A model generated the notes under the pieces. The model was given only the letters and a program-made list of their open reading frames with translations. It made no database searches and had not been told where the DNA came from. Position numbers and translations under genes: made by a program. A stretch of 64,000 nucleotides of DNA from Gekko japonicus (lineage: Eukaryota): assembly GCF_001447785.1 (NCBI RefSeq), contig NW_015177070.1, forward strand, positions 73,640 to 137,639, read 5' to 3'. Shown one piece after another: positions 1 through 64,000 of the stretch. The stretch's first letter is position 1. Each line of letters starts with the position of its first letter.

Positions 1-105
1 CTTGAAGACTGCCAATTGGGGGGGGGGACTCACCACCGCCCCCCCACCGCCCCCAGGGCAGCCCATGCCACTGCGGCAGGATTCTGACTGTCAAAAGGTT
101 AGATC

Positions 106-2620
106 ATAAGAGACGCCAGTGTTGGATCAGGCCAAAGGCCCATCCAGTCCAACACTCTTCTGTGTCACACAGTGGCCAGAAATACCAGGTGCCATCAGGA
201 GGTCCAGCAGTGGGGCCAGGACATTAGAAGCCCTCCCACTGTTGACCCCCCCCCCCCAAGCACCAAGAAGACAGAGCATCACTTGCCCCAGAGCCCCTAG
301 CTATACCTTGTGGCTAATAGCCACTGATGGACCTCTGCTCCATATGCTTATCTAATTCCCTTTTGAAGCCGTCCATGCTTGTAGCACCCACCACTTCCTG
401 TGGCAGTGAATTCCATGTGTTAATCACTCTTTGGGTGAAGAAGTACTTCCTTTTATCCGTTCTAACCCGACCGCTCTGCAGTTTCATGGAGTGCCCACGA
501 GTTCTTGTATTGTGAGAAAGGGAGAAAAGTACCTCTTTCTTTACCTGCTCTTTCCCATGCATAATCTTATAAACCTCGATCATGTCACCCCTCAGTCGTC
601 TTTTCTCCAAGCTAAAGAGCCCTAAGCGCTTTAACCTTTCCTCATAGGGAAAGTGTTCCAACCCTTTTATCATTCGAGTTGCCCTTTTCTGCACTTTTTC
701 CAAAGCTATAATATCCTTTTTAAGGTGTGGTGCCCAGAACTGCACACAGTATTCCAAATGAGGTCTCACCATTGATTTATATAGGGGCATTATTATATTG
801 GCTGATCTGTTTTCAATACCCTTCCTAATAATCCCCAGCATAGCATTGGCCTTCTTTATTGCAGTCACACACTGTCTCGACATTTTCAGTGAGTTATCCA
901 CTACAACTCCAAGATCTCTCTCTTGCTCAGTCTCTGCCAGTTCAGACCCCATCAATGTGTATTTATATTTAGGATTTTTGGCTCCAATGTGCATCACCTT
1001 GCACTTGGCCACATTGAACCCCATTTGCCATGTTGACGCCCACTCGCCCATCCTTGACAGATCCCCTTGGAGTGCCTCACAATCCTCACTGGTTTTCACC
1101 ACCCTGAACAACTTTGTATCATCCGCAAATTTAGCCACTTCACTGCTTACTCCCATCTCCAAATCATTAATGAACAAGTTAAAAAGCAGTGGACCAAGTA
1201 CTGATCCCTGCGGTACCCCACTGCTTACCACCCTCCACTGAGAAAATTGCCCACCTACACTCACTCTCTGTTTTCTATGAACTAGCCAGTTTTTGATCCA
1301 TAAAAGGACTTGTCCTTCTATCCCATGATTTTTGAGCTTACTTAGGAGCCTTTGATGAGGAACTTTATCAAAAGCTTTCTGGAAGTCAAGGTAAATAATA
1401 TCTATTGGATCCCCCTTGTCCACATGTTTGTTCACCCCCTCAAAGAACACTAACAGGTTAGTGAGACAAGATCTTCCCTTACAGAAACCGTGCTGAGTCT
1501 GCCTCAATAGGTTTTGTTCATCTATGTGCCTACTAATTCTTTCCTTAATAATGGTTTCCACCAATTTACCCGGTATCGACGTCAGACTGACTGGCCTGTA
1601 ATTTCCCGGATCTCCTCTGGAACCCTTTTTAAAGATGGGAGTGACATTAGCTACCTTCCAATCCTCAGGAATGGAGGCAGATTTTAAGGAAAGATTACAT
1701 ATCTTTGTCAGGAGATCTACAAGTTCACATTTGAGTTCTTTCAGAACTCTCGGATGTATGCCATCTGGGCCTGGTGATTTTTCAGTTTTTAAGTTGTCTA
1801 TCAGTTTTAGGACCTCCTCTCTCGTCACCTCAATCTGACTCAGGTCTTTCAACACCCCTCCTGAAATCAGTGGTTCTGGAGTGGGCAAGCACTTCTCATC
1901 TTCCACAGTGAAGACGGAGGCAAAAAATGCATTTAGCTTCTCAGCCATTTCCCTATCATCCTTCAATACTCCTTTTACCCCTTGGTCGTCCAAGGGCCCC
2001 ACTGCCTCCCTGGCTGGTTTCCTGTTTCTAATGTATTTGAAGAAAGTTTTATTGTTGGTTTTTACGTTTTTTGCTATATGCTCCTCATATTCCCTTTTTG
2101 CCTGCCTGACCTCAGACTTGCATTTTATTTGCCATAGCCTGTGTTCCGTTTTATCAGCCTCACTGTGACTAGCTTTCCACTGCTTAAAGGAATTCTTTTT
2201 ACTTTTTACAGCCTCCATTACTCTGTTTGTTAACCATGCAGGCTTTTTCCTATACCTTTTTGTGCCTTTCCTAACCTGCGGAATATATATTTTTTGAGCT
2301 TCTAGGATCGTAGTTTTAAATAGATCCCAAGCTTCCCCAATTGTTTTGACCCTTTCTACTTTTCCTTTCAGTTTCCTCCCCACGTGTCCCCTCATATCAG
2401 AGAAATTACCCCTTTTAAAGTTAAAAATGGTTGTGTGAGTCTTTTTGGCCAATTCTCTATTTGTACAAATGATGAACTCAACAACATTATGATCACTGTT
2501 TCCAAGCGGTGCAATCACTTTTACATCTCTCACCAGGTCTTGAGTGTTACTTAGGACCAAATCAAGGATCGCCTCTCCCCTGGTAGGTTCCGTGACCATC
2601 TGCTCCATAGCACAGTCAAG
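106..2620 (-). mobile_element. CR1 LINE, 5'-truncated, with uninterrupted ORF2 (end of APE endonuclease plus reverse transcriptase) and 3' UTR
   Basis: ORF 314-2716 contains TRGEAILDLVL..SDH (end of APE), NYRPVSLTS, YLDFQKAFDKV, GVPQGSVLGPLLF, FADD and a typical CR1 C-terminus (RTRGHSMKL..FTQRVINTWNSLP). The 3' UTR (106-313) is shared with copies at 18256 and 39835. The first ~30 aa of the ORF call come from an adjacent SINE. Confidence 0.95.
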
Positions 2621-2656
2621 GTTCCCTAATTTACAGATGGCACCTTCCTGCCCTTT

Positions 2657-2790
2657 GAGCCCGTTGGGTGTAATGGTTAACTGAGGGGACTGGGAGAACC
2701 AGGTTTGATTCCCCACTCCTCCACTTGCAGCAGCTGTAAGCCCCTCTGAGACTCCAGGTGAAGAGGGCGGGGTATAAACCCAGTCTCCTC
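2657..2790 (+). mobile_element. Short degenerate tRNA-derived SINE (Squam3/Ther1-like)
   Basis: Head ggtgtaatggttaa..ggagaaccaggtttgattccccactcc and tail gggcggggtataaa match the full copy at 14262. Confidence 0.7.
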
Positions 2791-2794
2791 GTTC

Positions 2795-3885
2795 TTAATT
2801 TAAACCCATTATTGTGAGTCTTCTCCTCTGTTGCCAACAGCAACAGCTCCCTGCCTTCCTCTAATTGACAGCCCTTCAAATACTTGAATCATTTTGCCCC
2901 CTCTCCTCCAGATTAAAATTCCCAAGAAGTCCCCTCAGCCTGCCCTCATAGGACTTGGTCTCCAGGCCCCTGACCATCCTTGTTGCTCTCCTCTGCACAT
3001 GCTCCATTCTGCCCACATCCTTTTTCAAGTGAGGCCTCCACACCTGCACACAATACTCCACATGTGACCTGACCAGTCCACTGTACAGTGGGACTCTGAC
3101 ATCTTGTGATTTGGATGTTGTGCCTCTGTTGATACACCCCAACATTGCATTAGCCTTTCGTTGTAGCTGCATCACACTGGCTGCTCATATTTAGCCTTCG
3201 TCCACCCGTACCACAAGATCGTGTTCACACACAACACTACCCCATAAGTGTATCCCCCATCCAGTATGCGTGTTCCTCATTTTTGTTACCCAGACGTAGA
3301 ACTCGGGACTTATCCTTGTTAAATTGCATCTTGTTCAGATCTTGTCAAATTCTATATCTCCTGGTGTGTTCGCTGCTCCTCCCAATTTGGTGTCATCTGC
3401 AAAGTTAATGAGCAGCCCTTCCACACCCTCATCCAGATCATTTATAAAAAAAACTATTGAAAAGCACCGAGGCCCAGAACCGAGTCCTGTGGCACCCCAC
3501 TGGACACCTCCCTCCATTCAGATGAAGTGCCACTGACAACTACTCTCTGAGTGCAATTCTCCAACCAGTTCCCCGCCCACCTAACTATCCTAGAGTCCAG
3601 TCCACAGCCCTCTAGTTTACCCATCAGAACATCATGGGGATCCCTCTCAAAAGCTTTACTGGAGTCCAGGTAAACGTCATCAACAGCATTCCCTGGATCC
3701 AGTAAGCTCGTCACTCGATCGAAGGAGGAAATGAGATTGCTCTGGCAGGACCTCTTGGGGACAAATCCGTGCCGACTTCCCTGGTTCACCAAGTTGTCTT
3801 TTACATGTTCACAGATCAATCCCTTTAAAATCTGCTCCAGTATCTTTCCTGAGACAGAGGTCAGAGGGGCCTGTAGTTTCCTGGC
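2795..3885 (-). mobile_element. Older fragmented CR1 LINE RT
   Basis: Broken frames encode HGFVPKRSCQSNLISSFD, SGVPQDSVLG, NFADDTKLGG and RKANAMLGCINRG, with stops and frameshifts. Confidence 0.9.
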
Positions 3886-4354
3886 TCATTGCTCCTCCTT
3901 TTTTTGACAGCCATCTGGTTTCAAGTCACTCAGTGGCTGCTGGAAGGCCAAGGTCCCAATGTGTTCTCTCCCCCTCAAAAGGCCAAAACAGCCCTGGAAA
4001 CCCCCTCCCACTCCCGACGTTTACTGGGAAAAGGCAAGGCTCGAAAGCCTGGTGGCAGTAGTGTTGTGGTGGTTGCCGAGCAGAGGCCACTCCACTGAGG
4101 GCACTCAGTTCCGAAAGCTACAGGCCCTTTTCCTTTTTGCAAACCTAGGAGGACTTTTCTCAGGATTGCAGACAGACGTCTTTTGTCCATGCCTGGTCCC
4201 AACTGCTGGCTTTTAAGTACTGATTTACATCACCTACCTTTCTCACTGTGACTCAAGACAGATGGGGCCAGATTGAGAATTAGACATACTGATGAGGATG
4301 ATGTGAGGACAGGTCTAAAGCAGAAAAGAATAGAAAGAAAAAGCAGAGCTCTCC

Positions 4355-4360
4355 TTTATT
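4355..4360 (-). terminator. KARS1: KARS1 polyadenylation signal AATAAA
   Basis: tttatt on the + strand about 75 nt past the KARS1 stop. Confidence 0.65.
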
Positions 4361-4433
4361 CCTGACTGGGAAAATACAACAGTGTTCAAGCGCCCTAAAA
4401 GCCTCTCTTTTCCCTCCTGTGCATCCTGGTGGG

Positions 4434-15686
<11,253 letters not shown>

Positions 15687-15689
15687 CTG

Positions 15690-17110
15690 CCGGAAGAAAG
15701 GGGACGACAATAATCCGATTAAGCCTCGCTGCTGAAGATCGCATGGTCGTTCCACGGCAAAAGTCGAAGCGGGGCCGCGACCGCCGACCCCCCCCCCCGC
15801 GCCGGAAGTATCCCCCTTCTCCGACAGAGACCGGAAACCCCCGGGCAGGGGGGGGGGGGGGATCCGCCTGCACGGACACGCGGCCTCACTGAGCGGGCCC
15901 GCGCTGGCGCCAGGTCGGCTCCCGCGCCACGTGGCTGGCGCTTCCCCGGGCGGGCGGGCGGCGCGGCAGAGCCTCCCCCCCCCCCCCCCCCCCCCCCCCC
16001 CCGGGCCGGGCCNNNNNNNNNNNNNNNNNNNNNNNNNNNNNNNNNNNNNNNNNNNNNNNNNNNNNNNNNNNNNNNNNNNNNNNNNNNNNNNNNNNNNNNN
16101 NNNNNNNNNNNNNNNNNNNNNNNNNNNNNNNNNNNNNNNNNNNNNNNNNNNNNNNNNNNNNNNNNNNNNNNNNNNNNNNNNNNNNNNNNNNNNNNNNNNN
16201 NNNNNNNNNNNNNNNNNNNNNNNNNNNNNNNNNNNNNNNNNNNNNNNNNNNNNNNNNNNNNNNNNNNNNNNNNNNNNNNNNNNNNNNNNNNNNNNNNNNN
16301 NNNNNNNNNNNNNNNNNNNNNNNNNNNNNNNNNNNNNNNNNNNNNNNNNNNNNNNNNNNNNNNNNNNNNNNNNNNNNNNNNNNNNNNNNNNNNNNNNNNN
16401 NNNNNNNNNNNNNNNNNNNNNNNNNNNNNNNNNNNNNNNNNNNNNNNNNNNNNNNNNNNNNNNNNNNNNNNNNNNNNNNNNNNNNNNNNNNNNNNNNNNN
16501 NNNNNNNNNNNNNNNNNNNNNNNNNNNNNNNNNNNNNNNNNNNNNNNNNNNNNNNNNNNNNNNNNNNNNNNNNNNNNNNNNNNNNNNNNNNNNNNNNNNN
16601 NNNNNNNNNNNNNNNNNNNNNNNNNNNNNNNNNNNNNNNNNNNNNNNNNNNNNNNNNNNNNNNNNNNNNNNNNNNNNNNNNNNNNNNNNNNNNNNNNNNN
16701 NNNNNNNNNNNNNNNNNNNNNNNNNNNNNNNNNNNNNNNNNNNNNNNNNNNNNNNNNNNNNNNNNNNNNNNNNNNNNNNNNNNNNNNNNNNNNNNNNNNN
16801 NNNNNNNNNNNNNNNNNNNNNNNNNNNNNNNNNNNNNNNNNNNNNNNNNNNNNNNNNNNNNNNNNNNNNNNNNNNNNNNNNNNNNNNNNNNNNNNNNNNN
16901 NNNNGGCCGGGGGGGGGGGCCCTGCCGGCTTCCTCGCCGTGCCCCCCCCGCCCCTCTTTGCCTCGTGGCTCGGCTTGCCCGGGCCGCCGCCTGGGTGCGC
17001 TCGCGCTCTCCCTCTGTCTCTCCTCCCAGCGCTCCTGCCCATCCGCCTGGATACTCCCACCCACTCACTGTCCTCCCAGGCGAGACACACAGCAGGCGAT
17101 GCAGGCCTCT
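15690..17110. promoter_or_regulatory. CpG island spanning the KARS1/TERF2IP bidirectional promoter (core in N-gap 16013-16904)
   Basis: Dense CpG on both sides of the gap and an ETS motif CCGGAAGT at 15802-15809. The two genes diverge here, as in the known head-to-head KARS1-TERF2IP arrangement. Confidence 0.75.
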
Positions 17111-17928
17111 GGCCCCTTCCTCGAGCCCCTTTCTTCCCTGCCCTTTTAACTGCTCCTTCACTTGTGTGTTTCTCAGGCCTCGTGTCTTCCCTGCCTCCCT
17201 TCTTCAAGCACTTTGCCTCTGGAAGTCCTGCCCTTTAGCTTCCTCCCTTCCTGTGAGCGCTTTCCAATTCTTCGGCTTCTGACATAGTCCCACAACTCCT
17301 ATCCCTCGGGCTTGTGTGACATTTCCCAGGAGACCTTTTGTATACATCACATTCATTCCCCCCCCCCCCCAATATCTCATACGTAAATGTAGGAAACTGT
17401 AGCATTTGCTTGTTTACTTGATTTGTACCTTGCCTTTCTGCCCAATGGGGACCCAAAGTGATTTACATCATTTTTCTCATCTCCATTTTATCTTCACAAA
17501 CAACCCCATGAAGCAGGTTTAGCTTTAGAGTATATGATGAATGGTCCAAGGTCAGCCCAAAAGTTTCCATGGCAGTTTGAATTTGCACTCAGGTCTCACA
17601 GATCCTAATTTGGCACACGAACCAAGACATCATACTGGCACTCACAAAAAAAGTCTGCTTAGTTATTTTTCTGCCCTGAGCGCATCAGCTGGACCTGGTT
17701 TCCAGAGCTCCTGGTGATTTCTTCTTCACGGTCGCAAGGTGTGGTGGGACTGTTGTGCTGCAGCCTCAGCATGAGAGTGGTTAGATTTGAGCCTTAGAGA
17801 CCAACTGGATTTTCAGGGTAATTTTATGACTCTCTTGTTACACACCCACACAGCTACCGCCTGAAACCTGAGAGTGATAACTGTAGCTTGAGTCTTTTTT
17901 CCACTGTGAGTGCCCCTCTCTTTTACAG

Positions 17929-18047
17929 CATCATAAAGCAAGCAAACAATGGATGCACCCCAGCAAGAGGAGCAGAAGCGCACAGCAGAAGGATCAAAGG
18001 CACCTGGCATTTTCCAGCTGGCTAATCAAGAATTTGAAGACAATGAG
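17929..18047 (+). CDS. TERF2IP: TERF2IP (RAP1) exon 2, acceptor uncertain
   Basis: Polypyrimidine ttttacag acceptor; encodes ..GIFQLANQEFEDNE (cf. RAP1 ..ATREFEE); GAG|GTA donor in phase 0 matches exon 3. Contains an apparent in-frame TAA (see findings). Confidence 0.7.
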
Positions 18048-18255
18048 GTACTCATGCCTGTGCATGTCATCCACTCACTTGCTCTGCTTTTGTATTTGAC
18101 GCTGCAGGCTGTGGCCGCCGTATACTTTGTGTAGTTGAAATCCCTGCTAATTCCACCTTTCTACACAGAGAAAATGGACTAACTCCAGGAATATTTGAAT
18201 TGCTCTCTACAGTACCCTTGTTGTCTCTACAATATCTTTTGAGAGCTGGATGATC

Positions 18256-18590
18256 ATAAGAACATAAGGGAAGCCAGTGTTGGGTCAGGCCAATGGCCCA
18301 TCCAGTCCAACACTCTCTGTGTCACACAGTGGCCAAAAATATCAGGTGCCACCAGGAGGTCCAGCAGTGGGGCCAGGGCACTAGAAGCATCACTTTCCCC
18401 AGAGTTCCTATCTATACCTTGTGGCTTATAGCCACTGATGGTCCTCTGCTCCATATCCCTTTTGAAGCCGTCCATGCTTGTAGCCGCCACCACCTCCTGT
18501 GGTAGTGAGTTCCAAGTGTTAATCACTCTTTGGGTGAAGAAGGACTTCCTTTTATCCGTTCTAACCCGACCGCTCAGCATTTTCATGGAG
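18256..18590 (-). mobile_element. CR1 3' end fragment
   Basis: HSMKMLSGRVRTDKRKSFFTQRVINTWNSLPQ plus the same 3' UTR as 106-313, ending in cataagaacataag. Confidence 0.9.
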
Positions 18591-18669
18591 TGGGCTGAAT
18601 TCCATCTACCCTTCTCTGTCCTGATCACCTACTTGCTACTCTTCCATTCGCTTTCGCTTACAGACTAAA

Positions 18670-19983
18670 CAAGTGGGGACCCACCAGGACCTTGTGGGGG
18701 GGGGGGCAGCCATCCCATTTGCCTCACCATTGCTTTCCCCCTCCATACTGTCATTCCTTCTCTCTCTTTCTGTTTCTTTCTTTCCAATTCAGCCATGGCT
18801 ACTCTCCCNNNNNNNNNNNNNNNNNNNNNNNNNNNNNNNNNNNNNNNNNNNNNNNNNNNNNNNNNNNNNNNNNNNNNNNNNNNNNNNNNNNNNNNNNNNN
18901 NNNGCCATGGCTACTTTCTTCACCCCTCGCCCCAGGCATTCCTCCTCTGTCTCTTTCTTTCCATATCAGCCACAGCTGCTGCCCCCCCCCCACACACATG
19001 CTGTTATCTCTGTTCTCTCTCTCTCTGAAAAAGTGAGCAAGTGACTCAGGAAAGCTCATCCCCGACCACAAATGTTGTTAGTCTTTAAAGTGCTCCTGGT
19101 CTCTTACACTGTTTTACTTCTCTCTCTTTGTCTCTGTTCTTCTTTTAACGTCACCCGTGCTGTCAGTCTTTCCTCCCTCCCTCTGTGCCGTCACTACTCC
19201 TCCTCCCCCCGCTGCCCATCTGCCTGCCTCTGTTGCATTCCGGGACTCATGGGGGGGGTGGCTCCCCACCTGCTTGCCTTCCCAGGAAGCTGCTTCAGCT
19301 CTTGCCACGGAGGGCGGACGGGCACTGCTTCCCCCGTCCAACCTGCTGCCACCTTCCCTGGGACTGGGACTCCTCTGTCTGGCTGCTGCCACATCAGGAC
19401 TTGGCGGCTCCCCCTGATCTCTCCCAGGTCCCACCTCTGCCCAGCCATCTTTTCCCTCCAGCCACCATTAGGAGAGATGATCATTCCTCCCCTCGGCAAC
19501 GTTGCTGCATTTTTAAAATTTTTTAGTGTTCCCCCCCCCCCCTCGCCTTTTTTCTTTTTTTCAGTTTGGTGTGAGAACCAGTTTGGTGTAGTGGTTAAGT
19601 GCGCAGACTCTAATCTAGGAGAACTGTGTTTGATTCCCCCACTCCTCCTCCACATGCAGCTGCTGATGTGGTTGTGGGTCAGTCATAAGTCCTTTCAGAA
19701 CGGTTCTCTCAAGGACAATCCTTGAGAGAGTTCTCTCACCCCCACCCACCTCACAGGGTGTCTTCTGTTGTGGGGAAGGGGAGTTTGTAAGCCGCTCTGA
19801 GACTCCTCCTTCGGGTAGTGAAGGGCCATGGGGGGTATAGATCCAGTCTCTTCCCTTTCTCCTCCTTTCAGATTTTTCTGCAGCCCTGGTAGTCCGCAGA
19901 GTTTGCAAGGAAGTTTTACTTCTTTGTGAGTGGGCCTGATCCATGGATTTAATTATCCACAGATTTGGCTATTAGTATATAGA
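18670..19983 (-). mobile_element. Putative non-autonomous Helitron in TERF2IP intron 2
   Basis: On the minus strand: A|TCTATATACTAAT... 5' end and CCCACAAG-GTCC-TGGTGGG hairpin then TCCCCACTTG|T 3' end. No TSD. Shares its 3' end with 37424-39096. Confidence 0.6.
19572..19865 (+). mobile_element. Squam3/Ther1-like SINE nested in the putative Helitron
   Basis: Near-colinear with the copy at 14262. Confidence 0.85.
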
Positions 19984-21189
19984 TTGTCTATGATACCATA
20001 ATATAGAAAGATCAGCATTGGCATTTTCGTAGGTTCTGTACTTCATATTACAGCAAGTTGTAAAAGGTGTCTTGCTTCTTTAGAGAAGTTTTCTTTCACG
20101 ATCTTTTCTGTCCCCATCTTCCACCCTGTGTTTGCCATGTAGTTCATTCCTGCCCTTCTCCCTTGGGATGGTGAGCAGGTGTTGCCCAGCACACTGGTGC
20201 TGACTCAGTCTGTTTGGGAGCTACCTGTGGCTCTTTTGAGCACCATTCCCCCAAGTCCTGTTTGCCGTCGCTCCGTGGGGCTTGTGGTTGGCAGAGTGGT
20301 CTCCGTGCTGAAACAGCTGTTGCTGGAGGACAGGGAAGCTGCAAGCCCCGTGCCAGGCATGGGAATACAGGGCCCAGCAACCTCGTCCCCTTCTCCTCAG
20401 CCTCTGTGTTCTCATTCCAGAACCCAGGAAGCTGCCAGGAAGAGAGCAAGCTGGCCGCAGAGGAGAGAGAGAGAGACAGAGAGTAAAACCACACCGCCAC
20501 GCAAGGGTTAGGGTGGAGCCAGCGTGCTCTCCTCTGGGTGCCTTGGCAGCCTTCCTCTTTCCTGGGGACAGCATGAGATGGCTGAGAGAGAGGCAGAGGG
20601 CGTGCAGGCTCCCCCCTGCTCCGCTTGTGAAGAGAGGTTTCCCAACGCTTCTGGCCAGCTCACAGCAGGCTCCTGCGGTGGGAAGCCTTGAATAGCCGTT
20701 GCTTTTTCCTCCGTCGTGAGGCAGAAGGCCTTGGCTACTCATTCTCCCCTGAGCGGCAGCCCTCGTGCCGAGGAATGGGAAGTCAGCGTGCCCAGGTGGC
20801 TTCCCACGGCAGAAGCCTGCTCTGAGTCCACCTGCAGCGTTGGCTTGGTCCAGCCGCAGCAAGCTCCTGCGGTGGGAAGCCCGTGTGCCCTCTGCTCCCA
20901 TCTCTGCCTTCTCCCTCCCTCCCTCCCAGGCATGAGGCAGAGCAAGCTCCTGGCCAGACCCAACTGAGTGGGCTCTGCAAAGAAAAGCGTCCTTCCCTTG
21001 CAGAGCCCGCACGTGGTAGCTGTTTTGGTTGATGGTGTAATTATGAATGTGGCTGTCGGCGAGCTGTGCTGCAGGTACCTCTGGTGCAGCATATCCTGGG
21101 GACAGGGGACAGCACTGTTCTGAACCCCATTGAGAAATAGCCTATCAGAGGTGTTCATTCTGAAATGTTCTTCATCTGCTCCCTTCTAG

Positions 21190-21648
21190 TGGGAAAGCGA
21201 GAGCGCCAGCCCTTCAGGGGACATGCTCCCAAAACACCCTGAACCCCGAACGTCGGAAGCAGCATCAGTAAGTCCCAAAGTCCGGGTGCGAGAGCAGCTG
21301 CCCAGTCAAGATTCTGATATCCCTCAGAGCCCGTTTCTGGGGGGAGACCAGCCTTCCGGGCCCTCCTCTGAGCAGGTGGCAGCGGCAGTTGAGGACATGA
21401 GACGTTTCGCGGAAGAGTTCGGAGTGGACCTGGCAACCGTGACTCAAGCTTTTCTGAAAACCAGCGGGGATGTCACAGCTGTGGCCCGCTGTCTGCAGAC
21501 TGGCCCGCACTCAGAGGGCTGCCCGCCTCTTTGGACCAGGCAGGATGACTCAGACTTGCTGACAGGTGATGATTACCTCAGAAGCAAGCTCATCGCCAAA
21601 TATGGAGAAGAGAGCGTGAACAGACGAGTGGCGTTCAGGAAGAGCTAG
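21190..21648 (+). CDS. TERF2IP: TERF2IP (RAP1) last exon, RCT domain
   Basis: ttctag acceptor, phase 0. DLATVTQAFLKTSGD..LWTRQDDSDL..LIAKYGEESVNRRVAFRKS* matches the RAP1 C-terminal TRF2-binding domain. Confidence 0.93.
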   Translation, partial: WESESASPSGDMLPKHPEPRTSEAASVSPKVRVREQLPSQDSDIPQSPFLGGDQPSGPSSEQVAAAVEDMRRFAEEFGVDLATVTQAFLKTSGDVTAVARCLQTGPHSEGCPPLWTRQDDSDLLTGDDYLRSKLIAKYGEESVNRRVAFRKS

Positions 21649-21904
21649 CTTGTAGGAAGTGTGTTTTGTGGGATATGAAACTCTCCTTTCTGGGAGGCAG
21701 TGGGCAATTTTGGGTAATGGCGGTTTGCCACGCCAGGTGCCAAGGCCAAGAACTTGCATCTTAATCTCTGTCTTGACTGAAATGACGGTTGGGGCAAGTG
21801 AGGCTGCCGTTATGCTGACTGCATGGAACGCTACCCCTCTGCCCCCTTCAGGTTACTTCTTCTTCTAATCATGATGGCAGCTGCTTACTTGTCTTTGAGC
21901 AGCC

Positions 21905-21910
21905 AATAAA
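21905..21910 (+). terminator. TERF2IP: TERF2IP polyadenylation signal AATAAA
   Basis: First AATAAA about 260 nt after the stop. Confidence 0.6.
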
Positions 21911-22613
21911 ACTGTCGGAATCTGTCCTCTTTTCACAACATGGAAGCGCAGCTGTGTTTCAGTCTCTGCTGGCAACTGCATCTTGTGCCTTTCTTCGCAG
22001 TGTGAGCAGGGCCTTTACCGGCTACCTGCCAAAGAACTTGGAATCCGCCGTTTCTCATCCAGTCAACTCAGCGGTCAGCAGATTGTGGCTGGCTGAATTC
22101 CTGATGAGCACAGAGTTTAAAGCACCAGCACAGTTTGCTGCCCACACTGGGGANNNNNNNNNNNNNNNNNGTTGGGTTAAAATTGTGCTTGCTGGTCTTC
22201 CAGAGCTTTTCATATTCCCCTCTTCAAACCTTTTCAGAACTTTGGCCCTCGTCACTGCCAGTGTTACAGCACTGATCTACCTCTTGGTCTTTCCAGAAAC
22301 AAATTTTTCCCCATTCTTGCAGTATCTGCAGTTGGAGTGGGAACGTGCAGAGAAAAGGCCTGTGATATTAAACGTTGGGAGAGCAAAACAGCCCTTTCCT
22401 CTTCTCAAAGAACTGGATGCTCTTGCTCCCTACAGGAGACCTTCTCGTCTGGCCTGCGGGAGGGAAGTGCTGCGTGTGCTCCCTCGTTCTTCAGCAATAT
22501 CATACAGGGCTTCAGCAGCTGTTGAAGCCCCCAGACTGCACCTGGGAAACCTGGAGTGCAGAGACAGAATCAGTCATTTCCCTCAGATTGTGAAAGGCTG
22601 CTATCAGCCCTGG

Positions 22614-22691
22614 TTGTGCTCCGGCTAAAGATCTTGTGGGGATCCTGGAATCTTGTGCTCCAGCTAAAGATCTTGTGGGGATCCTGGAATC
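22614..22691. repeat. 39-bp tandem duplication
   Basis: ttgtgctccrgctaaagatcttgtggggatcctggaatc x2, one mismatch. Confidence 0.9.
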
Positions 22692-25600
22692 TTTCTTGAA
22701 TAGGCAAAAAACTGTAACCAAGTGAGTTTACTAGTGGAGATGCAGGACCCCCAGAAGCCTTTTGACCCCACACATCGCAGGGTGACACAGGTGCCTTAAT
22801 CATACCCACTTTAGCAACACCCATTTAACATGCACCGAGTGTCATTTCTCCTTTATGGAGGTAGTTGTGGGCCATCATCAGTGATGTAGGGGTGACGCTG
22901 AAGACTCAGCGCACATGTTGTAGAAACTGTTTCCAGTGGGTACACGTATTACTTGTGGCCAAAGAGCCCTGGCTGGCTGCAAGTGTCTCCCTGGTTGCAC
23001 CCCCCCCCCCAACCCCCGGAGCTTGAAAGACTGATGGGCGTAGTATCACTACTAGTAGTGAAAAGTGGTACCTGTAACAGGCCTCCTTGACTTGCTCCAA
23101 GGTGGTTGTCAGTCAAAACCAGTGAGAAATCACAGTTCTAAAAATGAATTGAGAAGGCGGCAGCAGGGCCATCTAAGCAGAGCATCAGCAAAACCACAAG
23201 TCGTAGCCAGAATATCTCATGTCTGTGAAGGCATGAAGGGGGAAAGTCTAGGCGTCACTTGCCCCGCGGAAGAAGCCCAGCTGGCCCACAGCCTGGCATC
23301 CACAATCGGAGGTGTCCCGGTCAGGGCTTAGGTGGCAGATCTTAGAGGACAGAGGCAGTGGCTCATACGGAGAAGGTGTCCCCGTGGCAGTTAGGACCCA
23401 GACTGTCTAAGGCTTTGGAGGTCAGGACAAGTAACTTGGAAGCAAGGCTGACAGCCAGCAGAGGTGTTTGAGAACAAAGCAGATATTCTGTGTGCACAAC
23501 AGTTAAACCTCTCAGCAAACATGTTCTGAATCCACGGAAGTTCCTAGTCTCTCTTCAAGCATGTCCCCATATAAAGGCCATGGAGGTAATCTGATCCAAA
23601 AGTCCGTTGAGAAAATCTCAGCAGAGAGACCATGATGGGTAGCTGGTCTATCAGCACCAAAGACGGCGCTTTTGTCTACAGTTGTAGCCGGACCACTCAG
23701 GAGCAGCGCTGTACCGGGGGGGGGGGGGGGGGGCCCCATTTCCCAACCAAACCGGTGATTGAGCCTCCCACCTCCGGCATCATCTGTTTTATATCCCCTT
23801 TTGCCCCGTTCATTACTGACTTCAGCTACTCATTGGGTGAGGTTGCAGCTCTGCCTGGACATGGGGAAAGTGAGAAATAGAACTGAACGTCACCCCAGAG
23901 TTGATTTGGAACAGCTGCGTAAGAGGACAGATACTGTAGGATGCAGTCGAGTGCAGAAAAAGTTGGCAATGGGGAGGAATAATAGAGACTTGATGTAGAT
24001 ATGCTGTCTTAAGTGCTACAGACACCGGCGTAATGTCATGCTTGCCTGTATAGCACACTGTAAAGGAGGGTTCCTCCGTCTTCAGTAGCGCAGTTCTGTC
24101 CACAAGCATTTCCTTGACCACCAGCACCATCTGAGGGCAAGCCTTCCTTTCCTCTTACCGCTTGGTGGGGGAGGTCATTTCTTGTGAGGATAACTACCCA
24201 TTCTTTACAAAAACAAAGAACTCTGAACAACTACAGAAATGATGAGTGAACAGGTACTGGTCCATGCCAGTGTCCTCATTGTCCCATCCCCCCCAATGGA
24301 ACGGCGCATGGGGGGGGGAGATTTCTTGGGCATTAGGGGTGAGGATTTTCTTGTACAGCTTTTTCAAGTTTTTTTGAAATATGAACTCTTAATCTAGAGA
24401 TTCTGACTATTGGATCTGGTCGGCTCATTGTAGGTGGATTAAAGAGGGCTGAGACACTCAAGATAAATGGCAGCAACAACTGCCAAAGAGGGTTACTTTC
24501 CCTGGGCTCTTGCACATGAACATTTCTGCACAGGCAGCTTAAGGCAGGGTCAAGAGCTCCTCCTTTGAAAAGAAGCAGAGTTCATCTGCTTAGATAGTTT
24601 ATGCAAAAAAAGGTCATGTGGCATCCTCAAAACTAGCAGATTTATTGAACTGTAAAATGGAGCTCGCTTCATCCAATGAGTGATGTGAATCTGAATCACC
24701 AGGATATATAAATGGCAGGGGAGGGTGCAATCTATGGGGAAGGACCCCTTTGAGCGACCAGAGTGGGGTGGGGGAACTGTTCTATGCCAAGGAATGGGAT
24801 GCCTGCCCGTGAATGCTGCTCTGTCCTAGGAAGCTGGTGTTGCCTATCTATTGAGTGCTGGTCTGGAGAAACCCGGATTCACGTCCCCTTGACCTGGTGG
24901 TGTCATGTGGCAGAGGGCCTGACTCAGCCCACTTAATGGAGCACACCTGCTTTATTCCGACCTCCACCCCCTTGGTGGGGTTTAAACTTCCATTCCGTAT
25001 CCTACCTGAGTGCTTCCTCTCCCTCATGAGCTGTTGGGGAAGTGCCAGGAATGTCTGTTGTACGTTCTTTGGCGCAATGTTTGTGTCCTCTGGCCTTGCG
25101 TGAAGGGGTCCCTGGGCTTTCTTGGGGACTTCCTTAGCCAAGGCGGGGACAGACTAGTCCCTGCCTCCTCACCCGCGTCCTTGTATGGTTGAGAATTAGA
25201 CAGCCTGGCGAGGGCCACTGTGTCATGGGAGCCTTCCTTGGGAGTGGTGGCACACCCGCTGCGCTCTGTCGGCCCCCATCCTCACGTGTTCCCCTCAGGT
25301 ATTACGGGGGGGTGGGCAGAGTGCATCTCTGGAGAAAGACAACTCTTATCCTACCTTTGCAGCCTCATTTAGGACATCAGAGCGATCCTGCTGGACCAGG
25401 CTACCTAGTCGGTTTAGTCCAGCATCCTCTATCACGCAGTCGCCCTGATGAATGCAAAGGTGGGTCTCAGTAATATCCTGCATCGTCATAACCCCTTGAG
25501 ATATCCCTCAAAACAAGTCTGATCAGCATGCTTGCATGCCCAAACGCCTCTCATACTTTCTGGCAGTATCATGCAGTTACTCCGGGGAACTAAAGACCCA

Positions 25601-26248
25601 GCTTGCCCACAGGGATGGTGTTCAAGCTGGGGTGACCAAACACAGCAGCCATCCTGCCATGGAGGGGCACAGCCAGGCTCAAGGGGTCCCCCAGTGCCCT
25701 CTCTTGTCTCGTGTGTGAGGTTCTATGTGAGCTGGGAGAGCAGTTCACTTGTTGCCGGGGGAGGGGGTTCCTGTTGTTATCCTCCAGTGTCACGTTCCTG
25801 GGGGTTTCCACTGGCTGGTCAAGTTGCAGGATTTCTGTCTGGCTAATGGATGCAGCCGAATCCTTCACCGTATACAGGCAATCTGAGGGGAACTGTCTGC
25901 CACGTGCAACGACAGCCTTCCTGACTCATAGATAAGGAGCTTTGCCTCAAGTTTATTAATATTTTTATTAATATTTAAGTTCTTTTTATCCTGTTTTCCC
26001 GCCTCGAAAGGGCCCAAGGCAGCTAAAAAGTGTCAAAGAATTAAACACAGAATATATTTATTAAATGTCCTTGTTTGATCTGTAGGTGAGATGCAAAGTA
26101 AGCCAATCAGTCCACCTTGTTTGCCAAACAGACAGTCAGCCAAGGACTTTGTTAATACAAAAAGATTCTGATGGGATCCTAAAGCTGGTCCGTCTCCCAC
26201 AATATTTTCAGGACGGCAGATGCCACCTGCGAGCAGGCTCTGCACTGA

Positions 26249-27466
26249 CTATGTGGTTCTTGCCTGGCATGGCAGGTCCTGCTTCTGGAAGCTCCAGGAA
26301 CCTGAAGCTGGAGGTGACCCTTTTCCCGGCTGGGCAAGGGACTTCTGAGGATGTAAGAGGCTCAGTGACATGTTTGTCTGTTCTGCCTCCGACCTTACCA
26401 GCCTGTAGCCCAGTACCCCCATGGCATCCTCACATGCCTCCTGCAGCTTTGCCACTTTGGGATAAGGAAGGGTCTTCCTCCAGGCCTGGGACACATTCAC
26501 TGCATCCCGGGACCCAACATCAAAGGCCTCTGTGCCAAGACCGTGCCCGTGGGTGATGTTGTGCACCCAGGACTGGAGGCGGGGAATTAAATGGAGCCCT
26601 GCGAACCTGTACAGCTGGACAACCAGGGCTAGGGGGTCCCGGACAATGTCTTCATAGCGCACCAAGAGGTAGCGGCCCTGGAGGTGGCTTGGAAGGGCAC
26701 AGCTGCCCTGGGTGTACATCTCAAGGTGACTTTTGCAAATCTCCCGCATCACAGCATAAGGCTCCGTTTTCCTCAGCTCACTCCTGTGCCCCACCACAAT
26801 GCCGCTGTCCTGGGCCAGGTCGCCTGCCGTGTGCTCGCGGGAGCGGAAGACAGCCCTGGGGTCCCGGACCAAGTGAATGATCTTGAGGTTCAAGGAAGGG
26901 TCGGCAAAGAGGGAGTTGAGTGCTTTGAGGTTAAAGAGCCGGACCTCCTTCAGCACCACGTGGCTGTAGGTCTTGCAGGCCTGTGCTACCTTGCGGAAAG
27001 GGTACTTGCCACAGAGGGTCTTGCAGGCCTGTTTGGAGATGATGTCGCTGCGCTGGAAAAGGTGGCACGCCGGGGGGGAGCACAGGGCCCGGCTGGCCTC
27101 CCACTGGAAGAGCGCCCTCTGGTTCCTCTGCTCAGACATGTAAGCATCAAAGACGGACATGTCGCACTTGAAGACAGACCGGACGAGGTCTCGCACCGCC
27201 ATCTGCAGCGCCTTGGCGCTACTCTGGTGCATGGTGACCCACACATGCCAGGCTGGCTCCATCAGGTAGAAGACGTCCGGATGCTGGCTGAAGATCTGGC
27301 CCACAAAGGAAGACCCTGACCGCCAAGAGGAGAGGATGAGGATGTGCGTCTGGGCCGGCTCCTCCTTCCGGGGACTCTCACAAGTGTGGAGCTGAGAGAA
27401 GCAGATGAGAGCTGTTGCTGGCAGGGCCAGGATCACAAGCACTTTCAACCGATTTATCTTCAGCAT
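26249..27466 (-). CDS. CHST4: Carbohydrate (N-acetylglucosamine 6-O) sulfotransferase, 405 aa, single coding exon
   Basis: GCCATG start just after a ccccag acceptor. N-terminal TM anchor, 5'-PSB SWRSGSSFVGQ, 3'-PB VRDPRAV, RYED. LFQWE and RSREHTAGDLAQDSGIV resemble CHST4 more than CHST5/6, and the gene neighbours TAT. Confidence 0.88.
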   Translation of the reverse strand: MLKINRLKVLVILALPATALICFSQLHTCESPRKEEPAQTHILILSSWRSGSSFVGQIFSQHPDVFYLMEPAWHVWVTMHQSSAKALQMAVRDLVRSVFKCDMSVFDAYMSEQRNQRALFQWEASRALCSPPACHLFQRSDIISKQACKTLCGKYPFRKVAQACKTYSHVVLKEVRLFNLKALNSLFADPSLNLKIIHLVRDPRAVFRSREHTAGDLAQDSGIVVGHRSELRKTEPYAVMREICKSHLEMYTQGSCALPSHLQGRYLLVRYEDIVRDPLALVVQLYRFAGLHLIPRLQSWVHNITHGHGLGTEAFDVGSRDAVNVSQAWRKTLPYPKVAKLQEACEDAMGVLGYRLVRSEAEQTNMSLSLLHPQKSLAQPGKGSPPASGSWSFQKQDLPCQARTT

Positions 27467-28134
27467 GGCAGCTGGGAGCCTGGGGGGAGGGGGAGAGAAA
27501 GGAAACGTCTGGGAGGGCTGAGCCTGTGCAGCTCCCCATGGCCAGTTGCTCTTGGCATTGCCGGCTCTCCACCCCAACTCTTCTGGCACCTGATTGGAGC
27601 AGGGGGCAGAGCCGGGGGGGGGTGGCAAAGGGCAGCACCTGTTAGACTCGGGGGGGGGGGCAGCTAGCAACGCCTGCTTTCCGTTTGCGCCTATGTCTTG
27701 CGCCATAAGGGAAGGCAAGGCCTGTTGCCCAGAGGGGGCACCCTCTCTCGTGTGTGTCTCTCTGAGTCGCCAGAGTTACCTCCCTTCAGCTGTGCTCTGC
27801 TCCCATCCGAGCTCCCATCCATCCCACCTTACAAGCAGACTCTCTTTGCAAAGCCAATTAACACAAATGCCCGTTGGGGACTGAATGTATCTTTCCATTC
27901 AAGGCTGATGAAGAGTTCCGTGTAATTGAAAAATGTGCACACTTCTGCTCAGAAATGCAAATCCAAACGACGCCCAGGATGTTTGCATTTCCCAAGGAGC
28001 CAGGGGGCTGGCTGGCTAGACTCTCTTTCCAGTGGGACGGCTCTTCTGATGCCATGTAGCCAACGCAGTGATCTATGGGAAGCACCTGCCAGACAACCCT
28101 CTCCTTCCAATGGGCCCTGCCTTTGAGATGAGAG

Positions 28135-29845
28135 GACTGTGCAGAGGGAAGGCCTGCCTGGCCAACCACCTGGAGTTCTCTGAGGAAGTGAACCAAGCCA
28201 AGTAGGCAGCAGTGACACCACCCCCCCCCAGTAGACCTTCTGTACCTGGACTTTCAGAAGGCTTTTGACAAGGTGCCTCACCAAAGACTCGGCGGTCCTG
28301 GATAAGAGGACGGGTCCTCTTAACTGGGTTAAAAATCAGTTAAATGACAGGAAGCAAAGAGTGGGACTTGATGGACAGTTCTCACAGTGGAGGGAAGGAA
28401 GGAAGCAGTGGGGGGCCCCACAAGGATCGGCATTGGGGCCGGTGCTGTTTAGTTTATTCATCATTTATCTGGAGAAGGGGTGAAGTGGGGGGGGGGAACT
28501 GGCCAAGTTTGCGGATGACCCCAGACAGTTCAGGAGGGGGGAAGCCAAGGCTGGCGGGGCTCTGAACTCTGACGGAGGGAGGCTCTCCACAGGCGGCCAC
28601 CCCTCTCCTCCATGGGGGCGCCCGCCTGCCTGTGGCCTCCCGCTGACTCACACCCCCACCCGGCCCGGCCCCCCCGGGAGTGGGGGCCCCCCTCCCACTT
28701 CTCCCCAGGCACCCCCCCTGCTCCTCTACTGGGGCAGGTTTTCCCTCCGAGTCCCCTGTTGACCAATCACAGGGTCCAACACGATGGGGGGGGGGGAGAA
28801 GGGGAGTGTAGGCCCTGTGATGGCCACTCTAGTGCAGGCTTCCCTGGAGCCACTAGGCCACACTGCTCTAGGCCTGGGGCCATAACAAGCCCCAAGAGGG
28901 CCTCCCCAAATGGGGTGAGGGGGTGACAACGTGGCAAATGAAGTTCAGCGCTGGCAGGCGTGAGGCGAGGCCAACTGGGACAGAGAATCCCAACTTCACG
29001 TAGAGGCTCGTGGGGGCCTGAACCCGCTGAGCCTGGGGGGGGGGAAGGTCTTGGGGTCCTAGTGGTGGAGAGAGCTGGATGGAAGTGTCGACCCCCCCCC
29101 CGTGTGTGTGTGTGCGTGCCGCAGCGGCGAAAGGGGCAAACTCTGCTGGGGGCTATGAGGAAAGGGGTGGAGAAGAGAACGGCCGATACGGCCATGCCCC
29201 CCTGCGTATGGCTCTATGGGGCAGCCTCGTTTGGAACCCTGCATGCCGCTCCGGTCCCCGTCTCTCCAAAAGGGCATCGCAGGGCTGGGGGAAAGGGCAG
29301 AGGAGGGCAGCCACGAGGATTGGGGGGGGGTTGGAGCACCCTCCCGATGATGAGGAAAGGCCGAGGAGGAGTCCCTGGGGCTCTTCGGACGACTGAGGGG
29401 AGGGAGGCATGATGGAGGTTTGCAAAATGATGCATGGGGTGGAGAGAGTGGACGGAGATGATTTTTTCTCCCTCTCCCAAAAGACCAGCAGCACTCCAGG
29501 GCATCCAATGAAGCTGGTGGGCAGTAGGCTCAGGATGGACAAAAGGAAATACTGTTTTACGTAGAGAGTGATAAAACCTGGAATTTGCTGCCAGAAGATT
29601 TAGGGACGGCCACAGGAATAAACAGCCTTAAAAGGGGGATAAGATAGTTTCATGGAGGAGAGGTCCATCAGTGGCTACTAGCCATGGTGGCTGAGGGGAA
29701 CCTCCACATTCAGAGGCAGTTAACCTCTGAATCCCAGAGACAGGAGGCAACATCAGGGGAAGGTCTTGGCCTCTTTGCCCTGTTGCTGGCCCTCCAGAGG
29801 AAATGGCTGGCGGCTGTCTGATCCAGCAGGGCTCTTCCCATTTTG
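28135..29845 (+). mobile_element. Ancient CR1 RT fossil, GC-eroded, with a ~330-bp interruption at about 28560-28890
   Basis: Recognisable C(R)GKACLANHLEF, YLDFQKAFDKVPHQRL, QGSALGPVLFSLFI, KFADD, WQMKF and the CR1 3' end (gaggtccatcagtggctactagcc). Confidence 0.85.
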
Positions 29846-30690
29846 TTGATTCCAAGGCTGTTTCTGCTGTCTCATTCCTCACAGCGAGAAACCAGCTTTC
29901 TCCATTCTGAGTCCTCACAAGGGTTGCAGGAAGCCACGCAGTGGGGCCAGGAGGAGTCAGCCTGTGTTGACTGCAACAGGATGCAACCTCTGGGAGTGGT
30001 GGGATGGCAGGCAGTTAGGCCACCTTGCCTGGGGCACGAGGCCTTCCCAAGCACCACATGTACATGGCCAGGGCAGAAGAGCCTGGGTGCGAATTTGCAC
30101 TCAGCCATGAAGCTCCCTGGATGGTTGAAGATGAAATGCAGGGCCTTGGAGCTTCCTGGGCAGTGTGTAGGACAAATAATAAACTTCCGGGAATACAGGA
30201 AAGCTTCTTCACCAAGACCTTGCTCTCAGTTCTAAAAACGTGAACAAAAAGAGGACACGTACAACCTTAACACAACAGTAATACAAAGGCGTCTCTCAAG
30301 TCAAAACTCACGGACAGAAGGCAGCCCAACACATGCGCAGTTAATTCCAATAAATGCCGGCAAGCCAGCTTCCCTCACCGTGAGGTCCAGTGCCTGGAAC
30401 ACTCTGCAGTGTTGTTCGGCTGGCCAGGGCCTAGCCCCATTGCCTGGTCATTGGAGTAGGATGCGTGGCTGTGCAGAGTGTTTCCCCACCCAAATCCCTG
30501 CACTCCCACTTGGGCTGCCTCCCCGACCTAGCCGAGGGCTAAAGAGGTCATCTGCTGCCATCCACTAGAGCGGGGGCGTCAATAAGGCCCCTGGCTCTTG
30601 TCCTCACCCTTTGACGCTTGAGGCCCCTAAAGTTCCCAGCTCCCTCTGTCTTGTCTTGGCCTGCTTCCGCAGGAAGCCATTCTGGGCTTG

Positions 30691-31080
30691 CAAAATTACA
30701 AAGAAAATACAGAACGGATTTTTCCGTTAAGGTCTCTGCACCCAGATCAACTACTCTCGTGTTGTTTCCCACAATAGAAACAGTGCTCTGGGACTGGAAT
30801 GACAGCCCCCAGAGTAGAATGACACTCCCTAGGAATAGAATCTGTGTTTGGGGACTGGAATGACAGGGCGCAGAGTGGAATGACAGCCCCAGTGAGTAGC
30901 AGCAGCAGCATTCTGGGAACGTAGTTCCACTCTGGGGCCCTCATTCCAATCCCAGAATGCTTCTGCTACTCCCAGGGACTGTCATTTCACGCTGGTGGCT
31001 GTCATTGCAGTCCCAGAATAGTCTATCTGGGCCCAGAGACCTTAATGGGAAATCCATTCCACATTTTCTTTGCAACTTTG
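30691..31080. repeat. ~390-bp imperfect palindrome (foldback/MITE-like)
   Basis: Left caaaattacaaagaaaatacagaacggatttttccgttaaggtctctgcacccagat matches the reverse complement of the right end. Internal ggaatgacag subrepeats occur in both orientations. Confidence 0.85.
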
Positions 31081-34000
31081 TTCTGCAATGTATTTCAAGG
31101 GAGTGGAGCTCAAGAAGTTTCACTTTCCAGTGTTTGTATAGTTGCAGCTGTTGCTTGATGGAGTTGTCTCCTTACAAATACAGGGATGATGTTTTGAGCC
31201 AGCTTGTCTGTGCTGAATGGACCAGAGAATGGGTGCCTGAGTAAGTACTCTAACCTGGGAACCCACAACCAAAGGGGGACATTATACAGGAGAGTCATTT
31301 GCCACTCTGAGTACACCTTGCGGGGGGGGGGGGGGGAGGCCTGTGCCCAGCCATTTTATGTTCCTATGCTCAGAGCATGTTATATTTTTAGTTTCTGCTG
31401 TGATCCTTGTGCTTTTTCTTGATGTTTTATTTTAAAAATTGCATTGCCAAACCCTGCTATTCCCCAACCTTTCCATTTTAGGCAGGCATCTTTTTTGGGA
31501 GGGGGGGAGGTTTGGGAGGTGTCAGTTATCAAACACTGTTAACTAAACCCAATAATCGCAAGAGTTTTAAGCATATTTGTATTTTAAATTTTAAAATAAT
31601 ATCTTCGTGTTTGTATCTTTTATGAAGTTTATACCTCTGCTACCTGGCATTACATTTTATGACCCCCATGACCTGGCCCCACAAAGCCCCATTTATGTCA
31701 GATTCAGCCCTTGCATAGAGTTTCAGGACCCTCAGGCACTTTTCTCTGCCTCTTTAGCTGACCAGAATGCTTTTGATACTCTCCCGCTATAAGGCGCAAA
31801 AGCCACTGTATCGACAGGGAAAAGTTCAATTAACCGGGGAGCGAGTGGGCAGAAGGGTGAATAGGTACAGATTTATGCTTAAAGAAAGATTTGTTATGGA
31901 GAGCAAGTCAGCAGTGTAGGTGGCATGTTAAGTGGCAGAAGAAAACAGAAACCCGGCCGAAAGACCAGCCTTTCTGCGCGGCCTGATGTGAGATCTGAGG
32001 CCGACCTTCCAGGCCGGGCTCCAAACGTGAGTCCTTCCTGCGGCCGGGGCAGGCTGCCTTCTTTGCCCACGGTACTGATAGAGATGCAAGGCCTACCTGG
32101 GGAGACGTTGTCGGTGTGTGCTGGCAAATGAAATGCTGAGCTATGGGAAAGGAGGGTCCTCCTTGGCCAGACACTCCTTGTTTATTTTTGTTTATTTACT
32201 TACTAAATTGGTTAATCGTATTTGTTCCATCCCTGATAATGGAGTAAACCACAGCCCAGCAGGGCAGCCAGCATCCCTGGGATTCTCCTTGAACTCGGCT
32301 GGCGGCTAAGCAGGTCTAGAAAGCTGATGCGGGGCCCCACAGGGCCCCACCCTGCTGCCAGGACCTCGGTTGTTTGGGCAGAGAGCCGGCCCTGGATGCC
32401 AAGCGGAGAGCTGGGGTGTGCTGCTGTTGGCACAGGTGCTGGGGGCTGCCCGCTCCTGGCCTCGCCTGTACACGGCCCCTCCAAGCAAGAGAAGAAGCAG
32501 GAAGTCAGCCGTGCTGGCACTCACCTGGAGCGTTCCAGCCATCTCCTTTGAAAGTTCATCCAGCCTCTACTTTCGACTATGAGAGCAGGGCTGCTGGGGG
32601 CACACACACGCATGCGCAACCCCCTGGGTCAGCACCTGAGGGCCTGAGTTGACGGGCAACATACTGCTGTTGTTGCACTGGTGCTCCAAAAAGAAAAAAC
32701 AACCCACTCATTTGGAAGCTGCAGTGGAAAAAGCCCTCTGTGTGGAAACAGCCAAAATTAAACTGGACTGGCGCTTGAATAAGCTAGCACCCACCAGGTG
32801 TTCAGTGTTACAATCGAATCCTGCCCCTCCCACCAGCCACAAGTAGAAAATGAAGACGTCACCCTGGTACTCCAGGCAAGGCGACTTTTCTTTGGCCAAT
32901 TTATGAGAACTGCACACAATGCGCCGACCGTACGCATATATTCAGGGAGGCCTTTGTGCCTGTTGGGCACTGGCCAAGTCCTGTCTCTCTCGGGGTTGGT
33001 TCCTGCTTGACAGTCCCACATTTTTAAGGGGCTCAGAGAGAAATCTAGACCAAATTGGACCGTGAGATGCAGGGGTGAGAATGCTGGAAACGGGTTCCAG
33101 TTCCCAGTTGGCCATGAAGTTCACCTGGGTCCTTGGGCCCACCCCTCTCGCCTCACCTCGCCACATCGGCAACCACTCGCAGCTCGGATCCAGAACCCGC
33201 CCTTCTGTCCTTGAGTGGGGAGGAAAGGCATCCTTGAGCCATACTGACATGTTTCAGCCCACAGTGAATGACGCTCCCTCCCCTCCAGGAAACACCAAAG
33301 AACACAGGCCAAGCCATCCCGTACCAGCCTGCTGACCCTGAACAGCCTGCAAGCTTTACCTCACCCATTTGCCACCCGCTTCCCCCGTGGTGGGTGCAGT
33401 TTGCACCTGGTAAAGCGGTCCACTGTCCCCTCCCAACAGATCCGGGTGCCTGCACTCACATCCCGACCCCTTCATGGATACCAATGCAGCTATTGCAGGC
33501 ATGCATAGACACCCACACCCCGTTTCCTCCCCCCACGCCAGCTTCCAGCCAGCCTCTCCCTTACCCACTGTGTTGTTCTCTGCCACCCTTCTGCTCCGTG
33601 TCTCCGAGGAGGCTCTCCCTCCTTGGACTGCCTGCCACGGCCAGCAAGAGACCGTCCTGCCTGGGAGCTGGGAGAGCGCAAGACTGTGGTGCTGGGGGAA
33701 ACCAGCCTCCTGTGAGCTCCAGCCAGGGCACCACCGGGAGGCGGGGAGGGGCGGTATTAAGCTAGACTGGACTCCGCCTTGAGGGAGTGAGGACAGCTTG
33801 CCTTGTGGAAGGATGGCCGGCCAAGCAGCACCGGCAGGATCCCAAAACCACAGCTGGCAGGCATCCCAGTCCGGGGAAAGAACAGGTATGCCCACGCAGC
33901 CTCCTGAAGCGGCAGCGGCGGCGATGTTTGGCAAGCCTCCGGGTGGCTGGGACACACCAGGAAGGGGGGGGCACATGGCCAGGCCTGAGAGCCATCCATA

Positions 34001-35339
34001 TGAAAGAGAAGGCCCAGAAAGGTGGACTGGTGGCCGGCCAGAGTTCCCGCCCATTCCTCCCTGTGGGTGGGGCTCTTCCTCCTCCAAGTTCTGCGAAGGC
34101 CACGGAAACTTCTGCTCCCGGCCCCCCGCTGCCTGCTGGCTTGCCCCTTTGCCTGCAAGTGCTTGCCATGGCTCTGGGAGGGTGCCGAAGCGTGTGGCTG
34201 TGGCTGAAGTGGTGCTGCTGCCCCCCCCTCCGGTGGAGCAGCCTTGCCCCTGGGGGCGGGGGCAGTGCCCTGAGAAAGGGGGGAAGGAAGGGGCCCTCCC
34301 TTGGAAGCGAGCCGTGGCCCGAGGGTCTCTCTCTGCCTCCTTTGCCCCACCACCACCACCACCACCACCTCCCTGGAGCATTTCCACAGGCGGCCCTGGA
34401 AGCCAGCAGCGGCTCCTATCTAGAGCTCCCACAGGCAGGACCTGCAGTGAGGCACCTGCAGGCAGCTCTGAGCACAGCTCCCTTGTGGGGGTGGCTCTGC
34501 CCGGCCAGCCGGCTCCTCCTGACCCATCTGCCCTGCTGCTCAGACCGCATCCTCCTCCTCCTCCTCCTCCTCCTGCTGCTGCAAGACTGGGGAGCGGCCA
34601 AATTCGGCCCAGGAGGACCAAGCGCCCGGGCAGGCGGCCAGCAGAGTACGGCCCCTGCATGGCTGGGCTCTGAAGGGGGGGCAGGCCCTCCCACCCCCCC
34701 ACCCAGCCTTTCTCTGGGCCAGGAGGGGAGAGAGCAGAGGGTGCAGCGGGATGGCCGCGTGAGGGGCGCCAGGAAGAAGGCCATTGCCCCCCCCCTGAAA
34801 GCCCTCTTGCTGTCCCGAGTGCCACCTCCCCCTGCCACCGCTCGCCCCGTGGCCCGTGTGTGGCCCGTTCTGTGTGCAGGGCCTCTGGCCGCCTCTCCCC
34901 CTGTGCTGAGGCCGAGAGAGAAGGGAGCTGCCACTGAGGGCAAGGACTCTGTGCCCACGCCACGGGCAGCTCTCACAGCCCTTGCTTCTTTTCAGGGAGG
35001 CCTGAGTAGTACCTGCGGCCCTTTCCCCAGCTACGTGCGCACAACCCCAGGCTGGGCGTTTGGGGGGGGGGGAGTTGTGTGCTCCTTGGGTGTACATGAG
35101 GGTTCAGTTCAGACCATCCCATCGTGTGCAGGCAGGGGGTGGGGGGATGACCTCCTCCCTCGCATCACCTTCCCAACCTGGAAAATGCCCTGGAGAGAAA
35201 GCGGCTTGGGGGGGGGGGGGGTTGTGGTCCTGATCCAAATTTGGCCTGCATGTCTGTAACCCAGCCTAAGGCGAAGGCATTGGCTGCTGGCCACCAGATC
35301 TCACTGCTCTAGGTACTGTGCCCATATATCCTAATTATA

Positions 35340-36950
35340 CCCCTATAAATAGTTGTGCAGCCCAGAGTGTGTTCCCTTTGCCTCCCTCAGACCCTAACCC
35401 AATTTGCCAACGGACAGGCCTGCTGAGGCTTCCGGTTTGGCCGACGCCCGATAAAGACACTAAAGGTACGGCTCCGTGGATTTTTTGTGTGTGCGGCTAC
35501 TATCAGGATTTCTTAGCCATTGCTAACAACAACCTTCAACTTTCTAACCAATTTAACAGCTGGCAGTTGAAGTGCTGGCAGAAATCCCAGTTTGAAGAGA
35601 TAATAAGAGACAATAAGGATATTGCCTCGGCAATTACAGGAGAGAGAAATACATGCAAGTTGGGGAACTTCCCAGAGAAAACCTCATAATATACAGTTTA
35701 ATAGCCTATTGCTTTGGCTGTTGGAGACAAACATCAGAAAAGAGAGAATTTGATGATTAACACCTTAAGAGGGACTCCAATTTGCAAATGAAAGCAAGGG
35801 AGGTTCTATCATAAGAGACTGTTTGGCTGATATTGGAAACATGGGGAAGAAAAGAGCATTCACATTTGAGGAAGATAGCATTCCCCCTCAACCTAAGCAA
35901 ACTAGGCTAGAAGCCTTTTTTCCTATACCATCGCATCCAAACAAATATGAGTGCTTAGAATGCTTAGAAGCAGAGGCCGAGAGGCCAGCTACAACACAGA
36001 CAGCTGATGAAATAAAGGGACAGACGCCCCTTTGTAAATCACCACCTGTGACTGAGCAGATCTCTAATAGCTGGAAGGAGATGGAACTCTTAGCTCAGCA
36101 AACCTATTTGGTGGCAGAAACACTTAAGAAAATATTTACACTGCAGGAGAGGACGCTAGCTAAGCTAGAGGAATTGACAGATGCTGCCGTTGCTAAAAAA
36201 CCAAAGGGTTCCCTAAAGGACAATGAGACCTCACCTGGGCCAAAAAAAGCAGATTTTAGTATTAGATTCAAGGAGGCCAACAAGAAGGAACCCTTTTCAT
36301 TAATATACAATCCAAATTCCCTTGTACTGAATGTATACCCAAGGAGAGGGAGACTTATAGATTGGAGCAAGAAATGGAGAGCAATAGGCCATTTGGCAGA
36401 AATCACTGGACTCACTCCAAAAGCCATTGACCTAGTTGAGGTGGAAAGATTGGGGAATTTTATAAGGTTTGAACGTTTTCTTTTACATTTCCGCTCTAGA
36501 AAAATCCCATCCTATTTGATTACGCAAATCAATAGGCTGAATAAACTGGGCATTAGAATTCAAAGACACTTTAGAAATACTGTAAGACAAGAACTTTTCA
36601 GAGGCTACAAAATCAAAAAGCAGGAAATGCAGGAAAAACCTAGTGGACAAATTAACATAAAGACCTTGGAAACCAGAGTACCAGTCAAACCACTCAATTC
36701 TCAGGTTCTTCTGGATCTACCTGTTCCCTCTAATTTACCCTCACCTATGGAAATGCAGAGAAAAGGGATTCCAACAGATAATCTAGATGCTAAGACTGTT
36801 GCAGAAGACAACAGAGGAGAAAGGACAATCATGGGAAGCAGGGAACCCTTAGAAACGGGAGCAGAGATTGAGGCCAACCTTCTCTCTTCTTTCACAACAC
36901 TGCCCATAGAGGACCAGGATTCTATATTATGCCGGCTAGATACGTTGATC
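35340..36950 (+). mobile_element. 5' part of a LINE: 5' UTR plus ORF1-like frame (family uncertain)
   Basis: A-rich uninterrupted frame from ATG 35841 with basic N-terminus, NKYECL motif, coiled-coil-like segment and RRM-like basic region. No spliced structure is visible. Confidence 0.55.
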
Positions 36951-37423
36951 ACTTTCTCACAAGACAAGAACTCATACTTCAAGCAACATTTTCTTAGAAG
37001 AGCACTATTGAAAGTATGGGAAGAAACTAAAACACTTTTTAATACTAAAATGCCCAAATGCGTTTCACCACACGAAGCTTTTACTAATGCAAATTTATTT
37101 CAGAAAAAACTCATTGTACAGGTATGAAGATATGTTGAATAATAAAAACCAACTAAAGACAATAGAGAACCTCAAAAATCAAGATATGGATATGAATTGG
37201 TGGGAAAGAGCCAAATTAGAATCAAGATTTGTTAAAGATAAACAAATGGGTTTCTAAATGCTCTATGGTTCAATGGGCTCAAAATTTGGGCCATAATATT
37301 TATTTAGATCAGTGGTCTAAGATAAGGAAAACAAATATAAAAAATACCAAAGCAATTTCTTACAAAGAAAATATTTATAATATGTTTTATACATGGTTTA
37401 TTACACCAGAGAAATTATCTACA
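36950..37423 (+). mobile_element. L1 ORF2 C-terminal fragment, part 1
   Basis: HFLRRALLKVWE..SPHEA, MVQWAQNLGHNIYLDQW..KENIYNMFYTWFITPEKL are typical of squamate L1 ORF2. Confidence 0.85.
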
Positions 37424-39096
37424 TCCTTATTCTATTTTCAAGAGGTTTTTTTCTCTGTGCAGATACTTATTTCCACCAACAGGGGGCTCACTCTCCCCCA
37501 ACAGCTTTTCCTACATAGTCAGTAGACTTCCTGGGTTTGTAGAAAAATCCAAAAACTAAAAAAATCCCTTCAGGGACGGCTGAATTCTCCCCAAAACCTT
37601 TTGAAATGGCCTCTGCAGGGATCTGCTTCAGGCATCAAGGGTGAGAGATCAGAATGTGGGGGGGGGGCTTCTAACTGGCTCTGTCAGTAAAAGGGTGGGG
37701 GAAGGGCCCTTTCCAGGCCTATTTCAGCCTTTCAGGGAGGGAGGGAGCCTTGGGAACAGGCCTCACAAGAGTTGCCAGTGCCAGGCTGGGGGATTTCTAG
37801 AGATTTTGTGGTGGACTCTAAGAAGGGCTGGGTTTGGGAAGGGAGAGGCCTCAGAGTCCACCCTCCAAAGCAGCCATTTTCTGCAGGGAGACAGACCTCT
37901 GCTGTCTAGAGGCCAGTTGTAATTCTGGGGGGTCTCCAGGTCCCATTTGGAGGCTGGCAACTCTAGGCCTGGCAGTAGTCTAGGGTTGCCAGGTCCCCCA
38001 TGACTTGCATGACTCACCTAGCCTCGGCTGCTTGCTACCGTTCATCAGCAGCCACCCTATGAAAGCCAGTGAGGTGCAGCAGTTAGAGCTTCAAAGTAGG
38101 GTCTGCAAGACCCAGGTTCAGATCCCCATCTTGCAGTGGAAGCTGACTGCGTGATTTTGGACCAGTCACATATTTCAGCCTAACCAATCTCACAGGGTTG
38201 TGCAGATAAAGAGGAGGGAATAATGAAAGCTGCTTTGGTCTCCACTGTGGAGAAAGACTGTAATTTTCCTAGGTAGAGGCTGGGGGGTGGAGATGGAAAG
38301 CAGAAGACAGAGGGGCAGATAAAGGTAGGTTAGCTGTTGGTTGGGAAGGAAATAGGGTTGCCAACTCCAAGTTGGGAAATTCCTGGACATTTGAGGGGTG
38401 GAGCCTGGAGAGGGTGGGATTTGAGGAGGGGAGGAACTTTGGACTGGTGTAATGTCATAGACTCCACCCTCCAGTCATTTCCTCCACAAGAACCACCATT
38501 GCCAGCCTCCAGGTGAGATCACCCAGAGTTACAACTGTTTTCCAGGTGACAGAGATCAGTTTCCCGGGATAAAATGGCTGTTTTGGAGGGTTGAGTCTAT
38601 GGCATCATACCCTGCTGAGGCTGCTTGCCACCCCAAGCCTCACTGTCTCCAGGCTGTACCTTCAAATCTCCAGGAATTTTCCAACCTGGAGCTGGCAGCC
38701 CTAAGGTGAATTGATCTCTGTAGCTGGGAGATCCCTTGTGATTCCCAAACCGCTGCCACTGCTGCTGTGGGGGGGGGAGGAAGCAGGTTGGTGGCTAGGA
38801 GCACTGCTACCACTGCTGCTGCTGCTCTGCGGAGTGGGGGGTGAAGCAGAAGGAGGCTGGGAGAGTGATGGGGGCAGAAAGAGAGAGAAAGAGTGATGAA
38901 GTGGGGAGGCAGAAAAACAAAGAGAAAGATGACAGGTCAGAAAGAGAGAGGAAGTCACATGCATGGAGGAGAAATAGAGAGTAAGAAAAGGGGGGCAGAG
39001 GGGAGAAATAGTGTGAGAGAGGCAGGGGTGAGGAGAGGAAGCAAAGGTGTGATGAATTAGATAACCATCCCAAAGTTTCTTGTGGGTCTCCACTTG
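37424..39096 (+). mobile_element. Putative non-autonomous Helitron inserted in L1, carrying SINE fragments
   Basis: A|TCCTTATTCTAT...CCCAAAG-TTT-CTTGTGGG hairpin, TCTCCACTTG|T. No TSD. Exact removal restores the L1 frame PEKLST-FYPNMSNDCWKC. Confidence 0.7.
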
Positions 39097-39820
39097 TTTT
39101 ATCCTAATATGTCAAATGATTGCTGGAAATGTCAAAAAAGGTTGGTTCTTTTTTCATATGTGGTGGAGTTGTGAGAAAAGGAAAAAGTTTTGGACTTGGT
39201 TATATGAAATATTGCAAAAAAATTAAAAAGTAATATACCCTTTGTACCAGAATTGTTATTATTGAATATACTTCCAGAAAATTGTAAAAAGCAAGATTCT
39301 TATCTCATTGTACATGCTAGAATATTATATGCTAAATATTGGAGAAGGAAGGAGATACCTTCTAAAGAAGAAATAATAAACAGACTACTCGAAACTGCTA
39401 TAATGGACAAATTAACTTTAATTTTGAAAGGGTATAAAGAGGAAAACTTTGAAAATACATGGTCAAGACTTTACAGTTGGATTGAAGAATACATTGAATG
39501 AAACGTGAATACAACCGAAATAGAGGACAATGAGAAAATCTATATTAAATTATGTAAAAGGTATAGTTAACATGTTTTATATTGGCTTATGCCTCCTGTA
39601 AGCCGCCCTAAGCCCGTGTAGTGGGGAGGGTGGGGTATAAATTGAATAAAATAAATAAATAAATAAATAAAACATTATAAGATGTAGAAACATACTTTTA
39701 TTGAGAGATGTATGGACAACTTAATAGTCAACTCAAAGACTTGGAGATTCTCCCATTGAATGTTTGTATGTATTATTGTTTGTTTTTGTTCGTTTGTCTT
39801 TATTATAAAATAAAATACTT
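39097..39820 (+). mobile_element. L1 ORF2 C-terminal fragment, part 2 (CCHC knuckle) and 3' UTR
   Basis: CWKC..FFHMWWSC, ARILYAKYWR and an A-rich tail. A short L2/SINE-type tail is nested at about 39595-39672. Confidence 0.88.
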
Positions 39821-39834
39821 ACTGGGGGGGGAGA

Positions 39835-40272
39835 GATAGAAGTACTTTTCTCCTTTTCTCACAATGCAAGAACTCGTGAGCACTCAATGACATTGCTGAG
39901 CAGTCAGGTTACACCGAATAAAAGGAAGTCCTTCTTCACCCAAAGAATGATGAACACATGGAATTCACTGCCACAGGAGGTGGTGGCAACTACAAGCATG
40001 GATGGCTTCAAGAGGGAATGGGATAAACATATGGAGCAGAGGTCCATCAGTGGCTCTTAGCCACAAGGTATAGATAGGAACTCTCGGTCTGGGGCAAGTG
40101 ATGCTCTGTATTCTTGGTGCTGGGAGGAGGGCAACAGTGGGAGGGCTTCTAATATCCTGGCCCCACTGCTGGAACTCCTGATGGCCCCTGGTATTTTTGG
40201 CCACTGTGTGACAGAGTGTTGGACTGGATGGGCCATGGGCCTTACCCAACATTGGCTTCTCTGATGCTCTTA
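39835..40272 (+). mobile_element. CR1 3' end fragment
   Basis: Reverse-complement match to 106-540. Confidence 0.9.
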
Positions 40273-40659
40273 CGTGCTTCTCTCATTCAGCCCACCACAT
40301 CTGCCTCTGCCCCTACAACCACCCCTAGCACCTGCAAGGTAATGGTTACATTATCTAGAAGCTCCACAAACTACAAGGTCACACCAAATGGTGAGATCAT
40401 ATGCATTCCAAGATGTTTACAGCACACTTGGGAGGCCTCTGCGTGAGAACTGTTACGAGGTAGCTCTAACCATGGAAAGCGGGCAGCCATACACAGTCAC
40501 TCGTCCCCCCCCCCCAGTTCCCAGCAGAGAAGAAAAACAGGAATGGAAAAGAACAAGGTTACATATGAACTGTAGAAACGCACGTGGATATCCATGCAGA
40601 AATGCATGGCAAGCAAGGCTTGAGCTTGACAGTATCACACATTATTCAATGAAACTGCA

Positions 40660-40850
40660 GGTATACCTTTATTGAATAAGATTAATGAAATTATAAGAGA
40701 GGGAAAGTTACCGCAAACCTGGAGGGAAGGAAAACTGATAGTTTTCCCCAAACCAGGGAAAGACCAAACCTCAACTGCTTTTTATAGACCAATAACATTA
40801 TTGAATTGTGACTATAACTATTTACTACAGTTCTTCCAAGCAGGCTTGAC
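40660..40850 (+). mobile_element. L1/Tx1-type RT fragment
   Basis: LPQTWREGKLIVFPKPGKD..YRPITLLNCDY. Confidence 0.8.
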
Positions 40851-41026
40851 TCGCAGGGCTTTTTTTCTGGGAAAAGAGGTGCTAGAACTCTCAAGAGGGA
40901 AGTGAAGGAGAAACCCACAGGATTCTTTGAAACAATATTATTTTTATGCGCTACAGACTTACCTCACCTTTAAAGCAGTTTCCAAACTTTAGACATGTCA
41001 CCAACCAATGATAACCTTGAAGCAAC

Positions 41027-41459
41027 CAGAGGTCATTTCAGGGGGGGGATCGCGGGGGATCGCAGTTCCCCCGGTGAGGTACGGGGGGGCGGGGCACATG
41101 ACGAAGCCCCGCCCCCTGCTTCCGGCTGCCCCGCTTCCAGCCCTCATTCAGCCAGGAGGAGGCAGGAGAAGAGGGAGGGTAAGTTGCTTCCTCCCTGCCT
41201 CTCCCCACCCCTGCCTGCCTGGGGCCAGGGAGGGCCTTCGCGGGGCTTCCTTGCACTCCCGCCGGCCTTGCAGGTCCACCACCAGGCCCCTCATGGGGCT
41301 CAGCAGTGGAGCTGCAAGGCTGGCGGCGGCGGCCAGGACCGTTGGGGGCGGGGTGTGTGGCCGTATGACACACTTCCGGTGATGTCAGGGGTGTGTGGCA
41401 TATGCTAATGAGTTATGCTAATGAGTTCCCCTAGCTCTTTTTCTACGAAACGACCCCTG
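41027..41459. mobile_element. hAT MITE
   Basis: TIRs CAGAGGTCATTTC / GAAACGACCCCTG; 8-bp TSD GAAGCAAC (41019-41026, 41460-41467). Confidence 0.9.
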
Positions 41460-41560
41460 GAAGCAACCATGTTTTAACATACTTTGTTGGATCAAAGACT
41501 GTTAAGGGATGTTCAACAATTTTTAAAAACAACAAAGATGTTATGGTTTTGACTGACAAG

Positions 41561-41989
41561 GGTCCCTGCCACACGGCAGGAAAAAAACCGGGGAAAGTGC
41601 GGCTAATCAGAGCCGCACCAAAATAGAGATGCCGCGGTGGGATCCCACGGATCCCCTGAGCCGCGGCGCCGTTGCTCCCCAGCACGATCAGATGCCGGGG
41701 AGGAAGCCACGGTTGGGAGGGGGAGGCTGCCGAACCGCGCATGTCTGAGCATGCACAGTTCGACCAGGAGCCGGGGATGCGCCAGCGGAAGGACGCGCCA
41801 GCGATCCCACGGACGGCCTTGATGTGGCCTTCCTGGAAGAACCACCTCGGTAGGTGGTTTATTTTTGCTGCGGGGTTTTGGGCGGAAGGGACGGGCGCAC
41901 AACGCTTCCCAGATGTTGCGGTGGGATCACGCCCGTTTGCTGCGCCCCCAATCCTCTCCCGGCCCAAAACCTCTCGTGTGACCGGGGCC
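41561..41989. mobile_element. PIF/Harbinger-like MITE, CpG-rich
   Basis: Imperfect TIRs GGTCCCTGCCACACG / CGTGTGACCGGGGCC; 3-bp TSD AAG; removal restores the transposase frame RSSLSVKTI. Confidence 0.75.
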
Positions 41990-42498
41990 AAGGAAGACCT
42001 TTCTAGAATGACAAATCAGGTTCATCTGGGAAAATCCCCTTTCACACTCACTGGAGGAAATAGCTATTGTATTGAGAGTATGCTGAATCCAAGACCGTGA
42101 CATTTCTTGGCCATTTCTTCTCTGAATGTTGGGTGTTCTCTGAAGGCTCGAATGGCTTCTCTTTTATTGACCTGAAATCTTCTTGCCAATGTGCCTTTTT
42201 CTTCTTCCCCATAGATAATGTTGTCCCTTGAGTTTGTTGGCCAGTTCTTGGAATCCAGAATCTTCATTGCCTATGTGACATGTTCAGCGTAGACCAGGCG
42301 CCTTCAAGCCTAGCTTTTAGCAGAAAGGTGGGTTATATGGCATGGTTATAAAGTTTGCTCCGCCATCTGGCCTCACCATTTGTCTTTGCAACAGGAAATA
42401 AGACACAGCATGTCATCAGAATGTACTCACAGGAGAAGGCATGTGAATATAGAAAGTAGAAAGCAATATTTCTGTACATAATATTTGTATAGAGAGTA

Positions 42499-42853
42499 AG
42501 GTAAAGGTAAAGGTTCCCTTGCTCGAAAGCCAGTCGAATCCGACTCTAGGGTTGCGGTACTCATCTCCGTTTCAAAGCCGAAGAGCCAGTGCTGTCAAAA
42601 GACGTTTTCGTGGTCATGTGGCCGGCATGACTAAACAACAAGGCGCACAGAACGCTGTTACCTTCCCACCAAAGTGGTACCTATTTATCTACTTGCAATG
42701 TCTTGCTTTTGAACTGCTAGGTTGGCAGGAGCTGGAACTAGAGACGGGAGCTCACTCCGTCTTGCGGCACCCGGGTCTCGAACTGCTGAACTACTGACCT
42801 TCCACAGCCTGCAGTTCAGCGTCTTAACCACTTGAGCCACCGCAGCTCCTCCA
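42499..42853 (-). mobile_element. Sauria SINE (Squam1)
   Basis: (ACCTTT)n tail, tRNA-like head, 11-bp TSD TATAGAGAGTA (42488-42498, 42854-42864). Confidence 0.9.
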
Positions 42854-44334
42854 TATAGAGAGTAGCTGAGTGCAAAATTCTCCCCATATCAATACCATTT
42901 AATCCTTGTAACTCAGTTTCAGCTTCAAAATTATTAAAAGACTCGTTCTTTTTAGCCACCCTATATGCAGGACAGAATATTTTATTGGCTATTTCCTTCT
43001 CTCTTGCTAGAGACTTCATACAGACTGCTTTGAGCTCCCCCCCCCCCCTTTCAGTTATTTTAACTGCAAAGCGGCTCTTACAGCTCTTGCCACGGCAGAG
43101 CAGCTGTGCGAATCCAGAAGCTGGAAGATAAAAACAATGGCCCACCGGGGCTGCGGTCCAAGCCGTGCTGCAGTTGCGTAGGCTGCAGTTGAAGTTCTCT
43201 CTCCCACCCAAACCTCACAGGCTGTGCCTTCACCTTGGTGAGAGCAACAAGTCCCCTGCACTGTCTGGCTGCTTCCCCGCTCGCCTGCACGCTACTGGGC
43301 GTCCCTTCATTTAAATCTTATTCTTAAACACAAAGAGGGCACTTTGCACTGCAGGGCGAGCAGTGAGCACTAACACTTATGGAGGAGAGCAAAGTCCGTA
43401 TTCCGTGGCTGGCCTGTCCCACTGCAGAACCCTAACAGGTACCCACCACGGGAGGCTCGACCCAAAGAGGCAACAACGCACTGACAGGTAAGCAGGGCCA
43501 AGGATCCCAAACTGGCTCCCCCTCTCCCCTCGCTTGAGGCTGGGTGCCGCAACAGCGCCTCTTGCACACAAGCCCAGCACTGGGTTCGTGCGGGAATGGC
43601 AGATCACACCGCTTTGCAGCCCCATGGCCCCTGAAATGCTATGGGGAAAGACCCCAGGAAGGTTTTCCGGGAGATCTGGGTGTGGGATTGCTCGGCCACG
43701 TGCCTGTTTCCCACCCTCGGCAGAGGACAGGGCATGTCTGTGTCTTTTTTTGGGGGGGGGGTGTCTGGCAGCTGCTCCATTGTACGTGGTGAACCAGCTA
43801 GCCAGGCGACCCTGTGACTGGCTGCCTTCAGAATCAGAGCCTCGAGCAGCAACTGCAGCTGCTACTGTGGATGGGTCACCAGCAGTCCGGGAGGATGGGA
43901 CAGGTGAGTGTAATTTGGGTTGTGCCATCATGTGCCGCAAGGGGGGCTCATGGGGTGCCGCCCCCCGCCCCCCAGAGCTGCCTTTGCAGACCCTGTCAGG
44001 ACAACACACCCAGGGGTGATCCCAGCATGGCACTCGTGCCGGCTCACCATGGCTGGATGTATCTCTGTTTTACTTTCCAGCAGGTGGAGATTCAACAGGG
44101 AGATGTGCAGGCCTGGCAAGTCCTGCCTCCCCCCCCCACACACACACCCTGCTCAGTCTGCAGCTGCAGCCCTCATCTTGAAGTAGCCCTTCCAAGTGCC
44201 ACCGGCAGTGCCACCCCACATAGATGTGTGCCATGGAGGGGAGTCTCCTTTGGGCCCAGGGAGGAAGTGAAAGGAGTGTTCACACCTCCCCATGGCTTAA
44301 AGTCTGTGTTGTGCCACAACTGTGTCTCTGTCTG

Positions 44335-44550
44335 TTTGGTTTAGTGGTTAAGTGTGCGGACTCTAATTTTGGAAAACCAGGTTTGGTTCTCCACTCCTCC
44401 ACTTGCACCTGCTGGATGACCTTGGGCAAACCATAGTTCTGATAAGAGCTGTTCTTGAAAAAGAGCAGTTTCTGTCAGAGCTCTCTCAGCCTCACCTACC
44501 TCATGGGGTAGTGAAGGGCAGGGTATAAATCCAATCTCCTCCTCTTCTAC
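44335..44550 (+). mobile_element. Squam3/Ther1-like SINE
   Basis: Colinear with the 14262 copy, with an internal deletion. Confidence 0.85.
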
Positions 44551-44926
44551 ATAACAGGGTCTCCAAACCCCTCCCTATCCCACTCCCTCCCAAGGCCTGT
44601 TGTGGTTGCCTAGCAATGGTCACTTGGAGCATTCATTTCTTAAAGCTGCAGGTGCTGCTTCTATAATTTTGGAAAGTTTTACCCCCCTCCCCAGTTTTTT
44701 TCAAGATTTCAGATTTTTCTGAAAACCTGAGCCTTTTTTCAGGCTAGTATAAATATCTGTTCATGGTTTGTACATGACTTCAGTCTCTGGATTTAATTGT
44801 CCACAGACCTGGCCCCATTGAGAAGTAGATATACTGATGATTCTTTGCAAATACAGTAGTAAAGCATGAGGAAGAGGGAGGCAGATTGGCACTCCTACAG
44901 AGCAGCAGACGTGCCATTCCCCTTCA

Positions 44927-44929
<3 letters not shown>

Positions 44930-45004
<75 letters not shown>
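44930..45004. repeat. (GA)n microsatellite
   Basis: Pure GA run of about 75 bp. Confidence 0.97.
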
Positions 45005-45007
<3 letters not shown>

Positions 45008-46289
45008 GAGTGAGAGGGAGAATGAGAATGTGTTGGTATTTCAGCCAGTCCACTGCAGGGCCTGCCTCTCTGTCCTCCCCCTGTTGCTGTTCCTTCCCAT
45101 ATGTGTCTACCCTCTCCCTTCAGGCCAGGGTGGGGGGAATCTCCACGCTCCGATGGGTGCTTCAACAGAGCCATTTCCAGCTCTGGCTTCCTCAAGGCAG
45201 AACACTTTAGGCCAAGCCCATAGGAGACGCATTGACAGGAACTAGAGGCCAAACTCACAACATTATGAAGTTGTCTTCAACTGAGCCAGACCATCCATCC
45301 ATCTCCAGGAGGTCTCAAGCAGAGAAAGGTCTTTCTGTTCCCTTGAGATCATTTAATTGGATATGCCAGGGCCTAAAACTTGGACGTCCAGCTTGCACAG
45401 CAGGGCCTCTAGCACTGGACTCCTCCCCAAAGGCCCTAACACCAACCCAGTAGCCCAAATATATGCCTGAAAGGGAGGGGCCACAAACACACTGTTCATG
45501 GCATGGGGAAGAGGGGGGGTCACTGGCAAGGCTGGCTGGCTGCTCTCCAGCCCTAGGATGGAAAGGGCTTCAGTGCCTGACGCGGGAGCCCTCCGCCATT
45601 CCCATTGCATCCCTGCAGCCCAGTGGAAAGGTAAGGCGATTGCAACCACCTAGCAGGCAAGTGCCCTTTGCCTCTTGGCTCCTGCAAATCACTCAGCAGC
45701 AGGTGTGGTGGCCTATCCTTCCCTGGACTATAGAATGAAGCCCACCTTGCTGTAAACAGGGGGCAAAAGGGCACATACCCTGGGTGGCACCATGGGAAAT
45801 GCAGTTTTTCTCCTGGGAGGTTTGAGATGAGCAAAGCCTCCACTGTGAATTTCAAAAGCCCCCCTCCCCCTGCCGCCGCCGCCAGAGAACAGGCATGGGA
45901 AGGCAACTGCTGTGTGACTGCTTTCCAGACATACCTCAGTGCACCTTCATTCAAATGCTAATAGATCTATCAGGAGAGATAATACGTGGGTCAAGATCTC
46001 CCCCTTCCACCATGCAGGGAACAGAGGCTTGGAGGTGTTAAATGCTAGAAGGACACCAGGAAGAAAATGTCTATAAGTTTTAGGAAGAGCTTCTCTGACC
46101 TGGCCTGACCATGTCAGTGGGAGGAGGAACAGCTCTGATAAAGACTCCTTGCAACAGGAAGGACCTCTCTTTTCCTTGGGGGCTGCATCCATGAGCACAC
46201 ACAGACCTCTCCACTGGGAAGACAGCCATTGACAACGTGTTCACCTCAAGCTTCAAGGTAAATGAAACTCTATAGGGATCTGTAACATC

Positions 46290-47982
46290 CTAAGCAAAAG
46301 GAGCCTGTCCTATTTTAACTTCTCAGAGGGACTGTTCCCAGGAGCACTTAAGGAAGCAGTAGTACATCCTCTCCTAAAAAAAAAATCTTTGGATCCAGCC
46401 GAATTGGCAAACTATCAACCGGTTTCCAACTTGCCGTATTTGAGCAAGTTAATAGAGAGGGCCGTGGCGATGCCGCTTCAGAGCTTTTTGGATGACGCTT
46501 CCGTTTTAGATCCCTTCCAGTCCGGCTTCGGCCCAGGGCACAAGACGGAGACGGCACTGGTCGCCCTCACAGGTGATCTCCGGAGGCATCTGGATCGAGG
46601 TGGATCAGCAGTGCTGTTGTTGTTGGACCTGTCGGCTGCATTCGACATGGTCGACCATCAGCTACTAGCCTACCACCTCGCCGACATTGGAATTCATGGG
46701 CTTGCCTTGCAATGGCTTGTCTCCTTTCTCCAGGGCTGGGGACAAAGGGTGGCACTGGGGAACCGGCTGTCCTGAAGGCACCCACTTGATTGTGGAGGGC
46801 CTCAGGGGGCTGTGCTGTCCCCAATGTTATTTAATATCTATATGCGCCCCCTTGCCCAGATTGCACGGAGACATGGGCTGGGATGTCACCAGTATGCTGA
46901 TGACACCCAGCTCTATCTGCTGTTGGGTGGCCGGTCCAACTCCAAATCGGAAGATCTTGACCGGTTGTTGCAAGATGTGGCTGGTTGGCTCAGGCTGAAC
47001 CAACTGAAATTGAATCCGTCGAAGACGGAGGTCCTGTGCTTGAGCCAGGGTGGTCCAAGGGCAGGGATCCCACTCCTGACCTCCAATGGGGCACCATTGG
47101 TGCCAGCGCCGGAGGTTAGGAGGCTGGGAGTGCTCCTGGATCCCTCCTTAACAATGGAGGCCCAGGTAGCAGCCCCTGCCAAGTCAGCCTTTTATCATCT
47201 TTGGCTGATTAGGCAGTTGGTTCCCTTCCTTGAATGCAACGACTTGGCAATGGTGATCCATGTGATGGTCACCTCGAGGTTGGACTACTGTGATGCTCTC
47301 TACATAGGGCTGCCCTTGTCACAGATTCAGAAGCTACAGCTGGTGCAAAATGCTTCAGCCAGGCTGCTGATGGGCCTCCCAATACGGGAATACATTCAAC
47401 CTGTGCTGAAGGCATTGCACTGGCTACCGATAGCATACCGAATTCACTTTAAGGTGCTGGTTCTTACCTTTAAAGCCCTTTATGGCCAGGGACCTACATA
47501 CCTGAGGGACCGCCTTTCCCCACATGTCCCCCAGAGAGTGCAGCGATCAGGGTCTCAACCAGGACTAGGGCGTTTTCAGTGGTGGCTCCTCTCTGGTGGA
47601 ATGAGCTCCTGGAGGAGAACAGGGCCCTGCGGGACCTTATGCAGTTCGGCAGGGCCTGCAAGACGGAGCTCTTCTGCCTGGCGTTCAATTAGGAGCCGCC
47701 CCAGAGAAAATGCACCGCCCCCTTGAAATCTCGAGGCAGCCTGAGCCACCTGCACAATATTAGATCGGGACCATCCACCAGGATGGCATGGAAGTTGAGT
47801 GCCATCCCTAATGGAATATTAAACCAGTATCTGCATAATGGTCTTATTTGGATGTTAGCACCTTTTAATGTCGTAATTGTTATATGGTTTTATGACTTTT
47901 ACTATTTATTGTTATCATTGTTGTTTTACCCTGTTGTAAGCTGCCCTGAGCCGGCCATGGCTGGGAGGGCGGGATAAATAAA
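46290..47982 (+). mobile_element. L2 LINE RT fragment with 3' end
   Basis: NYQPVSNLPYLSKLIER, DPFQSGF, LLDLSAAFDMVDH, YADDTQLY, LHWLPI; ends gagggcgggataaataaat; contains a stop and frameshift. Confidence 0.93.
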
Positions 47983-50368
47983 TGTATAGAGAAAGGGACA
48001 GAGGATTTGTGTTTTACCGATTTCTTTTGGTCTCCCTTGCTCAGTTCTGGTGCTGTGCTAAAAGTATGCTTGTAAACGTTTTAATAAATACTTTATGACT
48101 TTTGATGCTTGGGATGGCTCTCTGTACCAAATAGACTTCCACTGTCTTGGACACGCTGTTTTAAAAGGAGCGCCAGGGGGAAGGCAGTCAGTTGGCAAGT
48201 GGCCATTCCTCCAGGGGTGCTCAAAGCGGTAAACTGTCCCCGTGGTGACCAGACGCTGGCCAGCAGGAGACACAGAGGCAAGGCCCCAGAACTTGGAAGG
48301 GAAGCTTGGAGCCCTGACCCTCCCAGCGGGCAATTTCATACACAGGTCAGGTGGTGGTGGTGGTTACAGGAAAGTGAGAAAGAAAGAAAAGCCTCTCCAG
48401 GTGTGAGAGAAACCCAGGAGGGCAGGGCGGAAATGGGGCCTGCGGACCAGAGCAGGCCCATCCCACCACAGGAGTTACAAGAGAAGAAGATGCAGAGAGA
48501 CAGAACAGGAGTAGGGCTTGGGCATTTTTGACTGGTCTGGCTTGTATTCGTGGAAACATCTGGAAGCTTGGGGGTTAACAGCAGACTCTCCCTACCAGAC
48601 AGATTTCTCTTATGTCAAGGTTTGGGATTCCTGTGAGTCAGAAGCTGGGCTCAGGGCCACAATAATAATAATAATAATAATAANNNNNNNNNNNNNNNNN
48701 NNNNNNNNNNNNNNNNNNNNNNNNNNNNNNNNNNNNNNNNNNNNNNNNNNNNNNNNNNNNNNNNNNNNNNNNNNNNNNNNNNNNNNNNNNNNNNNNNNNN
48801 NNNNNNNNNNNNNNNNNNNNNNNNNNNNNNNNNNNNNNNNNNNNNNNNNNNNNNNNNNNNNNNNNNNNNNNNNNNNNNNNNGCCTGGCCGGAGCATCCCA
48901 CTGCCAGGGATTTTCTTAGCTGAGTAGATTCTTCCGCCTTCCGGGTCCAGACCAGGACGTCTCCAACCGAGAGCTAACACCTTCCCAGAAGGGAGTCGGT
49001 GTGCCCACCCTCTCTAAGGAGTGGTTCCCATTTTATCTACTCGCCGAGGCTTTCAAATCGCTGGGTGGACGATGAGCTGGGGATGACAGCCTGGCTGCTC
49101 ACACCAGCGCGGGGCTCGAACTGACACAGTTTGGATGTTAAGACACTGGGAGGGGGGCTGGTCTTGGCCTTGGCTAGTTCTTAAGTACATCCGGTTTCCG
49201 ATGGCCACCCCTTCTCTGGGTGACTCCTCATCCCCACTCAGAGGCCCTGACCCACCTGTAGCCTCGTTCTCAGGAGACCGCGGAGTCACACACGGCTCAC
49301 GCTAACCTGAGCTGGGGACTCTGCTCTCTCCAGACCTCAGCTGCGCTCTCATTCCCAGTGGGAAGCTGGCCCCGCCTGGCCGCTGTTCTGCAAGAGGCGG
49401 GACTCGGTTCTGGCCCTGCCCATCCTGCCAACCTGCCTGGCCCTGCCCGCCCCCGTGCTGCAGTGCCGGCACCCTTTTGAGTGGCAGGAGGCTTGGCAGG
49501 AGGCGGCCTCCGTTGCTCCAGGGGCTGCTTTGGCCTTTGACTTTTCAAGGACTCGGAGATGAGGCTGCATTCCCTCCTCTTGCTCCCTCCGTGGGCAGCC
49601 GCCTTAGGGGGCACGAAGGTCATGGGGGGGCAGCCAACCTGGCCAAGCAGAACACTTCAGCGGGCCTGGAGGTGACGCCTGGGCACCAAACAGAGAGGCC
49701 CACAAGGGGCCTGGGGAGCCAGCAGAGTCCCTCGTCAGGGAGCCCCGTGGCCTGTCACGCAGGCTCCGGCTCCTCAGGGACGGCTTCTCGAGGCAGCTGA
49801 TGTCCAGTGGCCAGAGTCAGGGCCCCAGTCCTCCCCCCAAGCTCTAGAGAGCGGTGCCGTACTCCAGAGTCCAGGTGGAACATGGAAGGCCCCGGGCCTC
49901 TAGGCATGCCCCGCTTCTCCATCCGGGGCAGGACAGGGCTCCGGCTCTCTGCCGCCTTTGCTCCGGGGGCTCTGGGGAAGACGCCAGAAGGAAAGGGCCC
50001 TCCGGAGGGGCTGCTGGTGTGCCTGCACTGCACACACCCCGGCTTCTGAATGGCAGAGAGGGCAGGGCAGGGGTCTGCCCCTGGAGGTTCTGGGCTGTAA
50101 GCAGCCTTGGATATAACGGGGACCAGCAGGGGCTCCTCTCCCCGCAAAGAAAAGGTCCTGACGCCAGCCTCCCCAAGGGTGTGAGCTCAGCTGATTTTAG
50201 TAATGAACTCATAAAGTCAAATGCCCAGCAGTACTCAGCTGGAGTTATTCGTAACGAGGGAATGTTAGAAACTTCATGTCTTTCAAGCATTCTGATGATT
50301 CTACTCAGTAATGGGGGGGGGAACGCTGGAGCAAAAGTAGCCCCCTCCCTTTCATGCCCATATCACGG

Positions 50369-50371
<3 letters not shown>

Positions 50372-50434
<63 letters not shown>
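50372..50434. repeat. (GA)n microsatellite
   Basis: Pure AG run of about 63 bp. Confidence 0.97.
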
Positions 50435-50437
<3 letters not shown>

Positions 50438-50649
50438 CTCGGCCAGCTCTTGGTCTTCTGTTGCCTGCATATTTTGTAGGAGCCCGGATGCAGAGAAGTG
50501 CCTGCCTGCACTCACGTTGTGTCATTCCGTTTTCCTGCCTGATTCTAGACAACGGAGGTTCTCCTAAACACATCCATAGCTTGGGCTACTGTTGTAACCT
50601 GCTCGTAGGCTGGGCTGAAAGGCAGGACTAAAGTGAGAGAGCCCAAGGG

Positions 50650-50998
50650 AGAAGAGGAGGAGGAGGAGGAAAAGAGTTGGATGTGTACCCTGCCCTTCAC
50701 TCAGAGTATTAAGAGTGGTGGCTAACATGCTACTTGTTGATTGTTACAATAAATAAAAATTATAAATAAATTTTAAAAAAGAGTGGCGGCTAACAAGCTC
50801 CTTCCTCTACCCACCACAGACACCCTGTGAGGCGGGTGGGGCTGAGAGAGCTCGGGGAGAGCGGCTCTTGAGAGAACAGCTCTGGGAGAACTGTGACTGA
50901 CCCAAGGTCACCCAGCTGGCTGCATGTGGAGGAGGAGGAGTGGGGAATTGATCCTCTGGGTTAGAGCCCACCGCTCCTAACCACCACACCAAACTGGC
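50650..50998 (-). mobile_element. Squam3/Ther1-like SINE containing a small retro-insertion
   Basis: Reverse complement of the 14262 family; internal 51-bp A-rich insert flanked by a 17-bp TSD. Confidence 0.85.
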
Positions 50999-51379
50999 CG
51001 CCAAAGTCCCAGCAAGATGCAGCATTCTTGTAGGACTCCTGGTGTCCAGTTCCCCCACTAAAGAACCAAATCTTGTAAGGTTCGTGGGGGATGCCACATT
51101 GCTGCCAAGTAAAGGAGGAGTGAAATCCGCAGTGGGCTTGACCTGGCCTCTTTCCCCAGTCCGTTTTCAGCTGCTTTGTACGGGGGAGCCAGGTAAGAAC
51201 CCCGGCCCCTTGAGTTGGCCTTCTCTTCTTGGCCCGTGGCCTGTTCACCCAGCAACTGAAGTCAGGCCAGTTCTGCGTGTGGTTCCTCCCCCATTTATGG
51301 ATCAGGCCCCACAGTCAGCTCATCCCTTTGATGAAGCCCCTTGCATTTCTTCAGCAAAGTCCTCCCTTCTCACAACGCG

Positions 51380-51693
51380 AGGAGTTGGCCGTGCTAGTCT
51401 GTTGCTGCAAAACAGTAAAAAGCCCAGTAGCACCTTTAGGACTAACAAACTTTATCATAGCATAAGCTTTCAAGAAACACAGCTTTCTTTGGCAGATGCA
51501 TCTGACGAAGAGAGCGGTGTTTCTCAAAAGCTTATGCTATGATGAAGTTTGTTAGTCCTAAAGGTGCTACTGGGCTCAGGGGTCATTTCGTAGAAAAAGA
51601 GCTAGGGGGACCCCCCCGCCCCTCCCCCGGGGGGATGGCGGCCCCCCGCGTCCCCCCCCCCAAATGACCCCTGACTGGGCTTGTTACTGTTTC
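51380..51693. mobile_element. Penelope-like element terminal fragments forming an inverted repeat
   Basis: 156-bp colinear palindrome 51421-51576 centred on ATG|CAT, with the characteristic gttagtcctaaaggtgctactgg and aaagcttatgc ends. Confidence 0.8.
51577..51673. mobile_element. 97-bp hAT MITE (same family as 41027-41459)
   Basis: TIRs CAGGGGTCATTT / AAATGACCCCTG; 8-bp TSD ACTGGGCT. Confidence 0.88.
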
Positions 51694-54145
51694 CCTTCTC
51701 CGAACAACACAGCTGAGGCACAGTTGTTCAGACCAAGGGACCGTCCGTGTGAGTTCCCCACCGTGGGGTCTGCCTTGGAGACTGGAGGCTGTGCCTGGGC
51801 TGGCCTGCAAAGCAGAAGGCTGCCAAGTGGAGTGGCCACCCAGAGGACTCGCGCCCCAGCAGCCCCAGGTGCGAAAGAGGCAGAGGGCACGACTCGGAAG
51901 CTGAGGGGGTCTCCTGGGACGGTGCCGACGCCCCAGCAGAGCTGGCCCCTTTGGGAAGCCCTTCCTCAGAGGCACTCTGTAGGTGCTCCCACCTTCGGAG
52001 ATGAGGCAGGCCGGCGACTCCTCAACTGCGGACCCCCCCCCCCCCCCCCCTCCACCCCCAGCTGTTCAAATGGCCCCCACCCTGATGGTTTGTAGGCGGA
52101 AACAGTTTCGTTTCCCGCTGGGCCTAATGAGTCGCGAATGAGATGGCACAATCTTCTGCTGCTGGTTTCATCTGTTGGTATTACACTGTATTTTACTGTG
52201 ACATATTTTAAACTAAGTTGAATGCCACCTTGAAGGAAAGCTAAAAGGCAGGAAGTCAATATTTTAAACCACTAAAAGGTCAACCATGTTTCCCAGGGGG
52301 AGTGTGGCTGCCGCCTGCCCCTCATTGTTGGAGTTTGCCTTTGACAACAGCCTCAGGTTCGAAGGGATGGGCCAGTTGGAAGGGGGAGGTACCTTCGGGC
52401 TGAAGAAAAGTGCTTCCTTCCACTGCTCTAGTTAGCCCTTCTCAAACAGTCTGGCACAGAGCTGGGGAAAGGTGAAAAGATGGACAACCCGAACGATCAA
52501 GGGGCTGGAGCCCCTTCCCACTGAGCCGGGGGGGGGGGGAGGAGCTCCCAGAAAAGACGGCAGGGGTTTGCCAAAACATAAATGGGAAGGAGACACGGTG
52601 AACTTGGGCTCCCCTTCGACCTCTGTGTCCCTGCAGGGGGCATCGTCACAGGGCATCTTCTGGGTGGCCGCTGCACAGGCCAGCCTTTCCCCCGCTTCAG
52701 GTGGGCATTCTGCCACTGGGCCCTCCTGTCTGCCCTGGCGTCTGGGGATGGAGGGGAAACAGCGGGGTCAGAAATGGCATTGCCCTGTGTGTCAGCGACT
52801 GGGCATCCCTACCACTGTGTGAAACAGAAAGCTAGTCAGAGGCTGCAGTCACACCAGCAGTTTGCGCTGTTATTGTTGCAGTACCTTTGTGGATTTAAAG
52901 AGCACGATCAGACAGCATCGTCTGTCTTCCATTTCCCAGTCGCAGCCGCCCTGTTCTGCCCTGCTTTGGAAGCAGAGTAGTCAGGCACTGGGGAAAGTCT
53001 GGTGTTTACGGTTGTCAGTGCTTTCACTCCGCATTTCCGGGGGGGAAGTCTGATCACTCTGTTCCGTTTTCGCTCCTTGGTTTTCTTTAGTCAGTTAGTG
53101 ATGTGCGTATAACTGCATCTTTGTGCACACAAGCAAGCTTTCAGCTGTCCTCTGAGGTGGGAAGGGAGGGAGGGAAGGGCAGGCTGAGAAGCCTCCTTTG
53201 TATTTTCTCATGCCGGCTGTTCTGCCTACAGCTTTGCAGCACGCAGGGTGGGGAAGGGGTTAATTGAAAATATGAGTTTTTCAGATGGGGAGGCAGCCTC
53301 CTGCTTCAAATAAGTGGTAGTGAGCATAAGCAAAAGACATTTTTTTAAAAAAAATAAGCTACCCGACCACCCATTCCGTGGTTGCCCCGCAGCAATCATC
53401 TGAATGGCTGACCATGGGGCAAGCGTGCAGTGAGGTTGCTTCAGGGTGTGCTGTCTGGTCACCCCTTCCCGCAACAGTTTAGACTGCCATAAACAGAGGC
53501 GCCGCCAGATTGCGCCAAGCCTCCAGAGTGACCGTAGCCTAAACGCACTTGATTCAGCGGGGCTCTTATGTTCAGCCTTGCTGGGAATCTTCCCACTCCG
53601 ATGGAGTGCCCTGGGGAGTTTCTGTCTCTCCGGCCAGGGCTTCTCTTACTCTCGTGCACTCGCCTGAACACCCACAGAGGAAACGGAGCCACGGCTCAGC
53701 ACAAGGTCTGCATTCGTGTATTCATACAAAAGGAACAATAACTTAGGAACCTCAAAGAGGCGTAAGAAGAAAGGGGCTGCCCCTCGCGCCATGTGCCAGG
53801 CCCAGGCCACCCCTGCCTCTGGCGCTCATCGATCAGCCGTCCCTCACGCCCCTGCAGAGGACGCCAAGGAGACCCTCCTCCGTGCACAGAGTGGGGGCCC
53901 TGCCGATGCCCTTCCGCGTGCCCTGGGCCTTGGCACGCAGCCTGCCTGTGGGAAGGAGTGTCTCTCTCGGAGTTCCCCTCCAGCTCTGTGCGGTGTCCGG
54001 GGCTCTGCCTGGATGCCCCCCCACAGGTCCCCTGGAGCTGCTGCTGGATCGAGGGGGCCAGGCGGGCGTGGGGCAGAGGCTGCCGTGGCACAGCCCCCTG
54101 GGCGGGATGCCTCGACTGCCGGTGGACTGGAGGAGTTGCCCACGG

Positions 54146-54289
54146 CTACTTGTCACATTCCAGCTCCTGGGCCCCCTCTCCGCTCTGGTAATGCTGCTCA
54201 CAAAACTGCCGGATGCGTTGGCAAGCCTCCGCCATCATGTCTGCCGGAACGGTGAGCACCACACGGAAGAAATTGGGATACTCAAAGCA
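54146..54289 (-). CDS. TAT: TAT last exon ([17 protein letters not shown])
   Basis: cag acceptor, TAG stop. Confidence 0.96.
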
Positions 54290-57200
54290 CTGCCGAGAGA
54301 AGAGGGAGAGGGCGGTTGAGCTGGCACCGGTGGCAACAAACCAGCCTGGTCCTTCCGGAGCCCAGCGGTGCTCAGGGCCACGTTGCTCCCTGGCCCCCGA
54401 GACGGCTCCAGCCCCTCCCCCTCCCGTTTTACCACAGGAGGCGAGTCCACTGGTGCCCGTGTTCGTCACGGAGGAATCCCTGCAGTCTGGTCTCAAGAGC
54501 GCCTTGAGCCTGCTTGCCCACCCCCGGCTGGCCGGCCGGCCACCAAAGAGCGGCCCTGGCCAGAAAGTCTTGCCTCCTCCCCCCTCCCCCAGAGCCATCC
54601 AGAGAGGCTGGACAGACCACGGAGCCAGGTTCTGGTGTGGCCAAAGGGCTGTTGGGTTTCCAGCCGCATCATCTGCTAATTATCTGTGACTGGCCAGCAG
54701 CTGCACCCCAGCCTTCTGGGAGGAGCAGCACCCTTCCTGCTTCATCCCAAAGGGTCTCTGTGGCTCCTTCCGGCCTGATGGGGCGGGTAGTCTTGTGCAC
54801 CATGGACGTGTGTGTGTCCACTGGATCCTTCTTACGAAAGCACGGAGGAGCAGCGAGGGGATTGTTAGCAGACTGGAATGGGGAGGCTGACTGGAAAGGG
54901 GGCTGGTGTGGTCAGTGGTTGTGGCTTCTGGGGTGGGAGTCCAGGAGTCCCTCGCTTGTCACCCTCCCCTTCACCAGCAGTCAGGGGTTGAGGGGGGGGG
55001 GCCGTAAGCCACAGGACTTGGGCAGGAGATGCTGAGCGGCACCTCATGCCCCCCCCCACCCCGGCCTCCTGGGAACCCCCACTCACTCACTCACCGTTGC
55101 AGGCAGGCAGAAGACGGACTGCTCAGCAATCAGACGCTCCGTGAACTCCACGTCGTTCTCAAACTCTGGGAAATGGTCCATCTGGATCCCAACCTGCAGC
55201 CGCAGCAAAGCGGGGAGGCGGCTGAGTTCCAGGCAGGCAGGCAGGCAGCTGAGCAGGAGCGTGCCCCGACCCCCTCCCTCGGGAGGAAAGGGCTTGCTTC
55301 ACGGGCCTCCCCCACGAGTGAGGCACTGGGGTGCTCCCCCGAAAGAACTCTGGGCGATTCCTTGGGTGGGAAAGGGCCGGGAGCGGAGGGGGTGAGAGTC
55401 ACACCGAGATCCAGCCCCGTATCCCTCACTCACCATGAGATACATGGCCCCCGAGGGCTGGACGGGGCTCAGGCCACACACAGCGGACAGGGCAGCATAG
55501 CAGAGGTCAGCGTTGGACTGGAGAGGGGAGGCAGAGAGCAGAGCAGGTCAGATCTCGCCCCCCCCCCCGCCCTTCACCTGAGGAAACTCAAGCTTGGTGG
55601 GACGAGGGTGGTGGTGGGGGGGGCGCCAGCTTCCGTTGGTCTATTCACCACAAGTTGCCCCGCCCAGTGGGGCCCCCAAACTTGAACTTCTACCACTGCA
55701 ATGGATATTGGACAGAGGCCTTCTGTCCAAGCCTGCCAAAGCCCTTTGTGTACTTTCTCATGCATCACACATCAAAGGATGGCTTCTGTCACACAAACCC
55801 CACCCACCCCGCCCAAGCAGAGGCTCTCTGTGCCTGTTCACGGGTGGCATCGCCACAGAAGAGCGCAGTGCCTGCCCCACAGCAACACCCCAGAGCTGGG
55901 GCTGGAGTTGCACTTCAAGGGGGAACAAAATCAGGGCTTCAGGAAAAGGGTGACTGAAAGGCAACCCAGGAAATGTGGGCAGGCGGCTGAGCTGATTTGT
56001 CAGAAGTGCCGGCCAGTCCTGCTTTACAGGCTTCTTTCCAGAGGCCCAAAAATACGAAATAGCATCATCGTTACATATTTTAAAAACTTACCGATGCTAA
56101 AAGGTTTACCGGATGTAGCATAATCATCCCACCAAGTACCAGTACATAAAATATCTTAGAAAAGACTACTTAGCATTTCTTAGAAAAAACATTAATTAAG
56201 CCAATGAGGCCTCTGCCACAGCTGTATTTCTGAGGCTTTAACCAGATTAAAAATCTTTCACCAACTATTTCATAGTAACTGAATAAACTTATTGATGTAG
56301 AGCTGTCTCTCTCCAGGGTTACAAAGATTTTATCTTGTGTTTATCCTCAGTTTCTGAAAAGCCTACACATTGTGTTACAAAAGACCTTCTGTGAGTCAAA
56401 TCAAACTGGCCACAAACCCTGAAAAATCCCACTGCAGAATGGTGACCAGCAAAAGGTCCTGCTATTAGGATCTCCTTTCACCTAAACCGGAGTCACCTGT
56501 AGAAGAAGCCTGAAGGCCAAAAGAGCCAGCTCCTTTACCTAACCGGGGGGGGGGGGGGAACCTACAGGGAACCTGCAGTGTGGGAATCTGCGGCGATAGA
56601 ACATCCACGGGACAGCGGAGTGCACCTGAAAGCAAACACTGATTTACGAATCGAGCCACAGAGTGCCCGTTTCTCTGCACTTTTGATACTCTAGCTCTTT
56701 ATGTATTGTGTCTATGATTTTTGCATGCTTTTTTACAATGGAACAGTTGTGTCTATAAACTTTTTGTCAAGCGCTCACTGACAAAGATGACAGGTTGAAA
56801 CATGTTTGATCTTTTATGCCCCATAATCAATGTTCCCTCTAAGCTGCAGAGCCTTGTGAGCAAAAATGCTACTTTGTGAGCTACCGGCATTAAAGTTGTG
56901 AGTGGGCGATTTGACTACTGCATAAATTAGTTTGCTCTGGAGCCAATCCTTCCTGAGCAAACACAAAAATGTGTGAGCCGGAGGCTAAAAACCTGTGAGC
57001 TAGCTCACACTAACTCAGCTTAGAGGGAACACTGCCCATAATAGTGAATAGTTTCAAAGAATAGATTGGATTTTTACATATACCTTTGCCTTTTAATTTT
57101 TTCCAGCTGAGCTTTGTCTGCGGGTGGCCCCCCCCATGGCTTTCTCACACCCCCCAAGCAGCACAGACCACTCCCTGCCCGAGGGGGGACTGAGCAACGG

Positions 57201-60184
57201 AAGCAGGGGCCACGCCCAGGTCTGGAGAAGCCGGTGGACATATACCTTGAGGAAGCTGAGGGTGTTGTGATAGAACTCCGGGGATGTCCGGTGGAGAATG
57301 CCTCTGAGCGCCCCCTGGACAACGGTGCAGGGCCCCAGGATCCTTTGGCTCAGCCTGAGCAGCCCGTCTCGGATCTGGGCCGTGGTGCACAGAAGACAGG
57401 TCAGCGGGGAGGGGACGGAGCGAAAGGCAGGTGACAGCAGCCGACCCCTCCCCCCCCTGCCCCGGGGGTCGGAGGAGGAGCCTGTGTCCCCCAACAGCTG
57501 GGAATCTGGTTCCCACCCGCTGGCTGATTGGGCGAGGACTAGCACTTCGAGGATCATGCTTGGGTGCAAGGCCTGGGCAGCCGTCTCAACAACCGGGGGG
57601 GGGGGGCCTAGCCCCGGCAGCCCTTTCCTTGCCCCCCTGCCTGCGGAGGAGCGACACGAGGGGGCTCCTTGGCCCCTCCCCCCGTCCTGCTTCCCCCGCC
57701 CCCTGCAGCTCCCCCTGCCTCACCTCCTTCCCAAAGATGTCTCTGCGGTCGTGGATGAGGATCCAGCCCATCCTCCAGCCTGGCACCAGCCAGCGCTTGG
57801 CCAGGCCTCCGCAGGAAAGGACGGGCACATTGGGGCTGACGTTTGCAAGGGCCTCGTATTTGCAGTCCTCAAACACCTGGGCACAGAGGCAGAGCGGTCT
57901 CAGTCATGAGGGGAAGGTGGGCTGGTGTTTTTAAACAGCCGTCTCTCCAAGCAGGAAAGCAGAAAGCCTGAGGAGCAAGTTCCCTTCCAGGCAGAAGCCT
58001 TGCATCTGAAAGACTCTGCAGCAGCCGGCTACCCGGTGGGGCTCTCCGAGGCTAGGTTACGATGAAGCCAGCCACCTTCGGTACACACGCAAGGAGACTG
58101 CCCCCCCCCACAGCTATGGGTCACGCCTGAAGACTCCTTTCCAGAGAGCCTACTTGGCCCTGGTCTGCGCCACTCACTCACCATCTCTGCATAGATCTCA
58201 TCAGCCAAGATGGGGACACACTGCCTGGAGGCCACTGGACCAAGGAACACAAAGCAGAAATCCAGTCAGCCACCTGGGCGGGGAATGGGGAAGCACCTCC
58301 AGCCCCAGAAGCCCCCCCCCCCCCCACCCCCGTCTCAGGGTCACAACAAGGACCCGCCTGACGGGCAGGAGGCTCCCTCCTCCAGGGCAGGGGCTGGCCA
58401 AGACTCCCGCGGGCCAAAGCGGCCCCCAGGCCCAGCCACCGCCGCTGCCTCTGCCTGGCTGCCCCAAACACCCAGCGAGGCCGGGGGGGGGGAGGCGTCA
58501 CATGCACCACCAGTCAGCCACCCCACCCCCCCGGGGGGCCCACCTGCCACAATCTTCTGGAGGTGGCTTCTGCTGAAGACAGAGCCACAAGGGTTGGAGG
58601 GATTGTTCACAATCAGGCACGCCGTCTTGGCATCCACCAGGGACTCCATCTGCTTCAGGTCAGCCTCCCAAGACTTCTCCGGCTGGTGTGAAGGAAGGAA
58701 GCAAGCAGGGAGGGGTCAGGCGTGTTCCCTCCCTCCCTCCTCCTCTCGGGCCCTTGGGGCTGGCCGGCCCCCTTGGGCCCAAGAGACGGGCCGACAAGAA
58801 GGAAGCCCTCCTGCTCTGCTTAAAGAACCCTGCCGCACCGCCGGTGCTGAGACAGATGGACGGACCCCTCCCTGGGTCGCCTCTGCTGCTCCTCCCCCTC
58901 CATCTCCCCGGCCCATGGGTGGGTGGGGGAGTGTTTGCTGGGCCACATCTTACCAAGAGGTCGTAGAATTTCACCTCAATGCCCATGGAAAGAGCCAGGG
59001 TCTTGTAGAGGGAGAAGCCAGGGCGCGGCACCAGGATGTTCTGCCCGGGGTTGGCGAGCACCTCCAGGGCCAGCTCAATGGCCTGGCTGCAGCCGCTGGT
59101 CAGAAGGACGTCCTGCCAAGAGAGGAGTGGGCAACTGTCAGCCTGGCGGCGGGAGCAGGCAGGCACACCCCCTGCCCTGCAAAGACTGCCGCCAGCAGAG
59201 GCCACCAAGCCCCCCCCCCCTTCTGGGATGCCGGCGTCTAAGAAGAGGCAGGCGGGCAGGCGAGCAGCATCTTCTGTGTGGTGATGCCCCCCCCCCATAC
59301 ACACACACACACACACGCAGCAAGGGGACTTGTTACCTGAGCTTCCAGAGGTGCTTCTGGGCAGGTGTAATACTTTGCAACCGCCTCCCGGCAAGACTGA
59401 TAACCTGGGGGGGGGGAGAGTGAAGAAAGTGCCTTGGGGCCCTTGCTGGACTTCTCAGAGTTCGGGGCGGCAGTCCCAAGCAGGCGGCTCCCCCCCACAC
59501 CCCGCCAGCCCAAAGGCTCTTGTCCGTCTTCCTCGGGGTCGTGTGGCTTGGCCCACAGAGTAGTGCCCCACCCCAGCCTGCTTCATTTCCCCATGGGGTG
59601 GGCTGCAGGGAGGCTTGGGCTGCGCTGCCCTCTTGGGCGCGTGAGGGTGGGGTCCTGCACCAGCCCAGCAGGGAGACAAGGGGAGGGGCCAGTGTGCACA
59701 CACCCGCGCACGCACACACGCACACACACTGTGAACAGGCTGACCCACCGACAGAAGGGGCGTAGCCGTTGTAGTCCCCCGTCTCCAGGGCATCCTTCAC
59801 AGCCCGCACAACTTCCTCGTCGGAAGGGAGGTTGCCAAACACCGTTGGGTCCCCTGTGGAGAAGTGAGGAAGGGCCAGAAGATCCCAGCTGGTGGCGGCA
59901 GGACAGCCCCCCCCCAGCCCAGCCCCCCCCCCGCTGGACCCCCTGGCCTCCAGCTTACCTATGGACAGAGAGATGAGGGGCTTCTCAGGATTGGGGGTCA
60001 CTTGCATGCTGTCCACAATGGCGCGGATGGGGTTGAAGGTCCTCTTGGACATATCAGAAGCCCGGACTGCCCAGTGGGGCTTGCGGCCTTTCCCTGGGCC
60101 TGGAGACAGGCCCTTCCCATGGAGGCTAAAGTGGACGTCCCGGAGGGAGGCCTTTCCCTTCACCTGGATCAGGTACGAGTCCAT
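54146..60184 (-). CDS. TAT: Tyrosine aminotransferase (PLP-dependent class I), 11 coding exons, 452 aa
   Basis: Exons 60184-59959, 59853-59749, 59404-59337, 59112-58954, 58682-58544, 58234-58182, 57876-57724, 57374-57246, 55517-55434, 55193-55095, 54289-54146. All are GT-AG and total 1359 nt. Motifs [16 protein letters not shown] lysine [16 protein letters not shown]-terminal ECDK*. Confidence 0.97.
55095..55193 (-). CDS. TAT: TAT exon ([33 protein letters not shown])
   Basis: 99 nt, cag/GTGAG boundaries. Confidence 0.96.
55434..55517 (-). CDS. TAT: TAT exon ([28 protein letters not shown])
   Basis: 84 nt, cag/GTGAG boundaries. Confidence 0.96.
56828..57034. mobile_element. hAT MITE in TAT intron
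   Basis: TIRs CAATGTTCCCTCTAAGCTG / CAGCTTAGAGGGAACACTG; 8-bp TSD CCCATAAT. Confidence 0.92.
57246..57374 (-). CDS. TAT: TAT exon ([22 protein letters not shown])
   Basis: 129 nt, cag/GTAT boundaries. Confidence 0.96.
57724..57876 (-). CDS. TAT: TAT exon ([26 protein letters not shown])
   Basis: 153 nt, contains the PLP-binding lysine. Confidence 0.97.
58182..58234 (-). CDS. TAT: TAT exon ([17 protein letters not shown])
   Basis: 53 nt, cag/GTGAG boundaries. Confidence 0.95.
58544..58682 (-). CDS. TAT: TAT exon ([26 protein letters not shown])
   Basis: 139 nt, cag/GT boundaries. Confidence 0.96.
58954..59112 (-). CDS. TAT: TAT exon ([19 protein letters not shown])
   Basis: 159 nt, cag/GTAAG boundaries. 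Confidence 0.96.
59337..59404 (-). CDS. TAT: TAT exon ([23 protein letters not shown])
   Basis: 68 nt, cag/GTAAC boundaries. Confidence 0.95.
59749..59853 (-). CDS. TAT: TAT exon ([18 protein letters not shown])
   Basis: 105 nt, cag/GTGGG boundaries. Confidence 0.96.
59959..60184 (-). CDS. TAT: TAT first coding exon ([22 protein letters not shown])
   Basis: ATG 2 nt after a tttccag acceptor; GTAAG donor. Confidence 0.95.
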
Positions 60185-60801
60185 CTCTGGAAAGGCAAGA
60201 CAGCCACACCTGTGCTATAGGTGCAAAGAGAAGGCCTCGGGCAGGCACCTGCCCCACACGGCCCTGCCGGCACCGCCTCTTCCAAGCCTTTCGGCTGGTG
60301 GGGGAGCCGCCCAAGGATTCCACGTCCCCCGTGTGCCGGGTTTTTTGTGCCCCCCACCCCCACCCCGGGCACGCTGGCTCGGTTCTGTTTGCAAGCACAG
60401 CCTGCGAGGAGAAGCCGCCTGGACCCTCCCTGCCCCCCTCAGTTTCCATGTCCTCAGACCACTCCACTGTGCCACTGCGGACTCCACTGTGAAAGGGAAG
60501 TTATGTGATTTTCATACTGAAGCCCACAGGGCAGGAGGGAGATTGCAGCAGTGAGGAAACTCGTCTTTTCTCAGCAACTCCATTTCTGCAGCCACAATGC
60601 GGCTGTGGTCAGATGAGGGCAGCACATAGGCCCTCCTAGGAGCACATTTGCAACCCAGGGTCCAGCCCCCAGGGGGGAAATCCCCGTGCTCCAGAGGGCC
60701 GCTGTGCTGGTCTGCAGGAGGGCGGATCGATTTGAGTCCAGGAGCCCCGGAGAGACCAGCCGGCATTTCATGGGGTCAGATTTCATACAATTCACTTGAT
60801 T

Positions 60802-61007
60802 CACATGAATGAAGCCCCCTTCTACGGAATCGGACCGTTGGTCTTGTCTACTCAGACTGGCAGCCGCTCTCCGGGGTCTCTCAGGGAGAGAAAGGTCTGT
60901 GATGTCACCTCCTGCCTGCTCCTTTTAACTGGAGATGCTGCAGGGGACTGAACCTGGGACCTTCTGCATGCCAAGCAGAGGCTCTGCCACTGAGTCGCAG
61001 CCCCTCC
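60802..61007 (-). mobile_element. tRNA-derived SINE (Squam2-like)
   Basis: Reverse complement GGGGCTGCGACTCAGTGGCAGAG..GCATGCAGAAGGTCCCAGGTTCAGTCCCC. Related degenerate copies lie near 13060-13275, 14970-15150, 45250-45430 and 62895-63095. Confidence 0.8.
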
Positions 61008-62489
61008 AAGAGTCAAGACTCCCTTGATCAGACAAGAGTAAGAAGTGAGATCTCGGAGTCTTTTTATCCCCGTCAAAAGGTGGGAGGGATGTTGTGAAGG
61101 AAGCACTGACATATCCTGCATGTTGTAATCAGCCTGAGGGCAAATGCCAAGCTCCCCACCCCACCCCCCACCCGCCCGCCAGAACATTAGCCTCTGCAGT
61201 GAGAACCCTGTGTCCCTATTCAGCCCTGATGGGGGTCCATTGTTCTGAATTTGTGAATGAACTCAGCTTCAGCAAGCTTGTGTGGCAATCTCCTCCTGAA
61301 GGGAGATTGCTAAACTTGAGTTCATTCATAAGTTCAGAACAATTGACACCCCCCCTCCCCGCCCAAGTGGAATAAGGACATCGGGTTCTTCTCTCACTAA
61401 TTCTCTTCCCCACCCCCCACCCCCAGCACAACATGCCTGGTACGGGTGCATCCTTCACAACACCCCTCCCTCCCGCCTTCTGGCTGGGAGAAGGAAACCT
61501 CCCCGGAGATGGATGCTCCCACTTGTCTCTGAGGAAGGGAGCTCTTGGCTGGCCCGTAGCTACCGTGGGGCCCACAGGGCCTGGCCCCCTCGTGTTTCTT
61601 CTGGGGCCCCTCCTTCCCTCCCGGGCTGACCCCAAAGTGCCCCAACTTGCTGCCTGCATTGAGCTTTGATTTAATTAGCTGGCTCCCCGCCCCCCGAGGC
61701 CCCCTTCCCAAAAGATTCCCTAGCTGTGGGGCTGGCCCTTGTGGACTCTCGAAATGCTGAAATGTTGGGCTCCAGAAAAAGAGCACTTAAAAGAGTTTGG
61801 AATAATCCTGGAAAGCAATTTCAGGTAGTTAACCTCTGAACATAGCAACATTAATTTGTTCAGAACAGTTCTGGACAGAAGAAAATAATAGGACGTGGTA
61901 ATAAATACTGTAAAAGAATCCCGTTAATATACCATGAAAGCGTGGAGGGGGGGGGAGTGTACGTGTGTGTCACTGAACCACGTCATGCCTGTTGCCCTTT
62001 GGAGGGTGGCTCGGGACAGAGACAATGGGCTTTAATGGGCCACCTCCATTTCTGGTACGCATGACAGGGAAACAGCACTGAACACAGACGCTAGACGGGA
62101 GCGGTTTGCCCAGCCTGCAAGCGCTTGGTCACCTCCCCACAGTGGGTGTTTCACCGTCTCTGGAGCCAGGGAGGGGGGGCCAGCCGCCCCCTGGGGAGCA
62201 GCCCGGACAGAGCCAGGAGGCCTGCAGGACGAGGGTCTGCCTGCAGCCGGCTGGGAGGAGCCCTTTTGCGGCCGGTGCCGACCCATCAGTGAGTCTCGAG
62301 GGTGACCCCGAGTCAGTGCTGGTCTCCAGCAGCAGAGCAAGATTTGAGTCCAGACGCACCCGAGAGACCCACAAGATCCCCTGGGTCCAGGGTTCCGAGG
62401 GACGACGCTCCTCCTCCTCCTCCTGTATCTCAAAAACTTACCCAAAGAATCTTCTTGCACTCTAAGGTGCTACTGGACCCAAATCTAGC

Positions 62490-62680
62490 TCTACGCATTT
62501 ATTAATTTCCTTCATTTCCCTCCAGTGAGGATCCCAGTAGCTTACATGGTTCTCCTGTCTTCCATTTTACCCACACAATAGCCCTGTGAGGTAGCTTAGG
62601 CTGAGATTATGTGGCTGGCTCAAGGTCACCCAGCGAGCTTCCACAGTAGAGCAGGGATTTGAACCTGGGTCTCTGAACAC
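62490..62680 (-). mobile_element. Older MIR/Ther1-like SINE
   Basis: ccattttacc..ccctgtgaggtag..caaggtcacccag..gggatttgaacctgggtct; a similar copy lies at about 17420-17640. Confidence 0.75.
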
Positions 62681-63417
62681 CTCCCTGTCCATCCACCAGA
62701 ACTTCAGCTCCATCCGGACTCCAAAACTGCCTCTGTCTGTGGGGCCAGCCCTGTCCTCAGCCACCTCCCCCCGTGGCTGCCTTGGAGCAGTGAGTGAGCT
62801 CCACGTGCCACTTCTCCGCTCTGCCGCAGCAGCCGGATACGTCGCAGCTCCTTGTCCTGGGAGCTCAGAGTGGCCGCAAACCCTAGTCCCGAGGAGGGGC
62901 CATGGCTCCGTGGCAGAACACCTGCTGGGTCAGTCCTGGGTCTCCCCTGAGAAATGGCATCTCAGGTCAAGCGGGGGCTGGGACAGACCTCGCCCTCCCC
63001 AGGACCCAGGAGAACTCCTGCCGCTCAGAAGAGACAAGACTGATCCTCTGCCTTGTGGGGGGGGGCAGCCCTCTGGCATAAGGCTCCCCCCACCTAGCAT
63101 TGCCCGGTCAGTGTTGCACACGGCTGGGATCCCCATGAAGAGTTGTGGCGTGCAAAGCATCCATGAACTGGCAGTGCCACCTGGAGCCCTGACAGGCCTG
63201 TGCATCGGTCACCTCCCGGGACTCCATCGCTGGCTCACCACACCAGGGACACTGTAGGAGTGGAGATGCACCTACGCGGTCTCTCTCTCTCCACCTGTCC
63301 CTCACACTGGCTATCCTTCCTGCCCTCCAAGGAGCTCAGAGCAAGAGACACACGGGGGGGGGCTCTCCCCCCCCCCCCTCTATCCACATTGACTTCCCAG
63401 CACACTGAGCGCCTTAC

Positions 63418-63684
63418 CTGACAGGTCCACCAAGCACTGGGGAAATGCCCTGGCACCCCTCCTGGCCTGCTTGCCTCTGCAGCTGCGGGTTCAGCGAGGA
63501 GAACGAGGAGGACGTAAGGAGGACGTATTCCACACCAGGCAAGGAGCAGCCAGCAGAGAGCCCAGAGGCTGCCTGGATGGAGAAGGAGCCTTTTATGCCC
63601 GACAGGCAGAGAGCAGCCGGCAGCGGCCCCCTGCCGGGTTCCAGCCAAGAACGGGGTGTCTGCCTGGAGGCCTTTCGCCATTGG
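63418..63684 (-). promoter_or_regulatory. TAT: Candidate TAT core promoter and non-coding exon 1
   Basis: On the minus strand: CCAAT (63680-63684), TATA-like CATAAAA (63591-63597), then a strong CAG|GTAAGG donor at 63418. The TAT ATG exon begins with an acceptor, so an upstream exon is required. Confidence 0.5.
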
Positions 63685-64000
63685 CTGGTGGGGAGGGCTG
63701 CCTCCAAACATCTGGGGCAAACCCCACCTCCACCCTCCACGTTAACTCCTTCGGAAAGGGGCTCTGCTCCACTCCTGGTGGGTTTCCTGGGAGACCCCCG
63801 GCCCAGCCCCGGAACCCTCCGAGGCCACAGTGGGGTGGGGATCTCCAGGGCTGGCCGGGCTTCTGCCAGCAGGATCCATGAAACCCGTGTGGGGCCACTC
63901 GCCAGAGAGGTGCACAAGACCCCCCCCCCTTCTCTGCAGGTTCCAGAGAGTGACAACGCTTAACCTCACAGGGCTGAGGACTCACTCGGCTGGGCCTGAC

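Follow-up and report, generated by a model that had tools for sequence, protein, structure and literature searches.

A CTTG-ending non-autonomous Helitron in a gecko L1 remnant and the lineage-specific target motif of its family

Introduction

Helitron-like elements comprise the canonical type HLE1 and the type HLE2 (Helitron2/Helentron), both defined in PMC11417382. Like the element described here, canonical HLE1s such as bat Helibat1/Helraiser with HelibatN1-3 (PMC4778049, PMC5876387; structure 7lcc) possess a 5' TC and a subterminal hairpin, insert between A and T without target site duplication (TSD), and lack terminal inverted repeats (TIRs), and in the Helraiser system, too, non-autonomous copies far outnumber their parents. 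The Helraiser HUH nuclease nicks single-stranded DNA at the element's left terminal sequence (LTS) and stays on the 5' end, the helicase peels off one strand until the hairpin ends the run and a circle forms, and a tyrosine-catalysed strand transfer into A|T follows that leaves no TSD (PMC4778049, PMC5876387). HLE2s likewise move by the rolling-circle route with a Rep/Hel parent, but they carry short TIRs and use T|T targets (PMC11417382), neither of which is found at the present locus. Whereas the whole gecko lineage, parents included, ends in CTTG, CTTG is described for Helraiser solely in deletion constructs, where it served as an alternative end, and it has been noted in maize (PMC4778049).

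With regard to target choice, passages on Helraiser describe an AT dinucleotide and a general AT-richness downstream and report no defined motif (PMC4778049, PMC5876387), those on wheat and silkworm Helitrons give an AT target or nothing further (PMC13286980, PMC3789558), and those of the Replitron paper name only AT or TT for Helitrons (PMC10288648). Barley Helitrons (Wicker et al., 2017; PMC5738225) show a one-sided AAA 8 bp downstream of A-T, the same distance as found here; in that study families were pooled and no link to the left end was drawn, whereas the two lineages described here differ in their motif, which in either case recurs in the LTS of the lineage concerned. In Fusarium, nested copies and multiple 5' termini, which resemble what is seen in the gecko, were ascribed to self-insertion, although those elements are non-canonical (Helitron2-like) with inverted repeats, and the passages give no target mimicry as a cause (PMC5148889). 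Anolis Helitrons, especially the composite Helitron-2N3_AC, are by their description similar to the gecko family in length (1.3-2 kb), copy number (up to >1000), low divergence, and captured fragments of SINEs and other repeats; they are, however, described as internal deletions of their parent, whereas most of the interior here is without parental match (PMC3014272). In the literature passages searched, no statement was found on lineage-specific targets that mirror the LTS. The element itself is of a known kind, and it is the lineage-specific target rule, an addition to the original prediction for this locus, that is worth following.

An exact insertion in an L1 remnant

The window, i.e., the whole stretch of 64,000 nucleotides of Gekko japonicus DNA that was analysed (contig NW_015177070.1), contains a complete non-autonomous Helitron copy of 1673 nt within the remnant of a LINE which, from its peptide motif, we take to be an L1. 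The host and the ends of the insert comprise the following features:

36974..37423, + strand: host L1 ORF2 remnant to the left of the insert, broken
37424..39096, + strand: complete non-autonomous Helitron copy
37424..37595, + strand: LTS, with TC after the host A and CTATT at +9
39069..39086, + strand: subterminal hairpin, in the family an 8-bp stem with a TTT loop, here with a 1-nt deletion
39093..39096, + strand: terminal CTTG (not CTRR), common to the Rep/Hel elements L100-L101 and L106-L107
39097..39108, + strand: target motif in host L1 DNA, with T at +1 and CTAAT at +8, kept in empty paralogues
39097..39573, + strand: end of host L1 ORF2 with the CxxC...H...C knuckle of its paralogues, and start of the 3' region

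The left host flank ends in TTATCTACA at 37423 and the insert begins with TCCTTATTCTAT at 37424; its last letters are GGGTCTCCACTTG, at 39096, after which the right host flank opens with TTTTATCCTAAT. The junctions thus read A|TC and CTTG|T, without target duplication, and coordinates and letters are those originally given. A search with the right L1 flank yielded 15 loci, and 12 of the 14 non-self loci span the junction. All 12 represent the empty site exactly to the base, with no base lost or duplicated (ten read A|T and two G|T), so that the insertion is exact, between A and T. Because of a shared T, 37425-39097 would be formally equivalent to 37424-39096; other copies of the element fix the latter. 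The L1 flanks have a GC content of about 28-30%, which steps up to 48-57% within the insert.

Removal of the insert had been predicted to restore the L1 frame exactly. The join is indeed exact in all 12 paralogues, in which the peptide over the empty junction is mostly LSK-FYP (LST-FYP in the present host), but the frame is continuous locally only, and the host L1 is broken on both sides of the insert: it contains stops, about 100 nt are deleted near 37256, and the frame is lost a few codons past the insert. Positions 39097-39480 are 84-90% identical to the best paralogues, and a Pfam scan of the piece 39223-39498 identified no family.

Some further observations concern the surroundings. At 35700-36974, an L1 ORF1-like frame is fused directly to the last part of ORF2 near 36974, and, judging from read depth, the ORF1 part may have about a dozen close copies and the ORF2 part next to it only one or two. 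The L1 3' region is interrupted at 39575-39671 by a short SINE-like tail that includes a TAAA run and is lacking in the paralogues. Another locus, L002 (G000:C3404:456894-460090), is 99.9% identical to 36949-37709 including the L1/Helitron junction, after which it runs into an N gap; it differs upstream of this match, and candidate explanations are an allelic haplotig, a duplicated segment, and an error of assembly. In eight public runs on 36300-39900, no joint from 37423 to 39097 occurs among the joints listed; with a raw depth of about 1 per locus and a signal masked by repeats, this speaks neither for nor against an empty site.

The ends of the insert and the family that shares them

Among the HLE1 features, a 5' TC, insertion into A|T, and, in the family, a short hairpin about 10-15 nt from the 3' end are all present, whereas CTRR is not; since CTRR is the only tested feature that is missing, the element is filed as a variant of the canonical Helitron. 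The hairpin had been placed 10 nt before CTTG. It does exist, but those 10 nt include CTTG itself, and 6 nt lie between the two. The commonest family variants possess a perfect 8-bp stem, and in the window copy the hairpin folds no better than shuffled sequences (z -0.35) because its left arm has lost 1 nt. The longest stop-free frame of the copy is at most 131 codons, no tandem array is present within the insert, and among the 18 inverted pairs listed none links the two element ends. Other classes of insert are rejected by its ends, i.e., an intron (no GT-AG on either strand), a long terminal repeat (no TG...CA ends), and a retrocopy (neither poly-A nor TSD).

The ends are shared widely. The exact 5' 21-mer occurs in 107 copies and the exact 3' 20-mer at 851 loci genome-wide, and reversed-pattern controls for both gave 0 matches, so that the sharing is not due to chance. 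With the first 197 or the last 167 bases, about 1,680 candidates each were obtained, the 40 that were scored being 95-100% identical. The 3' end is common to several subfamilies, many of which start with TCTATATATCTAAT. Homology among copies stops at the element ends, and CTTG is not exceeded. The insert is preceded by A in 31 of 33 distinct left flanks (by T in one), whereas T opens all 118 distinct right flanks. Among the 18 two-ended copies (1168-1679 nt), 14 are without TSD, three show a TA match, and one a TATATA match in a TA run; poly-A tails were absent from the family copies examined. Together with the 12 empty paralogues and with Rep/Hel elements that end in CTTG, these results bear out the proposed non-autonomous Helitron with a variant CTTG end, its lack of TSDs, its A|T site, and its shared termini. 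That some other process, such as repair-templated insertion, had placed DNA with Helitron-like ends here by chance could draw on the poorly folding hairpin and the missing CTRR of the window copy, yet these ends recur in hundreds of copies with exact A|T junctions, and elements that share the 3' end contain Rep/Hel genes, which leaves such an origin a negligible probability, and the insert is almost certainly a Helitron.

The best-scoring copies differ by 2-3% from the majority base, and this figure, like the 84-90% identity of the host L1, is biased toward close copies; with this bias on both sides, the divergence figures fit a Helitron that is younger than its host L1. Head-to-tail junctions occur among the flanks, and 10 of the 118 right flanks are true Helitron starts. 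One copy (L026) sits exactly where a parent-type 3' end meets a parent-type 5' end, at G|T rather than A|T, and represents either an insertion into a head-to-tail junction or a mixed concatemer. A variant with a 473-nt deletion (38404-38878) appears in 6 of 8 public runs. Contigs of two other organisms hold pieces at least 92% alike to both element ends, and the family is thus not confined to this species.

Interior cargo

Four copies (L004, L009, L039, and L052) align to the window copy over nearly their full length with 91-92% identity, and every 50-nt bin is common to six gap-free copies. As the interior is common to the copies, its mosaic cargo predates the amplification of the family. It consists of the following pieces:

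37767..37965, + strand: decayed small TIR-bounded repeat, common to family copies, hAT-like by the 8-bp TSDs of other copies
38062..38255, + strand: SINE-like fragment, 77% identical to window 62582-62672
38353..38703, + strand: complete TIR-bounded repeat of 351 nt, without intact 8-bp TSD here
38760..39045, + strand: GA-rich subterminal region with almost no matches in the unrelated loci tested

The boundaries 38353 and 38703 stand as free ends in four other runs. Intact 8-bp TSDs, as in hAT-like elements, flank 10 of 31 copies of the TIR-bounded repeat, although about seven of these ten represent one site carried by another Helitron family. The interior had been predicted to be a mosaic of SINE pieces and GA-rich sequence; one SINE-like piece (presumably a SINE) and the GA-rich end were found, but most of the cargo is the TIR-bounded, hAT-like repeat rather than SINE. 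It had also been proposed to be captured or nested. Nesting in the window copy alone is ruled out by family-wide sharing; the cargo was either captured by an ancestor or inserted into one.

Rep/Hel parents and a second lineage

Pfam PF14214 gave 34 matches, and the best 10 of these 34 were extended by 10 kb on each side. In two of these ten Rep regions (L100-L101 and L106-L107) a CTTG end follows the Rep/Hel gene, while the other eight are without it, and one of the two also possesses a TC start after A about 7.5 kb upstream. Their frames are broken, yet HUH, two tyrosines (Y2), and PIF1 motifs are present, Pfam assigns Helitron_like_N (E 1.3e-59) and PIF1 (E 1.2e-55), and Helraiser 7lcc is the sole PDB match to the Rep region (E 1.6e-112). 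In the three frames scanned, Pfam detected no endonuclease family, and the middle parent frame matched no family at all. The window copy shares its last 16-19 nt with the CTTG parent, and its LTS aligns, with gaps, over about 140 nt to the LTS of L106-L107, so that the expectation of a Rep/Hel parent with shared ends is borne out, the 3' end being the same and the 5' end related, by elements whose genes are broken. Most of the interior is without match in the parent, the start TCCTTATT occurs in none of the parents found, and none of the best 10 regions extended contains an intact parent gene. Judging from the shared ends, the enzyme that moved this subfamily was likely the Rep/Hel of the CTTG parent. 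Within L106-L107, a second, internal LTS-like sequence about 2.1 kb inside, just before the Rep/Hel gene, also aligns to the LTS of the insert.

A second lineage in the same genome ends in CTAG, with 2583 exact ends, and starts with TCTCTCCCTTAT(A/T)ATAA. The Rep regions of lineage 1 (CTTG) and lineage 2 (CTAG) are about 40% identical. Members of lineage 2 (L206-L275; Rep/Hel example L098-L099) carry the same TIR-bounded repeat that is found as cargo in the window copy, and in several cases the 8-bp TSD of the repeat is intact. A third type of Helitron-like 3' end, closing with GGCTAG, is seen in the right flank of L211, where a lineage-2 copy lies about 60 nt before it, and in L112-L113.

A strand-oriented target motif that differs between lineages

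Insertions of both lineages are followed, in host DNA, by a strand-oriented motif (C/A)TAW at +7 to +9. The motif was first seen in early right flanks, where the panel was fixed, nine patterns being tried, and 60 further loci were then fetched in list order. The 10 flanks that are Helitron starts were dropped, leaving 108 non-LTS flanks, among which at least L044 is still a Helitron start and two pairs lie in shared repeats. CTAW starting at +6 to +10 is present in 51 of the 108 (8.3 in composition-preserving shuffles), i.e., in 23 of 50 early flanks (shuffle mean 3.8) and in 28 of 58 later ones (mean 4.5, maximum 13 in 2000 shuffles), against a background of 3% at +6 to +10 and of 4% at AT-rich background sites. 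Reverse-complement motifs are not enriched in the right flanks. Genome-wide, T-N5-7-CTAW lies 3' of 419 of the 851 lineage-1 ends and of only 54 of the 2583 lineage-2 ends, background AT sites giving 1.9%. Conversely, ATAW was found in 69 of 74 sampled lineage-2 flanks versus 39 of 108 from lineage 1 (Fisher 5e-16).

The LTS of lineage 1 holds CTATT or CTAAT and that of lineage 2 holds TTAT(A/T)ATAA, so that the target motif of each lineage occurs in its own LTS. The correspondence is incomplete. About half of the lineage-1 targets are without CTAW and about a quarter without (C/A)TAWW, and since lineage 1 also uses ATAW, the dissociation is complete one way only; two Rep-coding lineage-2 elements have CTAAT at +4. 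The register differs as well: most targets have the motif at +7/+8, the LTSs of lineage 1 at +9/+10, and those of lineage 2 at +10 to +14, and CTAW at +10 occurs in 0 of 108 non-LTS flanks. The comparison covers two lineages only, and time has filtered the old insertions; where a motif is short and both it and the LTS are AT-rich, a likeness can also arise by chance.

One might suspect that the downstream motif consists of left-end remnants of head-to-tail arrays or nested Helitrons and not of target DNA, given the 10 true Helitron starts among 118 flanks and the copy at a 3'-end|5'-end junction (L026). Helitron-start flanks were, however, dropped before counting; similar non-LTS pairs among the 120-nt flanks are limited to two shared repeats and TG runs; and empty L1 and CR1 sites carry the motif, which refutes such remnants at these sites and identifies the motif as target DNA. 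We therefore regard this origin as highly improbable, and targeting is very probably guided by the motif.

A hot spot in a CR1-like LINE

A recurrent flank of lineage 1 corresponds to one base in the 3' end of a LINE that, from its peptide, is presumably a CR1, and whose sequence shares TATCTAATTCC with the parental LTS. At this base, 58 lineage-1 insertions were counted versus three of lineage 2 (a contrast based on slightly different end patterns which may partly reflect age), where about 1.7 would be expected if all CTAW sites were equal. It is the strongest hot spot found, and it matches the parental LTS over 11-12 nt. The elements at the CR1 site vary in length and in LTS and thus represent independent insertion events. 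Exact empty copies of the site number 25,594, and within CR1 the comparison of filled sites (CTA in 56 of 58) with empty ones (93 of the first 100 listed; p 0.49) is uninformative. The window also contains two empty CR1-like copies of the hot spot, one at 329-373 (+) with CTAAT and one at about 40001-40045 (-) with CCCAT.

How targets may be chosen

The reading that we consider probable as a whole is that a protein-less Helitron was likely moved by the Rep/Hel of the CTTG parent, which likely picks targets that look like the LTS. The motif of a lineage would resemble its own start because the enzyme likely reads a target as it reads that end. Extending the route described for Helraiser, the enzyme would treat the target as a pseudo-left-end when nicking it and would hold the strand 3' of this cut in the binding site that reads the LTS, and insertion would amount to an exchange of strands between the junction of the circle and a sequence resembling the LTS. 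A flexible single strand might absorb the register gap of 1-3 nt in lineage 1, and less easily the larger one in lineage 2. Such pseudo-left-end nicking would explain the lineage-specific motifs, the CR1 hot spot, and the frequent insertion at Helitron starts. That target and LTS are read in the same binding site is a step to which we incline with some reserve.

The resemblance to the LTS may instead be incidental, both sequences being AT-rich, in which case this would be an ordinary Helitron whose enzyme has a general preference of its own for AT-rich DNA about one helical turn downstream, contacting the double-stranded target at a second site. Such a preference accords with barley Helitrons, which favour AAA 8 bp downstream and for which binding one turn away was proposed (PMC5738225), with the AT-rich 3' flanks preferred by Helraiser (PMC4778049), and with the position +7 to +9 that both lineages keep whatever the spacing in their LTS. 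The motif goes beyond AT-richness, however, as 51 flanks stand against 8.3 in shuffles and 4% at AT-rich background sites, the C that distinguishes lineage 1 is the C of its LTS, and the strongest hot spot matches the parental LTS over those 11-12 nt, and we consider a mere AT-patch preference rather unlikely. In IS200/IS605 elements, target selection is directed by the transposon. By analogy with such HUH systems (IS608-type), the motif could be recognised by a guide within the element that base-pairs with it, and would then change with the donor sequence and not with the enzyme; between the lineages the motif and both ends vary jointly, so that the effects of element and enzyme are confounded, which leaves some room for such a guide. 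No conserved complement of the motif was seen by eye beside the 3' hairpin in the copies viewed, and subfamilies with different LTSs insert at the same CR1 base, so that guidance by element DNA appears very unlikely.

Reading of the target as a left end by the Rep/Hel enzyme could have consequences beyond this family. The general form of the proposal, i.e., that each Rep/Hel lineage nicks host DNA resembling its own left end, is tentative, and we place it slightly below an even chance. If it holds, the target rule of a family would be predictable from its first 15-20 bases and changeable via the end-reading site, and one principle would underlie A|T targeting, the asymmetry downstream of it, self-insertion, the occurrence of multiple 5' ends, and hot spots within other repeats. 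It would also account for the clustering of Helitrons at the starts of other Helitrons and at a single base of a common LINE, and would bear on the integration sites of Helitron-based gene-delivery tools. The idea lends itself to a direct test, as this genome holds two lineages whose strand-oriented motifs differ, each echoing the left end of its lineage. For annotation, the lineage-wide CTTG end means that searches requiring CTRR would miss these elements.

At four loci (L044, L163, L280, and L287), insertions seem to lie 2-3 nt inside another Helitron start or to carry extra TCA units before the LTS. This pattern is as expected for self-insertion in the +7/+8 register, and it could give rise to new 5' ends.
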